In this document: piece after piece, positions 1 through 64,000 of the stretch
Numbering within the stretch: the first letter of the stretch is position 1
How the letters are laid out: each line of letters begins with the position of its first letter
From: Spizellomyces punctatus DAOM BR117
Taxonomy: Eukaryota
Length of the DNA: 64,000 nucleotides
Direction: 5' to 3' (one strand)
NCBI GenBank assembly: GCA_000182565.2
Contig: KQ257468.1
Made by a program: the position numbers and the translations under genes
The notes under the pieces: generated by a model
Databases searched by the model: none
Told to the model about the DNA's origin: nothing
Seen by the model: only the letters and a program-made list of their open reading frames with translations

Positions 1-146
1 ATGAAAAGTAAGGGGGGCTGGTTTGCCTCGCCTTGTGGGCGGTTTTCCCACCCAGCCATTTCTTGACAATTTAGAATTCATTTGTTTTTGGAATCTGACC
101 TGCTGGAAAAGCAGATTGGAAAGCACGTAGAGGGTAATTTGTCACA

Positions 147-1915
147 ATGGGGTTTGGTTTCTTCAAAGCGTCAAAGAGCAAAGCCCAGCCAAAACCACCA
201 GAGACATCCTCCACGGACTTGCGAAGAAAAAATTCGAGAACGAGCGCTCCTACAAACCCTTCACCAAGGTTTCTTACGAACGCTACGCCACGAGCTCAAA
301 GCTTTGAAGCAGGGTAATGGCCGCTGGCTAGCATATCAAATGTACTATTTGAAGCTGACTGTCTATGATATAGGCAGTACCGAACGCTTGATCCAAAAGC
401 GGATGCATTGGATTACACGAGGACAGAGGGCATTTCAAAAGGCTTTCTGGATGATGTCATGTTTGATTTCGATTCGAGGTTGGATTTGAGTGGGAACCCG
501 GAGACAAAGAAACCAGAGCTTGGAAGCAAGAAAGAAGGTGGGTAAAGAAACCTGGGCTTCGAGCCAAGCAGTTTATCTTCATTATCGAGCGCTTGTTAAT
601 TTCCCTACCCATAGTAGAACCGCGTTTTAAATATGAGTTGGTGCAGAAGACGATCCCAACATACACATACACACCGAAGGTCTATCGTCTGGGCACAGAT
701 AGTGCCGAAGATAAGACTGCGAGTCACGTTGACGCGTCCTCATCAACGCCTAAAAAGTCCAGCAAAGATGCAGCTAGAGATGCGGATCTCGTTTCCGGCC
801 TTGCCGAAGCGTCATTCTTATTTCGCAAAGTCAAATCAAGCAATGAGATAAGGGAGACCCCAAGTCCTAAGGCAGCGTCTAGAGGTGAAACGGAGGCAGT
901 AAGATTTAACAGACGAGCACGACAGAACCCGGGTAGTCGTCCAGCGGTGGCGGGGTCATTGAACCGGTCGTCGAGCAGAGGACGAGGGCGCAACAGAGCG
1001 CCTACAAAGGGAGTGTCCGGAGAGTCAAGCGGAACCGAATCTGAGGACGACAGTGATCATGTGGCTCTTGCTCCATCTCGCCATCGCTCCACCTCCCGCG
1101 CGAGACCTGTTGTCCAACAGCATTCTGACTCTAATGCAAAGAGCTTGTCTTCGACAAATCTAACCCACTTGGCACAGCCAAAGCTTTCCCCAAGTCGAAT
1201 AAGAGGGAGGTCCGTTGGGCCTTTACCATCACCACCACCATCTCCCTCCGCCGGAAGTGGCCATGAACGTCCCCAGAGCCGTTCGCGATCTCGCTCGAGG
1301 ATGGGACGACAGATAGTTCCATCTACTTCCGATGAGGAGGAGGACTCGGAATCAGACGACGACGTTCCACTAGCTGGTGTTCGAATGCAAGCTATTGAAA
1401 ATCGACAGCATAGGGGACGCCGACGTACAGCTGCGACTCGAGCGCCATCATCGGATTCTCGGAGTCAAGCTGTCGAGTCTGCGGGACGTAGGTCGATAGA
1501 TGTAACACCTGGACGCAGCAGTCGCCGTAATGCGAGCGAGCAAGCCCCGCCGCCTCCCACTGACAACCTCCTGCCATCTTCCTATACCTACTCGCAACAG
1601 CAGGCAATGGCGGCGCTAGCCCAACAGCAACAAATGTGGGTAGCGTACTACCAACAAGCGGCCGTTTATCAACAGGCAGCATACCAGCAGATGCAACAGC
1701 AACAAGTAGGTAATATACCTTCTGCTGCGCCGTACGCTTTCCCAGGTGTCATGGGACAAGGGATGATGCCGTACGGAGTATTACCGTCAGCTGTCCCTTC
1801 TGTTGCGAAGAAACGAAGCAAGAATTTATCCAAGAAGAAGTCTGGAGTGTCGCTGCGTGGTAATGAGGAGAGTGTAGTGGTAGAGGGAGCCGTAAGTGGT
1901 GATTGTGCTGCATAA
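147..1915 (+). CDS. Hypothetical Ser/Arg-rich low-complexity protein (about 3 exons)
   Basis: ATG at 147 (MGFGFFKASKSK...), two GT-AG introns near 313-373 and 538-615, then a long open exon to TAA at 1915; S/R-rich with a Q-rich C-terminal patch; no family recognised. Confidence 0.6.
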
Positions 1916-2127
1916 TCTAAGCAAGGCTTGTATAGAGATGATAGATGTGATTTAGAATTTTTGTGCGAGTGAAGTATACCTTAGAATGTAAATGTTTAAA
2001 TTTTGTCACAATATGCTCTAGTAAATTGAAAGGATGGAGAATAGCATTTAGCGACTTCTGCCGTCAATGTGATCCAGTAACTGCAATTGCCCAGTGGCAC
2101 AGTCTGAGCGATCACGATTACGAGATC

Positions 2128-3742
2128 ATGGATCTGCCTGCGACAGCGTGGAAATGCGTCTGCCTTTTATTGTTGGACACTTTCTTCGCAGCCGCAGTGT
2201 TGCGTTTGCTTGCATCATGCTTCCACTCTTCTCCATATGCAGTTTCCGCTCCACGCGTGCGACGTCTGTCAACCAGCCGTCTCGGTCGCAAAGGAGAAAC
2301 ACCACGACCGAAACCAACCATTCCACCGTCAAGTCTGAAGGGTTACCGGAAGTGGACATGGCTATGGTATTCGTATTCATCCTACGAAAGTGTCGGACCC
2401 ATTGATTGTATTCGGTGCTCACAGTACCTTTGTAATAGGCACGGCCTTCGCGATTCGCACTTGTTCTTCACGGCGGCGCTGGTGTGATACCTCCCGACAG
2501 CCTTCCGCCACCCACGCGTGAAAAGTACGTCGTTGCTTTGAAGGAAGCCCTCCTTGCCGGCTACACTGTCCTAAATGAGGGTGGAACGAGCCTAGATGCG
2601 ACTGAGGCAGCTGTGAGAGTTATGGAAGGTATGTACGATGCCCTATACCTATCTAGGTGAAGGTGGCTTATGATGTATATTTTAGATTGTCCATTGTTCA
2701 ATGCAGGGTAAGTAGGGGTGGGAAGTTCAGCGTCTCGTAGGAGATGACTACCTGTCAATACTCAGAGCTGATCAGCAAGGGCGCGGTATTCTCTCGAGAT
2801 GGGAAGAACATGTGTGAGGCTTCTATCATGGATGGCCGAACGATGAAAGCAGGTGCTACGACGTTGGTAGGTACAACTGCCATCCTTGAGGGTCAAAGAT
2901 TTATAATTTGACTATGTCAACTTCAAGCTGACGACAGTCAAAAACCCAATCTCTCTTGCCCGCGTGATTAAAGACACGACGCCTCACGTTTTCATCGCAG
3001 CCCCCGAGGCAGAAAAACTGGCCGCAGAAAGTGGACTGGAAATTGTGGACCCGTCCTACTTTTTTACTGGTGAGCTCGCCTGTACTTGGTGGCGCATAAC
3101 ACCAAGAAGCATGTAACACAATCACCCCTTAGAACATCGCTGGAAACAGCACCTAGAACAACCCGCTGATAGTCCCGCCATTAGTGAATCCGCTCCAGCA
3201 CATTACAAAGATCAACTGCCGTCATACTCGGAAAAAGATGCGGACCCATATCCACAGGGAACTGTGGGTGCGTGTGCGTTGGATACGCATGGTGATTTGG
3301 CGGCCGCCACCTCCACCGGAGGCAAAACAAACAAATGGACTTACCGTATCGGGTATTGACAACTTGGTGGTTGACAGCTACGTTGGAGGTCCTTATCTAA
3401 TGCTCTCTTGTTAGTGACACCCCGCTCATCAGTTGCGGCACCTATGCCGAAAATCGTTACGCTGCAGTCTCGGGAACCGGAAATGGGGAGTTCTTTATTC
3501 GTTACGCTGTGGCGTATGATATCGTTGCACAAATGAAGTACGGCACAAACGTATCCTTGGCAAAAGCTGCCGACAAAACCATTCATGAAACGATGAAGAA
3601 TGCCGGTGGTGAAGGTGGGGTTGTCGCGGTTGACGCACATGGACGTGTCGCGCTCCCGTTCAACACTACGGGAATGTATCGCGGCTTTATCAAGGAGGAT
3701 GGTGTTCCCCATGTAGCAATCTTCCACGGAGAGTGGTATTGA
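2128..3742 (+). CDS. Isoaspartyl peptidase / plant-type L-asparaginase (Ntn hydrolase), multi-exon
   Basis: Spliced motifs [29 protein letters not shown], autocleavage site [47 protein letters not shown]. Start codon uncertain. Confidence 0.9.
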
Positions 3743-3878
3743 GGCCTTACGGGATTGAACCCGTCTCTCTATTCTGTATTATTAGTTACATATGTAGAAT
3801 TAGTGCTACGTTAAGATGGCATCAAATTTAGCAACCGAGAATGCCATATGTCTTAGACCCAGATGCATGGTCTGCGTA

Positions 3879-6800
3879 TCAGAGCTCCAATCTCTGAATC
3901 CACCACTTTGCAAAATCTGCAACACTACCGTATTGCAGCACAACCTCCCTAGCCATTTCCAACTCCTTTCGGATCCGGACGTCCTTTGTCTTTCGCGATC
4001 GCGGAAACTTGCGAGTAAGAACTTTATCTATCAGATAGTGCACCCACTATCAAAAATGAAAGTAATTAAAAAACATGTTCAACAAGAGGATCAAAGTTAT
4101 GCAAGTTCACCTACAAAGACGTTTGTCTTCGGACAGAATTTCTGCCACTCGCCTTGCACCTCATCTCGCATCCATCGGTATATATCGAATTGTAAGTCAC
4201 CTATTGCCAATGATAGCCAAAAATGTCAGAGATTCGGTAGGCCCAAGCAGTTATCTTTCGCAGATTCAGCCATACCACCACGCTGTCCCTTGCCCTTTCC
4301 GTCGAATAGTTCTGGGTCATCCAATGGCAGGTAGACTAGTTCAGGGTCTACATTGAAATGAATTTACATTAGATGATCCTTTACCTTTACGAACAGAAGG
4401 ACGTTGATGGGCACTTACATGCGCCTATCCTTCCCCATGTATAGTCGATAATGCAGATTCTCACCCCTTCATTGGAAAATTGAATTCGATCTCCATCCAA
4501 GTCAACTAGATATTTCTCGGGTGGAGCAGTAGTGAGAAGCACGTTTCCCCAATGCAGATCTCGATGCTCAAACATTTCTTGAATTTCCGCATTAGCTACG
4601 GACAGGCAAAGCTGGAGCAGGAGACTCTGACATTGAGGTGCTGTGAGGGGAGGATGGTGTTCGAGATCTGTTCCGCCGTTTTGGAGAATAAGCAGGGCGT
4701 GGAGTTGGGTCGCTGGGTAATAGTCTGGATATCATATTGTGAGAATCTGAACGAAAGCCAAAACGGAAGAATGGGACTACACCAACCAGGTCGATCATTC
4801 TCCATCTCGCCATCCCATTCGTCGCGAATGCGCAGCAGCCATTCAGGCCATGGACCAACGCACACTCCAACACTTACGCGCAAGATAACATTACATGGGC
4901 GTGCTCTCAGAGAGATATAAAGAGGAACGCTGATCCTTACCCCAAACATTGGACAAAACTTTTTCCGACTCGTGCCACCTTATTCATGATCATCACCTCC
5001 TTGACCACCTCGTCAACACCCATCTGGTCGCCCTCGCCGCCAAACGGTATGATTTTTACCGCCGCTGGGATCCCGGGACAACGGGAGTACTCGACGGCGA
5101 ATACTTCAGAGTAGCTCGCTTCACCCAGTTTACCGGTTATGGAGCTAAAATCATACGTCAGCCACTGTTATAGATCTGGATAGCTCGCGCACGGTCATGC
5201 ACCTTCCAGCAAAAAACTCATCAAATGCAAATGGGCATGGCTGTTGAGCGAGCTCAAGCAAGTCTTTGAGGCTTTTCTGGGAGGGTTTAATAAGCGCACT
5301 GGTTACGTAGGGGGAGCCCATGAAAGTCATACCTCTAATCCAAGGTCTGCTGTTCTGAGAGTTGTCGTTCGATTCACTTCAACTTCATTGAGTGTTACTC
5401 TTTCTATGCTCTGCCCCAACACTTCAACTTCCTCATCCACATGCAGAGCTTCTTCAATATCAATACCCATTTTGAGGTTATTCTGAATATTTGCTTCGTC
5501 TATCCGCAAATGAGTTATGCCATTTGTCAGTCCTTCTAAGTCGCACGTCCCCTCCAGCATGTTAGCATCTCGCTGTGTTCTTGTACCGACGTTTCCGTCC
5601 GTTTCCGCGTCATCCTGAACAATCCTCTCGTGCTCGGACCCTGCCTGCGCCTTTTCGTATATTGAGTCAGTGGCAGGTAACGTTTCCGTAACACCATCAT
5701 TTTCATCCGAATCATCAATGACGGCCCAGGCGCGACGTTGAGGTCGTGGTAATGGCGTGTTCGGTTTATTAGGATCCCTGTCATTTACATCTCTGCTGTC
5801 CAATCCATATCGGTCGGGGACTGTCAGGGTGTGGTCTGCTTCAAAATCTACCTTGTTGCAATCGACTTCACACAGGGAGAGCCCTTTTGGGAAGCCTTCT
5901 ATAGACCCCTCCTGGTTTGCGTGGTCTTCAACGACATTTTGTCCCCCATCAGAGACCTCTTTACTCTCAACATGAGATTGCTTTCTACCAACAGAGTTGT
6001 GCCGCGAGCTCACATCAGTGGCTATTGAAGGGCGGTTCTCAGAGGACGCAAATGTATCGTTCTGCGAAGATCCACTTAAATGAACATCTCCTGATCTAAG
6101 ATCAGGACTGTGCGATTGCGATGATTCCCACTGCTGGCTTCTTGTGTCAGCATACTCGCTTTCATTGCGGGAGATAAAGCCCCGGTGACGCCGTCTTCGT
6201 CGACGCCCGACTGTTATTTGGCCTCGTGACTGCTTAACACTGGAAATAGGCGTGCATTGACCGATATCCACTGACGGTAAAACTGTGGACTCTCGTATGA
6301 ATGGATTTCTATCTGCCTCTTCGTCGTCGCCGCGATTGTCGGCCCCTGATAATTCCTGATTAGTTATCAGACTTCCCCCCACGCCCTCTGGCATTCTGTC
6401 TAGACGGCCATGAAGACTCTTCTCAAAGGAGCGGGATACACCTTCCAAGAAGTCTATCTCGACGCCCTCCCCTGCCAATCTGTGGGTTTCGTCGCTGCTC
6501 TGTATGGGACTCACACAAATCTCGGATGGTGGTAGCCATTCAGGTGTTGATGGAATCAAGAGTGTCAAGTTGGCGGGTGAGGATGGTGACGGGTATAACT
6601 GCGATTTTAGGGACGGCTCCGCCTTCGGATTTAGTTCTTTCTCCTCAGCTGTGTGCGTGTTGGCTTTGTCGACCGTAGATGGCTCCGTGTTTTTGTCTCG
6701 CGCAAATCCACCATTTTCGCATGAGCGAGTTCTATTTTGCTCGGATGTAGGAGATTTGAATTTCATGTCATACACTATCCTGTTTTCCTGGTCTTCATCA

Positions 6801-6988
6801 ACCGCGCTTGTCTTTGGATCCCTCCTACTGTATTCGGTTCTTCGGGCATGGCATGTCCCACCTGGCTTGATTTTGAATTCCCCGTCTTCTTCACCATCAG
6901 ATACCCACGTAGACCTGTTAACAACTCGATGAGAGCGTTTTCCGTAAGTCCGGATGGTTTTGGTCTTGGTCGTCAGGAAGGCATTCAT
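3879..6988 (-). CDS. Haspin-family Ser/Thr kinase with long disordered N-terminus
   Basis: N-terminal RTYGKR motif; kinase motifs KLGEASYSEVF, AVKIIPF, FEHRDLHWGNVLL and the haspin-specific IIDYT. Confidence 0.88.
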
Positions 6989-7124
6989 TGCGAGACATGA
7001 GGTGGTGGGTAGGAGCGTGGGCGAATTGGTACTCGCGACTAAGCCCTGTCCAAGTGGCTCGGACAAGGTCCTTGTACGATGTATGGCTTGCAAATCCACT
7101 TTTGTTTATCACAGATACCCAAAG

Positions 7125-7793
7125 ATGGCATTCGACACCATCAGCGTTTCAGCCCTGAGTAATCCGCTGAATATTGTCCTATTTCTCGTCCTGCTGCTCC
7201 TGATTCGAGAATTCCAGGCGTCAGAGGCAAATTTACCACCACCAGAGCATCCTCCAGGTATGTCTGAAAGGCGTAATCCTGTTCACGACAACCATTGACG
7301 TCCCAAATAGAGCCAATTGTGCTTAAACGATATACACCACAAACTCTTCTACCGTACACTGGGGAAAAGTCTAACGGCATCCTTATCTCCGTTCTAAATC
7401 GTGTGTACGATGTCTCTCGTGGGGCCCAGTTTTATGGACCAGGTACTCTTCTCGTGAAATATTTCCAATATAACACGACTTACTTTCCGTCCTTTCAGGT
7501 GGTCCTTATTCATCATTTGCAGGCCGTGATGCTTCACGCTGTCTAGCCAAAGTCTCCTTTGCAGATGACTTGCTAGCGGATCCTGCCGGGCCCATTGACA
7601 AGCTAGAGGATTTGGATGTGGACGAATGGCAAACCCTGAGAGATTGGGCAGCCCAGTTTGAGTTTAAGTGAGCTATGATAATTCAAAGGCCGTTTTGTGC
7701 TGTAGCAGATGTATTGAGATAATTTTCCTGATTGTCCTTAGGTACGACCATGTTGGGTTCCTGGTGGAGAATGGAGAAAATATCGACGCGTGA
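7125..7793 (+). CDS. Membrane-associated progesterone receptor / Dap1-like cytochrome b5-fold heme/steroid-binding protein
   Basis: N-terminal TM helix, then YTPQTLLPYTG..ILISVLNRVYDVSRGAQFYGPG|GPYSSFAGRDASRCLAK..WQTLRDWAAQFEFK|YDHVGFL across three introns. Confidence 0.9.
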
Positions 7794-8008
7794 CCGGATG
7801 ATAGTGACATCCGAATAACCTATAGGTTGTGTTGGCGTAGGCGAGTCACATTGGCATTCGCGACATCATATACCGAATCGTATTGATCAGCATTATGCAA
7901 ACCCATCTGCCTTTGTGGAGTGCCCTAATTGGGACTTCCGCCAAATGCACATAGAAATATTAAGGTGCTGACAACCGAAGGGATTGAAAGCATTTTCTGG
8001 AACGCCGA

Positions 8009-8713
8009 TCATGCGCATGCCAATTGAAGTGTGATTCCAACTGTTCGCATTGCGGCACTGTATTTCGCAAAATGTTCCTTCACCTTCGATAAATCATCGG
8101 ATCGTGATATGAAACATGTCATAACCGGAGTTTTCTGCGATGGCCCAGCCGCAAGCTTTCCGTCATCCTCAAGATATGCAATCTGAATGTATTGATCGTG
8201 TTCCTGAGGATCGACTTCTGGCAGAGCTGAAGGGTAGTCTAGCACTCGAGCCATATCCGCTTCAGAAACCACACGTGGTCGTCCAGAAAGATCCTCCACA
8301 AAGAATGTTCGCTGTACATACTGAGCATCCGCATGCTTCATATTGATGCAAACCCACGCCCCGTCCAACACTGCATGCGGGCTGGACACCTTCGACAACT
8401 TCCTCAGTTCAAACATGTCTGCAAGTGACCGTATGCTAGGTATCCAGACTGCTTGTATGTACTGCAACAGCAGGTCATGAACGCGCGATTCGGTGGATGC
8501 AATCTCCAAAGAGGGTACGTATATTAGAATGCAAGGCCGCAGATTCGAAAGGAGAAAGGCGAATTCCCCGTAATGGTAGAGATCTGTTGGCGAATAGCAG
8601 GAGTTGAGGGTTAATACATGAAGGTCCTGTGGTGACAGAGAGGAAAAGAAGTTTGCTTCAAGATTGCGGAAAGTGGTTATTGTTTCGGAAAGATCTGATG
8701 CATTGGAAGACAT
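8009..8713 (-). CDS. Hypothetical protein, single exon, ~234 aa
   Basis: Uninterrupted ORF with globular-protein composition; no family recognised. Confidence 0.65.
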   Translation of the reverse strand: MSSNASDLSETITTFRNLEANFFSSLSPQDLHVLTLNSCYSPTDLYHYGEFAFLLSNLRPCILIYVPSLEIASTESRVHDLLLQYIQAVWIPSIRSLADMFELRKLSKVSSPHAVLDGAWVCINMKHADAQYVQRTFFVEDLSGRPRVVSEADMARVLDYPSALPEVDPQEHDQYIQIAYLEDDGKLAAGPSQKTPVMTCFISRSDDLSKVKEHFAKYSAAMRTVGITLQLACA

Positions 8714-9048
8714 TTTCAATGGAAAGTTTGTAGTGGAAGACCAGATCCTTTAGGTCGGGTGCAAGTGCCTTCTCAAAGTGGCTCAGTCACAGTACCACTG
8801 CGTAGTCATTGATGTGCCGTCATGGCAACATTAGTTGAAGCTGTCGAACTGGACCGTCTTCAACGATTTTATCCAATCCAAATCATCTCCGACTGCACAT
8901 TTATATTAAGAAGGCACAAAACGGTCAAACCCAGAGTGAAGATTTTGCTTATATTATAAATACTGCTCGAGGATAAGCGCTCGTTAGCCGCGCGGGTCAT
9001 CAGTACCCACAACATCTACCCGCGATCACCAGTGGTTCGGGGACCACC

Positions 9049-12000
9049 ATGTCTTCGGAGTACATAACTGACCAGATTGTTAAGAGCTGGGAGACGGGGG
9101 GTAGCTCGCAGCTGTAAGTATCTTTCAAGAGTTGACGGCGATTCATGGAGCTGCAAAAGAGAAGGAAACTTTGGATTAGGTGTTTGGATCCGTCGTTGGT
9201 CCAAGTTTTGCTTTCGGCTGTTGAAGCTTGACCATTCGTCAATACATCATACGATAGCAGCAGAAGCACTGGTTGATTCCCATCTTTCTTTTATCCAGTC
9301 TTCAAACTGCCCGTTCTCTCATCATATCGAATAAAAATACGCCAGGCGACATATCCTCCGTCCGGGCATTTGTTCTTGAGCTGTTCTACGCCGGTCTCAA
9401 TGGCGTCCTCGCTCTGGGCTCCATTGCGACGTTTTTCTTGAACTTGTATGTGGATACAACGAAGAAAACCAAGTCCGTGGAAGCAGAAATCGCATCCGGA
9501 TATGTCGGGCCGGAGTCATTGGATGACCCCTTATTAATTCCTTCGATTTTGGTCGACGTCATGTGGCTTCTGGATCAGGAGAGTGACCCGAAAGTAGTGG
9601 AAGGTGCGCAGACGGAAAGAGCTCGGCTGGTAGCTGTGGCGAAGGACTTGCTGGTGCGTGTTTTGCTTCATTTATGGAGTGTGGGGGTGGAATGCAGAAA
9701 TTTGATCTGACTTTTTATTTGATATCTCTATTTACACGTAGGCCAAGAACTTCATACCCGAGGTTATAATGAGGGAAAGACTGGAATTGGATTTTCAGCA
9801 AGCGATTGGCTTGATTCATGATGCGCGGGGAATAGGGAAGAAGGAAGTGCGGGTGCGAACATTCATGTTATATGCGCAAACAAAGTACAATCTTCTTCGC
9901 GAGGAGTCAGAAGGGTATTCTAAGCTTGTTACCGAGCTGTTTGGAAGCCTACCGCCTCTGTTCGATGCCCACGCTTCACATCATGGTGCATCTCGACTGA
10001 CGAAGGAAGAAGCTGTCAAACGTCGTGCGGACGTGGTGGATGAACGAGCGCGAAGGACCATGGGAAACATTGCCAGCTTAATCGGATACTTTGATATTGA
10101 TCCAAACAGGGTTTTGGATCTTATTCTTGATCTTTTTACGGCGAATATTGCGGACCAATGGGATTTCTTTGTGCGCTTGTTGGAACTGAGTCCATGGCGA
10201 TCAAGGGGCGATCAAATACGAGAAGCTAGAGCAGTTTGCGGCCAGATTCTTGGGTTCAAGTTTGATTGGTACAATGGACGCAGCAACACACGGACCGTTC
10301 CAGAAAATCTTATCTTTGTCGCAGCTATCATGGTCAAGCATGGATTGGTGGCTTTGGGAGATCTCTACCCACATTTAAGTCCGTCGGATGAGGAAGTGCA
10401 CAAGTTGTACAAGGATTACGTTGACGACCTAAAGAATAAGGAGAAGACCGCAGGAAGATTCCAGGCCCAGGGAGTATGCATCTGAATAGTCTGTGTTCAT
10501 TACTGTTCGAGCAATTGCTTTATTTACCTCACTTGTGTTGTGTTTAGCTGGTCGGGACTCTCGGCGACGAAGGAAAGGCTTCGACCGCCACTATCACGCA
10601 AGTAAAGGAGAACAAGCCAGAGGTATGTATAAGAAAAGTCCTGCTTTGAACTCGCGCATATGTGACATTCACACAGAATCTCACAGGTCAAGAAATCGAA
10701 CAAGGTTAACCAGAAAGCGGAGCTCGCTGCTGCTCTGCTCGCGATTGGAAACGTGAAGAACGCATTTACCATACTTGAGCGGTTACCACGGCTGTCTGAC
10801 CTGCATCCGGAGATTGTTGAGAATCTCTGTAGATGGATGCGGGAATTGATTAGTCCATGGGATGTTAAGCCATTGGTTGGCGCCGCGCGTGGACCGCAAC
10901 CTAAACCAGAAGATTTCCGAGTGCCCCTCAACACGATATCGGTGAGACTGGCACCATACGGTGAGAAAGTATTTGTTGGAAGGAATAAGCATCCCGCGCG
11001 GTATAGATTCTTCTACGAAAATTGGCGATCGGAGATACCAACCATCCGAAATGTGTTCGAGTTCATCCAAAGGATCCGAATGTATTTGGTGCACATCGGC
11101 CCGCATCTGTACAGAGATCCGATCCTTGTAGGCCAGCTGATTCGCATTGGTGCACTGCACGTTTCAGAGGTTGGTCCATGGACGTTGGACTACATGAGTT
11201 TTAGAATGGTGCGAGCTCAATACGCTTTCATTGCATAGGCTCACAAGCGAATGGAAGGGAAGCCAGATCTTGTTATGGTCCCGCATCCAACAGAAAATGA
11301 TCCTTTTGAGGGAGTTCCATATGACAAGATCATAAACGGATGGCTAAACGTAGTCGCAAATTACCTGCTACCTGCTGTATCTCGCGCCGATCCAAATCCC
11401 GCGAATAGTCAAGGGTTGTGGAAGATTGTGAAAGAATTCCCGTATCAGAAACGGTATGCACTCTATGGAGAATGGAAGAATCGTTTGTACAGTGAAATCC
11501 CGGAAATGAAGCTCGCCAGGGCAGGGTGCGAGCGCGATTGTAGATATATTATGACGTAAGTCCTTTTTAAATTCCACACCCAGATTGAGGACCTACTTAG
11601 TTGTCCCCTGGACCTAGACGATTGTCGAAGGACTCTGGAAAACAGTCTGGTCGTCAAATTGGCAAAGTTGTGCATTCAAATCCCGTCGTTGCATTTTCTT
11701 ATATCATTAAACAATTGGAGAGCTATGACAATATGATTCCGCATGTTGTCGATGCCTCACGGTACCTCACCGAGTTTGAATTCGATATTCTCCCGTACTG
11801 TCTTATTGAAGCGCTGTGCGAGCCGAAGACGCGGGTTGAGGCCAATGGGCTCTCAATTGCCCCATGGCTGAAGTCTCTCGCCGCATTTACCGGGCAGGTT
11901 TTCAAGAAGCATGGAATGGAGCTCGCACCACTCCTTCGATACTTGATTAATCAGCTCTGTGTTGGCAGTGTGCATGATCTGATCGTTCTGCAAGAGTTGA

Positions 12001-15000
12001 TTGGTTATATGAGTGGAATCAAACTGATGGAGGAAGCTACCGAAAATCAGTTGGATGCCTTAGCGGGTGGAGAGACGTTGAAGCGGGAGGCTTTCTTCTG
12101 GGAAAACATTCGTACGACTCGGAGATCCGGACTGAGGCTAATGAAAGCGCTGCTGGAAACTGGCTTCGCCCGCCAAATGAGTATATTAATTAGCCAGCGT
12201 AAGCAGGAGATTGTCTATGCTGGCATGGGAACCGAGGATGACAACATGGATCTAAAGATTCTGGCATGGTTAAACGACTATGTGAGTCCCCTCTCCTGTG
12301 ATATATAATGGAAATACGCTTCCAGCTTATCATCTGTTATCTGCACACTACAGTGCCAACGGACACTGCTTCAATACCTTGAATTCTTGTCTGTAACGGC
12401 ACCGCCAGAAATCTTCGCTGATGTTACACCCTCGGTCGAGGATCTCGTGGAGATCTACGGATTAGACCCCGAGCAGGCTTTCTTGATAGCTAGGCCGAAG
12501 TTGGTGAACTCTGTCAAGGTATGTTCTCGCTTTCCCCATCCTACCCAATATCACCCTTGTGTTGCTCGCAGCCCGGGATGTCTTATCAGGACGTATGCTA
12601 ATACTGAAACAGCAGAAACAGCTCACCAATGGTAGTAGCAAAAGCGAGCAAAGTAATATCATGGATATTGATGACAAGGCTAAAGAAAGTATCCCTGACA
12701 CTATGGAGGTTGACGGACCCAACCATGATGCTCCAGCTCATGGTGATGCCGCCAGCGTGGAACATCCTGGCCTCGCCGATCCAGCAACGAATGCAGTATG
12801 GCAACCTGGCCTTTATGAGACCATTCGAGCTTCAGTCAATATCCTTCCACCGCACGCATGGCGTGGGATTAGTCCTGCGTTTTATGCGACTTTCTGGCAG
12901 CTGAGCCTGTACGACATTGTGTTGCCAAAGCAAAGATATCATGGAGAGATTGCGAATCAGAAGAAGAATATCCGACAAATGGAAACAGAAATTGTGCAAC
13001 TCGAGCGAGAACGAGATAACGTTGATGACGGGCTGCGGAAAGCGAACGACGAGATCAGGAAGAAGAGGAAAGAAATAGATAGAGCAAGTCTAGTGATCAA
13101 GGCTCTCGACGGCGAATGGAGGATGCATGAAGAGCATTACAAGCGCATCATGGAAAGAGTCAAAGCGGAGAGTCCATTCTGGTTCCATTCAAGTATGGTA
13201 GCTGTCTGGTTTAGTATGCGGCCTTGAAGGTACTGACAAGATTCGAATGTCTTCAGGCGTAGGTCGTAACGAGATAATCAACACGATGATACAGTACTGC
13301 TTGCAGCCGCGTTGCGTGCAGTCACCAGCAGATGCAATGTATTGCGCAAAGTTTATAATGATGATGCATTTGTTGGGGACACCGAATATTCCAACTGCGT
13401 CGCTTTACGACAGGGTGAGTGTTGAGGAGAAGTCAATCTACAGGAGATCCTTGGCCTAGTGCTAACACTGAGCATGCAGATGTGCAGCAGGGATATCATT
13501 CACGCGTGCATCTTTGCCGGTACTGAGGATGAGGCAAAAAACTACGGACTGTTCTTGGCGGTTATTTTCCGCACACTATCCACCTGGCACAAAAATCCTG
13601 ATCTCTTCAAGAAGGAAGCAATCGGAGAAGGCCTTCCAGGTTTTCTGAAGAAGTGGCCTACTGGGGTGATCACTGGGAATATGGATCTCAGCAATGCAGA
13701 TTTCATCGAGTACGAAGAATTCCGTCAAGCGCTACGAAAATGGCATTTGAAATTATGTAAGGCGATCTTGGCTTGTCTGCAGAGTGGAGAGTATATGCAG
13801 ATTCGAAACGCCATTCTCGTTCTGGATCGCGTCAATGAATATTTTCCAGCGACCAAGCAAATGGGGAACACCATCAAGATCGCTGTACAGGAGCTGGAGA
13901 GAACGGAGCAAAGGGGCGATCTAAAACAGCTTGCCCGCAGTTACGGAACAAAATTGCAGTTGCGAGAGGGACATTGGCTGGACAATCGCGAGTTCTGTCG
14001 AGTCGTTGAACGCAAAGGAAGTGGTATGGTTGACGGTATGGGGACCCCCGGTTCAGAGAGTGTCCCTGCCTCTCGGCGAGAGAGCGAGATTTTGAAACCG
14101 GAAGAAGGACAATTGAAAGAAGAACCCGGTGCAACCGATGGGGAAAGGAACAAAGATGAGGCTAAAAAGCAGATGGATGACCGAAGGCCACGGGAGTCGA
14201 TGAAAGAACCCTCTGGGACTAGCACGTCAGCTCCTCATACCCCGACCCAAAGGAAAGAGGAGAGAGAAGGTGGCGCGAAGGATCGGGATCGAAGAAAGAA
14301 CGATGAAAGCGTATCTGGTACAGTCACCGCCAATTCAGCAGAGAGAGGGGAAAGGGAGCGTGGGGAAATATCGCATAGGGAGCATGGCCAGAGTTACAGC
14401 CATGAAAAGCCTCGATTTAATGAGAGAGATAAAGAGAATCAACGACGAAAGGAAGGAGCCGGGTCGGTTGGCATTAGTGGGACGTCCGCTACCAAGGAAA
14501 AGGAGAAAGATAGAAAACCCGCGCGGGAGCGTGAGAAGGGACAAAAAGATACAGAAAAGGACAAGGAGAAGGAAAAAGAAAAGGACAAAGAGAAACGGGG
14601 GGATAGGGCCAAGGATCGAGACCGAGATAGGAAGAGAAAAGAAAGGGTAGGTCCCGAAAAGCGGCTGTCTTCTCGACTTGAGCGAATCGTCTTTGAAACA
14701 TATTAATCTCGTTTGCCTTTCCTGTAGGAAACGGAAAGCATGACTGAGGATCGAAAGGATCGGAAACGCGATCGTGAAAAGGACGAACGAGAGAGCAAGC
14801 GGAGCAGGAGAGATGATGGTATGGTAGCTGTTGGTTTGCGCTCACTTTCAAGGTATTCCAAGTGGTTCTATTAACACGATGTACGCTTATGAAGTGGGAT
14901 CCTCCGCCGCCTCGGAGAAGCCTGCCAGCGAGAACGGACCTGCGGGAAATGGCGCAGTTGGACGAAAAAGACGTGCTGAAGAGGGTACGTTCGACTTGAT

Positions 15001-15177
15001 TGGACTCTGCGTTCATTATACTAAATTACATATCGAGTAGATCCATCCCCAGCCCCAGGCGGGATTGATTCATATCGTCCGGCATCAGCATCCGCTAATG
15101 GCAGCACAAAGCGGTTACGGGGAACTTCACGGGACAGGGAACGGGAAGATAGGGATCGAAGGAGGAGGGGCCGCTAG
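9049..15177 (+). CDS. THO2: THO complex subunit 2
   Basis: YAQTKYNLLREESEGYSKL, LIGYFDIDPNRVLDLIL, GRQIGKVVHSNP, FYATFWQLSLYDI, SGEYMQIRNAILVL and a charged C-terminal tail; many introns. Confidence 0.95.
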
Positions 15178-15349
15178 ATTGGGTTTAATATATTGGCTTT
15201 TTATTGTATTGTATTGTATTTGTAAATTTTGAATTGAACAGCAAAGATGAGCGATACGTCATGTAGTATTGAACAATTGAGCTACGGTTGTCTCCCATAC
15301 CGTACTCCCAATCCTGCTCCAACTCCGGTTAATCCATGCAATTATGACA

Positions 15350-15633
15350 CGATCCGTACATGCTGTTGGGGGTGCAGGTTCAGGATCATTGCATTGGTCC
15401 AAGCTCTGCGAAGCTTACTAATGCAGCCGAAGATTTATACTTCATTGCCCATAATAGTAACAAATATAAACTTGAGACGATTGAAAGTTATCTCCCGATC
15501 CATACATGCTTTTGGGGGTACAGGTTCAGGATCATAGCATTGGTCCAAGCTCTGCGAAGCTTACTATTCAGATTTAAATTTCATTGCCCATAATAGCAAC
15601 AAATATAAACTTTAGACGATTTAAAGTTGTCTC
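15350..15633. repeat. Imperfect tandem duplication, ~146-bp unit x2, immediately upstream of the GPCR gene
   Basis: Copy 1 15350-15495 and copy 2 15496-15633 share cgatccRtacatgct..gggggtRcaggttcaggatcat.gcattggtccaagctctgcgaagcttacta...ttcattgcccataatagYaacaaatataaactt.agacgatt.aaagtt.tctc. Confidence 0.95.
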
Positions 15634-15714
15634 TATTTTCCGCGGCCCCAGTCTTCATATCCACTTAACTACTTGACCGGATCCCCTTCGGCACGGATTT
15701 CTTGAGTGGAGGAA

Positions 15715-17368
15715 ATGTCATATAATGGGGGGTATCTATTCTGGTGGGTCAACTCTTGATTGCTTGGTTCCGCCACTAGACAACTCAACAAGAACCGCAT
15801 ACATTTTAGGGACCAAGTGCCAAATGCCAAAGTCCAAGAGTGGACAGTATGGACAGAACCATATAATACTCTGCAGCACTCCATGTCAGGCTACGTTGCC
15901 CTTGTTCATACCATGGGACTGGTCACGAATGGGTTGATGATACTATGCTTTTGGACGATGGAGAGAGAGATGCGCAGTGCGGCGAACTACCTTGTGTTGA
16001 GTCTGACAACTGCGGATTTGCTCAATAACATGGGAAACGTTGGAACGTTCTGGTATAATACCGTTCGTGGGAGATGGGCTGCAGGAAGAGTTGCATGCCA
16101 GGTGAGAACCGGAATCGCAATCGAATTTTAAAATTGTGAGCTTTCCGGTTGATATGTCAACAATCAAAAGATTGTGGGCTTTTCTGATTTGTACTTTGGA
16201 GGCTTATCCATAACAATGCTGGCGGCAATTGCCTACGAGGTGAGTCAGTCGAATGTGACGACAACGAAGATGAGCAATTGCTATGCTAAAAGTTCTTATC
16301 CGTTCGGACCCCAGCGGTATACCACCATTGTCCAGATACGGCCACTTTCAGGAAAGCACTTGACATATATTATCGGCGGAGCGTGGTTCAGCTTATTAGT
16401 ATTAGGGGTTTCGCCGTGGTGGTTTCACCCTGAGTACGGCTTTCCAATGAGAAGTTCTGGGTGAGTTGAGCAAATGCGCGCATGTATGAAGCAGTCGATA
16501 GCTGATTCAGGGCTAGATTCATGTGTCTAGTCCATTGGGCAGATCCGTCGCCCGCAGGGAGGGCTCTCACTGGAGCGTAAGTACATGCTATAACGGACTC
16601 TTGATCGTGTTGCATTTAACAGTCCAAATTAGTTGTTGCCTTCTCATCGCAGCGTGTATCGCTGTCATCTTCATTTCGTATTATAAGATATTCGGCGAAT
16701 TACGCAGCGCCAACGAAGCGTTGCCAACCCTGCGGACCCGCATTCCGACAGAGTTGGGCGGAGATGGTGGGGGGAGTTATAGATCCAAGTCTTCTAGTAA
16801 TAGCCATGCTGCCTCTGCTAGTACGGGAGTCTCGCAGAAGTCTAGGAAGGGGAGTACCTCAACGAAGATCAAGAACCAACAAAGGCAATTAGAGCGGGCG
16901 GTTTTGACGCGATCTATAATCATGGTGTCAGGTGCGAGAAAATTTAAGAGAGCTTCCGTCTTTCAAAACATTTAGTAAACGGACATCTTCAGTCTTCCTT
17001 GCAGAATGGTTTCCTTACTGCCTTATGATGGTGATCGAGTTATTTACAAGCCGACAAGTGTAGGCCATATATCATTATTGGGTTGTAGTTCGGATATACT
17101 AACAGGATATCTCGTGTATAGGGCACCGCTGTTTGATCTTCTGGCCGCCTGTATGACATACCTCAACTGGCCCTGCAATTCCATTTTGATCATGACGCTC
17201 GATAAGCGATTCAATCGACGAGCACGAGAGATTCTGTGGTTGGATGTCTTGTTTCCGCGCAAAGTAGGAAGTGATGATATTCCGCTAGATGAAGTAGAGC
17301 ATGTAGATAAAAGCATAAGCGACCTAGCCGCATTGCCAGAGATCGAGGAAATCAAGGAATCTTATTGA
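15715..17368 (+). CDS. Class A (rhodopsin-like) 7TM GPCR without the retinal-binding lysine
   Basis: Spliced model: TM1 GLVTNG (N1.50), TM2 MRSAANYLVLSLTTADL (D2.50), ECL1 GRWAAGRVAC, TM3 ending AIAYE|RY, W4.50, ECL2 Cys (FMCLVHW), TM5 ISYYKIF, TM6 FLAEWFPY, TM7 MTYLNWPCNSIL, helix 8 DKRFNR. Confidence 0.9.
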
Positions 17369-17601
17369 AATAAAAACTTACTTGTTACTTAGGACTTAAA
17401 ATTCTTGCACTGCCACAGTTGTGATCCAGAGCCACGGTAAGCACCCTTTGGTAAAGCGCAGCCACGTCTCAATGTCGTCACCACTGATGTCACGCGTCTG
17501 AGTCGCTTACGTACCATATGAACGCACAGGGTATAAAAAGCAGCGGCTACTTTCTGCCAACTCTCACATTGGTTCCCCAACAAGCACTATCAAAGAACAA
17601 C

Positions 17602-18417
17602 ATGTTTTCACGAATTGTTCAAGCGGTTGCCCCGAAACCAAGGCTTATGGTTATCGCCGCTGCGAGCCGCTTTCCGGCATTCCCAGCAGCATTATATCAC
17701 CACAGCCGCGAAATCAAGGTGCCAGGATCAGACAAAGACTCACAAACCGCATCTTCAGCATCGGCCAGTGTCCCTCCTCCACCTGGTGACGCTACTGAAA
17801 ATTTCTTTCCACACTTTGAATCCGATGCCTCTGCGCCGCTGACAAGCAAACCTACTCCATCACGAATCACCAAGGTCGCCAACGAGTCGTCGACAACAGT
17901 AGAGGATCTCATTAGTCTGCCCGCTGATAAAATACGCGAAATGGCTGGATGTGATAGCAAATCCACATCTGCGACCCTGTCTTTCGATGATTCCATGCGC
18001 ATTGTGAGTGAGTTTGAGCGTGAGGCATATGCACCAAAGAGCACAAGCGCGCAAGGTCCTGAATTACTTGGCTTGCATGAGAGAGAATTTCAAGAAGGGA
18101 GGGTGGCGGATGTGAGCGATAGCGCTGAAGTGGACCCTAGGACCGTCCTGGTGATGAAGAAGGAGATGGAGGACATGGCTGGTGGTGCAAGGGGGCGAAG
18201 CGACAGCGCTATTCCGGAGGGAGGAGTGCGCCCAGTGCATCCGTTTGTGAGCGCAAACGAAAAGAGAAGTGCAAAGCTGGTCGGTCGACAAGAAGCGGAA
18301 CATGCACAACATGATGACGACTCACCGCGGCATTTTGTAAAAAAGGCACAAAGAGCCAAAACGGTCATGCCTGTAGATCCCTCGACGCAATTTGTGGAGC
18401 TTGGCAAGGGCAATTAA
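17602..18417 (+). CDS. Hypothetical protein, possibly with a mitochondrial presequence
   Basis: Single ORF from MFSRIVQAVAPKPRL; Arg/Ala/Ser-rich N-terminus without acidic residues. Confidence 0.65.
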   Translation: MFSRIVQAVAPKPRLMVIAAASRFPAFPAALYHHSREIKVPGSDKDSQTASSASASVPPPPGDATENFFPHFESDASAPLTSKPTPSRITKVANESSTTVEDLISLPADKIREMAGCDSKSTSATLSFDDSMRIVSEFEREAYAPKSTSAQGPELLGLHEREFQEGRVADVSDSAEVDPRTVLVMKKEMEDMAGGARGRSDSAIPEGGVRPVHPFVSANEKRSAKLVGRQEAEHAQHDDDSPRHFVKKAQRAKTVMPVDPSTQFVELGKGN

Positions 18418-18587
18418 GGGTAGCCGAGATATAAATTATTTTCGTGAACCTATGTTGATAATGTAATATATGCTCCCTAACTGTATACATCCTATCCAAT
18501 CCTTCCAACAAGATGGTCGCTAATGCTCGTAAACCGCTGCTGATCACTTAATCCATGACTGCCAAGTCTAGCAACGTCATCAAATGT

Positions 18588-21500
18588 CTAGACCTTCCCC
18601 CGGTGAAACCGCTTAGGTTTCTGTTCACTTTCTTCATATGCGTCCTTTTGATCAATATGCTTTCTCTTTAACCTTCTTGACGGGTTTCTCTCGTCGTCGG
18701 ATTGAGATGCATCATAGTCCGATGACCCTTCCACAGCTGTGAACGTTGGCACCGCTTCGATCAGGGTTTTCACACTATGCCTTCCTTTGTCATGTGCCTC
18801 TTTCTCCTGCTCCACCATTTCTGTACTCCCGCCGATGAGCTCCGTCAACGTTTCATCACTGCCAAAGAACTTATCAATCGTAGGCTGTAGCCGTTTCTCT
18901 TTTTCATCCCTGGCAGATGAAGATTCGATCGTATCCATGGTTGCGCTGTGTCCGTCAATACTTTGGCCAACAACATCCAACTTTCTGCGGATAAGGGGCC
19001 ATTGGATATCATCTGCAGCAGTACCATCAGCCAATGTGTAATCACAGATATTCAACAAACTTACGAGCGTACCCAATGTCCCCCGTGCGAGAATATACTT
19101 GATGTCCACGTTTTCTTCCCGCCCGATTCGGTGCGCCCGATCCTCTCCTTGTAACAACTGAGCTGGATTCTGTGGAGATGGTAAGCCTTGGGTGACTGAA
19201 CTCATCCTTTCGATCATTTAACGTACCCAAAACAGCTCGGCAAAGACAACTGAAAGTGCACACAGTGAATGTGTCAATATGACAGTGAGACAAGTCACGT
19301 ACTCCAACTAGGTATGAACGTACCCAAGTCCGCGGCGTGCAAGGTCAGCCTAAAAATGCGCTATCAGATCTCGCCGACCGATTCTATGACAGAAGCTGGA
19401 CTGCCATACCCTACGCCAGCCGCTGTGATACTCAAAACCGCTACCCGCGTCTCCGGGTCATTTTGAAATTCCTCACATAGGTCCTGTCGTACTTGCGACG
19501 ATGTACTTCCGTCAATTCTAACGTATCGTGTCTAATCGACTATCAGCCTAAGAATCAGTTGACGGGAAGGAAGAAGCAGATACCTACTTTTAGCTGATTC
19601 AATTGCTCAGAGACAGTGTCGAGGACATGTGTATGGTGCGCAAATACTATGAATTTTTTTGACGTGTGATCATGGAGCTCTCGTAAGTACTCTTGAACCG
19701 CCGGCAGTTTCGCAATCCCAGTTTCACGATACTAGCAAAAATAGAATCTGTTGGCAGGATTGACGAACATTGTAACCTGTTAAGGTACCTTTACCATTTG
19801 AATCAGAAGGGTCCTCTTCTCGAGGGTAACTTCCTGTCGGTGCTTGGTATTACTGGCTGTTTTCGCGTCTTCCAGCCTTTCGTTGATTTCCTCATTTTGC
19901 GCCATGAGAGCTGCAAAGGTCTGCTTGCTTTTTGCAGCAATATCAACGTAAACGCACTGCCGGGTCTTGCTAGGCAGTTCCTTTAGGACGTCCTTTTTCA
20001 GCCTTCGAATGAGGACAGTTTGCTCAAGAAACCAGTGCAGTTCGGCAATGTTCGAATTTCCTGAGGTTTACGGTTTCGTGAGCTCTCAACCACCTTCTTG
20101 TATAACAACCTAGTACCCGTACCTGTGAAATCCCATCCGTACCGATTCTGTAGCGTTGACGTAAGTTACAATAGACACGAACATCCAGGGAAAGATTCGT
20201 AGACGTACCTGCTTGCCGTCACAGTATCTGACACCAAATTGCACAGCAGTAGTAAAGGAAGGTAATAACGCACTAATCTGCGTGAAAAGTTCGATCGGTC
20301 GAGATAGCGCAGGGGTCCCTAAGAAAGCCACCGTCCCATTGGTTCCAGCGCGCCTTCTAATCCTACAATTCGGTCTTACCCGACAAGAGGAGGGCACGTT
20401 TCGCCCCCTTTAGTAATGGAATAATTGTCTTGGTCCGCTTAGCCTGCCGGTACATTCCCTCGATCAGTTCAGCAATGAGTCGCAATTTCCGCAGAACAGC
20501 CTACCTCCCGACTTTTTAGAAAGTGGGACTCATCTGCAACTACTATCCGGTATTTGGCCTTTTCTAGCTGCTTCTTGATGTCCTCTCTACTCGCCAAGTC
20601 ATAACTCGTGATGACAAAATGACTTTCAGAAGAAACACGGTCCTTGGAGGCAAAAATGACCTGTATCCTTTCCTCGGGGAGGTCGAGCCATTTGCAGATC
20701 TCTGCTTGCCAGGTGAGACGTAGAGATGAAGGGCAAATCACCATTACGGGCCACTCGCTGCGATAAAAGGCGCAGATAGCGATGGCTTGAATTGTCTTCC
20801 CTAATTTTCATTGGCAGTTTGGTGAGCTCTCTCAACAAATCATGAGGAGCGAGAAAGGGCAGGTACGTACCAAGCCCCATTTCATCGCCTAATAATACCT
20901 TTCCCTGTTTCTTTATTGCTTCTAAGACTCCCACTTTCTGGAAGTCCATCAATCTTTCATATACATACGGAGGTATTTTGGTTTGCATTGACTGCAGAAT
21001 ATTGGAATCAGTCTCAGTCGATTTTTGAGGCGTCTTCAACAGTTTGTGCACAAACGTCGGCAGTTCATTGATTCGCGGCAAAAAGCCATCGTTTTTCAGA
21101 TCCTCCAATTTTTTGATAACTTCATCGTAACGACCCGAATCAAATATCCAGACTTTGGCTTCTGAGTCCCATTCTGCATCTTTTACGGCGTGGAAAATCT
21201 TTGGAATTGCTTCATGAAAGGATGTTTTGGCACAGATGTGTGAAACATCGCGAACGGTCAATGTGATCTCTATAATTGAGGAACCGGAGTCTGCACTATT
21301 GGGTTTCTTCCCCTTATTACCCTGCCAAGGTAACGCACGTTTGGTAGCAGTAGAACCAGTAATGGCAGAGTCAACTACATTGGCAGCTCCGCTATGGTCT
21401 GATTGTGCTGCTTTCACAGGAGGTGTATCCCATTCAAAATACTTGCATTTCCTATCCGGGCACTGGGTAGGATTGGCTTCTCAGGCAGTCAAAAGAGCGT

Positions 21501-21612
21501 TTAGCTAGCATACACCTACCGTCCAAAACCAGCGACCTTCATTTACAGTCTTTTTCTTAGTTTGAAAATGAGCTGCTGGCTTTCCACAGCCGCATTGACG
21601 TGCATCTACCAT
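18588..21612 (-). CDS. SMARCAL1: SMARCAL1/HARP-like SNF2 annealing helicase with an N-terminal GRF zinc finger
   Basis: HARP-like segment ([27 protein letters not shown]), [75 protein letters not shown]. Confidence 0.88.
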
Positions 21613-21824
21613 TGGCAATTGGATAGAAAGACAGGTTGGCAACTAGAGCCCAACACGCTGGTCTTGAGTGACTCATGCTTACGCTAAAGGATGGCACGTG
21701 ACACTTCATGGGACAAGCGCGACGTCCCGCTCTCAAGGTTGTTCTTCGTTCAGGACATCTCCGCCGGATTGCTCACATTCAGTTGAAACCTGCTTCGTCG
21801 GGTTCTGAAAGTAACACGCGAACA

Positions 21825-24800
21825 ATGTCTGGCATTTCATCCACTAATATGCTGCCGGTCGAGTTCAAGAGGTAGATTACTATACAACGAAGCTTTTTCT
21901 CTAATAGCGACTTTAGCTTACCCGTGGGACCTTTGCAGAACCGAGAGGCTTTCACTCGCACCCCCGATCAAAAATTACATTGCAACATCGTATGCTGAAG
22001 ACCCGGACGTCTATATTGATGATTTCCGAAATTTAGACGCCCTTCGGGGTGATATTGTTGTACCTGATGTTCACCTGGTGTCCTTGAACAAGCTCCTAAG
22101 GTAAAAGAGACTCGCTGAAAACAGCGATATACCCTTCGAGTGCTGTGGGTATAGATATTCATAGTACCAATTAGATATTATGGGCAATTATTGTACCTTG
22201 GATCAAAATTCCCAATTGACGAGCAACATGTAAGACATACGCTTGATGCATACTGCCATCAAACATATGCTATGATAAAGTTACTAATGCATCGAGATTA
22301 TAGATCAAAATCTGTTTTTCGTGGTACAATTCTATCGGGAAAGAAAGCAAGAAGTCCGGTATGACGAGTGCTCACTAGATGCTATGATGAGTGCTGATCA
22401 ATGTTTTCAGTCTCGAGCTTCAGCTTGAATTTTGAGAAAGCTTGTGTTCTCTTCAATATTGGCGCAATGTATAGTCAACTCGGAGCGTCGGAAAACCGCT
22501 CAACTGCGGAAGGGTTAAAACGAGCAGCCATGTTCTTTCAGGTTGCATCATACAGTTCTTTTAAACTTCCTCTGTCTGCTAATTCGCCCTATCGCCATGC
22601 TAGCAATCGGCAGGTGCATTCCAAACTCTGCAACAACATTTGACCGACTGGACGCTTCCGTCATCCGCTGATCTCAATGCGGCGACGTTAACAACATTGA
22701 CAAATTTCATGCTGGCACAAGCGCAGGAGTGTTTCTGGTATAAAGCTGTAGTTGGTGAGGGCACCAGAACAGTCACATATTGTCCTAGCTATTACTAACT
22801 AACTACATTCTGGGCAGATAAAATGAAAGACGGCATCATCGCGAGATTGGCGGCACAGGCAGCAGAGTTTTACGATCTCGCACACCAGAGTGCCGTTGGA
22901 GCGGGAGTATTTACTGAGGTAGTAATCTTACCAAGGCGCTTTCTCCTCCTTACTGCAGATAATAAATGCATCATCTGTTCCTCAGTCGTGGCTGGTGCAT
23001 ATGCAAATTAAGTCAAATCACTTTCGGGCTGCGGCACAATATAGAAAATCACAAGAGTGCCTAGCTTCAGGGAAATACGGGGAGGAGATCGCCCGACTAC
23101 AGTCTGCGCAAGTTTACGTAAAAAAAGCCATGGATAATGCGCTCTACAAGAAGGCTTCGTCGTACGTGCAATCGGATTTGAAGGTGTGATGGTGTCTACC
23201 TTCCTTTGTGTATCATGCCTGAAGATAATGACCTCTGATTGGCGACAGAACCTGCAAGCAACGCTGGAACACTCGTTGCAACGGGCTGAGAAGGACAATG
23301 ATATTGTTTGTACGTGACTGTCATGGGGAATCTGTTCAAGTGGGATACTTATCGATCGGTCGTTGCTGACACAAACCATGGCAGACATGGAGACTATACC
23401 TCGCATCGAATCCTTGCCACCAATAGGAGGTGCCAAAATGGTTGAGCCTACTCTCATACCAGATCTCAGTTCTATGTCGGACATAGTAGGCCCGCCTATG
23501 TTCTCTAAACTGGTGCCGTTTTCTGTACATCAATCTGCGTCCTTGTACAGCCACAAAAAGGATGCACTTGTGTCTAGCATAATCAATCGAATTAACGAAG
23601 CCACGACCCTCGCCCAGAGGTATGTGATTGCATTCGGGCGATCTAGCAGCTACAATGAATAATAAGTGGGCCACAGCACGTTGTCATCCCTCAATCTGCC
23701 AGCGGCAATCGAAGCCCTTGAACAGCCGATTGGTCTACCATCGTCTCTGTTACAACATTCAGAGGAAGTTCGCCGCCAAGGCGGTGCGAAAAGCTTGCAA
23801 GATACCTGGGCAACGATCGCTGCTCTTGCTGACCGCGACAATGGGATTCTAGATGAGGTGCGTGGCAATAGTAGCAAACCCCGAAATCCCGTCTATAAGG
23901 AATTCTCCGTAGGCTGTCCGAACGCTGGATGAAGAAGAAAAAGAGGACGAAGAGATACGCGCAAAATTGGGAACAAAGTGGTCTCGCACACCTTCCAGGG
24001 ACCTTACCAGCAATCTCCGAGAAAGTGCTAAAGTTTACAGGAACAAACTGAATGCCGCAAAGAAATCAGATCTCCTAATCGGATCCAAGTTGGAAAAGAA
24101 CCTGCACTACATTGAGTCCCTCAGTTTGACGAAGGTACATAAGCTAGATTCGCATACCTGTCTTGTCCCTCTTACACCCACTTCTATTCAGGAAGAGTTG
24201 GAGGCGTCCATACCATCAAGTACAGCATCGTCTACATTGGTGTCACGGGATCCAAATGTCAAACAGCTCAAGGGGCTACTGAATCAACTGACTGCAAACA
24301 TTAAGGACCGTGCTCCTCTCGTGGACAATTTGAAGAAACTGTCTGCTTCGGATGACATTGGTACTATCCACTGATGGGGATGAAGTTTATGGACACATTC
24401 CATTCCAACGCTAATACCATTTCTAGGCCCGAGGCTTGTCGAGGCGGCTAACCGACATGAGGAAATTGACGATGAACAGCTTTTCAATCAGCAGTTGAGA
24501 AAATATGATCAGTTTCAAGACGGCGTGCAGAATATGATCGATCAGCAGGAGCAAACCTTGGCTGCTATTCAGGTACGATTCCGATTTTCTGCCATGATGA
24601 AGCTGACTAACGCTCGTAGGCAAAATATAGGAGGCAAACAGGAAATTCGTAGAGTCGAAACAGACCAGCGGACTGATTCGTGAGAGAGAAGAGGCGCTCC
24701 AAAACTTGGACAATGCTTACAAAGCATTTAAAGATATCACTTCAAACATGCAGGAAGGAGTCAAATTCTACTCAGATTTTCAAAACGTCTTGAACAAATT

Positions 24801-25294
24801 TTCCCAAAACTGCAAGGACTACGCAATGACCCGGAGTGTTGACAAGAAGGACCAAATCGCCGAGCTGCAACGCAGCGTGACGAATCTCCATGTATCGGAA
24901 CCACAAGGGCCACCGCTTCCACCACGACATGGCGGTGCTCCTGGCGGATATCCGACCTCTCTACCGCCGAGTACGCAGCCGGGCCTCTATACATACGGCC
25001 AAAGTACAGGTACGATGCCACAGCCTTACCCCCAAGGGATGCCTCCACCTGGTAAGTGCCTGCTGGATGCACCCTTATTATTGCAACCGAGACCCTTTAT
25101 GCTCGTATGTGATAGGAACCTGGGATCCGAATACGCCTCTGCAATACGGTCCAAACCCCTACGCTCAGCCCGGAACACAACACGGACCTTACTCTACAAA
25201 CGTGTTCTACAGTACTAATATTCCTGGTGCAATGCCTCCACCGATGCCGACACAGCCCGGAGGGCCCCAGCAGTATAGGCCATATGGAGTGTAA
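21825..25294 (+). CDS. BRO1-domain ESCRT adaptor (PalA/Rim20/ALIX-like) with V domain and Pro-rich tail
   Basis: [81 protein letters not shown]. Confidence 0.92.
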
Positions 25295-25379
25295 TGTTAT
25301 ATAACTATTTGTTTATACTTCTGGAGTGGTCCACAGAGAGCACTCAATATATACATTGTCTTGCCTTTGTCTTCACGGT

Positions 25380-27198
25380 CTATCTACAGGCCGCGATATA
25401 GTTCTCAAAGCCTTGCAAAACATTCGTCACGTTATCCCCAATCTCTTCCACCGCGTATCCTCCTTCCATAACAAAAAGTGTTGGGCAGCGCAGCGAGGAT
25501 AGAGCTCGTCCGATTTGAATATAGGCGGGTGTTGTGAGAAAGAAACCGCCAATTGGATCATTCTAGGAACAGGAGATGTCAATATAATACACCTGTTGGT
25601 CCTAACAGAATTCGGAGGGCATACGGCGTATGTGTCCACACCCAGTGACACAACGACTATCTGAGGATTGTATTCTTTGACGCGGGTGTCAATGATGGTT
25701 TGCAAGGCTTCTATGTACTCCTTCAAAGAAAAAATAAAAAAACTCATGAAGGCCATCCATCGCCCTGTCGAAACCTTGATGTTTAAATCTACCTTATCTT
25801 GTGTTCCCATTTTGAGAGGAACGTTGACATTGAACCCCGCTCCTTCGTTCTCTCCGACCTCATCTTCCGCCCCCCAGTAAAATGGGTAGTCCAATGCTCC
25901 GTGGAGGGAGACATATAAGGGATTACTGTTCTTCAATCTCCCGCAATGAGTTCTTACTTTCCTAAATTAGTCAGTGCCCTCAAATTGGCATACTACCTCA
26001 TAAAAGATCTCTTGTGTCCCATTACCGTGATGGTAGTCTGAGCTTCAAATATCAGCAATGCAAATGCTGCCTTACATAGCGCGAAACAGTCTCGTACCTA
26101 TATCGATGATGGCAACCCTCCCCACCTTTAATACATGGATGAGGTGTCGTACGGCAATAGCCGCATTGTTAAAAAAACAATAGCCACCTGAAGATTGCCA
26201 TTCAGATTGCGAGATTACTCCATTGTTTTTGCTTTAGCAGCTAAGGTTGATGAGGGTAATAACATTACCACATAGATCCCGCTGGGCGTGATGGCCTGCA
26301 GTCGAGAGGTAAGTACTAGTGACATGAAGAATTTGATGTAGTATGTCATTCCATACGACCTGGTGGTCTGCACAATGCGAAAATCCCGTGCGCCTTTTCC
26401 TCTATAAGTAATTCTGCTCCTGTCAATGCTACCTGTGCAGCCTCATATGCAGCTTGGAAGGTGCCTTGTGCCCGCCAAATGTCAGTGGAAGGTGCGGCAA
26501 TCCCAAAAGCTCTTACGAACGAACCTTCGGCGATTACCCCAGTCATGTCAAAACAGCTAGACAAGTCGGGCATAATCTAATCAACCTGCCGTACAGTGAA
26601 GATCTGTGTATGAGAAAAACGCACTAGTAACCAGGTCTTCCCAAGGGACCGCCATCTCGTGAGTAGGGGAAGTTACGTTGAGGCGGGTTTTGCTTCCATT
26701 TCCTTAAGGTTTTAACCATGGAAAATTACTTTGCATCCCAATTAATCCTTTAATAAGGTACTGGACGAACCTCAGGTTGGCAAAATCCCTCACCGCACTC
26801 ACATCTGGGAATACACCCTCAGGGTTGCCACCCACTTTGACCCACTAGTTTTGAATATATGTTAAGGAAGGAACAGGCAACAGCATCCGGCATTTACGGC
26901 CTCTGGACGAAAGTGACCTCCTCGTAAGCGTTCTGAAGATACGCTATGAATTCCTTAGAGTGAACCGCTGCAATAGGGCCCAAACCATAGTCGTTTGGAG
27001 CCACTATTTCACCCAGATTTCGAGCACGTAAACTTGAGAGGATGCTATCGACACGCCCAGTGCACTCTTTGTACGGTACAAAACGGCCGAGCTCAAATTC
27101 CTTTGGGGGACTTCATGGGTTGAGAATTGGAATGCCAAATAGTGATGTGTTTGTGCCTACTTATGAAGACAGTGCTTTTCAGAATATATGACCTTCAT
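25380..27198 (-). CDS. Acetylpolyamine amidohydrolase-like (HDAC/arginase fold) deacetylase
   Basis: MKVIYSEKHCLHN|PPKEFELGRFVPYKECTGRVDSI, FALCRPPG|HHA..LCG|GYCFFNNAAIA, IDID|YHHGNGTQEIFY, SLGVDTYA|NDPIGGF, VMEGGY; about 12 introns. Confidence 0.9.
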
Positions 27199-27711
27199 CT
27201 CGTTGATTTGCCTGTTTATAAAGGCTTGGTAATTCATCTTGAACATGCACAAAGCTACCAGCCACTGATGAGTCAGCCCCATCGGCCAATGTACCAAATC
27301 GCTGCGGACTGAGGAGGAAACGCTTCCCAATCCCTGGAAGGTATTGGATCTGACTTGGTTCGCAAAGTGTGCTAGACTGGCATTGTGTGGACGAACTCCA
27401 CGAGAATGAACTTACTGGAAAATGGTGGCAGGCTACCTCGCAGGAGAATCTGCAACGCAAACTCAAGATGCTTCAGATGTTACAACTTGGACCGTCCAAA
27501 TCCTTGGTGATGGTTTAATTCGCAGTCAGGATGGTAAAAAATCTTGTAAGTCTGTCAGTGTTAACTTCCAAGCAAATCGCTTTGCGAGATCGAGTTGGTG
27601 ACACGACAAGCCGAGATGAGTCATCGTAGCTTTGAGCAGGAAATACTGCTCATTCAAGGTTGAAACGTCCGGAACACTCAATTTTTAATAGCTAGGCTCT
27701 GCTACAAAGCG

Positions 27712-28921
27712 ATGGCTGCCGTGATGCGGTATCGAACCGCGGGTTATAATGGCTATTCGGTAATGCTTGTCTCAGCTCACTGTCGAAGTATGGTGTTTCC
27801 TAAATTGCTGCCCTCAGATTGAGTACAGTCCCTTCTTCGAAAACCGGATAGCATGTGCATCTGCAGCCAACTTTGGGATTGTAGGGAATGGGCGATTATG
27901 GGTCTTGGGCCTTGGAGCGGGACCTGAAGGCATCGATGTGGAGAAAGTGTATGTAAATTAGAGTGGTTGGAGCAGAGATGCGGCTGATTTACCATGTCAC
28001 CTCCTATCAAGTTACGATACACAAGATGGGCTATTTGACTGTGCATGGAGTGAAGTGCATGAGAACCAAATAGTTACAAGTAGCGGAGACGGGAGCATCA
28101 AACTCTGGGATGTAACATTACCCGTACGTTGTTCGAAGAACGCAAAAGTTGTGATACTAGTAAAGCAACCTGACATATGATCCTTATAAGGACTTTCCTG
28201 TGCGGAATTGGAGCGAACATACACGAGAGGTCTTTGCGGTGAAGTGGAACCTCGTTAAGAAGGACACATTCATATCGGGCTCTTGGGATCAGACGATCAA
28301 GCTGGTAAGCAAGGTTTTGACCGCAGTTGCTCATTTGTCAAGCACGGCTGATGCGATCTGAAGTGGAATCCTGAAGTTCCACAATCTCTAACGACATGGC
28401 AAGAACACACGCACTGCATCTATCAAACCGCTTGGTCCCCAACCAGTGGCGATATCTTCGCGTCGGCGTCCGGCGATCATACCTTGAAAGTCTGGGATGT
28501 ACGCCAACCACGATCAGTACAAACTGTACGAGCACACAACGCAGAGATACTTGCACTGGATTGGAACAAATACCATCCAAACACGCTGGTTACTGGCAGT
28601 GTAGACCACAGTGTGAAAGTATGGGATCTTCGATTCCCAGACCGAGAGGCGATGGTACTACTGGGCCACGATTATGCAGTCCGACGAGTAAAATGCTCCC
28701 CACATAGCGGCAATATCATCGCGTCCGCGTCATATGATATGACAATGCGAATTTGGGACACAGCGATGGGAGGGAACAGACTTGCGCATGTACATGATCA
28801 GCACACGGAATTTGTGTTGGGCGTGGATATGTCGATGTTCTTCGAGGGGCAGGTGGCAACATGTGCATGGGACGAGCAGATCAATGTCATACAAATTCCC
28901 GGACTTTCAATGAAACATTAG
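27712..28921 (+). CDS. PEX7: Peroxisomal PTS2 receptor (WD40)
   Basis: YRTAGYNGYS|IEYSPFFENRIACASAANFGIVGNGRL, DCAWSEVHENQ, AHNAEILALDWNKY, GHDYAVRRVKCSPH, HTEFVLGVD. Confidence 0.96.
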
Positions 28922-29214
28922 ACATCAACCAATCTAGGAATTATTTTGCATATCCGCTGCGATAAAAGGATTACAGAAATGAACCGTACTGGAAACAAGT
29001 CCAATTTATTTCTGGACCTTGACTCGGGGGAACACAGAGTTTGCATGGTCAAATAGATATTCAGCGGCACATGCAAAGAGGTCTACGGTGCAAGCACCCA
29101 AGACGAGAGGCTAGTGAATTAATTTGAGTATATTACAAAAGCAGACCCAAGGAAAGGAACTCCCCACTCATGCTGAATAATTATCTATACAAAATATATG
29201 CCTTGAACTGAACC

Positions 29215-30135
29215 TTACACGAGAAGAACGGCGTTTATACACTATGTCAAGAGCAAACATCAGTGAAGGTAGTCGACAGGGAAAGACTGCTAAAATGCTT
29301 ACCCCGTCATTCTCCGGGTTGTTCGTCACCTGTGCGTATTTACCCCATACGACTTTTCCGGACTGCGTCACCAACCCCAACTCACTTACGTTTACTTCAA
29401 TCACAGTTCCCTTCGTTATCACCCCTAACTGAGTGTACATCGGACTGCTTGGGTTCTTTTTGACTCCCAAAATTGGCAAGCAGAAAGTTGCACCAAGTTC
29501 CGGGTGGGTAACATGTGCTTTCTTATACCGAAGAGCCATAGGACGAATAAATCGTTCGTACTTTGGTGGCTTCCGCGTAAATCCCTCTCCAACGAATGTC
29601 GCCTTGGTCACCACACGCTTCCACTGCTTTGTTTTCCTCTTTCCGGTTTTGAGTACTTTGAATACCTCCGCTTCGTCCATGCCCTTCACTTTCGGCAGAG
29701 GGACCTGCCACTTCCCAGCCTTCTCCTTTCGCTTTTGCTTAATCATATTTGATAGAACTTTGGCCCGCGTTTGATTCTCACGGTCCAAAAGATATGTGGG
29801 AACAGCACCCTCTTGCACCGGCTGATCCGCAGACTTATGCTTGTTGTTCCGTTCCTCGTGCATTTTGATTGTTTTCTTCATCTGGACCTTTTCGGCGTGC
29901 CTCTTCTTGTTGTATAATTTGGCCTTTAGACCGTGGAGACGCTTGGCGTGGGCAGCCCGAGCGTGAACCTCACGGGCCTCCTTCTTCCGCCTGTTGGGCA
30001 AGCATAACGAGTATAAGCCAGTTGTCTACTACACAGATAGTCAGTTCAGTTGCATGTAACGTACTTGCGCTCCTCATGGTCCAAACGACGGCCATGCTTT
30101 TTGATCGACTCTTCAATGTACTCGTTCTGAGGCAT
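29215..30135 (-). CDS. NSA2: 60S ribosome biogenesis protein NSA2
   Basis: MPQNEYIEE..., [53 protein letters not shown]. Confidence 0.97.
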
Positions 30136-30472
30136 GCTTTGAACTCAACGATCAGGTATCAGAAGCGCGAAAGAGGACAAGACAACGGATTTTCAAGTTT
30201 TTGGTATCATCAATCCAAGCTTTTGTTTATTGTGACATTTTTCCCATTCGAATCAGAATATCAAAAAGAAAAAAATGAGCCATTATTCTGATTGGTCAGA
30301 GTTGGGTAAGCAAGCTGGAGGGTCGCAGCGCTTTCTGCAGTTTATTTGACAATTGCATCCTACATGTACTTTGCACCTGTTTTTGAACCGTGACACCCAA
30401 GGAACGCACGCACACCTTGTGGTTTTTAGCAGCTCCTGTCCGAATTTCCGATATAATACCATTCCGAACACC

Positions 30473-31657
<1,185 letters not shown>

Positions 31658-31814
31658 AGTAGGGTAATCAGTGCAATTTTCATCACTACTGTATAGTACT
31701 AGTCTATTATGACCCAATGCATTACCAAAATACTAATATAGGTCCCGCTACATATAGACATATAGGCTGTACGTCCATTTCAATCCCTTGTGACTTATAT
31801 TCTATATTCTCATT

Positions 31815-32787
31815 CTATGTCTTTAAGAATTGGTCAATTCGGTTCTTACGTCGCGCTTCGTACTATCATATGAATTAATTGTTAACAGCACGAATATATC
31901 ATCCGATTTCAAAACATCTCACCTTCTCAGCTCCCTCTAAGGCACGTAATTCCGCTTCACCAAACGGATTACCCTCCAAATCGATCCATGTAACACTGGT
32001 CTCAGACAGGATTTCCGCCGGAAACTTTGAAATTTGGTTTCTGGCCAATTTCATTGTTTTCAGCGACGTGAGGCCACCAAACTCCGCCGGAATCATGGTC
32101 AAAGCATTGTTCTCCACATTAAGCTCCTCTAAAGAGGTCAATAATCTCATTTCACTCGGTAACGTTGTCAATTTGTTAAATGATATGTCCAGGGTCACAA
32201 GCTTCTTCAATTGACCTATGGACCCGGGAATATTTGTAATGACATTGTGAGATAATACGAGGCATTTTAGAGCTGATAAAGCTGAAATGGAAGGATCAAG
32301 TGTGTGAAGCGCGTTGTGGGAAAGATTCAGCGTTTCAAGCGCCGGATAATTGGTAACAGGAGGGAGTGTAATGAAGCGATTGCAGGAGAGCGAGAGGATT
32401 TTGAGTGAGGCAAAGGAGCTGAGAGGTGGCGGCCTACATGAAAGAGAATAAGACGGTTACATAAAAGGTCTTGGACAAACTCACTGATGACATACAAGCT
32501 TTTCAAGCGATTATTAGATCTATTATGTGTCAGAAACGTTAGCAAGGAGATGTCCACGCTGTTGACAAAAGCAGGTAATCCTTACAAATCCAAACTTTTA
32601 AGGTTGTGCAATTGCCACATCATTGCTACCATCTTTGGAGGGACGTCCTTCAGCTTCGCTTGGGTGAGTGTGAGAACGCCTAAAAACAACCTGTGAGTTT
32701 GATACAGACAAAGCACTGACGCTGGGCGACCATACCTGTTTTCCCTGCCCGTTCCACCCTGGTCTGAATAGAGTGCGAGTTGCCCAT
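31815..32787 (-). CDS. LRRC57-like leucine-rich repeat protein with N-myristoylation motif
   Basis: MGNSHSIQTRVERAGKTG|VLTL (recalled LRRC57 N-terminus MGNS..VETAQKTGV), LRRs, and C-terminal LEGNPFGEAELRALEGAEK|YEARR. Confidence 0.75.
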
Positions 32788-33142
32788 CTTGCGCTGTCTT
32801 CTCAAATAGTCGGAATTTATCTGCCAATGGGCCGCAAGACTGGACTTGGCGCTACCTTGACAGGTCTTAACCTGCTATTCAAAAATGACCGGCGCTTTTT
32901 AGCGAATAATAGGCACTTTGCGCTCCCAAGCCAGTGCACTGACTTCAACCTCATAAAAAGGCTAGCACCCAAAGACCAACCTACCTCTAGATAAGGTTTG
33001 GCAGTCTTTCACTTGTCGGGCGCGATCAAGGCTTACGGAGAATGTGGCGCCAAGCAGTCACGTGACACTCATCTTGTTTTGCTTTGGTTTCTTTTGTTTA
33101 CGAAACTTACATATTTTTTTAACGTCGGTCCCGCACCCACCC

Positions 33143-33215
33143 GGGCCTATGGCCCAATGGATAAGGCGCCTGACTACGGATCAGGAGATTCGAGGTTCGA
33201 ATCCTCGTAGGCTCG
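33143..33215 (+). tRNA. tRNA-Arg(ACG), intronless
   Basis: GGGCCTA/TAGGCTC acceptor stem, D arm TGGCCCAATGGATAAGGC, anticodon arm CCTGA-CTACGGA-TCAGG, T arm CGAGG-TTCGAAT-CCTCG; T4 run ~20 nt downstream. Confidence 0.97.
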
Positions 33216-33835
33216 TCGAACTTTGTACCTAACTTTTATCTGTCACTGTGTTTACGGTTTATTGATAAAGTTTTGGTCATTGCAGGACTTTTGTGTGCGA
33301 GTCATGCGGTAAGATCGGTTCTTTCGAATGCCTTCTTTTTATTCTCGAATTCTTGTTTCTTCCACCTGTACGGCCCTCTCCGTATGCCAATTAAATTACG
33401 CGACACTGTAACTTGTAGTATGCCCCGTTCTGAATCATGCAAAGCATTTGTCCCCGAGAAATAGCCAGCTGTTCCTCTTGCTATAAGCCTGAAGACTGCC
33501 CTCGTTGAGCAAGCAATTAAGAAGTTCAAAGAAGTTCAAAGAAACCGATTGCTTCGCCCGGACAGACACGGTAAAGATGTAAATGGTTCCTATAAGATCA
33601 GGAACAGATCGTGTTGTGCTTGCAGATCATCTGAATATAAAATTCAACTTTGATAAAGAATGTCTATTTATGCTCGCAAACTAATGATTTGTTGATACTG
33701 CATCGACCAGAGGCTTGTTTGCGACAAACGCGCATATCACGTAAGCACGTGCCTGCAATAAGGCTGCACCTGCCCACAGCATGTTTTATCGTACACAAAG
33801 GTATTTCGACTACACACTCAACGGACGGAGTAAAA

Positions 33836-34582
33836 ATGGGATCCATCGAGGTAATACCACATTTCCTGAAAAGTTAGCTGCCCATGACAGCTTAAGCGAT
33901 TCTTATTCCTGCGACTAATTTTATATTTGTCTTTATGAACGATGTCTCGCCAGGCCTTATTCGAGGGTAAAGTCGCATGACCTTCCTCAAAATAGTCCAT
34001 GTTTTATCCATCTAATACTTCCAATCAATAGCTATAAAGTCCAGCGACTCCGGCAAAGTTCGCTCACTTCTTCTCGAGGACAAGACTTTGACGGCCCAAA
34101 AGCATCGTGACCCAACTGTCAAGTTCGATCCAGACGTGGAACTAGATGCGTACAAGTTCCTTGGGGCATACATAGGCTCAATTACAGCGCTGCACTTGGC
34201 GATATTATGTGGGCAGGATGCGATCGCAAAGGATATTGTGGAGAGAACATTACAGGATGATTTGGATATTACCTTCGGGGTATGCTTACTTTTGGGCAAC
34301 GATTATTGTCGCTTTCCGCCATACTGATCAACATCTTCATACCTAGGGAGGAAATACCGCACTGCATCTTGGTAATCAGAGCAAAGGCGTTATTTAGGAT
34401 ACTAGAATGATATCTCACATATGATACCTTTGGTTTCAGCAACCTTTCTCGGTGCTCGAGACATTGTTAAACTCCTTTTAGAACAAGGGGCCAACCGCAA
34501 GATCACAAATGCGAAAGGTTTTGCACCCGTGGATGTAGTGGATGATGGGGAAATGCGAGCTTTGTTTGCCGAAGAGAGTTGA
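33836..34582 (+). CDS. Small ankyrin-repeat protein with micro-exons
   Basis: MGSIE|ALFEA|IKSS..., ITALHLAILCGQDAIAKDI, GGNTALHLA|TFLGARDIVKLLLEQGA..NAKGFAPVD. Confidence 0.85.
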
Positions 34583-34917
34583 TTGTGAAGGACCAACATG
34601 TAGGGGATCTGAGAAGCGAGTATTGGATTTAATGGGGAGAACACCAAGATGAGAACAATTCTTGTAAATATGCGAAGAGTTTGAGTAGCTGGTATTAATA
34701 AACAGTGCAAAGTATTCACACATCCATCCGCACGGCCAAAATTGCACATTCTGCGGTTGTGATGGCTTGGATATCTGATCTCGTGTTGAACCTGGACGGA
34801 CGAAAATGCAATTTGAAAGTCGCGAGCCACATTCCGGCCCTCTAAATCACAACAGTTGCTTCTCACACATTTCTAAAGGCTACTATTATGATGGTATTCT
34901 GCAGAGGTCCCTTTGGA

Positions 34918-35297
34918 TTACTGAGGCACACCTTGCAAACGGAGCATTCGTCGCTTGACCAACTTGTCTCTCTCCCTCTCCAAAGCGTCTAATTCTGCCT
35001 TCTCAATCTTTGACACCCAGTATCCAATCCCGGCAAAGCCCGCAGCAAATAACAAGTGCAAGTGAGGTCCTACATGTCGAGTCATAGCGTCAGCATTAGT
35101 CGACGGCTGTTCGGCAAACATCCCTGCGGTGACTACACCAACTCACTTTCCAAAACCGGTCGGCGCTGCATTCCCAAAGCCCACGCACGAACAAAGGCAC
35201 CAACCAATCCCCATCCAGCTAGTTCAAGGGTTTGGCCTTGGGAAATTTGGGAGGCTTCCACGGCTTGTTTGGATGGAACGAGGATGGTGGCCGGCAT
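34918..35297 (-). CDS. Complex I accessory subunit, fungal NDUFC2/B14.5b-like
   Basis: GWGLVGAFVRAWALGMQRRP..., FAAGFAGIGYWVSKIE..L..ERDKLVKRR; one intron. Confidence 0.7.
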
Positions 35298-35691
35298 AGT
35301 GGTATCGGTTCAGAGGTCTATCAAAAGACGCGCCACGAGAAGGTTATTGAATGTCCCACAGAGCAAGTACTGCATACCCCAAGAAGAACGTCAATTGTTT
35401 CCATTTCCTTACCAGGTGTTGATGGCGGGTAAGTCGTCCGTTGAGAGTGATGGGCGTGCCAGACAGCCAAACTCCTCGCTTGGATCGGAATGAGGCACAG
35501 TCATTGGATACATGCAACATATCTGTGCCACCATGTCGTTTGTTGTTTCAAATGCGACAGCAGTCCCCTCCTTGCGACGTTCCTTCCTTCCCTTTGGAGT
35601 TGGACTCTCTTTACGGTCCATCCATTCCATCCCTCGCATCCATCCATCTGCTTTTTCCATCCTTAACACCCCCGAGGAGGCAACAGTCAAG

Positions 35692-38674
35692 ATGGTATGT
35701 GGGAGAATCAGTCGCCTCCTGAAAATGGGGTGAATGAAGGGCATGGCGAATGCTCATCGTCGAGTGTGGATTGTTAACCCAATGTTTTGTTGTTTATTTG
35801 TAGGTGAACTTCTCAGTAGACGAGGTACGGTGTAAAATGACGCGCGGCTGTCGGAAAAGACCTTCAAAGGACACCCCGGCAAAAGTTGTTTGAAGCTGGA
35901 TGGACCTAACAATGTATCCTTTTGTAGATCCGGGCCCTTATGGACAAGCGGACTAACATCCGTAACATGTCCGTCATTGCCCACGTCGATCACGGAAAGA
36001 GTACCTTGACCGACTCTCTCGTGTCGAAGGCCGGTATTATTGCGTCTGCCAAAGCTGGTGATGCTCGGTACACCGACACCCGGCAAGATGAACAGGACCG
36101 TGGTATTACCATCAAGTCAACTGCCATCTCTATGTTCTTTGAAATGGCCGAGGAAGACTTGGCTGATGTGAAACAGAAGACGGAGGGTAAGTTTCATGTT
36201 CAGACCAATTTATATGAACCTAGATGAACTCATACGGTCGGTCGTCTGCAGGTGCTGGGTTCTTGATCAACTTGATCGACTCTCCCGGTCACGTTGACTT
36301 CTCATCTGAAGTCACTGCTGCTCTTCGTGTTACCGACGGTGCTCTCGTCGTCGTGGATACCATCGAAGGTGTCTGTGTGCAAACCGAGACCGTACTTCGT
36401 CAAGCGCTTGGTGAACGAATCAAACCCGTTGTTGTCATCAACAAGGTTGACCGTGCCCTGCTCGAACTTCAGCTCACTAAGGAAGATTTGTACCAGGTGA
36501 GGATTTGAATTGATTCGCAGTTGTTCAGGACAATTACTCAGCTACGTCCACCAGACCTTTTCTCGTACCATCGAGAGCGTAAACGTGGTGATTGCCACCT
36601 ATCTCGACAAGAGCCTTGGCGATGTGCAAGTGTACCCTGAAAAGGGTACCGTCGCCTTCGGTTCCGGTCTCCATGGATGGGCTTTCACCCTTCGCCAGTT
36701 TGCCAACCGTTACGCCAAGAAGTTCGGCGTTGACAAGGAGAAGATGATGGGTCGTCTTTGGGGTGAGAACTACTTCAACCCCAAGACCAAGAAATGGACC
36801 AACAAGGGTACGGACACCGACGGCAAGTCCCTTGAACGTGCCTTCAACACCTTCGTTCTCGACCCCATCTTCCGTCTGTTTGATGCGATTATGAACTTCA
36901 AAAAGGAGGAGACTGCTAAGATGTTGGAGAAGCTTGAAATCACCCTTAAGAGCGACGAGAAGGATCTCGAAGGCAAAGCTCTTCTCAAGACTGTCATGAA
37001 GAAATTCTTGCCTGCTGGTGATGCTCTCCTTGAGATGATTGTTATCCACCTTCCCTCCCCTGTCACCGCCCAGAAGTACCGTTTCGACACATTATACGAG
37101 GGTCCTCTCGATGACGAGTGTGCTATCGGTATCCGCGACTGTGACCCTACCGGTCCTCTCATGTTGTACGTGTCGAAGATGGTACCGACATCCGACAAAG
37201 GACGTTTCTACGCATTCGGGCGTGTGTTCTCTGGTACGGTTCGTGCTGGTCTTAAGGTCCGCATTCAGGGTCCCAACTACGTCCCTGGCAAGAAGGATGA
37301 TATGTTCCTCAAGAGCATCCAGCGTGTGGTTCTTATGATGGGTCGTTACGTGGAGTCTATCGAGGACTGCCCTGCTGGTAACATTATCGGTCTCGTCGGT
37401 ATCGACCAGTTCTTGCTCAAGTCGGGTACCATCACGACCTCTGAGACAGCCCACAACTTGAAAGTTATGAAGTTCTCCGTCTCTCCTGTCGTGCAGGTCG
37501 CTGTTGAGGTCAAGAACGCCAATGACCTGCCCAAGCTTGTGGAAGGTTTGAAGCGTCTCTCCAAATCTGACCCTTGCGTCCTCTGCTACACATCCGAGTC
37601 CGGTGAACACATTGTTGCTGGTGCTGGTGAACTTCACCTCGAAATTTGTTTGAAGGATCTTGAAGAGGACCATGCTGGTGTCCCTATTAAGACCGGTGAC
37701 CCCGTTGTCCAACTTCGTGAAACTGTCCAGGCTGAATCCAGCATTGTTGCCCTCTCCAAGTCCCCCAACAAGCATAACCGTATTTTCATGAAGGCGGCCC
37801 CCATGCAGGAGGAGCTTGCCCGTGACATTGAGACTGGAAAGGTGTCACCCAAGGACGATTTCAAGGCCCGTGCTCGTATTCTTGCTGAGGAATACGGGTG
37901 GGATGTCACTGATGCCCGTAAGATCTGGTGTTTCGGTCCCGACGTGTCTGGTGCCAACTTGTTGGTCGACACCACTAAGGGTGTACAGTATTTGAACGAA
38001 ATCAAAGATTCTTGCATTGCTGCCTTCCAGTGGGCCACTAAGGAAGGTTGTTTGGCTGAGGAGAACATGCGTGCCATTCGTTTCAACATTCTTGATGTTG
38101 TGCTGGTAAGTGTATGAAGATTTTTGAAAACTGTTGTGGTTATATTCAAAGATTTCATTTCTCTCAGCACGCTGATGCCATTCACCGTGGTGGCGGTCAA
38201 ATTATCCCCACTTGCCGTCGTGTCTGCTACGCCGCGATGCTCACTGCGAACCCTGGTGTCATGGAGCCCGTATTCTTGGTCGAAATTCAATGTCCTGAGA
38301 GCGCTATGGGTGGTATCTATGGTGTCCTTAACAGGCGTCGTGGTCACGTATTTGCTGAGGAACAACGCCCTGGAACCCCCTTGTACAACGTCAAGGCCTA
38401 CCTGCCCATCATGGAGTCCTTCGGTTTCACTGCCGACTTGCGTGCCGGAACCGGAGGCCAGGCCTTCCCCCAGTCCGTGTTCGATCACTGGCAGATTATG
38501 TCGGGATCGCCACTTGAGGCAGGCAAACTGCAGGACATGATTCAGGGTGTGCGTAAGAGGAAGGGTCTCACTCCTGAAATTCCCCCTCTCGACCGATACT
38601 ACGGTAAGCGAAGACAGTGCTTGCTTTCATCTTACCTGTCGTTCTAACGATTTTTTTGTCCAGACAAATTGTAA
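35692..38674 (+). CDS. EFT2: Translation elongation factor 2
   Basis: ATG-only first coding exon, 21-nt exon [43 protein letters not shown], diphthamide site [11 protein letters not shown], ends YY|DKL*; strong codon bias. Confidence 0.99.
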
Positions 38675-38928
38675 GGACCCACTTACGGGATTGGGGGGTC
38701 TGGGTTCTTTCTTTTGTTGTATTGTATTTCTACTTGCGGGGGCTTAAGGGAGTCTCTAGATTAGGTTTTTGCACTCTCACGCGCGACATTAGTATACGTG
38801 TTTGTTGGCTTGTAAGGTCACCACGGTTTGTAAAAAGATCATCATAAAAATACGTTCCTTACATTAGCAACATTTAATCATAAACAAGCAACTACCGAGT
38901 GACTGTAACTACGAGGATAGGCGATCTA

Positions 38929-40321
38929 TCATAAAACTGCAGGAGACGGTTGCAAAAGCCAAGTTGAATCGTCTCCCGGGTAACGTTGCTGGGGATGTGC
39001 GAGTAGTTTGGTCATGGCTATCGTAAATCTTGAAAGTAGAAGTCATGAGCGCCAGTCACCAATCATCATTTACGTTATTCCTATATACCTGCGTCTTTCT
39101 CTCGTAACTTCAAACAGTTGGTTTTTGCCTTCATCCTCAAGTTGAATCAACGCGTCGTATATTGCCTGTTAAGAAAGTGAAGAGCTCAGGTGATTGGTAT
39201 GACAATACATCAAGTGGACCTGAATACCTGTACGTTGTTTTCCGCTGATTCCTGCATTAACAAAAGCCGTTAAAACGCAAGGTCGGCAAAAGAGGAAAAA
39301 TTCCGACAGGTTGTTAATACCTTATCATGAAGATATACGCAATCAAAGAAAAGCCGTGGGTTGTCCAACAGGTATTTCTATCAGAGATAAGGTTAAGAGA
39401 CACCATTTCGGCGCAGTGGTCATAACCGTCTTACATATTCGCGGGTTGGTGGAGGCGGCACATTGCTTCTGCAATATATTAAAATCACTCGTAAAACATA
39501 GTCGCTTTCATTGTTAGGGATGTGTTCGGCTCTGTCAGTAGACGAGTTGGTGATTAGCATATCGACTGCTGGCATCCAAAGAAGCTTTAAGTCGTCGTTC
39601 AACCTACAATGCTTCAAAAAGTGTTTGCATGTCTAAACAAATGCTATATGAGATCGCGATGGGAGTAATTCTTTGCGTAGTTCAAAGACGTACTCCATTC
39701 CGTTCGCTCATCTTCAGACTGAATCTGCTCTATTGCCTTATCAATTGCGTTTTCATCCGATGAAAACTGTGCATGCTGGCGAAAAGCGAACCGTCAGAAT
39801 TTTCACACTCGACACTGCAAGACCCGGGTCACTCAGGTAAGACGTACCTACCCACAACGTTATGACACCTGCTGTGCAGATTCCAAACTAAGGCGGACGT
39901 CAGCCTTCAAATTACGAAGCTGTTGCTTCATCAATTACCTGGTGGGCAGGATTCAAGCGTGATTTTTGAAATACGAACCGTTTCATTAGCCGCTTTGCCC
40001 ATTCGAGACGGGTTCTAGAATGACTGTCAGTTAGATCGCCTTCTCGACGAAGACACTTACAAAAAGGTTACTAACACTGGAGGGTGTGTAAGTAGCCCGC
40101 TGCCGGCTTCTTCACCTATATCAACACAGAACACCTAATAACGTTAACCACAGTGCGTCTAGCAAATCGACCAGTTCGCGTCGGCGCGCAACAAGCATTC
40201 AAACAATACAAGCTCTGTGCATCACCACGGACGTCGTGGGTGGCATAACAGGCGGTCCTATCCCTCTTCAAATGCAAATCCCGCTCAGCTAACTACCTAC
40301 AATTTTCTCAGGCAGGAACAT
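38929..40321 (-). CDS. BABAM1: BABAM1/MERIT40/NBA1 homologue (BRISC/BRCA1-A complex VWA subunit)
   Basis: Roughly ten short exons: MFLPEKI|VFCVDIGEE, RFVFQKSRLNPAHQ|FGI, YVLRVILIYCRS, FFDCVYLHDK, AMTKLLAHPQQR, matching recalled BABAM1 motifs PEKVIICLDLSEEM, VVRTILVYSR, FFDVVYIH, KLLAHPLQR. Confidence 0.85.
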
Positions 40322-40510
40322 ATCGCTAGAAGATGCTCAACCTGGACCTGATCGTTCAAACTACTGGGACTGGTAGTCCCCCGTGACTTCTGGTTATGGA
40401 CTGGTTGCAGTCATGGTTCCAATGTACCCAACAATAGCTCAACAACCTTTCAGGATGTGATGACGGACACTACGCGACTCGACTTCACAGGTTCTCACGA
40501 TCATCGAGCC

Positions 40511-43183
40511 ATGGACAAAATCGTTGATTTTGGCAAGTCTCTCTTTACTCGATCACGTCGGTCGGAACGATTGGCTCAACAACGTCCGTATCATACACCT
40601 GAACCTGCACAGGTAAATTTTCCAGCCAGTTTAGTCGCTTACAGCTCCTTTCATTTAAACGTTTGTACTTTCAGCGGAGAAAACAAGCCAAACGTCGACG
40701 TCGTATTTCAGATGATATCACAGATACACTTACACAAGCTGTTCGTACCGTCACCACCCCTGCAAGAGCTGCTCTGAACTTTTTGGTGCCAACTCCTGAG
40801 GCCGAACCAAACCAGCTACCTGAAGTTCCCGAGGTTGGAGAAGTTCTGGTACCGGAAACTTTAGTCTGTGGCAATAGCGAGACACAAACAACGTCGACCA
40901 GCGAACCTACACCAACCGAAGAAATTGCAGCGGCCATCAGCCTGTACCCGAACGTAGAGGATGTTGACAAGGAAGAAGCACAGACGCCTGCCAAAATATA
41001 CCCTGTGATAGAAGAGTTACGGGGAGCAAGTTCCCTGCACAGCACAGAAGACAATGGTCAGTGGATTCCTGAATGCGAGGTGCAGAGCATGGAAGTAGAG
41101 GGTGCTCCCGAAGAGGACGATCCGCACCTGCAAGATCGGCCGGAAGCACAAGATGATAGTAAATCCATCGACATCAACAGTCGATCGCCCTCTCCTGATG
41201 ATTCCACTGATGCAAAAGAAGGGGGTACTCCATCAGAGGGTGAATCGACTGCAACTGAAATGAGCTACAATATGACATCTGTTGTCATCGAAACAAGCAC
41301 AGATGAAGGAAGCGCGCAACATATACAAGAGTCTAGCATTGTCGATAGCAACAGTATGGTGATAGACATTGAAAAGGAGCACAGTGTGTTAACGGCCTCC
41401 GAATCGCCAAATGGTAGCGAGGATGACGGCAACCACCAGCCTCGCTTAATCGACAATAAATCGCAGAAGGCAAAGGGTCCTGCGCCGAGTGACCGGATAT
41501 TCACATCTGACAGTAAGTGATCTGTAAGGATAACGCTAGCTACTTTTACTGATTCTCCAATCCTAGTCATTGACCTCACCTCCTCCCCGGACATTCCGCT
41601 TGATGAGCCAATGAACTTGTCCGAGCTGGGCCCTACCCGAACATCACCTGGTACGTAAGCAGAGATATTTCCTTGCGAAGTTCACGAGGCTCAGGAACGA
41701 ACTCTTGTAGCACCTGTCGAGCGTGTACCAACGCGGACATCTGCAACTGTGTCCCCACGGCTGGAACCTCCCGCACTGAAGCTATCGCAGATCTATATGT
41801 CCAAAGACCCGTTTATATTTTCCGCGTTGCCCAGTCAGACATCGGTAAATATGCTGCTTTCACCTACGATGTTAAAGAGGACAAGGTATCAATGATAACC
41901 TCTTAGGATCGCCGAGCGAAGATCCCACGCTCCGAGATCAGGGTTCGGAAAATCAAGCGTCGTTATTACGGGACCGGTGCTGAAGTGCAAGCACCTCGTT
42001 CTCTGACTATGTCACCAAAAAGACGGACTGCCGGAATAAATTTGAGTCGTCTGCGACCGAAGATGGCACCACCGACCTCAGCTACCCAGCCGACTGTGGG
42101 AGCATCCACCAATCTTTCCACGAAAGCAACAATCGACCTGAAAGAGTCGTCTACAACTGTTACAACCCCTACTGCGGCTGCCCATCCAATTGCTGAAACA
42201 GAGGCCAAGCGAAGAAAAATCGACAAGCCCATCAGCAAACCAACCCAGCATGTGTTGGACATCATCAATAGCATCGTGGCACCCGTATGTACAATAAGCT
42301 GAGATGTGTCTGTAACTGTCCCATCAAATCTGGAATGCTGACTTATACTTCATTAGCCACCTCCAGCCATGCCAATGCCCCGACCAACAGCCCCTGCTGT
42401 CAACCCTTATGAGGTTAAGCTTTTGACACAGCCCGCTCCAGCAGCAGCGAAGGCAAACACGGAGGTACCCGCTCACTCTCCAGCTTCCATTATGTCTGTG
42501 CACGCGATTTACCAGGCTCGTTCGTACAATAGGCAGACGATTTACGTAGGAAAGTCCAAATGATTGAAGAACGCTTTGAGCCGCATGGGAAGAAACGAGG
42601 TATTGAAGAGGCTGATACGGAAGAAGCTGTGGTGGAGCCTGCTTCCGTTCAGGACAGAAGAATACTTCCCCTTCCAACACCCCGAAGGAAATTGGTAGCC
42701 ACAACACCGAAGCGCGTGGCCGAAGAACGACTATCACAGAATAAGAACCGTCCTAGATACACATTTGAAGATACTATTCGAGCATCAAACGTCAAATCTC
42801 CTATGCCTACTGAATCAATGAAGACTACGGGTTTGTCCGGCGATAATTCTACAACAAAGGAATGGAAGGCCACTGGCTTAACACATGCGAAGTTGACGTT
42901 GGACGACATCCTGCGGGAAGCTGCCACAATTCAGCTTCCATCCGATATTCAGTTCTCATTCTACGCTGGTCAAGCAACAGTGTCGTCGGAGTGCCGACAG
43001 CTTGTGATGACGGGGATGGATGCATCAATGCATAATCAGCGGTACTTTAGCGACACGCCAAATTTTGAATCAAATCAGATGGACGCAGAGCGCCGCCTCA
43101 CAAGGATTTTGCAGGAATTTAAGGAGTATAGTGCTGGAGCAAGTGTGGAGAGAGTATGGAGGTCGACGGACCCTATCGTGTGA
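40511..43183 (+). CDS. Hypothetical disordered protein (possibly nuclear-basket nucleoporin-like)
   Basis: Multi-exon; N-terminal amphipathic helix MDKIVDFGKSLF plus basic NLS-like patch, acidic spacer, RYYGTG and QHVLDIINSI motifs. Function is a guess. Confidence 0.55.
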
Positions 43184-43284
43184 CTCAATAACAGCGCCTG
43201 TGCAGTGTCATAATGTGTAGATAAAACACCACAACATCAATATTTGCATTTGGGCGTTAGTATTCTCAGAGGTCCATTTCCATG

Positions 43285-43828
43285 TTATGCCCCTTGGGGT
43301 TTGCTGCCCCGTGCCGATGCCAATTCCTCTTTCCGTCTGGCTTCTACTCGCGCTGCAGCTTCCTTCCGCTTCTCAAAAATCACCTCATTCCGTTTGACAA
43401 TATAGGACGAGTGTATCGTTACCTGTGAAACGACTAAGGTGGCCACTGCCGAGCCACGCCGTATCAGTAGTCGTATAATGTTGGACATGGAGTAAATTAA
43501 TAGAACTAACGTGCTGTAACGACCCCAGCTGTGTAAAAGGGGATCTTCTTATGCCTGTAACTTTTCGCATACCAAAACCCGCCACCCGTAATGGCAAGAG
43601 CTGCAAGAAAGTAGGAGAGTTAAAAGAACGTGTTTAACGTGCTCATTAGAGCTTTAATAGCGAGAACAAAAGCAACTTACTCACGGCACCCGCTATCAAT
43701 CCATGCCCCCAGGCAATCTTTTCCGCGTCCTCAAGTCTTGCGTCAAAATCCGCAAGTGGCCGGGATCCGAACGTAGGGATAGTTGGGTTACTCCGTGAAG
43801 TTGGAAGTTCTGGTGGAGAATTGGACAT
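43285..43828 (-). CDS. Small two-TM hypothetical membrane protein (3 exons)
   Basis: Spliced model ..WGHGLIAGAV|TLAITGGGFWYAKSY..FYTAGVVTA|LATLVVSQV.. followed by a charged helix. Confidence 0.6.
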
Positions 43829-44074
43829 ACGAGCGTTATGTCATTGATGATCTCGTTGGAGAACAACGAGGTAAAGCTGAGTCGGGCGATTGTCATAATG
43901 GATGGACTCGGTTGGAATCACTGATTTCTCCCCATTAGGGTTAATTAGCCAATACTTCTCCGCACAATTTCCTCTCTGAAAATCGCATTGATGGTCTCCA
44001 AAAGTCGGTGATGCCTCCCCTGTCCTCTCCTCCGATAGCCCTTCCAGAGCATACGTCTGATCAGCGTCCTACTA

Positions 44075-46004
44075 ATGGAGGCAGACGTTGGAGCTCCCAG
44101 CCAACATCGTGTCTCCACTGAAATACCTACCCAACCGCATAGCCGAGTGGCCAGCAGCGATAAAGGAGAGGCCGATGGCGTGCCTGATACAGAGGGTCAA
44201 GCTGAACCCTCTGCTGAAGGGCCCGTGCTGCCGCCGAAGTCCGTAGAGAATGAGCTTTTGGAAAAAAATGAAGAGTAAATACTTTTCGGGCGGTTTGGTT
44301 GCCTTTTGACCGTTTTGCTCATGGTGTTGGTTCTTGTTGTCCAGCTATCAGCTCCTACTGAGTACATTGACTGTGCTACGAAACCAGCTAACGCAGGCGG
44401 AAGAAGATCTCACAAAACTTATCAATATGAAAGAAGAGGCGCTACAAGATCCTCTATCTTTTGTGGAAAAATTGATGTCCAAGGTGCAGAGAACAGATGC
44501 CCCGTTCCCCCGATGACGAGGTCATACCACGATAATCTAACTCCGCACAAATAGAACTTGGATACTATACCGAAACCTCAAAGAGTTGTCGCAGTTCCCC
44601 ATATCGATCTCTATAAATATCAAGGCGATACAGGTTGGACATATGAAGGGAGCTATCGTTATAGCGGCAAGTCGATTTTTAACAGTTTGCCATACAAGGC
44701 TCCACATCAACCCGTTTTCCAAGAACACGATCGTACTTCAGAAGCGACATCTTTGACCGATCCTTCTCTCCGGGTTGGGGAACACCTCTACCTGATCTTG
44801 GACCAGTGGACGACTCTGAGATTTCCTCAAGCCACGAGATGGAGACGGAACAAGAAAACGTACTAATTATTTTTGTCGCGCTTTCTCTGCTGCCTGTGTT
44901 AATCGTATGTTACACATAGTCCAAAGGTACCCCGGAAGAACGGTCACACACTTTCAATCAGCCGTGGTCAGAAGAAGAGCACGTATGTAGCCACTTCCGT
45001 CTTTCAGAGTCACAAAGTATGTCGTTTTTAGCTTATTATAACATGTCTGTTTCTGTAACAGACTCGGTTGATGGAACTCCTTGAAGTATATCCTGAGGAG
45101 TCGATCGCCACCCGCCGTTTTGAGAAGATTTCTGCTGCGTTAGGAAGCAGGACCTCAAGACAGGTATTACTTTGCATAGTCTGCGGAGTAGTTTTCTTGT
45201 AGAGACCACTGATGTTCGACACACGGTAGGTAGCGAGTCGTGTCCAGAAGCTGTTTGAACCGCGGAGTCGCACTTCTTCTGTAAAGAAGGCATCTACCGC
45301 TAAGCCAACAACCACGCGCGTGTCGGGTACATATTACTCAAATAGGTACGTCATAACAGCATATCAAAGGGGAAGCTCAGGACATGATACCTTCTCTCTA
45401 AAGGTTCAGTGGATCACGATACTTGCATACACCCACGGTTACCATGTCCGACGACGAGGGTGATGATGAGGATATTGGCATTCCGGTTCATCCGGAACTC
45501 AAATCATCTGAGGAATACAAGGTCAATTGATTCATGCCGTGATTTATTTATGTAATTGCTGTTAACATCCTCCATATGCAGGAACTCCTAAGATTACAGA
45601 AGTTGGCGAAGCTCAAGGCCAATGTACCATCTGCACACACTGCGGATCCTGTGCATTACGGATACTCCTGTGATAGATGCCTGGCAGAGCCCATTGTCGG
45701 AGTAGGTCATATTGAATGCATTTGGAGGATGCCACCAAGATTTAAATATTCTGGTAGACTCGATGGAAGTGCCTCGACTGTCCTGAAGAAAGCCAAGTCG
45801 ATCTATGTGATGAATGCATGGACAAAAATTTCCAGAATGGTGGGGTTTTATTCTGCAGGTCCAAGGGTTTATTCGACGTACTCATCTTTGAGCGATTCGC
45901 TAGATCATCACAGCGCTGACCATCGCTTTGAGAAGATAGCAACTCCAGAAGAAACTGATATGCAGGACGATTATGCATATCTTGGATTTCGTAAAGTCGA
46001 ATAA
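44075..46004 (+). CDS. ZZZ3: ZZZ3-like SANT/Myb plus ZZ zinc-finger protein
   Basis: NE|DYQLLLSTLTVLRNQ..EALQDPLSFVEKL, TFNQPWSEEE, LLEVYPEE..RRFEKISAALGSRTSRQ|VASRVQK, ZZ finger HYGYSCDRC..PIVG|TRWKCLDCP..VDLCDEC. Confidence 0.85.
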
Positions 46005-46443
46005 GTTGTCATGGGTGCAAGTTTCCATGCATTGTGTTGGTCTGATTCAACAATTTGTATAATTGTATATGACTGTTCTGCTCGGTTGATGAGGTAGTTC
46101 TCCCGCTAGAGCGGTAAGCTACACTGTTACATAATTTAATAGAGTCTGTATTTCATCCTATAAAATCAAGCTCCTCCTTTCTAATATGACATACATCATC
46201 CAGTCGACTCAACAATCATGATGGGAAGGCGACTGTGAACAGCATCTCACTAGCGTTAGTACAGACCATACTACATGCACCCCAGCGACTTCCAAAGAGA
46301 TTATAGCACTACACTCAGGGATTCAAGCCAAACTCGGCTTTGAACATGTCAACATGTCGGCAATTGGCGACTCCTAAGAACTTGAAGGCTCGTATCTAAA
46401 ATGACACAAATCAATAACTGATCCTGCAGAAGGTGTAATTGTC

Positions 46444-46570
46444 AGGCCGAGCGAGAAAAGATCATCACTGTAGAAGTCTCAACATGAGCAGCGCCTAAGT
46501 GTCGCTATTCAGTGGATTGACAGATATTTTGGGGCAAATGCCACTAATCACTTCTCTTCTCGCTCGGCCT
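46444..46570 (-). ncRNA. Intronic box C/D snoRNA, SNORD110/snoR14-like 18S guide
   Basis: 14-bp perfect terminal stem aggccgagcgagaa/ttctcgctcggcct; box C GTGATTA (46551-46545) and box D ATGA (46465-46462); D' CTGA (46512-46509) preceded by ATCTGTCAATCC, complementary to conserved 18S GGATTGACAGAT. Confidence 0.85.
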
Positions 46571-46679
46571 AACGGGCAGCTGCGACTTACCATGTCACTT
46601 TCACGAGAGCGGAACAAACAGCGTCTATGAAGGGACATGACAAGAGTTAGTCATTGTCAGCGCCCACTTCGTACACACC

Positions 46680-46778
46680 GGATGATTCTTGCATCAGAAC
46701 TTCTTAGAGATTTAGCTTATCATTGATCACTGACAGTGATCTGCCATAGTGTAATTTCCTCCTTTGCAAGAATCACCC
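46680..46778 (-). ncRNA. Intronic box C/D snoRNA, U61/SNORD61-like 18S guide
   Basis: 14-bp terminal stem gggtgattcttgca/tgcaagaatcatcc; 3' end CTCTAAGAAGTT-CTGA matches the recalled U61 3' end and pairs with 18S ACTTCTTAGAG; variant box C AGGAGGA; C' ATGATAA. Confidence 0.88.
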
Positions 46779-47040
46779 ACTCTGATTGTATGACACTCAC
46801 CTCTATGCAGTTCCACCAAATGGGCCACGATACGCCCTTGACAGTGGCATTGACACGGAGTCAGGAGCGCGAAACTTCACCCAAGTAGCGGATGACGCAA
46901 ACGTCAGGCTGACGGCTCGGGGAGAGGTCGCATCGACAATATTATTTGTATGGAGACCACTACTTTGCTACTATCACAAAGATAGGATGTTAACAATGTA
47001 ACACATAAATAGACCATTAAACAGCATGGACGCGCGATCA

Positions 47041-47216
47041 ATCTCAGATTCGCCTTAACATCCAACATTCTTGTCCTTCCCCCAAAGCTGACGTCCGGTA
47101 TGTGGGGAGAAAGCATTACATTTCCTACAACCTCACGCAGCCGATGACTGCTCAGCAGCGGAGTTCTCTCTTGGAGATGAAGGCCAAGTAGGGATACCAA
47201 AGATCTCATCCTTGAC
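47041..47216 (-). ncRNA. Long (~175 nt) intronic box C/D RNA, orphan or scaRNA-like
   Basis: Box C AGGATGA (47212-47206), D' CTGA (47155-47152), hairpin gcagtc-atc-ggctgc, C' GTGAGGT, inserted hairpin ctttctcccca/tgggggaagg, box D CTGA (47047-47044), outer stem catgg..acgcg.atca/tgat..cgcgt.ccatg. Confidence 0.7.
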
Positions 47217-47487
47217 GGTGCCATGATACGCGTTGAACCATGTACATACCATCTTGGATATCGGGCCACTTCCACCGGCGGGGCTCAAGGAGTTTCATTG
47301 ATGGTTTGTTCTTTTGCCGGTCCACAAAGACGATGACTAGGTCATCGAGAGATGGTTGAGGAATACGGAAGCGAGCTGAATTCTGGAGGAAGATAAAGAA
47401 AATAGACATAATCACGTGGTGGCACAGCGCTAGTCGCGGCTGTTGGTCTCTCCGCTCGCAAGTGCTGTATGGCCAAACGCATCTGAC

Positions 47488-48851
47488 ATGGACTTTTCGG
47501 TTTTTGTCGCGAACACATTGGTAGTCGATAAATCAATATGGCATGTATGGCTGATGGGATTGTCTGGTAAGAACGAGTTTATCTTCTTGGGTTATATATG
47601 TCTGATCTTACAAATGTTCTGCAAAACGCTAGTGGAACAAGCGACGGTGTATGTGCAAAAGAAGCACCCCAACTTGTCTTCAAACATTCCAGCCCTTCGA
47701 TCTTTTATCACATCGCAGGTAGGTCAAAACAAAGGATCTCTCACAAGGGATATCCTTTTGACCTTCTCGCCAAAAGTACCGCAATTTTGAGCTTCTAGAA
47801 CACTATCTACACCGGCCGAAGACACTCCACACCCAGCTCCTCTTCCCCATGCCCTCCGAAACCAAAAGCTACCTCATTGAAACCTATTACAGCTTTGATG
47901 AGCGCGTTGTGCGTGAGTTTCTCGGCAAAAAGTTTTCATCGCGTGTTAGAAAAGACTTGGAGGATGTATGCGAGAAGACGCGGGTGCCTTTGGGTGGATG
48001 TCGACGCATGTTTGATAATTTTAAGAGGATCGTAAAGACTGTCGAGGATGCAGACAGCAACATGGTGTTATTAATCCAAAAGGAGTTTCTATTGCCGAGA
48101 GTGTTGGCAAAGTAAGTTTGCCTAGATGACTTTAGTTCGCTCGTCCCTGAGTATTGACGTGCCCATTTCGTCTCATGCATCGTTTGCACAGTCAATACGC
48201 ACATATAATATTCATAAATAACTACCGTCTGGACACATTCAAACGAAGATTAGCTCACATCCGGTTTTCGGATTTCGATTACGGTAGGACAGGAGAGCTT
48301 TGTACCTATAGTACCCGGACCTAACTATATCTTCCATCTCAGTCGCATCCATATTCATGCAATACTTCTCAAGTCCCAATATCTCCCCATTGGATGAACT
48401 CGACGGAGCGCTTGCCCAAGACGCTAGGGACCTGAGAACCATTATTTTCAATCAGAAAGGAGTTCTCGAGGAATATCGCGCACTTGTAACCACCCATCTC
48501 GCCAGCCTAGGACATTCCTCCATCATGGAGAAGGGCAGTCAAATAGCCTTTAAAGTTATTCTGCGCAATGTTTTCACAATAGGATCAAGTTTGGCCCATA
48601 GCAAGGAGCTGCGCGATATATTCATTGCCTTACAAGAGAAAGTCGTGGAGCCAGGCATCGGCATGGGCTGGGCATCGTCAGATCTGGAACTGTTCTTGTC
48701 CTCATGCAAGCTGCAGTTTACGGCTCTTCAGAGTCTAAATCCGCAGATCCGGGAACGATATGCAAATTCGTGTTCTCGATTGTTAGACGGCATCAAATTT
48801 GCTGGGTTACGCTTTTACGAAGCAATCAATTCCGGGACATCTCAAACATAG
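47488..48851 (+). CDS. FIBP: Acidic FGF intracellular-binding protein homologue
   Basis: VFVANTLVVD..WLMGLS|V, YRNFELLEHYLHRP..TQLLF, LIETYYSFDERVVREFLGKK..RKDLEDVCEKT..CRRMFDNFKRIVK. Confidence 0.9.
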
Positions 48852-48948
48852 TCGGCTACTACTCTTCTAAACGAACAGCGGCATGCTGTCATTTGAAGGG
48901 ACGATGTAGCATTTGTACATAGATTTCAATCATATTTTCCTGTATAAA

Positions 48949-51095
48949 TCATACTACTTTGTAATCCTCAGTTAGAAGTACGGTGTCTTGCGAAAACGAT
49001 ATCGGAGCGCCATTGACGCTCGTGACATCTCGGATCTGATGTTTCAGGAGATTTGAGTTAGCTGTCGAAATAATACATCTGCAACAATTTTAGGACCTAC
49101 CCCAATGCTGCAAAATGTCTTCCCGCTTGTAAACGAAGCAACGATTGGGAAGAAAGCCGCTGTATCGTCGGTGTTGACACTGAATTCTAGGAGGCCAGAT
49201 TTATTCGACTGATCGATAATAGGCAACTGCCATTGAATAAATCGTCTCGCTCTATCGATTTCATAGTGGCCCTCAACATCCCCAACCGTCGGTGGAGTAT
49301 TACCGCTGTAATGAATTTTCTTTAGCGTTGATCAGCAAAGGAGCGGGGACCGATCACAACATACGGGTATGGAATTGAGATGATTACATCCCGCAGCTCA
49401 AGTTCATTTGATTGAAGTTCGTATTCAATGTTAACATCGCATGAACCAGTTCCAGATGGTGACGGCCAGCAGTTGACTACAGCCGAGAAATGGCTGTCAA
49501 TGAAAGCACGGCGTCGCAGTCAAAATTGCACACACGTACTCAACAAGGGGACCTGACTCTCATCGTTCGTCGCAAACCGCCATCGCAGAATATTCAGAGC
49601 TTGGTTTGTTGGGAAAGGTTTCGAAGGGTCTCTCACACCGAGGATGGAGCTATCGGCAAAAAGCTTCTTGTCGACTTGAGGGTGTGTCTAAATGTAAATG
49701 TATCCACCTTACTATTAGCGGTTGATTTGCAATTGATCTCTGAAATTACAAGACATACATTATATTGCACATTTGGGTCGTGCTTCATGTTCAATGCAAC
49801 GCGTAGATGGCCCTTTGCGGGATCCGTAACTTTCAGTTGCATTTCGCCCTTCACTTTCATATCCTGTAGACCGCCGTCGCGATTCACAACCACTATGATC
49901 TTCTCTTCCAGGGCAACGTGCACGCTACATGCAAAGATAAGCAACCGCCAAGTAAATTACAGATTTGTGTAGTACCTTTCAGTTGGAACAGCAGGATGAT
50001 GCACAGGAGCTGCGATTCCACCAGTTGGGCTCGTGACAGGTGGTGGCACGTCGGGAATGCCTTCGTCAGCTTTGATAGTGTTGACCAACATCGCATCATT
50101 CTGCTTCCTGCCCAATTGCATACCCTTTCCTCGGCCTCCTGCGGGAGGGGCGGTAACGGGCCTAAAAAAACAGTCGATCAGTAATTTTGCGGCTCAGCTT
50201 CACAGAGAATGCAACAGAGTACTAACGCCGAATAAGAAGAACGTTCAGGTTCCGGGGTAATGTTCCGGACGGGCTCGTAGGGGCTACCACTACGGAATCC
50301 ACCAGGACCTGACCCTCCGTAACTACCGCCACCACTACCAAAGCCGCCACCAAAGCCTCCAGCACCGCCAGTGTAACCCATTTTCGCCATTTCACGCTTT
50401 TGCATCTCCATCATCCTGGCTTTCCTACGGGCATCCTCCTTGGCCTGCTTCTCCTGGTTTCTCGCAATCTCTGCCTGCACACGCTCCTCATGCGATTCCA
50501 TCTCCGTAATCGTCCGGATCTGAGCGATGTTGACGTTTTCGCGATATCCCAGAGAAACTACTTCATCGAATACATGAGCAAGTTCGAACGCTTGAAGAGC
50601 TATTTCCCGTTCATTCAGGGAGCGGCAGTACTCAGACACAAGGCGAGCAAAGAGATGCAGCGTATCAATGTCTTGCAGAATGTTTGAATGCTTGTTTGTG
50701 ACGAGGACCATATAGAGGTCTTCCAACGGCTGTATGTTGCATGCACAGTTAAAAGTTGTGGATTGCGGTGCTGCAAGAGATGCAGACCTCACCTGATACA
50801 CATATCGAACTGTTTCAGTCTCCACAAACGTATGTTGGTCACTAGTACCTATGAGTTTTGGAAAGGATGCCAACAATCCTTCAATGCGAGACCGAGGCAT
50901 CTCTACGAACTGACGCGACATAACCGCTGCAGAAAAGCATGTTGAGTAAAAAATGCGCAGATTCGCTGCTCAGTGTCCACATACCCTTGCCGGCCTTTGT
51001 GCATATCGAAGCAGCTAGGACAACCTGTGGATGCGGTTGCTTGTCAGCCCGCGCGCAATCGGAGCCGCTCAAGTTAAAGAGGGAGCACCCACCAT
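48949..51095 (-). CDS. RET2: Coatomer subunit delta
   Basis: M|VVLAASICTKAGK|AVMSRQFVEMPRSRIEGLLASFPKL, SNILQDIDTLHLF, EMESHEE, GMQLGRK, mu-homology domain. Confidence 0.96.
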
Positions 51096-52172
51096 CTTGA
51101 CGATCTGCACTGAAAGACAATAATACTCTCACAAAGGGCGCGAGTATGAAAAGTTCCCCGGCCGTGTTCAGGTCTCCACACGTCAGCGTCCGTTGTTCCA
51201 ACGTCTTGCTTGCCTACTCCCTAAGCAACAGCCCAAAGGTGAAGCGGCCGCGTGTGGGGTGGGCTTAGTCAAACCAGGTTGGAGTCGGGGTTTCCGGGGC
51301 TCATCTTTCAGTAGTGTATTGGCAATAACAAATGTCTCAACACAATACACCAGGGAAGAAACCGGCGACAACCCGGTTCGGAAAAGCCAAGTAATTCCCT
51401 CCTTACAACCAACCAACTACTACTAGGCCCAATGACACATGCAATACATAATGGTTGTTCTAACCGGGTAACTAAGCCCACCACACGAGAGAAATCCTAC
51501 TAAGCCCTTGATTCCGAAATTCTTTAGTCGGAGGATGTTCAGATACTAAGGTAGATCAGAATTAGACTGGGAATACACATGGGAAAATACAAAGATAATG
51601 CATACCTGCAATCGTTGCAGCATAGTAGTAGCAGCATTTACAAGGGGTTATGTTGTATTTGTCAGGAGGGCGAGGTCCTCGGCACCAGAGTGGCATTCTC
51701 ATGGTGGACTGAGATGTGTTGGGCAGATGCTTGTGTCGAGGGATAAAGAAACAAGAGGGAAGAGGGACAAGGGGGGGTTTATATAGAAAACTGAGTGGAT
51801 ATATTGAGTCATGGGAGCGTCATGCAGGTGGCAACTGCAGAATATTCCTCTCATAGATGGCTGCAAGGGATAGTAATTGCACCATTCATGGCTGCACATA
51901 TTGGACCCGTCTTTTTGTTTATCTTCGTGAGGTTGATGTCACAATAAATGTGGTTAATTCAACTGGCTGCAATGCTCCGTGGCCTGACATTTCTATTTCC
52001 CACACACACTATGCAGTGCAAGGGCAGTGGGATTCTTTTAAGGAATTTGATAAAGAAAAAAAATCGCAATTACAGTACATTAAAAGTCAAGAAAACATGC
52101 ATGAGGTTTTGCTAACGAGAATAACTGTGATCTATGGACTATCTGAGCTAAAGCAGCGATATCAAAGTCCCA

Positions 52173-53789
52173 TCACATGAATAAATGTACTCCTAATGAA
52201 TTCCTGTTATTCCACCAGCTACTTTCTACCTCTGTGTCCCCTATTGCTTCGACTCCTGATAAAGCTTCCTGTTCATCGCTACTAGCAATATTATTGATGT
52301 CGACAGGGACGACTCTCGGTGTTAGCTCGCCAAGGTCTTCCTGGGGTTTTGGCGAGTGAAGTGATACAACTATATCATCATCTTCCCGAGTGTTGCTGAG
52401 TTCCTCAGGCTCCCTGATGAGGTCTGCATTTGTCTTCATATCAACGCCAGAATCGCGGTCCCGCCGATATTCTTCTATCATCAACTCCAACTCTCGAATC
52501 CTGCTCTCCTGCTCAGCGATCACCAACTCCTTCGCTCTCATTGCTGGATCTACCAGTACCATGTCCTCTTCCATCTGCCGAAGTATACCTTTCTGTTCCT
52601 CCAGAAGAGCGCCATTTGCACGGAGAGACGCCTCCAGTTGTTGTATGCATCTCTTTTGATCGACTATAACCGCATCCTTGATTTCCAATGAAGCTTTCAG
52701 CTCCTCAATAGCATGCTCATTTTCCTCAAGGGCTAAATTATGAGCTGCTTGGTTGGCTTCTAAAGTCTGCTCCAATGCTTGGATGGCAGTTTGAAGCTGT
52801 TCAATCGACTGTTGGCCTGCGGAAAAGATAGATTCCTTCTGATATGCGGTCGCTTGAAGATCTGTAACTAGTCGTTCTAACTCGGAGACTTGTTGTTGGG
52901 ATTCGGAAAGCTGCCCTTGCAGAGCTCCCACCTCCTCAAGGGCCGCGGATATTGCGTCAGCGTCAATGTGCTGTTGTCCCACAAAATTAAGAGATGAGTC
53001 GGTGGGGGTTCTATATCCACCATCTCCGTGCTGGCGGACCCATCGTACAAGCATTCGATTCTCTTCTGCCAGACGAGAGTAAGCACCACGGAGATCAGAG
53101 TGCTCCAATTTTAGCATCTCCAACTCATTGGCCTCCAGGATGCGGTCGCCTTGTTGAAATGTGTTGTTCAGAGTTCTTGCAAAGTCAGACACAGGACGAG
53201 TAGGTGGTGAATGGGAGCGGACGCCGGTGGATGTCTTTTTGTTATGAGGCGACCCTTTTGTTGGAGAAATGACGGATCGACGGGACGACGTTGAGCCTCG
53301 CCGCAAGCTTTTGTCTGTGTGTGCCGTGTCCTGATGATACGGCGGTGGTGGGGTCTGAGGTCCACCACGACTAGGCGGGCGCATGGCACGGAGTGTGCTA
53401 GTTGGAGACGGATTAGACGGACTCTGTAGCAATGGGGATTGAGCCTGGGCGGGATTGGCTGTTCGAACTGTTAGAGACTCATGACTTTTCTTCTTCTGTA
53501 TGGTACGCTTTTTGGCGGTAACTTCTGCTGCTTCTGGTCGGGAGGTCACACTTTTTGGCTTAACCGTTGGCGCACTCTTAGCGCCATGGCGAGAGCACAC
53601 GTTTGCTGTATAGGAGGTCTTTGTATCAGTTGTAAGAGGAGACACGGAAGTGTTGGCTTTCAGACGAGGGGCCTCGGCCTGCGATTTGCTTCCAACATAA
53701 TTTCGCCACTTTCCGACTGTTGCCTGGGTGCTCCGAGGCGTGCAAGCAAGGGCCCCGTTCAACATGGCTCGCCATTCAGCGTCTGCCAT
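52173..53789 (-). CDS. Hypothetical coiled-coil protein
   Basis: Long ORF with S/P/T-rich N-half and heptad E/Q/L-rich C-half; first ATG at MADAEWRAM; further 3' exons possible. Confidence 0.7.
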   Translation of the reverse strand: MADAEWRAMLNGALACTPRSTQATVGKWRNYVGSKSQAEAPRLKANTSVSPLTTDTKTSYTANVCSRHGAKSAPTVKPKSVTSRPEAAEVTAKKRTIQKKKSHESLTVRTANPAQAQSPLLQSPSNPSPTSTLRAMRPPSRGGPQTPPPPYHQDTAHTDKSLRRGSTSSRRSVISPTKGSPHNKKTSTGVRSHSPPTRPVSDFARTLNNTFQQGDRILEANELEMLKLEHSDLRGAYSRLAEENRMLVRWVRQHGDGGYRTPTDSSLNFVGQQHIDADAISAALEEVGALQGQLSESQQQVSELERLVTDLQATAYQKESIFSAGQQSIEQLQTAIQALEQTLEANQAAHNLALEENEHAIEELKASLEIKDAVIVDQKRCIQQLEASLRANGALLEEQKGILRQMEEDMVLVDPAMRAKELVIAEQESRIRELELMIEEYRRDRDSGVDMKTNADLIREPEELSNTREDDDIVVSLHSPKPQEDLGELTPRVVPVDINNIASSDEQEALSGVEAIGDTEVESSWWNNRNSLGVHLFM

Positions 53790-54084
53790 CTCGCTTTGCG
53801 TCAAGGGAGTGTGTAGACAAAGAGTCGAGAGAGCGTACAGACTTGTGGTTTTCAACGTTCAAAGGCTGGATTCATGAGGTCAGTCGATTTGGATTGCCGG
53901 GTAAAAATGCCAAGTAGCCGTGAAAGCCTAGCAAGGAGAAGCTTCCCATCGGAGTTAATTCACCACCTGTCCACCTGGTTGATGTAAAAAATTGAATAGG
54001 CAGCAGATCGGCGCACGTGAGGGTCGAACCCGCCACGACGGGGTCTTTTTGGACGCCGCATTTCGCATAGAAGGAAGGCTGGTT

Positions 54085-54110
54085 GACGACGACGACGACG
54101 ACGACGACGA
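54085..54110. repeat. (GAC)8 microsatellite
   Basis: Perfect trinucleotide run in intergenic DNA. Confidence 0.95.
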
Positions 54111-55115
54111 GTCCATACTCGGTGATTTGACAACGTCGGCGTTCGATGGAGTTATCTTTTAGGAAATTCAAAGACCATGAAGTTGGGTAGTTGGCGTCCC
54201 TTGGAAAAGGTGATTTTATGTTGCTCCCGTGGTCTGGATCAGTCATTTCTGTATACCCAATGACAATGCTTGAAAAGCTCATCGTTCCTAGTGTTGCTTG
54301 GCTCTCTTTTCTAATGGCAACCATCATCGCAGCCACATGTCCATATCTTTTAACGCAATGCACAATCTGTTCGAGATAACACATGTGTTAAGCCTCACCA
54401 CAAAAGGCAGTGGTTTTGTCCAGTATGAGGGACCTGGGAAGCTCATCGGAGGGTAAACAACCCTCTGACCAGCCATTCAGTCGGGATGAGTGCACATAGG
54501 TGCCTGCCGGCAAAGGGGTGACCCCAGAAGTCCGTTACCCGTTCGTTCACCCGTTCGTGGCGAGGACAGAATATCTTGTCAACCAGATGTTTGCCATGAT
54601 AGAATTTGACCATGAAACACGCTTCGCAGCATCTTCTGAACTAAATAACCTACATGATCCAATATCTGCATCAGGACGTCGACAATCAGCATGTCGCAAG
54701 AGCCAGAAAATATTGTTGAAGATTGGTGCCTTAAAAAAACTCAATCGGGTCCAGCGATTTTCATCTCCAACATTTGGCCACTACGGCCCCTACGGGGCGG
54801 GGTGCCAGTACCCTACAATAAATGGCCCCTGGACCAAGCAAAAGTGCGGGCCCATCTCCACTAGACTTCACAGCAGACTTTGACCAAAGACTCTATCGTT
54901 CATCGGTTATCGCATGAATAAGGTTTTCCCCGCATCTTCATCCATGGTTGGGGTGCTTAGCTACGTGTTCAAACTTAACCATGGAACTGAACAAGACGAA
55001 TGTGGACGAAGAAAGGAATCTAGCCGATGACTTTAAAGAAAAGAGCATAAAAGCCCGCAGAGATGTGGTAACCACCCGTCATCCCCACTACTATTACCTT
55101 GTAGATTTTCATACA

Positions 55116-55886
55116 ATGACGCTCCAACGCTCCGTTCTTTTCATCGCTCTGCTGGTCCTGTCATGTGCTTTCCTAGTAGTCGCTCAGCGTACCACCGTTG
55201 ACATTGCCTTTAAAGGCAAGTCCATCGAAGTGAAGGGAAGCATCACAGCCGATGATGCTTCGAAAGAAGGTGCCGAGATTTCGCTGGCGATGACTGGCCT
55301 CGACCCATCCGTGAAATATAATTATCATATCCACAACCTCGCCGTTGCCGGCAGCAATTGCAACTCAACCGGAGACCACTACGACCCGCAAAAAGTTAAC
55401 ACGCCCCCGTCTGCTTCTTACGCGTGCAAAGCCAACAAGGCCAAAGAAACCTGCGAAGGAGGTGACTTGTCCGGCAGATTTGGGGCTGTTCAAGGCAAGG
55501 CCACGGCTTCGCTCCGTTTTACGCATCCTCAGCTTAAGTTGGCGGATATCATTGGCCGCAGTATTGTTGTGCACGGAGCCAACAAAGCACGCCTCGCTTG
55601 CGGAAATATCTTGGCTCCTGGCCCCGCAAAAAAGTCTGACCCCGCAAAAAAGGCTGACCCCGCGAAAAAGGCTGACCCCGCAGCAAAGGCTGACCCCGCG
55701 AAAAAGGATGCCCCCGCAGCAAAGGCTGACCCGGCGAAAAAGGATGCCCCCGCAAAAAAGGATGCCCCCGCAGCAAAGGCTGACCCCGCGAAAAAGGCTG
55801 ACACCGCAAAAAAAGATGCCCCCCAAAAAAAGGCGTTGGCGCCAGTACGGCGCCGTAGGAATACGTGGATAGACCGAGTACGTTAG
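55116..55886 (+). CDS. Secreted Cu-only (SOD5-type) superoxide dismutase with repetitive tail
   Basis: Signal peptide MTLQRSVLFIALLVLSCAFLVVA; YHIH, GDHYDP, CEGGDLSG, IIGRSIVVH, RLACGNI; two Zn-ligand His and the electrostatic loop are missing. Confidence 0.88.
   Translation: MTLQRSVLFIALLVLSCAFLVVAQRTTVDIAFKGKSIEVKGSITADDASKEGAEISLAMTGLDPSVKYNYHIHNLAVAGSNCNSTGDHYDPQKVNTPPSASYACKANKAKETCEGGDLSGRFGAVQGKATASLRFTHPQLKLADIIGRSIVVHGANKARLACGNILAPGPAKKSDPAKKADPAKKADPAAKADPAKKDAPAAKADPAKKDAPAKKDAPAAKADPAKKADTAKKDAPQKKALAPVRRRRNTWIDRVR
55620..55831 (+). repeat. Coding minisatellite (KADPAK / KDAPAA units)
   Basis: About 11 degenerate 18-bp units such as aaggctgaccccgcgaaa and aaggatgcccccgcagca. 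Confidence 0.92.
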
Positions 55887-56216
55887 GTAGATGGGTGGTA
55901 GCCGCAGCCATTCCTTCACTGTAACGCCTAGATGTGAATGATACATAAAAAAGATACAGGTAGTTCTGGACGTTATTGCAGTTGATCTGCAAAATTAGTC
56001 CTTAGATTGTTTTATATGTAGCTGTTCTGTTAATGAAGTTCTTTTTCTGTGCTCAATAAATACTTCTAAAGTACAAGTATGGTGTCATATAAAGATGTTT
56101 GGCAACAGTGCGGTGTTGAAGGCGGCCAACATCAGAAAAACAATACAAAGACCACCAAATATACAAACGAACCAAAGCCCAATGCCCATCTGATCATGTG
56201 ACCTAACCCACAAATG

Positions 56217-57297
56217 CTATCGAACTCGGACAACGACGAGGTCATGATCTGTGCCACTATTCATCCGAGCACTTTCCAGGTCATCCCCCTCTATCATGCA
56301 CAAGTCAGACTCCGTTCCTGGATCACGATAATAGAAAAAATCATGATCGGAATCATAGCCGATGAGAACAATATAATGTCCGATGAAATCATCTGATGCA
56401 CCGAGCATGGCGTAAGACTTTTGTCCGCACCATGCAAAGCATGAGAACGTCGTAAGGAAAAGGGAACGGGATGTCGATGGAGGCGAACTTGGTGACGAGC
56501 GCGCTGCAACCCCGGACCTTCCTTCGCCTGGTCTAAATGGAATGCTTTCCTCCATTTTATTCCCTCCTACAACTACGCTTTCTCCAGAATCTCGGCACCA
56601 AGACCATTTTGACTTGCTCTTACATTTTCGACATCGTAGAAGCCGTAGATCCACCAGCATAATCACAGCATATACTGTTGACAAGAGGAATCGTCGTATA
56701 TCGTCGAGTGCTAATGTCAGACCAACAACTCGGACTCGATTGTCATGTGCAGCAGCAAACAATGATTGAACCCGTCGTCGGTCCAGTGTCCAGGTATCAC
56801 GGTAAAATTCCTTTGAGGAGTATTGCCAGTTGACTCCAATATATGAGGTATAATATGCTAAGAAAGTGATTTAAAGGGATATTAGCATGCGATTCTCTGA
56901 CTCGTCCCTCGCTAGCTCGAATAAGGGGCATTTCCACTCTTAAATGCTTTTCTAAAGGCATCTGATAGGCCATTTCACCAATTTCGTAAGATACTCACTG
57001 AAATCCTCCACGCTAAACCTCCTCAGTATATATGCCAAATCAATCGTCCAAACAGATTCCAGAGGACACTCCTTTCTCAGATCCATCAACGAATGCTTCT
57101 GCCCAAGCGCAGAGAGGACCATGCTTACACAGGCCAAACCACAGTCCCAGCTTGATAGCTAGCACTGTGCCGTTAGTGTCATTGTTCTTTTCACATAAAG
57201 TTTGCATACATGGCGATGCTATTAATATTATGAAACCCACCTGTTGGCAGTGGGGAACGCTAGCCAGCGTCGCTGGTAGCACAGACGACAACCCCAT
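56217..57297 (-). CDS. GUCD1: GUCD1-like (C39 peptidase-like fold) protein
   Basis: VPHCQQ|LSSWDCGLACVSMVL, SVWTIDLAYIL, FIGHYIVLIGYD, YYRDP, ARMNSGTDHDL. Confidence 0.88.
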
Positions 57298-57575
57298 TTA
57301 CGACTGTTGATATGTGACGATGACCAGAGGTGAGCAAGACTTCTTGTGTGTTGGAAATGTGTGACCCGGCAAAAAAATCTCCGAATGCCTCTACGTTAGC
57401 AGGCAGATATTGTGATATCCGGAGGTGACTAAGGCTAGGCAGGTCTAAGAGGTAATTGCCAAGAACTTGGAGGAGCTGCCGGAAGGCGGAGGGCTGACGG
57501 TGTTCAAATCACACGTGTCACATTTATTTAAACCAACTGGAAGGACGACATGGACCGAGTTTGCCAACGACAATC

Positions 57576-58251
57576 ATGTTCCGCCAACTAGCACGCACAT
57601 GGAAAACGTTAGACCTTCCATGGAGATCTCAAAAGCTCGTAAGTCATCGAGATGCAAGCCTTGCAATCACCGCCAACCAGTTGACGCCAAAGTTGACAAG
57701 AAAGCACACAGAAAGGGTACGATCTGATTGGCAATATGTACTTTGAAGGACCGCCAATGAGAGCTGGTACGGACCGAACGAGAAGGACAATCGAGTACTT
57801 TGATGGAAGGACAGAGTTTTATGACTATGATCCTGAACTCATCCCAGTGCAATGGCAATCTTGGTTGAGGCACTGCCGGGACGACCCACCTACACTCGCC
57901 GTAAGTATTATGTTCGCGACACATCAAGACGGCGTGAGCACAGCTGCTGACCAATGGAATGCGATATAGGAACTTCGAGAAGCAGAAGCACAGCGGTTGT
58001 TGACAATACAGCGAGCGGCCGAACTAGATCGCAAGTGGGAGGAACGGAAATTGGAACTGGAGCGACAACGAGCAGCCGCACTTCCAGCTGGTACGCATTC
58101 TTGCCTGAAGGATATCGCAGCCATTAGTTACTGATAGCCATCACGGTGCTGTTTATTTTTAGCCACCCCAGAGTCATCCCCCACTGCTCCCCATGGACAA
58201 GGTGACACGTTCGAGCCTGGTGCTTGGACGCCGGCTTCTAAACGCCGATGA
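57576..58251 (+). CDS. Complex I assembly factor NDUFAF2/mimitin-like (NDUFA12 family)
   Basis: LPWRSQKL|KGYDLIGNMYFE..RRTIEY..IPVQWQSWLRHCRDDPPTLA|EL..., C-terminal FEPGAWTP. Confidence 0.85.
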
Positions 58252-58431
58252 CGTCCTACGTTGCCGTCCCATAGTTCTTATCATCATGTAGAATAACATA
58301 TCCCCTAATGCATGCCCTTATTGTCACTCCGCGAATGCGAGGTGTGTCGTCGATTGTGAAGTATGATACAATACAATGCCCATAAAGCTTCAGATATCTC
58401 CAATTGTGTACACGACCAGACCTCCCGGGTC

Positions 58432-61320
58432 TCACATCGAACAGAATTCAATGGTCCAAGTTCGTCTAACCCATAATCTAATGTCGACTGGCTGTACCTT
58501 TATGAGAGTTGACGCTGGCCGCGACAGGTTGGTCGGTGATGGAGGGAGCGGTATCTCTGGCGGAACTCTTACACGAGCGCCAGTTTCAGTGCCGGATGAT
58601 GATTGGGGTACATTAGATGATGTGATAGACACTCGTTCGACATTCTCGTTAGCCTCGTGGTTAGGGGGCGCGTGTGGCACCGCCTCTTTCTGTTCTATCG
58701 TCCCTGTTGAGGGAACCTTAGGGGAAGCAGGTGAGAACGTGTGGCCTGATGTGTCGGAAGCGTCCATCGTGGGGAGTACTGGTTTCGGTGCTGGGTCAGG
58801 TAGGGAGGATGACGTCTCTTCCACTCCCTCAGGACGGGAGGCTCCATTTGGAGCATCGTTTCCAGGGTCAGCGTCGGCTGTTGAGTTGTTCGCCAGTAGT
58901 GATGATGACTCAGGCGCTGACTGCTCGAGTTGAGCAGGTGGTGCATCCGAGGACGCCGGAACTGAAGTGTTTGATTCTGCTGGAATATCTACAATGTAAG
59001 GTTTTACCGGTGTAGTAGACGCATCTGTTGTCTCGTTAACAACATCTGCCTGTACTTCTTCGCGATTACTGCCACCATTGCCATCATTTGCAGCCGTAGT
59101 GGCAGGGGCCCGCCCTTCTTTGCCCTCCTCACTTTGCCGCTCGTTTGATACCGATGTTGTACTAGGTGCTAAATTCTCTTTCGATGCCTTTTGAGCTTCC
59201 TCCGCCGCCAAACTAGATCGTCGTCGTTCGAGCCAGTTGGTGTCCATTCGTATCGTCATCACTTCCCACCAGCACTTTCTGACCGGCCTCTTCATCAGCA
59301 GATGCTGATTGAGATGATGACTCGAAACTGACGGGGGCGCTCCCGCGTCAGAAACTTGGGTAACGAGAGAAGAGGCGTTTTGGGCATTGGATGCCGATGA
59401 CTTATCCTTTCCTGCCTGCACGTCCGATGCCCTTCTACCAGCCCCGGATTCTCTTCCAGCGCTGGACTCTTCCAGAATGCCGGGCTCCGCTTGCGAGGTA
59501 GAACTCTCAGGTGACGGCTTAGAGCTTTCCATCGTCGCTGCTGCCGCATCAACTGCTCGTTGGATATCTTGTAACTCTCTCATTTTTAACATGGAGACGC
59601 TTGAGACTCTACATTTTCCTGCCTCAATTTCTCTAAAATCCCACTCTGTCTGATCATGCTTGAAGTCTGCGGAAAAAAGACCCAACGCAGAAATGAGCTG
59701 ACCTTTTAATATCTGCTCATCCATCTCACATACTACCCGCTCTCTCTCTGTTAAACCTTGCGATTGTGAGGCATTTTTTTCTGTTTCATCGACAGATGGA
59801 CGTGAGCCCGACCCTCGTGACCCTCGATATCTCTCCGTTCCACCTGGGCGTTCTTTCTCCCCCTTTTCGAAGATCTCGATGCTCTCTTCTGCATACTTGC
59901 GGGCGACAACACGTTCTTTAACTAGTCTCTCCGCACAGAAGATTTTGACTTCCTTCACCTCACGTCCGAAAGCATCGTTTGTGACTGCCCCACGCATTTC
60001 GTCCATTTCGACCCCCTCGCGAAATTTTTGCAGGCTGTCGTTCGAATTGTCATTCAGGGCAACCTTTGCGCTAGCTTTGCTGAAGCTCCGTCGTAACCGT
60101 GACTTGAAAGCTTCCCACACGCTCTCGACCTTACTTCCCGCTTCCATTCCTGCATCGACCCACTTCGGAATAGGAAAATACTCCAATTCCTCCCGCAGCA
60201 CGATTATTGATCGTATGGGCCGGTTTAAATGGACGGGTGGTTCACCTACGGACGGCGTGGGTTGTGGCCCGAGGGCAGATGGAGATTGCTCATGACCAGA
60301 AAAGAAGGTTACTATGGAAAATTTCAATCCAGACATGCGACGAAAGATGTTGAAACTTGAAGGCCGGCGAATGCCATGCCATTTCCCATTAACTTTGCCA
60401 TCCATATTTCCTTCAACCGACGTGGGACTTGAAGCTGCACTCTTGCTCTCCTCATCATCTTGGTTAACCTCAGGTTTCGTATCAGGGTTCTGCTCAGGAG
60501 CGGTGTCAATCTTGGCGGATTCATGAGGCGCACTATTCTCCTCTTCGACCTTGTCCAGGGACACGGGAGGTACCGCTGCTTCCGCAATCTTCTGCTGCTC
60601 TTCCTGTTGCCGATGCATCTCCTCATGCGCAGCCACCATTGCATCGTGGTTACTATTTAAAATTTGCCGGAAGTAGTCCAGCAGAAATTGAAATAGTTTG
60701 GGGTCGAAATTGATGTGGCAGATCTTATGCTGTTCAACTCCTGTCAAATCCATTTGCAGACTGTCCTCTGCTGGGCGAAATGGCGTGGTCTTCTCAGATT
60801 TCTCAGACTCACGGTTGTCAAACTCTTCTCCGTCATCATCAGATGAGGTTTCAGAGAGTGACTCCATGTCATCCTCCGGCTCAGCGTCTTCGCCAGATTC
60901 GGAGTTGTAGTACTTTTGCCAGCTCAATGCAGTAGACTTGCTCAATGTGTTCCCGCCAGCAAATGATGCGCGTCGCGCAGAGTCCTGAGCAGCGCTACTG
61001 GATTTCCGCCCTGTGGGTTGCGGGTTGGGATCACTCATACGCCGGGACTCCATCGCTTGCGTTATAGCCGCTGCTGCTGCTGCCGCTGCTCCCATTCGCA
61101 CCCCAGGAACGGTAGCTGTTGCTTCTCTACCAGAGACTACGGAGAAGAAAGGGATAATACCTGTTGGAAACATGTTCATCAGGACCGAGTCCGGAAAAAG
61201 CCCGAGCACAGCCGATGAAACCCGAAAGTGAACTCCGCGTAAATTTAAGAATACCACATCGGTGGCCGTAACAGGTTGATATGGAAGCAACGGGTTGATG
61301 CCATATCGTGACAGTTTCAT
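58432..61320 (-). CDS. WHI2: Whi2-like BTB-domain stress-response regulator, single coding exon
   Basis: LNLRGVHFRV..FPDSVLMNMFPTG, NFDPKLFQFLL, IIVLREELEYF, KRPVRKCWW, IRLWVRRTWTIEF separated by long low-complexity inserts. Confidence 0.85.
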   Translation of the reverse strand: MKLSRYGINPLLPYQPVTATDVVFLNLRGVHFRVSSAVLGLFPDSVLMNMFPTGIIPFFSVVSGREATATVPGVRMGAAAAAAAAITQAMESRRMSDPNPQPTGRKSSSAAQDSARRASFAGGNTLSKSTALSWQKYYNSESGEDAEPEDDMESLSETSSDDDGEEFDNRESEKSEKTTPFRPAEDSLQMDLTGVEQHKICHINFDPKLFQFLLDYFRQILNSNHDAMVAAHEEMHRQQEEQQKIAEAAVPPVSLDKVEEENSAPHESAKIDTAPEQNPDTKPEVNQDDEESKSAASSPTSVEGNMDGKVNGKWHGIRRPSSFNIFRRMSGLKFSIVTFFSGHEQSPSALGPQPTPSVGEPPVHLNRPIRSIIVLREELEYFPIPKWVDAGMEAGSKVESVWEAFKSRLRRSFSKASAKVALNDNSNDSLQKFREGVEMDEMRGAVTNDAFGREVKEVKIFCAERLVKERVVARKYAEESIEIFEKGEKERPGGTERYRGSRGSGSRPSVDETEKNASQSQGLTERERVVCEMDEQILKGQLISALGLFSADFKHDQTEWDFREIEAGKCRVSSVSMLKMRELQDIQRAVDAAAATMESSKPSPESSTSQAEPGILEESSAGRESGAGRRASDVQAGKDKSSASNAQNASSLVTQVSDAGAPPSVSSHHLNQHLLMKRPVRKCWWEVMTIRMDTNWLERRRSSLAAEEAQKASKENLAPSTTSVSNERQSEEGKEGRAPATTAANDGNGGSNREEVQADVVNETTDASTTPVKPYIVDIPAESNTSVPASSDAPPAQLEQSAPESSSLLANNSTADADPGNDAPNGASRPEGVEETSSSLPDPAPKPVLPTMDASDTSGHTFSPASPKVPSTGTIEQKEAVPHAPPNHEANENVERVSITSSNVPQSSSGTETGARVRVPPEIPLPPSPTNLSRPASTLIKVQPVDIRLWVRRTWTIEFCSM

Positions 61321-61905
61321 TTTGGATCAAGGAAGCCCTAAGTGAATTCGATATCAGGGAGTAGATAAGATGCGGAAACAGAGGGAAATGTTATGATATA
61401 GTGTCTCTATTGACATACATGTCAGTGGCCGGAGAGATTGCCGAAAGATTGGAAGTTAACTTACACACTGCAGCGGGGTCGGATTCAGTCGAAAATTAGA
61501 TGAACCCACGGACTATGAAGTTTTGTTTGCCAGTGAGAGGAAGAACCAACGGTGTGTCGGCATGGAGTTGGCGAACCGCGCTGCTATTGACCCTTAAGGC
61601 CGCTTCCTTCTTTCGAAACGCTAAGAATTGCAAGTCCCAAATAACGTAGCGCAATGCATTCCCTAAAGGCGGAAACAGTTGGAAATCGTCCGTAATGACC
61701 AGCACTGCTTCCCTTTCCCTCCCTGTGAAACTTCACGATCGAGGCGACCTTTGTGCGGCGTGACGCTCAACGCGACCCCATCCCAATCCCCCAAGCCCAG
61801 CGAGTGACTCACATGGGCGAAAACCCGCAGACTTGCTACTCTGCAAATCTCCCGATTGCCCGCAATTTCTTTGCCCTCGCATTCTCTACTTAAGCAAGTG
61901 GGCCT

Positions 61906-63619
61906 ATGGCTACGCAAAGGACGCCAGCCCTACTTGTGCGGAAGGTGCAGTGCACTTCACCGAATCGACCAGTTCGAAGGGGGAAGAATTCCTGTCGAAG
62001 TGGTTGCTTGTACCCAAGACCTACACTTCCTCCTCGCTTCAATAGTATGCCCATAGCCCGCCTTATTACAACTTCTACTAGCCGCTCTCCATCAATAGCT
62101 CCTGTAGCGTCTGAAAGCCCAGTTTGGCTATCGAGTAGTAAGGTCGAAAAGTATGCGCGAATAGATATAAATCCTGTCACGCTCGAAGAACTCTTGCAGC
62201 TGGGGTGAAACGCACGACCTCCTATCCAGCGCCAGGTTCGCACATAATGAGCTACCCAAGAGGATGGCTCGGCGTGTGAAAGGTAAACGTTAGTTGGTGT
62301 GCAGGATCGTTTGTAGAACAGACGTCCTAACCCTACCTGACTGGACGAAAGCACAGCTCTTCAGAATTTGCCATTCATCGTAGGCGTCAATCCCTGGATT
62401 AAAAGTGTCTACAAATGTATCACGATTCCCCTAGAGAAACTCCTCTCACTACCTGAGCCGGTCGATCAAGAAACGCAGCAGATTTTCACTGAGGAGCTTC
62501 GAAAATTGGTGCAAGCCCATCAAGAGGTTATTCCCAAGCTAGCAAAAGGTGTGTAAATTAACGCATAATAGCCAGTCAAATTGTTAGCTGATAGTTATCC
62601 ATCTGCAGGATTCAAGGAATGCATCAAGTACATGACCAGAGATAGTGCAACAAATTTCCTTGACAACATGATTCACGCTCGAATCGGTATTCGAGGTACT
62701 TGCGTAGGAATCTCTTTCATTTGCAGTATCGTTCATAGTGTACTGATATGCGCGTTGCTCTCCAGTCATTGCTGAACACCATCTGTCATTATATACGCCC
62801 GCTGCCAATTACATCGGAGTGGTCAACACTCGTCTTTCACCAGCCTCACTCGTCACTTCCGTTGCCAAGTACGCTCAAGAACTTTGCGAATTCAACTATG
62901 GCTCGTCTCCAGAATTCAACATAATCGGGCATACCGACACTTTGATGGCTTACATAGGTGTGCACTTGGAGTATATTTTCATGGAGCTGATTAAGAATGC
63001 ATTTCGAGCCACTGTGGAGTACTCGCAGAGGACTGGCAGAGCGGATCATCCTCCTGTGGAAATTGCGATCTGTAAAGGACCGGAAGATGTCATTATCAGG
63101 ATTAGAGACCAAGGCGGCGGCATCTCCAGTAAAGGTGGGGTTTGCGAATGATAGAGACCTGCTTGACATTGCCCTCGCGCTAGCGCAGTACTGATTCATA
63201 GGATTATCTCATTCTATTTTCGCTAGACCTCCCTCATATATGGGAGTACAGTTACACTACTGTGCCCAAATATGACGAAGGTGATGGAATTTTCAGCACG
63301 CAGGCAAGGATGGAAATGCAATCTGGGGTGGGAGGGCCAATAGCTGGCAAGTAGATAATTGACCTACATCGTCATGAACACTATGGAAGAATAACCGCAT
63401 TTCCCTCCATAGGTTTGGGGTTTGGGCTACCGATGTCTCGTATCTATGGTACTTGATGTGCTGCTGTATTCGCGCATTCGGCTAATACTGATCAGTACTC
63501 CTGTAGCCAAGTATTTTGGCGGTTCGTTAGAGATACGTTCCATAAACGGGCACGGATGCGATGTTTTTCTTCGTGTACCCAACATTCTCGGCCTGAGCAC
63601 CCATGTTATCAAAGACTAG
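61906..63619 (+). CDS. Mitochondrial alpha-ketoacid dehydrogenase kinase (PDK/BCKDK family); frame broken by apparent indels
   Basis: SARFAHNELPKRMARRVK|ALQNLPFIVGVNP, FLDNMIHARIGIR|VIAEHHLSL, HLEYIFMELIKNAFRAT, IRIRDQGGG, IAG|LGFGLPMSRIY|AKYFGGSL. Confidence 0.88.
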
Positions 63620-63725
63620 AACCACCTTATGTATGTTGTAAATATGTATAATGAATGATATGGTACAGATCAATGCTTTAAATGCGACTTGCTACGCGGT
63701 TCAAAGAGGAACATAAGTTTAGCCG

Positions 63726-64000
63726 TCAAGAGTCCTGGATAGCCTGTCTGGTTATGACGGAGTGACCCCTACCGAACGGTGACGGTAAGTGACTCAATCA
63801 ATTGGGCAGGTCCAGAATTTTAACTTACTCGTCGTCCTTGGATATTCTCCAGTAATAGTCGGCATACTCCGACTTTCCCAACAGTTGCATAAACTCTTCA
63901 TCGTGGGTGATAATCAGCAGTTGAAAATTGCTTTGCTGCCTTCGCAGCTTGATTATGCTGCGGCGAAATAAGAACAAATTTTTGCAACTGAATATCAAAG
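63726..64000 (-). CDS. RAD50: DNA repair protein RAD50, 3' end (partial)
   Basis: [42 protein letters not shown]|..[12 protein letters not shown], the Rad50 C-terminal His-switch region. Confidence 0.88.

What the first reader, a model, noticed from the sequence alone, without database searches (positions are those of the whole stretch)
15715..17368. Fungal class A GPCR: opsin-like scaffold with an amine-type D3.32/Y7.43 pocket
Seen after splicing: CQIVGFSDLYFGGLSITMLAAIAYERY has the bovine rhodopsin Cys110-to-ERY spacing, giving Val at 3.28 (no Glu113 counterion) and Asp at 3.32 (codon 16186-16188). In TM7 the residue six before the NPxxY-equivalent Asn, i.e. the Lys296/7.43 position, is Tyr (17159-17161), and NPxxY has decayed to NSILI. 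Established: D3.32 bonded to Y7.43 is the amine-binding feature of aminergic and opioid receptors, and opsin-like class A GPCRs occur in chytrids but are not typical of Dikarya. Inference: probably not a photoreceptor, and possibly a chemoreceptor for a cationic amine, for example in zoospore chemotaxis. The aminergic W7.40 is absent.
Basis: partly seen in the sequence, partly recalled or inferred. Interest (0 to 1): 0.78.

Follow-up and report, generated by a model that had tools for sequence, protein, structure and literature searches.

The report
Known chytrid class A GPCR gene
This is an expressed gene for a rhodopsin-family (class A) G-protein-coupled receptor of the chytrid fungus Spizellomyces punctatus that was already catalogued in 2012; it lacks the retinal-binding lysine, and its Asp/Tyr pocket pair is real but does not show that it binds amines.

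Summary
An eight-exon gene at 15715-17368 (+) splices into a 402-aa seven-helix protein with Cys3.25, Val3.28, Asp3.32 (codon 16186-16188), ERY, Tyr7.43 (17159-17161) and NSILI in place of NPxxY.

RNA reads confirm the strand, the last intron and a poly(A) site near 17394.

The gene is not new. From Met35 on, the protein is letter for letter SPPG_08085 of Spizellomyces punctatus DAOM BR117. Krishnan et al. 2012 list it under "Rhodopsin (7tm_1)" in Dataset S1.

- **"Opsin-like" is not specific.** The Cys-to-ERY spacing is shared with GRPR and muscarinic M5. The best solved matches are muscarinic, galanin, rhodopsin and adenosine receptors.
- **A photoreceptor role is unlikely.** No Lys lies in the outer half of any helix.
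- **The amine reading stays a hypothesis.** Asp3.32 is unique among the 12 catalogued fungal sequences. Tyr7.43 occurs in 4 of 12 without it, and the three Rhizophlyctis relatives carry Asn7.43. W7.40, aromatic 6.52 and the polar TM5 residues are absent.

Verdict: an already known gene, a useful target for ligand identification, of low to moderate interest.

The parts
15715..15743 (+). Proposed exon 1 (ATG and 9 2/3 codons, MSYNGGYLFW). It is absent from the published 368-aa model, which starts at Met35 (15883).
   Evidence: GT donor at 15744. The first 10 residues match the N-terminus of Rhizophlyctis rosea P0001 at 7 of 10 positions, and the phmmer match to P0001 continues from the first residue after the intron. 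No RNA support.
15810..16101 (+). Exon 2: extracellular N-terminus, TM1 (Asn1.50), TM2 (Asp2.50), ECL1 Trp, Cys3.25.
   Evidence: Pfam 7tm_1 E 1.3e-6, 28.5 bits, profile positions 2-59. PDB phmmer top match muscarinic M3, E 1.1e-5.
16171..16239 (+). Exon 3: TM3 from 3.27 to Glu3.49, including Val3.28 and Asp3.32 (16186-16188).
   Evidence: P0004 reads across both junctions and keeps the Asp.
16315..16460 (+). Exon 4: Arg3.50-Tyr3.51, ICL2, TM4 (Trp4.50), start of ECL2.
   Evidence: Collinear with R. rosea P0001 and P0009.
16517..16576 (+). Exon 5: ECL2 with the conserved Cys (the expected disulfide partner of Cys3.25).
   Evidence: Aligns to the R. rosea stretch GVLCLA(D/N)W.
16633..16931 (+). 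Exon 6: TM5 (Cys5.50, Tyr5.58), Ser/Lys-rich ICL3, Glu6.30, start of TM6.
   Evidence: RNA depth about 7-8 in bins 16768-16919.
16993..17059 (+). Exon 7: TM6 with Phe6.44, Glu6.47, Trp6.48, Pro6.50, Tyr6.51, Glu6.58.
17060..17121 (+). Last intron (62 nt, GT..AG).
   Evidence: Joint 17059>17122 seen in 3 RNA reads of run X18.
17122..17368 (+). Exon 8: TM7 (Asp7.35, Tyr7.43 at 17159-17161, Asn7.45, Asn7.49 of NSILI), helix 8 (Phe8.50), acidic C-tail, stop TGA at 17366-17368.
   Evidence: RNA depth 40-61.
17369..17394 (+). 3' UTR up to the poly(A) addition site.
   Evidence: 7 reads carry untemplated A runs after 17394.

Best explanation
The locus is SPPG_08085 of Spizellomyces punctatus, one of the small family of rhodopsin-family (class A) GPCRs found in zoosporic fungi. 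It most likely works as a ligent-independent-of-light, ligand-activated receptor at the cell surface and couples to one of the fungal G-alpha proteins. The evidence for an intact switch is the ERY motif with Glu6.30 as an ionic lock, Tyr5.58, the Phe6.44/Trp6.48/Pro6.50 set, and an intact sodium-site set (Asp2.50, Ser3.39, Asn7.45, Asn7.49). It is not a retinal photoreceptor. Its ligand is unknown. A buried Asp3.32 beside Tyr7.43, with Asp7.35 and Glu6.58 at the pocket mouth, gives an acidic pocket that would suit a ligand with a positive charge, but this last step is inference only.

Shown here: gene structure, expression, identity with the published model, class A homology, and the residues at each numbered position. 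Inferred: G-protein coupling, surface location, and the nature of the ligand.
For: Identity: from Met35 on, the spliced protein equals the SPPG_08085 entry under 'Rhodopsin (7tm_1)' in Dataset S1 of PMC3251606 (compared).

Class A homology: Pfam 7tm_1 on exon 2 alone gives E 1.3e-6. The orthologous fragment P0004 scores 33.7 bits, and the R. rosea homologues score 34.8-70.6 bits, all above the 30.5-bit cut-off. In the PDB, 201 distinct sequences match exon 2 at E<=1, and all 60 listed are class A receptors or rhodopsin nascent-chain constructs.

Microswitch residues are tabulated.

Expression: 305 reads were laid, 254 of them at 99% identity or more, on the + strand, with a spliced last intron and a poly(A) site.

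No Lys lies in any pocket-facing position. The Lys residues are at 17, 144, 217, 251-279, 349 and in the tail.

Chytrids carry the four fungal G-alpha paralogues (passage of PMC3971589).
Against: Pro7.50 and Tyr7.53 of NPxxY and Pro5.50 are missing, and these normally take part in activation. However, Krishnan et al. report NPXXX for all 12 fungal sequences, and the R. rosea relatives also lack Pro7.50.

No ligand, coupling or localisation data exist. Two literature searches for functional work found nothing.

The full-length protein could not be scored against Pfam or folded here, because only unspliced stretches of the window may be handed to those tools.
Confidence: 0.85

Rival explanations
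1. One reading: a chemoreceptor for a protonated amine (amine, polyamine or amino acid) bound by Asp3.32 with Tyr7.43, for example in zoospore chemotaxis.
For: Asp3.32 and Tyr7.43 are present. Asp3.32 is unique among the 12 catalogued fungal class A sequences (by eye) and is kept in the related fragment P0004. Tyr6.51, Asp7.35 and Glu6.58 add aromatic and acidic character. Exon 2 matches muscarinic and 5-HT1B receptors best, although that part is not the pocket. From established knowledge (recalled): Asp3.32 contacts a cationic group in aminergic, opioid and somatostatin receptors.
Against: W7.40 (here Cys), aromatic 6.52 (Cys) and polar 5.42/5.43/5.46 (Ala, Cys, Leu) are absent. Tyr7.43 also occurs in SPPG_00617, 02244 and 07927, which have Asn or Ala at 3.32. 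All 3 R. rosea relatives have Asn7.43 and Lys7.39, and 3.32 is not covered in any of them. Asp7.35 is a family-wide feature (9 of 12), not specific to this gene. P0004 is 67% identical, so keeping one residue says little. The fungal sequences cluster apart from the human amine group.
Confidence: 0.25
2. A light sensor (type 2 opsin relative) that binds retinal.
For: Rhodopsins are among the solved matches (E 1e-3 for exon 2; squid rhodopsin E 3e-8 for homologue P0009). Another S. punctatus gene, SPPG_00350, has been modelled as an opsin with the conserved Lys (passages of PMC5410147).
Against: Tyr sits at 7.43 and Val at 3.28, and no Lys lies in the outer half of any helix. Arg stands six residues before the ECL2 Cys, where rhodopsin has Glu181 (read; the rhodopsin position is recalled). 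Ahrendt et al. state that SPPG_00350 was the only fungal type 2 rhodopsin with the Lys and counterion.
Confidence: 0.03
3. A decayed or non-signalling seven-helix protein that has lost the activation switch (no Pro7.50, Tyr7.53 or Pro5.50).
For: NSILI replaces NPxxY and Cys replaces Pro5.50.
Against: The frame is open over 8 exons. The gene is transcribed, spliced and polyadenylated. ERY, Glu6.30, Tyr5.58, Trp6.48, Pro6.50, Asp2.50 and Asn7.49 are kept, and most are shared with R. rosea relatives at only 33-38% identity, which argues for selection. Loss of Tyr7.53 is common to the whole fungal family.
Confidence: 0.08

Closest known systems
[quoted passage not shown] 2012 (PLoS One 7:e29817, PMC3251606)
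   Same: The 368 residues from Met35 to the stop are the same, with the same seven downstream exons.
   Different: The published model starts at the internal Met, which leaves TM1 with almost no extracellular N-terminus. Homology to R. rosea P0001 supports 34 further residues, from a 29-nt first exon at 15715 and the 5' part of exon 2. Neither the paper's main text (passages read) nor any paper in the library names the gene or its pocket residues.
Rhizophlyctis rosea hypothetical proteins HK097_004178, HDV00_007328 and HK097_007090 (P0001, P0009, P0010)
   Same: These are the nearest named relatives, at 33-38% identity, collinear over every exon they cover. They share Glu6.30, Glu6.47-Trp-x-Pro, Glu6.58, Pro7.32, Asp7.35, Asn7.45, Asn7.49 without Pro7.50, and Phe8.50.
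   Different: Their pocket differs: Trp5.42, Leu6.51, Gly6.52, Phe6.55, Lys7.39, Asn7.43. All three models are incomplete, and position 3.32 is covered in none.
Animal aminergic receptors (muscarinic M1-M5, 5-HT1B, D2)
   Same: They give the best solved-structure matches to exon 2 (E 1.1e-5 to 1e-2). Shared positions are Asp3.32, Tyr7.43, Tyr6.51 (as in muscarinic receptors, recalled), the ERY-type motif and Glu6.30.
   Different: There is no W7.40, no aromatic or Asn 6.52, no polar TM5 positions, and no NPxxY. Krishnan et al. place the fungal cluster outside all human subgroups.
Type 2 opsins, including the modelled S. punctatus opsin-like SPPG_00350 (Ahrendt et al. 2017, PMC5410147)
   Same: Same class A fold family and same organism. 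The Cys3.25-to-ERY and Asn7.49-to-Phe8.50 spacings match.
   Different: There is no Lys7.43 and no Glu3.28. This is a different gene.

Membership tests
Class A / rhodopsin-family GPCR (Pfam PF00001 7tm_1) | Significant match to the 7tm_1 profile | tested here: met
   Exon 2 alone gives E 1.3e-6 and 28.5 bits, just under the 30.5-bit whole-protein cut-off. The related fragment P0004 scores 33.7 bits, and the R. rosea homologues score 62.2, 70.6 and 34.8 bits. The full spliced protein could not be scored here. Krishnan et al. list it as 7tm_1.
Class A / rhodopsin-family GPCR (Pfam PF00001 7tm_1) | Asn1.50, Asp2.50, Cys3.25 with an ECL2 Cys, E/DRY, Trp4.50, Tyr5.58, Trp6.48-x-Pro6.50 | tested here: met
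   All are present at the expected spacing.
Class A / rhodopsin-family GPCR (Pfam PF00001 7tm_1) | NPxxY in TM7 and Pro5.50 | tested here: not met
   TM7 reads NSILI (Ser7.50, Ile7.53) and 5.50 is Cys. The fungal family as a whole is described as NPXXX.
Type 2 (animal-type) opsin | Schiff-base Lys at 7.43 | tested here: not met
   Tyr is at 7.43, and no Lys lies in the outer half of any helix.
Type 2 (animal-type) opsin | Counterion Glu at 3.28 or in ECL2 (position 181 of bovine rhodopsin) | tested here: not met
   Val is at 3.28. Arg stands six residues before the ECL2 Cys. The rhodopsin numbering is recalled.
Aminergic receptors | Asp3.32 and Tyr7.43 | tested here: met
   Asp113 and Tyr334 of the 402-aa model.
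Aminergic receptors | Trp7.40, aromatic 6.51 and 6.52, polar 5.42/5.43/5.46 (the feature list is recalled) | tested here: not met
   Cys7.40; Tyr6.51 but Cys6.52; Ala5.42, Cys5.43, Leu5.46.
Aminergic receptors | Placement inside the amine clade in a phylogeny | not tested
   No tree was built here, because too few sequences could be brought into the tools. Krishnan et al. report that the fungal sequences form a separate cluster with PP>90%.

The most novel reading that the evidence does not exclude
SPPG_08085 is the one fungal class A receptor that uses Asp3.32, held by Tyr7.43, to bind a protonated amine (an amino acid, polyamine or biogenic amine) and steers zoospore behaviour. That would mean the Asp3.32 way of recognising cations exists outside animals, either by ancient inheritance or by convergence.
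Probability: 0.2. Interest if true: 0.7.

Novelty: already known. Interest (0 to 1): 0.3.

Why it matters
No ligand is known for any class A receptor of zoosporic fungi, and these receptors bear on when the rhodopsin family arose. This gene is the only one of the 12 catalogued fungal members with an acidic residue at 3.32. It lies in a chytrid that, as I recall, can be genetically transformed, so it is a reasonable first target for ligand identification. The gene and its family assignment are already in print, so the gains here are a corrected N-terminus, evidence of expression and a residue-level description, not a discovery.

Tried and rejected
- **Word-indexed protein searches.** Searches with exon 2 ('longer': none of 12 candidates scored) and with a profile of all exons plus R. 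rosea rows (only the 3 R. rosea proteins) did not return the window's own protein. Yet 4 of 9 neighbouring ORFs are in that collection exactly. I first read this as 'unannotated' and dropped that reading when the supplement showed the gene is annotated.
- **Full HMMER search of 1.84 billion representatives with exon 2.** It gave 8 hits at E<=1e-3. Two are relatives (P0001, P0004) and the rest are animal receptors.
- **Metagenome scans.** Two scans had 66 and 192 pattern matches, and none was confirmed. One search failed because the alignment was too gappy.
- **TM7 exon alone against the PDB.** Only two chance ribosomal L4 matches at E 1.5, so the TM7 numbering rests on the R. rosea bridge and on spacing.
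- **ESM Atlas with P0009.** Generic class A clusters (0.91-0.93) with no subfamily signal.
- **Sequencing runs.** No RNA holder was listed. RNA evidence came only from laying run X18. X22 and X24 laid nothing.
- **Whole genome.** None is held for this window, so paralogues could be sought only inside the window, and none was found.
- **Tandem Repeats Finder.** Nothing found. The repeat finder did find the upstream duplication.
- **Earlier-findings look-ups.** All empty.
- **Structure prediction.** Not run. The tools take only unspliced window translations or proteins they returned themselves, and none of the available relatives contains both TM3 and TM7.
- **Literature.** 'SPPG_08085' returned 0 papers. 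'aminergic + Chytridiomycota + GPCR' returned 0. S. punctatus zoospore transcriptome plus G protein-coupled returned 0.
- **Supplements.** Tables S1 and S3 of PMC3251606 are old .xls files and could not be read.

Full report
**What is in the sequence**

The stretch 15715-17368 on the + strand carries eight exons with GT..AG borders. They are 15715-15743, 15810-16101, 16171-16239, 16315-16460, 16517-16576, 16633-16931, 16993-17059 and 17122-17368. Together they form one open frame of 1209 nt, or 402 aa.

Its Asp codon is GAT at 16186-16188, and the TM7 Tyr codon is at 17159-17161, both as stated.

**Support for the gene model**

1. A 72-aa fragment from a related organism (P0004; 76% identity in the phmmer match, 67% over 72 aligned residues) reads straight across both TM3 junctions.
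2. Three Rhizophlyctis rosea proteins (P0001, P0009, P0010; 33-38% identity) are collinear with every other junction.
3. I laid an RNA-seq run carrying the same species label as the best DNA holder. Of its 305 laid reads, 254 were at 99% identity or more, and 299 were first mates, nearly all on the + strand. The coverage is biased to the 3' end. Three reads skip exactly 17060-17121, and 7 reads carry untemplated A runs after 17394. Introns 1 to 6 are not covered by reads.

**Identity of the gene**

Short motifs of the protein hit one entry in Dataset S1 of Krishnan et al. 2012 (PMC3251606). That entry is SPPG_08085 of Spizellomyces punctatus DAOM BR117, listed under 'Rhodopsin (7tm_1)'. Its printed sequence has 368 residues plus the stop sign (the header says 369). 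It equals my spliced protein from Met35 (15883) to the end.

The paper (passages read) reports 12 rhodopsin-family sequences in fungi: 8 in S. punctatus, 3 in Allomyces macrogynus and 1 in Batrachochytrium dendrobatidis. It reports none in Dikarya. It describes the motifs as ERY and NPXXX and places the sequences in their own cluster, apart from the 13 human subgroups. A 2025 survey files such genes as fungal GPCR 'class 15' (passages of PMC12842992). So the gene and its family assignment are already known.

The gene name occurs in no main text of the paper library (0 papers).

**A likely correction to the published model**

In the 368-aa model, Asn1.50 is residue 16 (Asn50 of the 402-aa model), which leaves almost no N-terminus ahead of TM1. 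The frame stays open upstream to 15810. With a 66-nt GT..AG intron, it joins an ATG at 15715.

The resulting first 10 residues match the N-terminus of R. rosea P0001 at 7 of 10 positions. The phmmer match to P0001 starts at the first residue after that intron, with query 1-96 aligned to P0001 11-103. No reads test this.

**Family membership**

- Exon 2 alone matches Pfam 7tm_1 at E 1.3e-6 and 28.5 bits. That is below the 30.5-bit cut-off, but the query is a 79-aa piece.
- P0004 scores 33.7 bits, and the R. rosea proteins score 62.2, 70.6 and 34.8 bits.
- Against solved structures, exon 2 matches muscarinic M3/M1 best (E 1.1e-5), then 5-HT1B (2e-4), rhodopsin (1e-3) and D2.
- P0009 matches galanin receptor 1 (7e-10), squid rhodopsin (3e-8), bovine rhodopsin and adenosine A2A (about 1e-6).
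- The ESM Atlas gives only generic class A clusters.

There is therefore no specific tie to opsins.

**Numbering and residues (anchors chosen from motifs)**

| Group | Residues |
|---|---|
| Present | Asn1.50, Asp2.50, Cys3.25, Ser3.39, Ile3.40, Glu-Arg-Tyr3.49-51, Trp4.50, Tyr5.58, Glu6.30, Phe6.44, Trp6.48, Pro6.50, Asn7.45, Asn7.49, Phe8.50 |
| Missing | Pro5.50 (Cys), Pro7.50 (Ser), Tyr7.53 (Ile) |
| Pocket | Val3.28, Gly3.29, Asp3.32, Leu3.33, Gly3.36, Ala5.42, Cys5.43, Leu5.46, Tyr6.51, Cys6.52, Met6.55, Glu6.58, Asp7.35, Ala7.39, Cys7.40, Tyr7.43 |

The TM7 register rests on two things. One is the 11-residue Asn-to-Phe8.50 spacing. The other is HMMER's alignment of the homologous R. rosea TM7 to the Asn-Pro of galanin receptor 1 and squid rhodopsin. 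The TM7 exon alone finds no receptor in the PDB.

No Lys lies outside the N-terminus, the cytoplasmic loops, helix 8 and the tail, so a retinal Schiff base is very unlikely.

**How telling is the Asp/Tyr pair?**

I read the 12 sequences of Dataset S1 by eye with the same spacings.

- **Position 3.32** is Asn, Asn and Cys in Allomyces. In the S. punctatus genes 00617, 03814, 08085, 07634, 02244, 07927, 01340 and 02538 it is Asn, Ile, Asp, Ala, Ala, Ala, Ser and Ser, and in B. dendrobatidis it is Leu. So Asp occurs in 1 of 12. SPPG_00617 has only 21 residues between the Cys and the Glu, so its value is less sure.
- **Position 7.43** is Tyr in 4 of 12 (00617, 08085, 02244, 07927) and Lys in 0 of 12.
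- **Asp7.35** occurs in 9 of 12, so it is a family trait.
- The three R. rosea relatives carry Asn7.43 and Lys7.39, and none of their models covers 3.32.
- P0004 keeps Asp3.32, but at 67% identity that says little.

The pair is therefore unique to this gene in the known set. One such coincidence among 12 paralogues is not improbable, and Tyr7.43 is clearly not tied to Asp3.32 in this family. The other aminergic features, as I recall them (Trp7.40, aromatic 6.52, polar TM5 positions), are absent.

**Mechanism**

The most likely reading is a surface receptor that is activated by a chemical ligand and signals through fungal G proteins.

- The ionic-lock pair Arg3.50/Glu6.30, Tyr5.58, the Trp6.48 switch and the sodium-site residues are kept, in part over 33-38% identity, which argues for function.
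- Chytrids have the four fungal G-alpha paralogues (passage of PMC3971589).
- A buried Asp3.32, with Asp7.35 and Glu6.58 at the pocket mouth, fits a ligand with a positive charge. I put this at about one in four.
- No functional work was found.

**Surroundings**

Upstream lies a Tho2-type gene (13426-14706). Downstream lies a 299-aa ORF with no Pfam family (17518-18414) that is present exactly in public protein sets. No paralogue lies in the window. A two-copy tandem duplication sits in the promoter region.

**What could not be done**

So no model tests the Asp3.32-Tyr7.43 geometry. No whole genome is held. Two metagenome scans found no relatives. Tables S1 and S3 of PMC3251606 (.xls) could not be read.

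**Verdict**

The gene is already known, so interest is low to moderate.

Noticed in passing
window 15342-15633: A two-copy tandem duplication (units of about 139-146 nt, 91% identical) ends about 80 nt before the proposed start codon, in the likely promoter or 5' UTR. Tandem Repeats Finder did not report it.
   Followed up: partly
window 15715-15882: The published SPPG_08085 model starts at an internal Met (15883). A 29-nt first exon plus a 66-nt intron adds 34 N-terminal residues that resemble the N-terminus of R. rosea P0001.
   Followed up: partly
P0001 (R. rosea HK097_004178): This deposited model jumps from Cys3.25 directly to (M)RY. It seems to have skipped the small TM3 exon, so it lacks TM3.
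   Followed up: no
P0001, P0009, P0010, TM7: All three R. rosea relatives carry Lys at 7.39, one turn above the opsin Lys position, next to Asp7.35. Whether this is a salt bridge or a ligand or chromophore contact is open.
   Followed up: no
window 16993-17059 (TM6): Glu stands at 6.47, directly before Trp6.48 (EWxP where I recall CWxP as usual). It is conserved in this gene and in all three R. rosea relatives.
   Followed up: no
Dataset S1 of PMC3251606: Asp7.35 occurs in 9 of the 12 fungal rhodopsin-family sequences. The three without it are the other three with Tyr7.43, so SPPG_08085 is the only one with both (read by eye).
   Followed up: partly
window 15476-15855: A few RNA reads lie in the opposite orientation (first mate on the minus strand), with depth up to 1.76 at 15628-15703, just upstream of the gene. 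This could be a divergent or antisense transcript, but the read count is too low to judge.
   Followed up: no
window 17518-18414 (+): The downstream single-exon ORF of 299 aa is present exactly in public protein sets but matches no Pfam family.
   Followed up: no
The protein searches did not return the window's own annotated GPCR, although four neighbouring ORFs of the same contig are in the collection. The reason is unknown.
   Followed up: no

What the first reader, a model, noticed from the sequence alone, without database searches (positions are those of the whole stretch)
46140..47400. Hidden non-coding host gene carrying three intronic box C/D RNAs
Seen: this gap has no credible ORF, yet the minus strand has strong splice signals defining introns of ~280 nt (47249-46971), 176 nt (46800-46625) and ~165-195 nt (46590-46424 or 46396), several times the usual intron size here. 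Each intron holds one C/D RNA closed by a long terminal stem, and the spliced exons encode only ~19 codons. Established: one-snoRNA-per-intron non-coding hosts occur in animals (GAS5/UHG type) and filamentous fungi. Inference: this is an unannotated polycistronic guide-RNA locus in an early-diverging fungus, transcribed head-to-head with FIBP, and it may combine rRNA and snRNA guides.
Basis: partly seen in the sequence, partly recalled or inferred. Interest (0 to 1): 0.85.

Follow-up and report, generated by a model that had tools for sequence, protein, structure and literature searches.

The report
Non-coding host gene for intronic snoRNAs
This gap holds a real spliced, polyadenylated RNA with no protein-coding capacity whose oversized introns carry small RNAs that guide ribosomal RNA methylation, an arrangement already known from animals and other fungi.

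Summary
The finding largely holds.

**Host transcript.** RNA-seq shows a minus-strand transcript:
- It starts near 47352 and carries a poly(A) tail added at 46132.
- One junction, 46591|46395, is read directly (GT..AG, 195 nt skipped).
- Depth and a metatranscriptome contig that equals exon 2 fit the other two introns.
- The 570-nt spliced RNA has no ATG ORF longer than 27 codons.

**Intron 2** holds a U61/SNORD61-type box C/D snoRNA. It is Rfam's best local match (29.2 bits, below the gathering score). Its guide pairs with 18S so that the known methylated U sits opposite the fifth guide position upstream of box D.

**Intron 3** holds a SNORD110/snoR14/Nc-CD44-type snoRNA with a 12-bp D' guide.

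Both are clamped by unusually long terminal stems (14 and about 20 bp) and have non-consensus C boxes.

**Intron 1** holds only a candidate RNA of about 180 nt. It has the same box geometry but a 3-bp stem, no Rfam relative and no target found, so it remains unverified.

No relatives could be fetched, so conservation is untested.

**Verdict:** an ordinary new member of the known UHG/GAS5-like class, as described in Neurospora.

The parts
46132..47352 (-). Host transcript (about 1.22 kb primary, 570 nt spliced), polyadenylated and non-coding
   Evidence: reads lie almost only on the minus direction between 46133 and 47352, with none at 47353-47474. 17 reads carry a T-run before 46132, which is a poly(A) tail on the minus strand, and the genome there is not A-rich; longest ATG ORF is 27 aa.
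47250..47352 (-). Exon 1 (5' end approximate)
   Evidence: Depth is 12.1 at 47292-47352 and 0 beyond. GTATGT 5' splice site at 47249.
46971..47249 (-). Intron 1, 279 nt (GTATGT..TTAAC..TAG). The tandem acceptor TAGTAG allows an end at 46971 or 46968.
   Evidence: Sequence. Depth is 0.5-4.3 against 9-17 in exon 2. No junction reads reached the listing threshold.
47039..47218 (-). Candidate box C/D RNA 'sno1', about 180 nt. C-like box AGGAUGA at 47212-47206, D box CUGA at 47047-47044, 3-bp stem 47216-47214 / 47043-47041. Target unknown.
   Evidence: it is the only relaxed C motif in the intron, at intron positions 38-44, the same as in intron 2. The D box lies 73 nt from the intron end. No Rfam match, no rRNA target, no excess structure.
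46801..46970 (-). Exon 2
   Evidence: Depth 9-17. A 168-nt contig of the root metatranscriptome run X1 covers exactly 46801-46968.
46625..46800 (-). Intron 2, 176 nt (GTGAGT..CTAAC..TAG)
   Evidence: Sequence. Depth is 2.1-3.4.
46680..46778 (-). 'sno2', a U61/SNORD61-type box C/D snoRNA. 14-bp terminal stem 46778-46765 / 46693-46680, C box AGGAGGA 46763-46757, guide 46710-46698, D box CUGA 46697-46694.
   Evidence: Rfam snoU61 RF01170 at 46690-46768 over the full model: 29.2 bits, E 6e-4 in 1.7 kb and 0.022 in the whole window. The guide pairs with 18S 1370-1382 of L055 with the fifth position on U1374. Stem. Fold z = -3.4.
46591..46624 (-). Exon 3 (34 nt)
   Evidence: Junction reads and loose ends at 46591 and 46396 spell the neighbouring exon.
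46396..46590 (-). Intron 3, 195 nt (GTAAGT..TAG), junction read directly
   Evidence: joint 46395 to 46591 skips 195 nt, with ends CT..AC on the + strand. 7 reads from 5 starts.
46442..46572 (-). 'sno3', a SNORD110/HBII-55/snoR14/Nc-CD44-type box C/D snoRNA. About 20-bp stem 46572-46553 / 46461-46442, C box GUGAUUA 46551-46545, D' guide 46525-46514, D' CUGA 46512-46509, GUGAUGA 46468-46462 (C', or its AUGA acting as D), CUGA 46445-46442.
   Evidence: The Rfam SNORD110 alignment shares the guide (16.9 bits). 12 Watson-Crick pairs with 18S 1224-1235 of L055, fifth position on U1227. Stem. Fold z = -3.8. Read depth peaks at 55 over 46499-46559, against 12-14 beside it.
46132..46395 (-). Exon 4 with poly(A) site
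   Evidence: Depth 143-224. Poly(A) tails at 46132.
47353..47486 (.). Shared divergent promoter region (about 134 bp) between the host start and the FIBP ATG at 47487. Contains CACGTG at 47413-47418.
   Evidence: Depth limits. FIBP Pfam domains downstream. Sequence.

Best explanation
Window 46132-47352 (minus strand) is a UHG/GAS5-type non-coding snoRNA host gene. It is inferred to be an RNA polymerase II transcript. It starts about 134 bp from the ATG of the divergent FIBP gene, is spliced at three oversized introns and is polyadenylated at 46132.

Its exons carry no usable ORF. The products that matter are box C/D snoRNAs released from the excised introns, one per intron.

Intron 2 gives a U61/SNORD61-type guide. 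It pairs with the 18S sequence ACUUCUUAGAG and places a U opposite the fifth guide position upstream of box D. This is the site known as Um1442 in human and Um1381 in Arabidopsis.

Intron 3 gives a SNORD110/HBII-55/snoR14/Nc-CD44-type guide. Its D' element pairs with GGAUUGACAGAU of 18S and selects the site known as Um1288 in human, Um1232 in Arabidopsis and Um1227 in Neurospora.

In both RNAs a long helix made of intron sequence (14 and about 20 bp) abuts the C and D boxes in the layout stem-A-box C ... box D-stem. It presumably holds the two boxes together so that the kink-turn can form and snoRNP proteins can bind before exonucleases trim the intron.

Intron 1 probably yields a third, longer (about 180 nt) C/D RNA of unknown target.

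Shown: the transcript, its strand, its poly(A) site, one junction, lack of an ORF, the boxes, the stems and the guide-target pairing. Inferred: splicing of introns 1 and 2, release and stability of the small RNAs, the methylation itself, and the role of the stems.
For: **RNA-seq**
- Minus-direction depth runs from 46133 to 47352.
- 17 reads carry poly(A) tails at 46132.
- The GT..AG joint 46591|46395 is seen in 7 reads from 5 starts, and 20 and 10 loose ends at the two exon edges spell the partner exon.
- Exon/intron depth contrasts fit the other two introns.
- A contig of run X1 equals exon 2 (46801-46968).
- No + strand reads lie between 46316 and 47474.

**Coding capacity**
- The longest ATG ORF in the 570-nt spliced RNA is 27 aa.
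- Pfam gave nothing above cut-off for 4 of 4 local ORFs.

**sno2**
- Rfam snoU61 matches end to end at 29.2 bits, E 6e-4, with the guide and D box identical to the consensus.
- It is still E 0.022 against the whole 64-kb window, where it is the only snoRNA match listed.
- The guide forms 13 bp with 18S of the rDNA locus L055, and the fifth position falls on a U.
- The table of PMC3511168 (passage read) lists AtU61 Um1381 and human U61 Um1442.

**sno3**
- 12 of 12 Watson-Crick pairs with 18S, followed by A and CUGA.
- The same guide appears in the Rfam SNORD110 consensus.
- PMC2780460 Table 1 (passages read) lists Nc CD44 as 18S-Um1227, a D' guide, intronic, with homologues S. pombe snR82, At snoR14 and HBII-55.
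- PMC3511168 lists AtsnoR14 Um1232 and HBII-55 Um1288.

**Stems and geometry**
- Inverted repeats of 14 nt (93%) and 21 nt (90%).
- 0 of 200 shuffles fold as well.
- The relaxed C motif occurs once in intron 1 and once in intron 2, both at intron positions 38-44. In intron 3 it occurs at 40-46 and again at 123-129 (GUGAUGA).
- The motif frequency in the window is 143 per 128,000 positions.
- The D boxes lie 73, 69 and 66 (or 46) nt from the intron ends.

**Precedent**
- N. crassa has UHG-like non-coding hosts with one C/D snoRNA per intron (PMC2780460, passages read).
Against: - Both Rfam matches are below the families' gathering scores (29.2 against 55, and 16.9 against 64).
- All three C boxes depart from RUGAUGA (AGGAUGA, AGGAGGA, GUGAUUA).
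- Junctions of introns 1 and 2 were not listed by the read laying. Exons 1-3 are about ten times shallower than exon 4, so a separate start near exon 4 is not excluded.
- Read depth over sno1 and sno2 is no higher than over the rest of their introns. Only sno3 shows a peak. The library is not a small-RNA library.
- sno1 has no Rfam relative at E up to 10.
- sno1 has no convincing complementarity to 18S, 5.8S or the first two thirds of the LSU. Its best guide scores were matched by 50 of 50 and 49 of 50 shuffles.
- sno1 has no excess structure and only a 3-bp stem.
- The rRNA used as target comes from another, unknown eukaryote (L055, a contaminant contig in a bacterial MAG), not from this organism. 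The last third of the LSU and all snRNAs were unavailable.
- Simple guide-plus-CTGA matches are not rare. 9 hits at 7 sites were found in the window, 5 sites elsewhere, without obvious C boxes.
- No related genome could be examined, so conservation is untested. 23 of 23 metagenome hits were not close relatives.
Confidence: 0.85

Rival explanations
1. The locus is a two-snoRNA host. Intron 1 is merely a long intron, and its AGGAUGA and CUGA are chance look-alikes, so no stable RNA comes from it.
For: - No Rfam match at E up to 10.
- No target: shuffles reach its best guide scores in 50 of 50 and 49 of 50 trials.
- The bipartite acetylation-guide test fails.
- Fold z = +0.38.
- Only a 3-bp stem, whereas the other two have 14 and about 20 bp.
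- Read depth is 0.5-4.3.
Against: - The intron is 279 nt, against 58-66 nt for the two neighbouring FIBP introns I read by eye, and something must fill it.
- Its single C-like box sits at intron positions 38-44, exactly as in intron 2. The chance of this is about 0.01 given a motif frequency of 0.0011 per nt. This was judged after the fact.
- It has the same stem-A-box C ... box D-stem layout, and the D box is 73 nt from the 3' splice site against 69 in intron 2.
- Orphan C/D snoRNAs of 137-212 nt are listed for N. crassa (PMC2780460 Table 1).
Confidence: 0.4
2. The transcript is a protein-coding or micropeptide mRNA (for example the 19- or 27-codon ORF) that happens to host snoRNAs, as ribosomal-protein genes do.
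For: Short ATG ORFs exist, of 19 aa starting at position 55 and 27 aa across the exon 3/4 junction. Many snoRNA hosts in other organisms are coding (established knowledge).
Against: - The longest ORF is 27 aa in 570 nt, with stops in all frames.
- No Pfam family passes its cut-off for the local ORFs.
- N. crassa cluster hosts likewise carry only short ORFs and are regarded as non-coding (PMC2780460).
Confidence: 0.06
3. The small RNAs are made from their own promoters or from a longer read-through unit, and the spliced poly(A) RNA is a by-product or mainly a separate transcript of exon 4.
For: Exon 4 is about ten times deeper than exons 1-3, and depth falls sharply at 46377-46395. Independently transcribed snoRNAs inside introns are known (SNORD13 in Drosophila, PMC9226516, passages read).
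Against: - Junction reads join exon 3 to exon 4.
- The library is strongly biased to 3' ends (60-nt reads, poly(A) tails), which by itself explains the gradient.
- The boxes lie at fixed distances from the splice sites in all three introns, as expected for splicing-dependent processing.
- There are no reads upstream of 47353.
Confidence: 0.05

Closest known systems
UHG-like non-coding snoRNA cluster hosts of Neurospora crassa (clusters I-V; Liu et al. 2009, PMC2780460)
   Same: It is a fungal, multi-intron, spliced host with only short ORFs and one box C/D snoRNA per intron. The snoRNAs lie a few tens of nucleotides from the splice sites. One member, Nc CD44, carries the same 18S D' guide and is also intronic.
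   Different: The snoRNA set differs: the 55 N. crassa C/D snoRNAs in Table 1, as read, include no U61-type guide. The terminal stems here are much longer. Whether this host is orthologous to any N. crassa cluster is unknown.
Mammalian GAS5 / UHG (SNHG) genes
   Same: It is a polyadenylated, spliced, non-coding RNA whose introns each carry one box C/D snoRNA, and the exons are dispensable carriers (established knowledge; cited as the model in PMC2780460).
   Different: This host is much smaller (1.2 kb, 3 introns). A 5'TOP start and NMD sensitivity were not examined. The snoRNA content is unrelated.
U61 / SNORD61 family (Rfam RF01170, RF00270; clan CL00067)
   Same: The guide plus D box, CUCUAAGAAGUUCUGA, is identical to the family consensus. 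The alignment runs end to end over the model. The target is the 18S U known as Um1442 in human and Um1381 in Arabidopsis (PMC3511168).
   Different: The score is below the gathering threshold. The C box is AGGAGGA instead of GUGAUGA. The terminal stem is 14 bp instead of about 4 bp. It sits in a non-coding host.
SNORD110 / HBII-55 / At snoR14 / S. pombe snR82 / Nc CD44 (Rfam clan CL00076)
   Same: The 12-nt D' guide AUCUGUCAAUCC is followed by CUGA, and the 18S target U is the same. The location is intronic, as for Nc CD44.
   Different: Apart from the guide the sequence is unlike the Rfam model (16.9 bits). C and D' are 32 nt apart with a small hairpin between them. The C box is GUGAUUA. A stem of about 20 bp swallows the 3'-terminal CUGA, so the working D box may be the AUGA of GUGAUGA. 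No counterpart to the 26S-Cm776 D guide of Nc CD44 was found.

Membership tests
Box C/D snoRNA (general), sno2 and sno3 | Box C (RUGAUGA) near the 5' end and box D (CUGA) near the 3' end, brought together by a terminal stem | tested here: met
   sno2: AGGAGGA and CUGA flanked by a 14-bp stem. sno3: GUGAUUA with AUGA or CUGA flanked by a stem of about 20 bp. The GA dinucleotides are kept, but both C boxes deviate from consensus at one or two U/G positions.
Box C/D snoRNA (general), sno2 and sno3 | A guide of 10 bp or more to rRNA ending next to D or D', with the target nucleotide opposite the fifth position | tested here: met
   13 bp (2 G-U) and 12 bp (all Watson-Crick) to the 18S of L055. The fifth position falls on U1374 and U1227. 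The rRNA is from another eukaryote.
Box C/D snoRNA (general), all three | Stable small RNA bound by fibrillarin/Nop56/Nop58/Snu13 | not testable with these tools
   Only a poly(A)-type RNA-seq run was available. A depth peak of 55 over the sno3 5' half is suggestive. There is none for sno1 or sno2.
Box C/D snoRNA (general), sno1 | C and D boxes, terminal stem and an identifiable guide | tested here: inconclusive
   AGGAUGA and CUGA with a 3-bp stem, in the same geometry as sno2. No target was found in 18S, 5.8S or the 5' two thirds of the LSU. No Rfam hit.
U61/SNORD61 (Rfam CL00067) | Covariance-model score at or above Rfam's gathering score | tested here: not met
   29.2 bits against 55. E is 6e-4 locally and 0.022 for the whole window.
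U61/SNORD61 (Rfam CL00067) | D guide selecting the 18S U in ACUUCUUAGAGGGAC (Um1442 human, Um1381 Arabidopsis) | tested here: met
   Site names come from the PMC3511168 table and the PMC11550049 table.
SNORD110/snoR14/Nc CD44 (Rfam CL00076) | Covariance-model score at or above Rfam's gathering score | tested here: not met
   16.9 bits against 64. Only the guide region aligns.
SNORD110/snoR14/Nc CD44 (Rfam CL00076) | D' guide selecting the 18S U in GGAUUGACAGAU (Um1288 human, Um1232 Arabidopsis, Um1227 N. crassa) | tested here: met
   Site names.
UHG/GAS5-type non-coding snoRNA host gene | Spliced, polyadenylated transcript | tested here: met
   Poly(A) tails at 46132 and the joint 46591|46395. 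Introns 1 and 2 are supported only by depth and by the X1 contig.
UHG/GAS5-type non-coding snoRNA host gene | No conserved or long ORF in the spliced RNA | tested here: met
   The longest ATG ORF is 27 aa. No Pfam family passes its cut-off. Conservation is not testable.
UHG/GAS5-type non-coding snoRNA host gene | One snoRNA per intron; introns conserved and exons divergent among relatives | tested here: inconclusive
   One element per intron was seen (2 firm, 1 candidate). No relatives were obtained.
snR4/snR45/SNORD13 acetylation guides (considered for sno1) | Two antisense elements flanking the acetylated C of 18S helix 34 or helix 45 | tested here: not met
   The best bipartite scores of 10 and 11 were reached by 271 of 300 and 179 of 300 shuffles.
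U14 (considered for sno1) | Match to the U14 model, with its 18S-complementary domains | tested here: not met
   No U14 match at E up to 10 in a 221-nt search. The complementarity scan lists no helix between sno1 and the first 190 nt of the 18S.

The most novel reading that the evidence does not exclude
Two bolder readings remain open.

First, intron 1 may encode a new orphan box C/D RNA of about 180 nt with no counterpart in Rfam. Its target would lie outside the rRNA regions I could test: the 3' third of the LSU, an snRNA, a tRNA, or a non-methylation role.

Second, sno3 may form its kink-turn from a covarying non-consensus pair. Box C GUGAUUA would pair with box D AUGA, giving a U-A pair in place of the usual G-C pair, clamped by a stem of about 20 bp.

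Together these would point to a lineage-specific way of building intronic snoRNPs around very long intron-derived stems.
Probability: 0.3. Interest if true: 0.4.

Novelty: new member of a known kind. Interest (0 to 1): 0.3.

Why it matters
- It adds an unannotated gene to what looked like an empty gap, and it explains three oversized introns.
- It shows that this organism keeps two ancient 18S methylation guides that budding yeast has no counterpart for in the table of PMC3511168. The U61 type is also absent from the published N. crassa list as I read it.
- For annotation, it is a reminder that ORF-free, intron-rich gaps beside divergent promoters in fungi are good places to look for snoRNA hosts.
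- It does not change what is known about how such loci work.

Tried and rejected
1. **Whole genome.** None is held for this window, so the organism's own rRNA and snRNAs could not be used.
2. **Metagenome scan with the sno2 guide 18-mer.** It returned 23 loci.
   - 0 of 23 also carry the sno3 guide.
   - On reading the contexts, most look like chance matches in unrelated DNA.
   - L001, and perhaps L007, are U61-like RNAs of distant eukaryotes.
   - There is therefore no synteny or covariation test.
3. **GTDB scan with a recalled 18S motif.** Of 66 loci, about a dozen are eukaryotic rDNA contaminants. L055 gave 18S, 5.8S and LSU model positions 1-2109 of 3401.
4. **Attempts to get the rest of the LSU.** Three requests did not complete by the machine, and one DNA search found only the contig itself.
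5. **Viral-contig scans with the target-sense of three unassigned guides.** All the loci they stored, 209 in total, show no likeness to rDNA. They are chance matches.
6. **Loose complementarity scan allowing G-U.** It gave 253 11-mer hits against 235 in shuffles, so it has no discriminating power. A full-length RNAduplex scan timed out and gave meaningless long duplexes.
7. **Acetylation-guide idea for sno1.** Rejected.
8. **My first recollection that sno3 equals yeast snR55.** This was wrong. PMC2780460 Table 1 assigns snR55 to Um1265 and the present site (Um1227) to Nc CD44/snR82/HBII-55.
9. **Protein Atlas look-up of a FIBP exon, to place the organism.** No usable hit.
10. **Earlier-findings look-ups.** Nothing on this genome, and nothing relevant elsewhere.
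11. **Weak Rfam rows** (SpR20 sRNA at 47420-47477 on the + strand, ZNRD1-AS1_3) and the MAT2A_A row. These are far below their thresholds, and I treat them as chance.
Full report
**1. What is in the sequence**

On the minus strand, the gap between a + strand gene ending near 46190 and the FIBP gene starting at 47487 contains three GT..AG intervals with fungal-type branch sites:
- 47249-46971 (279 nt, GTATGT..TTAAC..TAG)
- 46800-46625 (176 nt, GTGAGT..CTAAC..TAG)
- 46590-46396 (195 nt, GTAAGT..TAG)

No frame in the region is convincingly open. Stop-to-stop frames reach at most 126 aa. Four of four tested gave no Pfam family passing its cut-off.

Joining the proposed exons gives a 570-nt RNA.

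The FIBP assignment of the divergent neighbour is confirmed (Pfam PF05427, E 4.5e-40 and 7.5e-16). Two FIBP introns that I read by eye from the sequence printed are 66 and 58 nt. The three introns here are therefore 3 to 5 times larger. The FIBP introns were not verified by reads.

**2. Is it transcribed and spliced?**

One search for sequencing runs and one laying of reads were allowed. In the raw-read RNA run X8 (60-nt reads, about 6% of the run read, 1367 reads laid):
- Reads between 46133 and 47352 lie almost entirely in the minus direction.
- None lies at 47353-47474.
- Seventeen reads carry a T-run before 46132 on the + strand. This is a poly(A) tail on a minus-strand RNA, at a place where the genome is not A-rich.
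- One joint passed the listing threshold. It runs from 46395 to 46591, skips 195 nt, has ends CT..AC on the + strand (GT..AG on the minus strand), and is seen in 7 reads from 5 starts.
- Twenty and ten loose ends at the two edges spell the partner exon.

The other two junctions were not listed. They are supported indirectly:
- Depth is 12 in exon 1, 9-17 in exon 2 and 14 in exon 3. It is 0.5-4.3 in intron 1 and 2.1-3.4 in intron 2.
- A 168-nt contig of a root metatranscriptome run (X1) covers exactly 46801-46968, which is exon 2 and nothing else.

That contig stops 2 nt short of 46970. The acceptor is a tandem TAGTAG, so an alternative exon start at 46967 is possible. This is inference only.

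Exon 4 is about ten times deeper (143-224) than the upstream exons. The reads are short and tail-proximal, so I read this as 3' bias. A separate start is not excluded.

Run X9 laid nothing, and X3 (probably DNA) is colinear with the window.

**3. The intron 2 RNA**

Rfam's best local match is snoU61 (RF01170) at 46690-46768 on the minus strand. It runs end to end over the model at 29.2 bits, E 6e-4 in 1.7 kb. Against the whole window it is E 0.022, where it is the only snoRNA row at E up to 0.05. This is below the gathering score of 55.

The alignment shows the guide and D box, CUCUAAGAAGUUCUGA, identical to the consensus.

To test the target I needed an 18S sequence. A scan of GTDB genomes with a short 18S motif brought in eukaryotic rDNA contaminants. 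L055 holds a complete 18S, a 5.8S and about two thirds of an LSU.

The guide 46710-46698 forms 13 pairs (2 G-U) with 18S 1370-1382 of L055, directly followed by CUGA. The fifth position falls on U1374 in GACU[U]CUUAGAGG.

PMC3511168 (table passage) lists this family as AtU61 Um1381 and human U61 Um1442, with no yeast entry. PMC11550049 (table passage) lists Um1442 with SNORD61.

The C box is AGGAGGA (46763-46757), not RUGAUGA. A 14-bp helix (46778-46765 with 46693-46680, 93% complementary) abuts both boxes. The intron folds far better than shuffles (z = -3.4, 0 of 200 as stable).

**4. The intron 3 RNA**

The segment 46525-46514, AUCUGUCAAUCC, is followed by A and CUGA. It is the D' guide of Rfam SNORD110, which is the only part that aligns (16.9 bits). 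It forms 12 Watson-Crick pairs with 18S 1224-1235 of L055, and the fifth position falls on U1227 in GGA[U]UGACAG.

N. crassa Nc CD44 is described as 18S-Um1227, a D' guide, intron-encoded, with homologues S. pombe snR82, Arabidopsis snoR14 and human HBII-55 (PMC2780460 Table 1). PMC3511168 lists AtsnoR14 Um1232 and HBII-55 Um1288. PMC11550049 lists Um1288 with SNORD110. My initial recollection that this was yeast snR55 was wrong, because that family serves Um1265.

A helix of 20-21 bp (46572-46553 with 46461-46442, 90%; fold z = -3.8, 0 of 200) encloses the RNA.

Two readings of the 3' boxes are possible.
- **Reading A:** GUGAUGA (46468-46462) is C', and CUGA (46445-46442) is D. The 16 nt between them would then be a guide, but they are fully paired to the 5' flank. 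I found no target for them (44 of 50 shuffles score as well).
- **Reading B:** the AUGA within GUGAUGA acts as box D.

I favour reading B, with moderate confidence, for these reasons:
- It gives exactly the layout of sno2: stem, one A, a 7-nt C box, then a 4-nt D box followed directly by the stem.
- It puts D 66 nt from the intron end, against 69 in sno2.
- It pairs the unusual U at C-box position 6 (GUGAUUA) with the unusual A at D-box position 1.

Read depth peaks at 55 over 46499-46559, against 12-14 on either side. This is the only hint of a stable small RNA in these data.

**5. The intron 1 RNA**

Intron 1 has a single relaxed C motif, AGGAUGA. It sits at intron positions 38-44, which are the same positions as in intron 2; in intron 3 the motif is at 40-46. 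The motif occurs 143 times in 128,000 positions of the window, so a hit within such a 9-nt span has a chance of about 0.01. This was judged after the fact.

A CUGA lies 73 nt from the intron end. With the same one-A spacer, the flanks form C-G, U-A and G-U pairs. That would give an RNA of about 180 nt (47218-47039).

Against it:
- No Rfam match at E up to 10.
- No long stem.
- No excess structure (z = -0.12 for the intron, +0.38 for the RNA).
- Low read depth.
- No target in 18S, 5.8S or the first two thirds of the LSU.
- A test for bipartite pairing around the two acetylated cytidines of 18S, in the manner of snR4/snR45/SNORD13 (PMC9226516, passages read), gave scores that 271 of 300 and 179 of 300 shuffles reach.

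Long orphan C/D snoRNAs of 137, 177 and 212 nt are listed for N. crassa, so the size is not odd.

I put the chance that sno1 is a real stable C/D RNA at roughly 0.55-0.6.

**6. Mechanism**

The best-supported picture is the classical one. A host transcript is made from a promoter shared with FIBP (about 134 bp between the ends) and spliced. The excised introns are debranched and trimmed down to snoRNPs that assembled on the C/D kink-turn. The spliced exons have no coding role.

The fixed distances of box C from the 5' splice site (38-46 nt) and of box D from the 3' splice site (66-73 nt) in all three introns fit splicing-coupled assembly. This is comparable to the distances discussed for N. 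crassa and animals in PMC2780460.

The long stems presumably substitute for weak C boxes by holding C and D together. That is inference.

**7. Comparison and novelty**

Non-coding, multi-intron, one-snoRNA-per-intron hosts are described for N. crassa and likened there to mammalian UHG/gas5 (PMC2780460).

Both identified guides belong to families traced to the last eukaryotic common ancestor (PMC3511168).

The fungal snoRNAome survey (PMC5824354) does not use the names U61 or SNORD110 in its main text (0 occurrences each). I could not see its supplements, so I make no claim that these families are unreported in early-branching fungi.

No relatives of this locus could be fetched. One distant U61-like RNA, in L001 (a contig of 69% G+C), also has AGGAUGA and a 12-bp terminal stem. 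The odd C box and long stem may therefore be old features of this family. That rests on one sequence only.

**Verdict.** The finding is real and well read by the first stage. It is a new member of a known kind.

Noticed in passing
window 27254-27264 (+), 56951-56961 (+), 51312-51323 (-), 26776-26786 (-), 15384-15395 (-): Five further sites have 11-12 nt perfectly complementary to the L055 rRNA, followed within one base by CTGA. Their contexts show no obvious C box, and Rfam lists nothing there. They may be chance or unrecognised snoRNAs.
   Followed up: partly
L001:700-900 (metagenome contig, 69% G+C): A U61-like RNA of a distant eukaryote has the same guide, a C box AGGAUGA and a 12-bp terminal stem with one mismatch. 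It resembles the sno2 design.
   Followed up: partly
L055 (contig of a MAG labelled Hyphomicrobiales); also L027, L036, L057, L069, L079 and others: Complete or partial eukaryotic rDNA units sit inside assemblies filed as bacteria, which means contamination of those genome records.
   Followed up: partly
window 46227-46228: About 15% of RNA reads (18 of 121 and 14 of 120) show an adjacent two-base difference in exon 4 (A>C, G>C on the + strand). It is probably a strain variant among the pooled runs.
   Followed up: no
window 45543-46193 (+): A convergent + strand transcript (depth 20-46 up to about 46193) overlaps the host gene's 3' end tail to tail. Its last ORF (45543-46004, 153 aa, Cys-rich) has no Pfam family.
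   Followed up: no
window 47413-47418: A CACGTG palindrome lies in the roughly 134-bp region between the host start and the FIBP ATG. It is a possible shared promoter element (sequence).
   Followed up: no
window 46968-46973: There is a tandem acceptor TAGTAG at the end of intron 1. The X1 contig stops at 46968 rather than 46970, which would fit use of the second AG. This is inference only.
   Followed up: no
window 33143-33215 (+): One tRNA gene is the only Rfam match in the window above a gathering score.
   Followed up: no
window 46984-47001 and 47116-47133: An imperfect 18-nt inverted repeat (72%) pairs the middle of the sno1 candidate with the branch-site region of intron 1. Its meaning is unknown.
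   Followed up: no

What the first reader, a model, noticed from the sequence alone, without database searches (positions are those of the whole stretch)
47041..47216. Long orphan C/D RNA whose D guide points to U5 snRNA G37 (scaRNA-like)
Seen: full C, D'-hairpin-C', D architecture with extra inserted hairpins, and AAGGCGAA-U-CUGA just before box D. Established: U5 loop I reads UUCGCCUUUUAC and G37 is 2'-O-methylated in vertebrate U5. Inference: the 8-bp duplex places the D+5 nucleotide exactly on that G, which suggests a spliceosomal snRNA guide. The duplex is short, so this is a hypothesis. The D' element (GAGAGAACUCCGCUG) has no confident target; partial complementarity to LSU GAGUUCUCUUUU is possible.
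Basis: partly seen in the sequence, partly recalled or inferred. Interest (0 to 1): 0.75.

Follow-up and report, generated by a model that had tools for sequence, protein, structure and literature searches.

The report
Intronic orphan box C/D snoRNA candidate
This is most likely a real but targetless small nucleolar RNA sitting in an intron of a non-coding gene that carries other such RNAs, and the proposed link to the U5 spliceosomal RNA rests on only eight base pairs and could not be tested.

Summary
The motifs exist, on the MINUS strand (47216->47037). They are box C-like AGGAUGA (47212-47206), D' CUGA (47155-47152), a weak C'-like GGAUGU (47063-47058), AAGGCGAA-U-CUGA (47056-47044), a 5-bp terminal stem and a 5-bp outer stem. 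The 'inserted hairpins' fold no better than shuffles.

The motif alone is not above chance in the window: 4 hits against 1.55 in shuffles. The context is what counts. The candidate lies in a putative 279-nt first intron of a spliced, apparently non-coding minus-strand host gene. The next two introns each hold a box C/D snoRNA with a 12-bp 18S guide.

Neither guide of the candidate has a conserved match in 109 fungal or other eukaryotic rDNA loci, although both neighbours score with the same method. Rfam finds nothing.

The U5 arithmetic is correct for human U5 (C36-Gm37-C38). The duplex is only 8 bp and stops where the invariant loop would allow more. This organism's U5 was not obtainable.

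There is no evidence of stable accumulation: depth over the candidate body is 0.3-6.3x, and two body bins lie at or below the 1.7x of pure intron.

Verdict: probably a genuine orphan intronic C/D snoRNA (about 0.6). A U5 guide is about 0.1.

The parts
47037..47216 (-). Candidate box C/D snoRNA, about 180 nt including both strands of the terminal stem
   Evidence: Sequence read. Motif scan. No Rfam match.
47206..47212 (-). Box C-like AGGAUGA (RUGAUGA with U2->G)
   Evidence: The validated neighbour snoRNA departs further (AGGAGGA).
47152..47155 (-). Box D' CUGA. The spacer 47170-47156 is the putative D' guide, and D'+5 is C47160.
   Evidence: No conserved rRNA target. The 12-bp LSU match stops before D'+5.
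47058..47063 (-). Weak C'-like GGAUGU. It leaves only about 10 nt of spacer (47057-47048) before box D.
   Evidence: Read. Assigned by inference only.
47044..47056 (-). D-side antisense AAGGCGAA (47056-49), U47048 and box D CUGA (47047-44). D+5 is C47052.
   Evidence: Anchored scans found no conserved rRNA partner.
47021..47225 (-). Outer stem in the intron flanks: CAUGG (47225-21) with CCAUG (47029-25)
   Evidence: part of the MFE structure. The kind of flank pairing that can help release of an intronic snoRNA (inference).
46971..47249 (-). Putative intron 1 of the host gene. Donor AAGAUG|GUAUGU, branch-like UGUUAAC (46995-89), acceptor ..GAUAG at 46971 (or UAG at 46968). Length 279-282 nt.
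   Evidence: Splice consensus read. Depth falls from 14x (47299-47345) to 0.3-6x inside and rises to 7-18x at 46782-46922. No junction read was listed for this intron.
46625..46800 (-). Intron 2 (176 nt). It holds a U61-like C/D snoRNA at 46768-46689.
   Evidence: Loose end at 46801 (7 reads, agreement 0.98) equals the reverse complement of 46624-46610. An 80-nt small-RNA contig with a 5' adapter, depth about 350. Rfam snoU61 29.2 bits, E 2.8e-4, below its gathering score of 55. The guide hits 18S in 25 loci.
46396..46590 (-). Intron 3 (195 nt). It holds a C/D snoRNA with guide AAUAUCUGUCAAUCCA|CUGA (box at 46512-09).
   Evidence: Loose end at 46591 (11 reads, agreement 1) equals the reverse complement of 46395-46383. 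12 Watson-Crick bp to 18S AGGAUUGACAGAUUGA in 36 loci. Depth 62x at 46500-46546.

Best explanation
The element is a genuine intron-encoded box C/D snoRNA. It is made from the first intron of a spliced, non-coding, multi-intron snoRNA host gene on the minus strand.

Inferred mechanism:
- After splicing and debranching, exonucleases trim the intron back to a core particle.
- The core forms on the kink-turn made by box C (AGGAUGA) and box D (CUGA). That kink-turn is closed by the 5-bp terminal stem and helped by the 5-bp outer stem.
- Its only plausible working guide is the short spacer next to box D (about 10 nt, core AAGGCGAA). This would place fibrillarin on the G of a 5'-UUCGCCUU-3'-like site.

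That site is not in the conserved core of rRNA, so the RNA is an orphan. Its target would be either a non-rRNA such as an snRNA or a lineage-specific stretch of pre-rRNA.

Shown: the motifs, the spliced host transcript, the snoRNAs in the two neighbouring introns, and the lack of a conserved rRNA target. Inferred: intron 1 itself, stable accumulation, snoRNP assembly and any methylation.
For: 1. Host gene.
- Minus-sense RNA reads cover 46500-47345.
- Two junctions are proven by loose ends that match downstream exons: at 46801 (7 reads) and at 46591 (11 reads).
- The plus-strand FIBP gene gives reads of the opposite mate direction, so the strand call holds.
- The spliced model has no ORF above 55 aa.

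2. One snoRNA per intron.
- Intron 2 holds an 80-nt RNA with exact ends in a small-RNA contig (depth about 350). Chimeric contigs join its 3' end to a stretch that carries its predicted 18S site. Rfam snoU61 matches it full length at E 2.8e-4.
- The guide in intron 3 pairs 12 Watson-Crick bp with 18S in 36 loci.

3. Motif and placement.
- The candidate fills the 279-nt first intron with C, D', D and a terminal stem. Such a motif is expected about 0.003 times in one intron by chance.
- Box D lies 54 nt before the branch-like A (46990), against 47 nt in intron 2. These coordinates were read.

4. Its box C departs less from consensus than that of the validated neighbour.
Against: - No direct sign of a stable RNA. 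In the RNA raw-read run, depth over the body is 1.5, 6.3, 2.3, 0.3 and 1.4x per bin, against 1.7x in pure intron and 7-18x in exons.
- The small-RNA contig run gave no contig on the candidate. That run also gave none on 46500-46575, the part of the intron-3 snoRNA that fell inside the stretch laid.
- No junction read for intron 1 was among the loose ends shown. Nine more were not shown.
- The terminal stem is weak and offset. The first motif scan missed it.
- C' is poor, and no fold beats shuffles.
- No orthologue could be examined, so conservation is unknown.
- No target was found.
Confidence: 0.6

Rival explanations
1. One reading: the D-side element guides 2'-O-methylation of the U5 snRNA loop I guanosine that corresponds to human Gm37. 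The RNA would then work like a scaRNA.
For: - AAGGCGAA (47056-49) is the exact complement of UUCGCCUU, and C47052 (D+5) falls on the G.
- Human U5 reads C36-Gm37-C38 (passages of PMC8283771).
- Gm37 has no guide listed in Table 1 of PMC7960923. The site is also methylated in Drosophila, as Gm38 (passage of PMC13228274).
- No rRNA target competes.
- My own estimate, which is reasoning and not a tool result: an 8-bp Watson-Crick match that puts D+5 on one of about 140 known methylated rRNA or snRNA sites arises for roughly 1 in 100 random guide pairs.
Against: - Only 8 bp pair. Guide positions 10-12 (U, U, G) face the invariant loop letters U, U, A, where pairing could easily have been longer.
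- Position 1 also mismatches human U5.
- This organism's U5 is unknown.
- S. cerevisiae U5 has no Nm (PMC7960923).
- In the main text of the fungal snoRNA survey PMC5824354 the phrase 'U5 snRNA' occurs 0 times. The only snRNA target I saw there is U6-70, for Nc_CD_54. Its supplements were closed.
- Other RNAs with UUYGCCUU would fit equally well. From recall, the 5' region of fungal U2 is one.
Confidence: 0.1
2. It is not a functional RNA. It is either a chance constellation of short motifs or a decayed former snoRNA in a long intron that is degraded after splicing.
For: - The motif count in the window is not above shuffles: 4 against 1.55 +/- 1.19.
- The stem is weak and offset.
- Structure is not above shuffles.
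- Read depth is near intron background in most bins.
- No target and no Rfam similarity.
Against: - The motif sits on the right strand of an unusually long first intron of a host gene whose next two introns each hold a working snoRNA. The chance expectation for that placement is about 0.003.
- The validated intron-2 snoRNA is just as poorly covered in the same RNA run, at about 3x.
Confidence: 0.25
3. It is a non-methylating chaperone snoRNA of the U8 or snR190 kind. The stretch just after box C (GGUAUCCCUACUUGG, 47198-47184) would pair with the 5' end of LSU rRNA, and more weakly with the helix 73 strand.
For: - 15 bp (2 G.U) with UCAGGUAGGGAUACC, about 15 nt upstream of the ITS4 site at the LSU 5' end, in L091. 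The same duplex has 3 G.U in L034.
- The 10-mers of this stretch match 17-18 of 109 loci.
- The same stretch pairs 12 bp (3 G.U) with GUCAGGUGGGGA in L091 and L041.
- Yeast snR190, of similar length, acts through two such elements, in domains I and V (passages of PMC8536666).
Against: - Not above chance. 21 of 300 (L091) and 36 of 300 (L034) shuffles reach the score. 32 and 118 of 300 do so in duplex folding against the LSU 5' end and the H73 region.
- This LSU stretch varies between taxa, and the organism's own sequence is unknown.
- No D'-like box follows the element.
- Rfam's snR190 model gave no match.
Confidence: 0.05

Closest known systems
Orphan box C/D snoRNA families of fungi (survey PMC5824354: 6 of 68 C/D families orphan; passages read)
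   Same: Box C/D RNA with boxes in place and no conserved rRNA or snRNA target.
   Different: No sequence relative could be examined, so it cannot be placed in any of those families. No Rfam family matches at E <= 10.
Intron-encoded snoRNAs of non-coding multi-snoRNA host genes (UHG/GAS5 type in animals, similar genes in filamentous fungi; recalled)
   Same: One snoRNA per intron, short exons without an ORF above 55 aa, and a spliced transcript.
   Different: The host gene here is unnamed. Only introns 2 and 3 are proven by reads.
Guides for the U5 loop I methylations: human scaRNA5/6 for Um41 and scaRNA10 for Cm45 (Table 1 of PMC7960923); a Drosophila guide for U5 Gm38 (name recalled, not seen in a call)
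   Same: A C/D guide whose D+5 position would fall on a methylated loop I nucleotide.
   Different: Only 8 bp here. No Cajal-body signal was recognised. The target sequence and its methylation are unknown in this organism.
Yeast snR190 (PMC8536666, passages)
   Same: A long C/D RNA (about 180-190 nt), no detected methylation target, and possible pairing to two LSU regions.
   Different: The pairing here is not above chance, and the sequences are not similar.

Membership tests
Box C/D snoRNA (general class) | Box C RUGAUGA near the 5' end and box D CUGA near the 3' end | tested here: met
   AGGAUGA at 47212-06 (one departure) and CUGA at 47047-44.
Box C/D snoRNA (general class) | Terminal stem of 4-5 bp that brings C and D together | tested here: inconclusive
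   GUCAA/UUGAU is 5 bp including one G.U. It uses the R of box C and sits 2 nt from box D. It passes the loose scan and fails the stricter one.
Box C/D snoRNA (general class) | Internal D' and C' boxes | tested here: inconclusive
   D' CUGA is present at 47155-52. C' is only GGAUGU at 47063-58.
Box C/D snoRNA (general class) | Accumulates as a discrete stable RNA bound by fibrillarin, Nop56/58 and Snu13 | tested here: inconclusive
   Depth is 0.3-6.3x against 1.7x intron background. No small-RNA contig. Protein binding is not testable here.
Box C/D snoRNA (general class) | Antisense element of about 10 bp or more that places D/D'+5 on the target | tested here: not met
   No conserved rRNA partner in 109 rDNA loci, while both neighbour snoRNAs pass. 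Only 6 of the 109 loci cover the LSU 3' half. None is from this organism.
Any Rfam snoRNA family | Covariance-model match | tested here: not met
   No match at gathering score. None on the candidate at E <= 10. The neighbour matches snoU61 at E 2.8e-4.
snRNA guide for U5 loop I Gm (scaRNA-like) | Complementarity to this organism's U5 with D+5 on the loop G | not testable with these tools
   No genome is held. Against human U5 the duplex is 8 bp in the right register.
snRNA guide for U5 loop I Gm (scaRNA-like) | The guide is conserved in orthologues, and the G is methylated | not testable with these tools
   No orthologue could be fetched.
Acetylation guides snR4 / snR45 / SNORD13 | Two-part complementarity flanking the acetylated C of 18S helix 34 or helix 45 | tested here: not met
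   Duplex energies against both regions of L034 are no better than shuffles: 73 and 230 of 300 are as good.
snR190 / U8-type chaperone | Long complementarity to LSU rRNA beyond chance | tested here: not met
   The 15-bp match is reached by 21 and 36 of 300 shuffles.

The most novel reading that the evidence does not exclude
The RNA is the missing kind of guide for the conserved U5 loop I guanosine methylation. Human Gm37 has no guide listed in the 2021 review table (PMC7960923). Here the guide would be carried in a nucleolar-type intronic snoRNA host gene of a fungus-like eukaryote. That would show that U5 loop I methylation and its RNA guide predate animals.
Probability: 0.1. Interest if true: 0.65.

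Novelty: new member of a known kind. Interest (0 to 1): 0.3.

Why it matters
If real, it adds one orphan box C/D snoRNA and a multi-snoRNA non-coding host gene to an organism whose snoRNAs seem poorly covered by Rfam. Only one of the three snoRNAs in this gene gets even a sub-threshold match. Orphan snoRNAs are where non-rRNA targets are found. The one concrete lead, the U5 loop I G, concerns a methylation in the exon-aligning loop of the spliceosome, and its human guide is unlisted in the review I read (PMC7960923). As it stands this is an ordinary finding with an untested target idea.

Tried and rejected
- Whole genome: none is held. U5, U2, U6 and the organism's own rRNA could not be fetched.
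- Earlier findings of this scan: nothing by place, sequence or words.
- Sequencing runs: no RNA holder listed.
- The metatranscriptome contig run X23 laid nothing.
- A literature search for the guide-plus-D-box string found 0 papers.
- A search for the 18S-like letters of the chimeric contigs found 5 viral contigs, none with an Rfam match. It found 0 metagenome contigs.
- A control search for U5 in 14 well-known genomes rang in none, so that route gives no eukaryotic snRNA.
- The Atlas look-up of the EF-2 ORF gave no usable taxonomy. The organism remains unidentified, and I did not try to trace any run or study.
- Literature searches for a U5-G37 guide were unproductive. Gu et al. 1996 on S. 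pombe snRNA modifications is not held.
- The 10-mer conservation profile was uninformative. The candidate's maximum was 18 loci, against a shuffled mean of 32.9.
- The degenerate-box scan of the whole window gave mostly false positives.
- The D' 8-mer CAGCGGAG matches the 18S 3' end / ITS1 border in 14 loci. It is only 8 bp at no known methylated site, and I rejected it as chance.
- I considered and rejected U14, U3, snR4/snR45-type and H/ACA readings. The expected 18S complementarities or boxes are absent (sequence).

Full report
WHAT IS THERE

The finding lies on the minus strand. Reading 5'->3' from 47225 the parts are:
- an outer stem strand, CAUGG (47225-21);
- the terminal-stem strand GUCAA (47216-12), whose last A is also the first base of a box C-like AGGAUGA (47212-06);
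- a 50-nt spacer ending in GAGAGAACUCCGCUG (47170-56);
- CUGA (47155-52, D');
- an insert of about 88 nt;
- a weak C'-like GGAUGU (47063-58);
- UUAAGGCGAAU (47058-48);
- box D CUGA (47047-44);
- GA, then UUGAU (47041-37), which pairs with GUCAA;
- CCAUG (47029-25), which pairs with the outer CAUGG.

C' is poor. The terminal stem is offset by two bases.

None of the 'inserted hairpins' folds better than shuffled sequence. The z-scores are 0.19, 0.94 and -0.47 and 0.62 for the whole RNA.

IS IT MORE THAN CHANCE?

Not by motif alone.
- A strict scan (box C with at most the one departure, CUGA 50-260 nt on, stem of 5 bp or more within 2 nt) missed the candidate.
- A scan loosened to include it finds 4 pairs in the window, against 1.55 +/- 1.19 in 60 shuffles.

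The weight comes from context.

CONTEXT: A snoRNA HOST GENE

In an RNA raw-read run, first mates on the minus direction cover 46500-47345. The plus-strand FIBP gene (Pfam PF05427) gives the opposite direction, so first mates read the sense of the RNA in this run.

Two loose ends are spliced junctions.
- Letters before 46801 (7 reads, agreement 0.98) are the reverse complement of 46624-46610.
- Letters before 46591 (11 reads, agreement 1) are the reverse complement of 46395-46383.
- These give introns 46800-46625 (GUGAGU..ACUAAC..UAG) and 46590-46396 (GUAAGU..UAG).

Intron 2 holds an 80-nt RNA (46768-46689).
- It was seen as a small-RNA contig with a 5' adapter, at depth about 350.
- Two further contigs join its 3' end to letters that contain CUUCUUAGAGGGAC, its predicted 18S site.
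- Rfam's snoU61 aligns to exactly these coordinates at 29.2 bits, E 2.8e-4, below the gathering score of 55. Its box C reads AGGAGGA.

Intron 3 holds a guide, AAUAUCUGUCAAUCCA|CUGA. It pairs 12 Watson-Crick bp with 18S AGGAUUGACAGAUUGA in 36 loci. The region is covered at 62x.

Upstream, AAGAUG|GUAUGU (donor at 47250/47249), UGUUAAC (46995-89) and GAUAG (46971) delimit a 279-nt intron that contains the candidate.
- Depth drops from 14x in the exon to 0.3-6x inside, and recovers to 7-18x in the next exon.
- No junction read for this intron was among the loose ends shown, so intron 1 is inferred.

The spliced model has no ORF above 55 aa.

A C/D pair of the candidate's quality is expected about 0.003 times in one 279-nt intron on one strand (criteria set after the fact).

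EXPRESSION

There is no sign of a stable RNA from the candidate.
- The body bins read 1.5, 6.3, 2.3, 0.3 and 1.4x, against 1.7x for pure intron.
- The small-RNA contig run has no contig on it.
- This is weak negative evidence. The validated intron-2 snoRNA has only about 3x in the same RNA run, and the small-RNA run also lacks the part of the intron-3 snoRNA that was laid.

TARGETS

No genome is held. I therefore fetched 109 rDNA-bearing metagenome contigs (352,580 nt) with the ITS4 primer. Six of them reach through the LSU 3' half. They are fungi and other eukaryotes, not this organism.

With guides anchored at the boxes and pairing required at position 5:
- The two neighbour snoRNAs gave their 18S sites in 25 and 36 loci.
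- The candidate's D guide gave only G.U-rich matches in a variable 18S stretch (8 loci). No run of 8 bp or more recurred in more than 3 loci.
- The D' guide gave only the 8-mer CAGCGGAG, at the 18S 3' end / ITS1 border, in 14 loci.

- AAGAGAGAACUC pairs with GAGUUCUCUUUU (12 bp, 1 G.U) in 4 of 8 loci scanned.
- The duplex ends before D'+5, where A faces C47160.

The strongest unanchored match is GGUAUCCCUACUUGG (47198-84) with the LSU 5' end (15 bp, 2-3 G.U).
- It recalls U8 (recalled) and snR190 (PMC8536666).
- 21 and 36 of 300 shuffles reach its score.
- That LSU stretch differs between taxa.

Duplex folding against 18S helix 34, helix 45, the LSU 5' end and the helix 73 region was matched by 73, 230, 32 and 118 of 300 shuffles.

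Rfam gives nothing for the candidate at E <= 10.

The RNA is therefore an orphan with respect to conserved rRNA.

THE U5 IDEA

The register is right for human U5.
- Passages of PMC8283771 give C36-Gm37-C38.
- Table 1 of PMC7960923 lists Gm37 with no guide, and lists guides for Um41 and Cm45.
- Drosophila has the same site as Gm38 (PMC13228274).

By my own estimate (reasoning, not a tool result), landing an 8-bp Watson-Crick duplex with D+5 on one of about 140 known methylated sites happens for about 1 in 100 random guide pairs. The coincidence is worth noting.

Against it:
- Eight base pairs is short.
- The next three guide bases (U, U, G) oppose the invariant U, U, A of the loop, where a selected guide could have paired.
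- S. cerevisiae U5 carries no 2'-O-methyl (PMC7960923).
- The main text of the fungal snoRNA survey names a U6 target but never 'U5 snRNA' (PMC5824354; supplements closed).
- The 8-mer would fit any RNA with UUYGCCUU.

The organism's U5 is the missing datum.

VERDICT

This is probably a genuine intron-encoded orphan box C/D snoRNA (0.6) in a newly recognised multi-snoRNA host gene. A decayed or chance element remains possible (0.25). The U5-guide reading is a lead at about 0.1, and a chaperone reading at about 0.05. It is a new member of a known kind, of modest interest unless the U5 target is confirmed.

Noticed in passing
window 46689-46768 (-): A U61-like box C/D snoRNA in intron 2. Rfam aligns its box C position to AGGAGGA instead of UGAUGA. 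Its RNA ends are fixed by a small-RNA contig. Two contigs join its 3' end to its predicted 18S target stretch, as ligation chimeras would.
   Followed up: partly
window 46440-46575 (-): An intron-3 C/D snoRNA with a 12-bp guide to 18S AGGAUUGACAGAUUGA. From recall this is the yeast U1269 / snR55 site. It has the highest RNA depth of the locus (62x). A 16-nt stretch just upstream of its box C (GGCCGAGCGAGAAGAG) is complementary to the spacer before its 3' CUGA (CUUUUCUCGCUCGGCC).
   Followed up: partly
window about 46150-46235 (-): A possible fourth snoRNA in the same host gene. UGUUGAGUCGA, followed by CUGG and AUGAUG, pairs 11 bp (1 G.U) with 18S UUGACUCAACA in 38 of 109 loci.
   Followed up: no
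window 46315-46468 (-): A strict C/D pair (AGUGAUGA ... CUGA, 5-bp stem CUACA/UGUAG) straddles the proven acceptor of intron 3 at 46396/46395. It could only arise from unspliced RNA, or it is a chance match.
   Followed up: no
window 18761-18859 (-) and 13358-13526 (+): Two further strict C/D motif pairs, with 6-bp and 5-bp stems, turned up in the motif scan. The second lies in a long ORF region.
   Followed up: no
window 33143-33215 (+): A tRNA gene (Rfam tRNA, 61.9 bits). The anticodon loop reads ACG, so probably tRNA-Arg.
   Followed up: no
window 47762-48851 (+), 49044-49956 (-), 36501-38117 (+): Neighbouring protein genes: an FIBP-family gene, an adaptor/coatomer medium-subunit-like gene, and an elongation factor 2-like ORF. 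The FIBP gene starts about 300-500 nt from the host gene's start and is transcribed divergently.
   Followed up: partly
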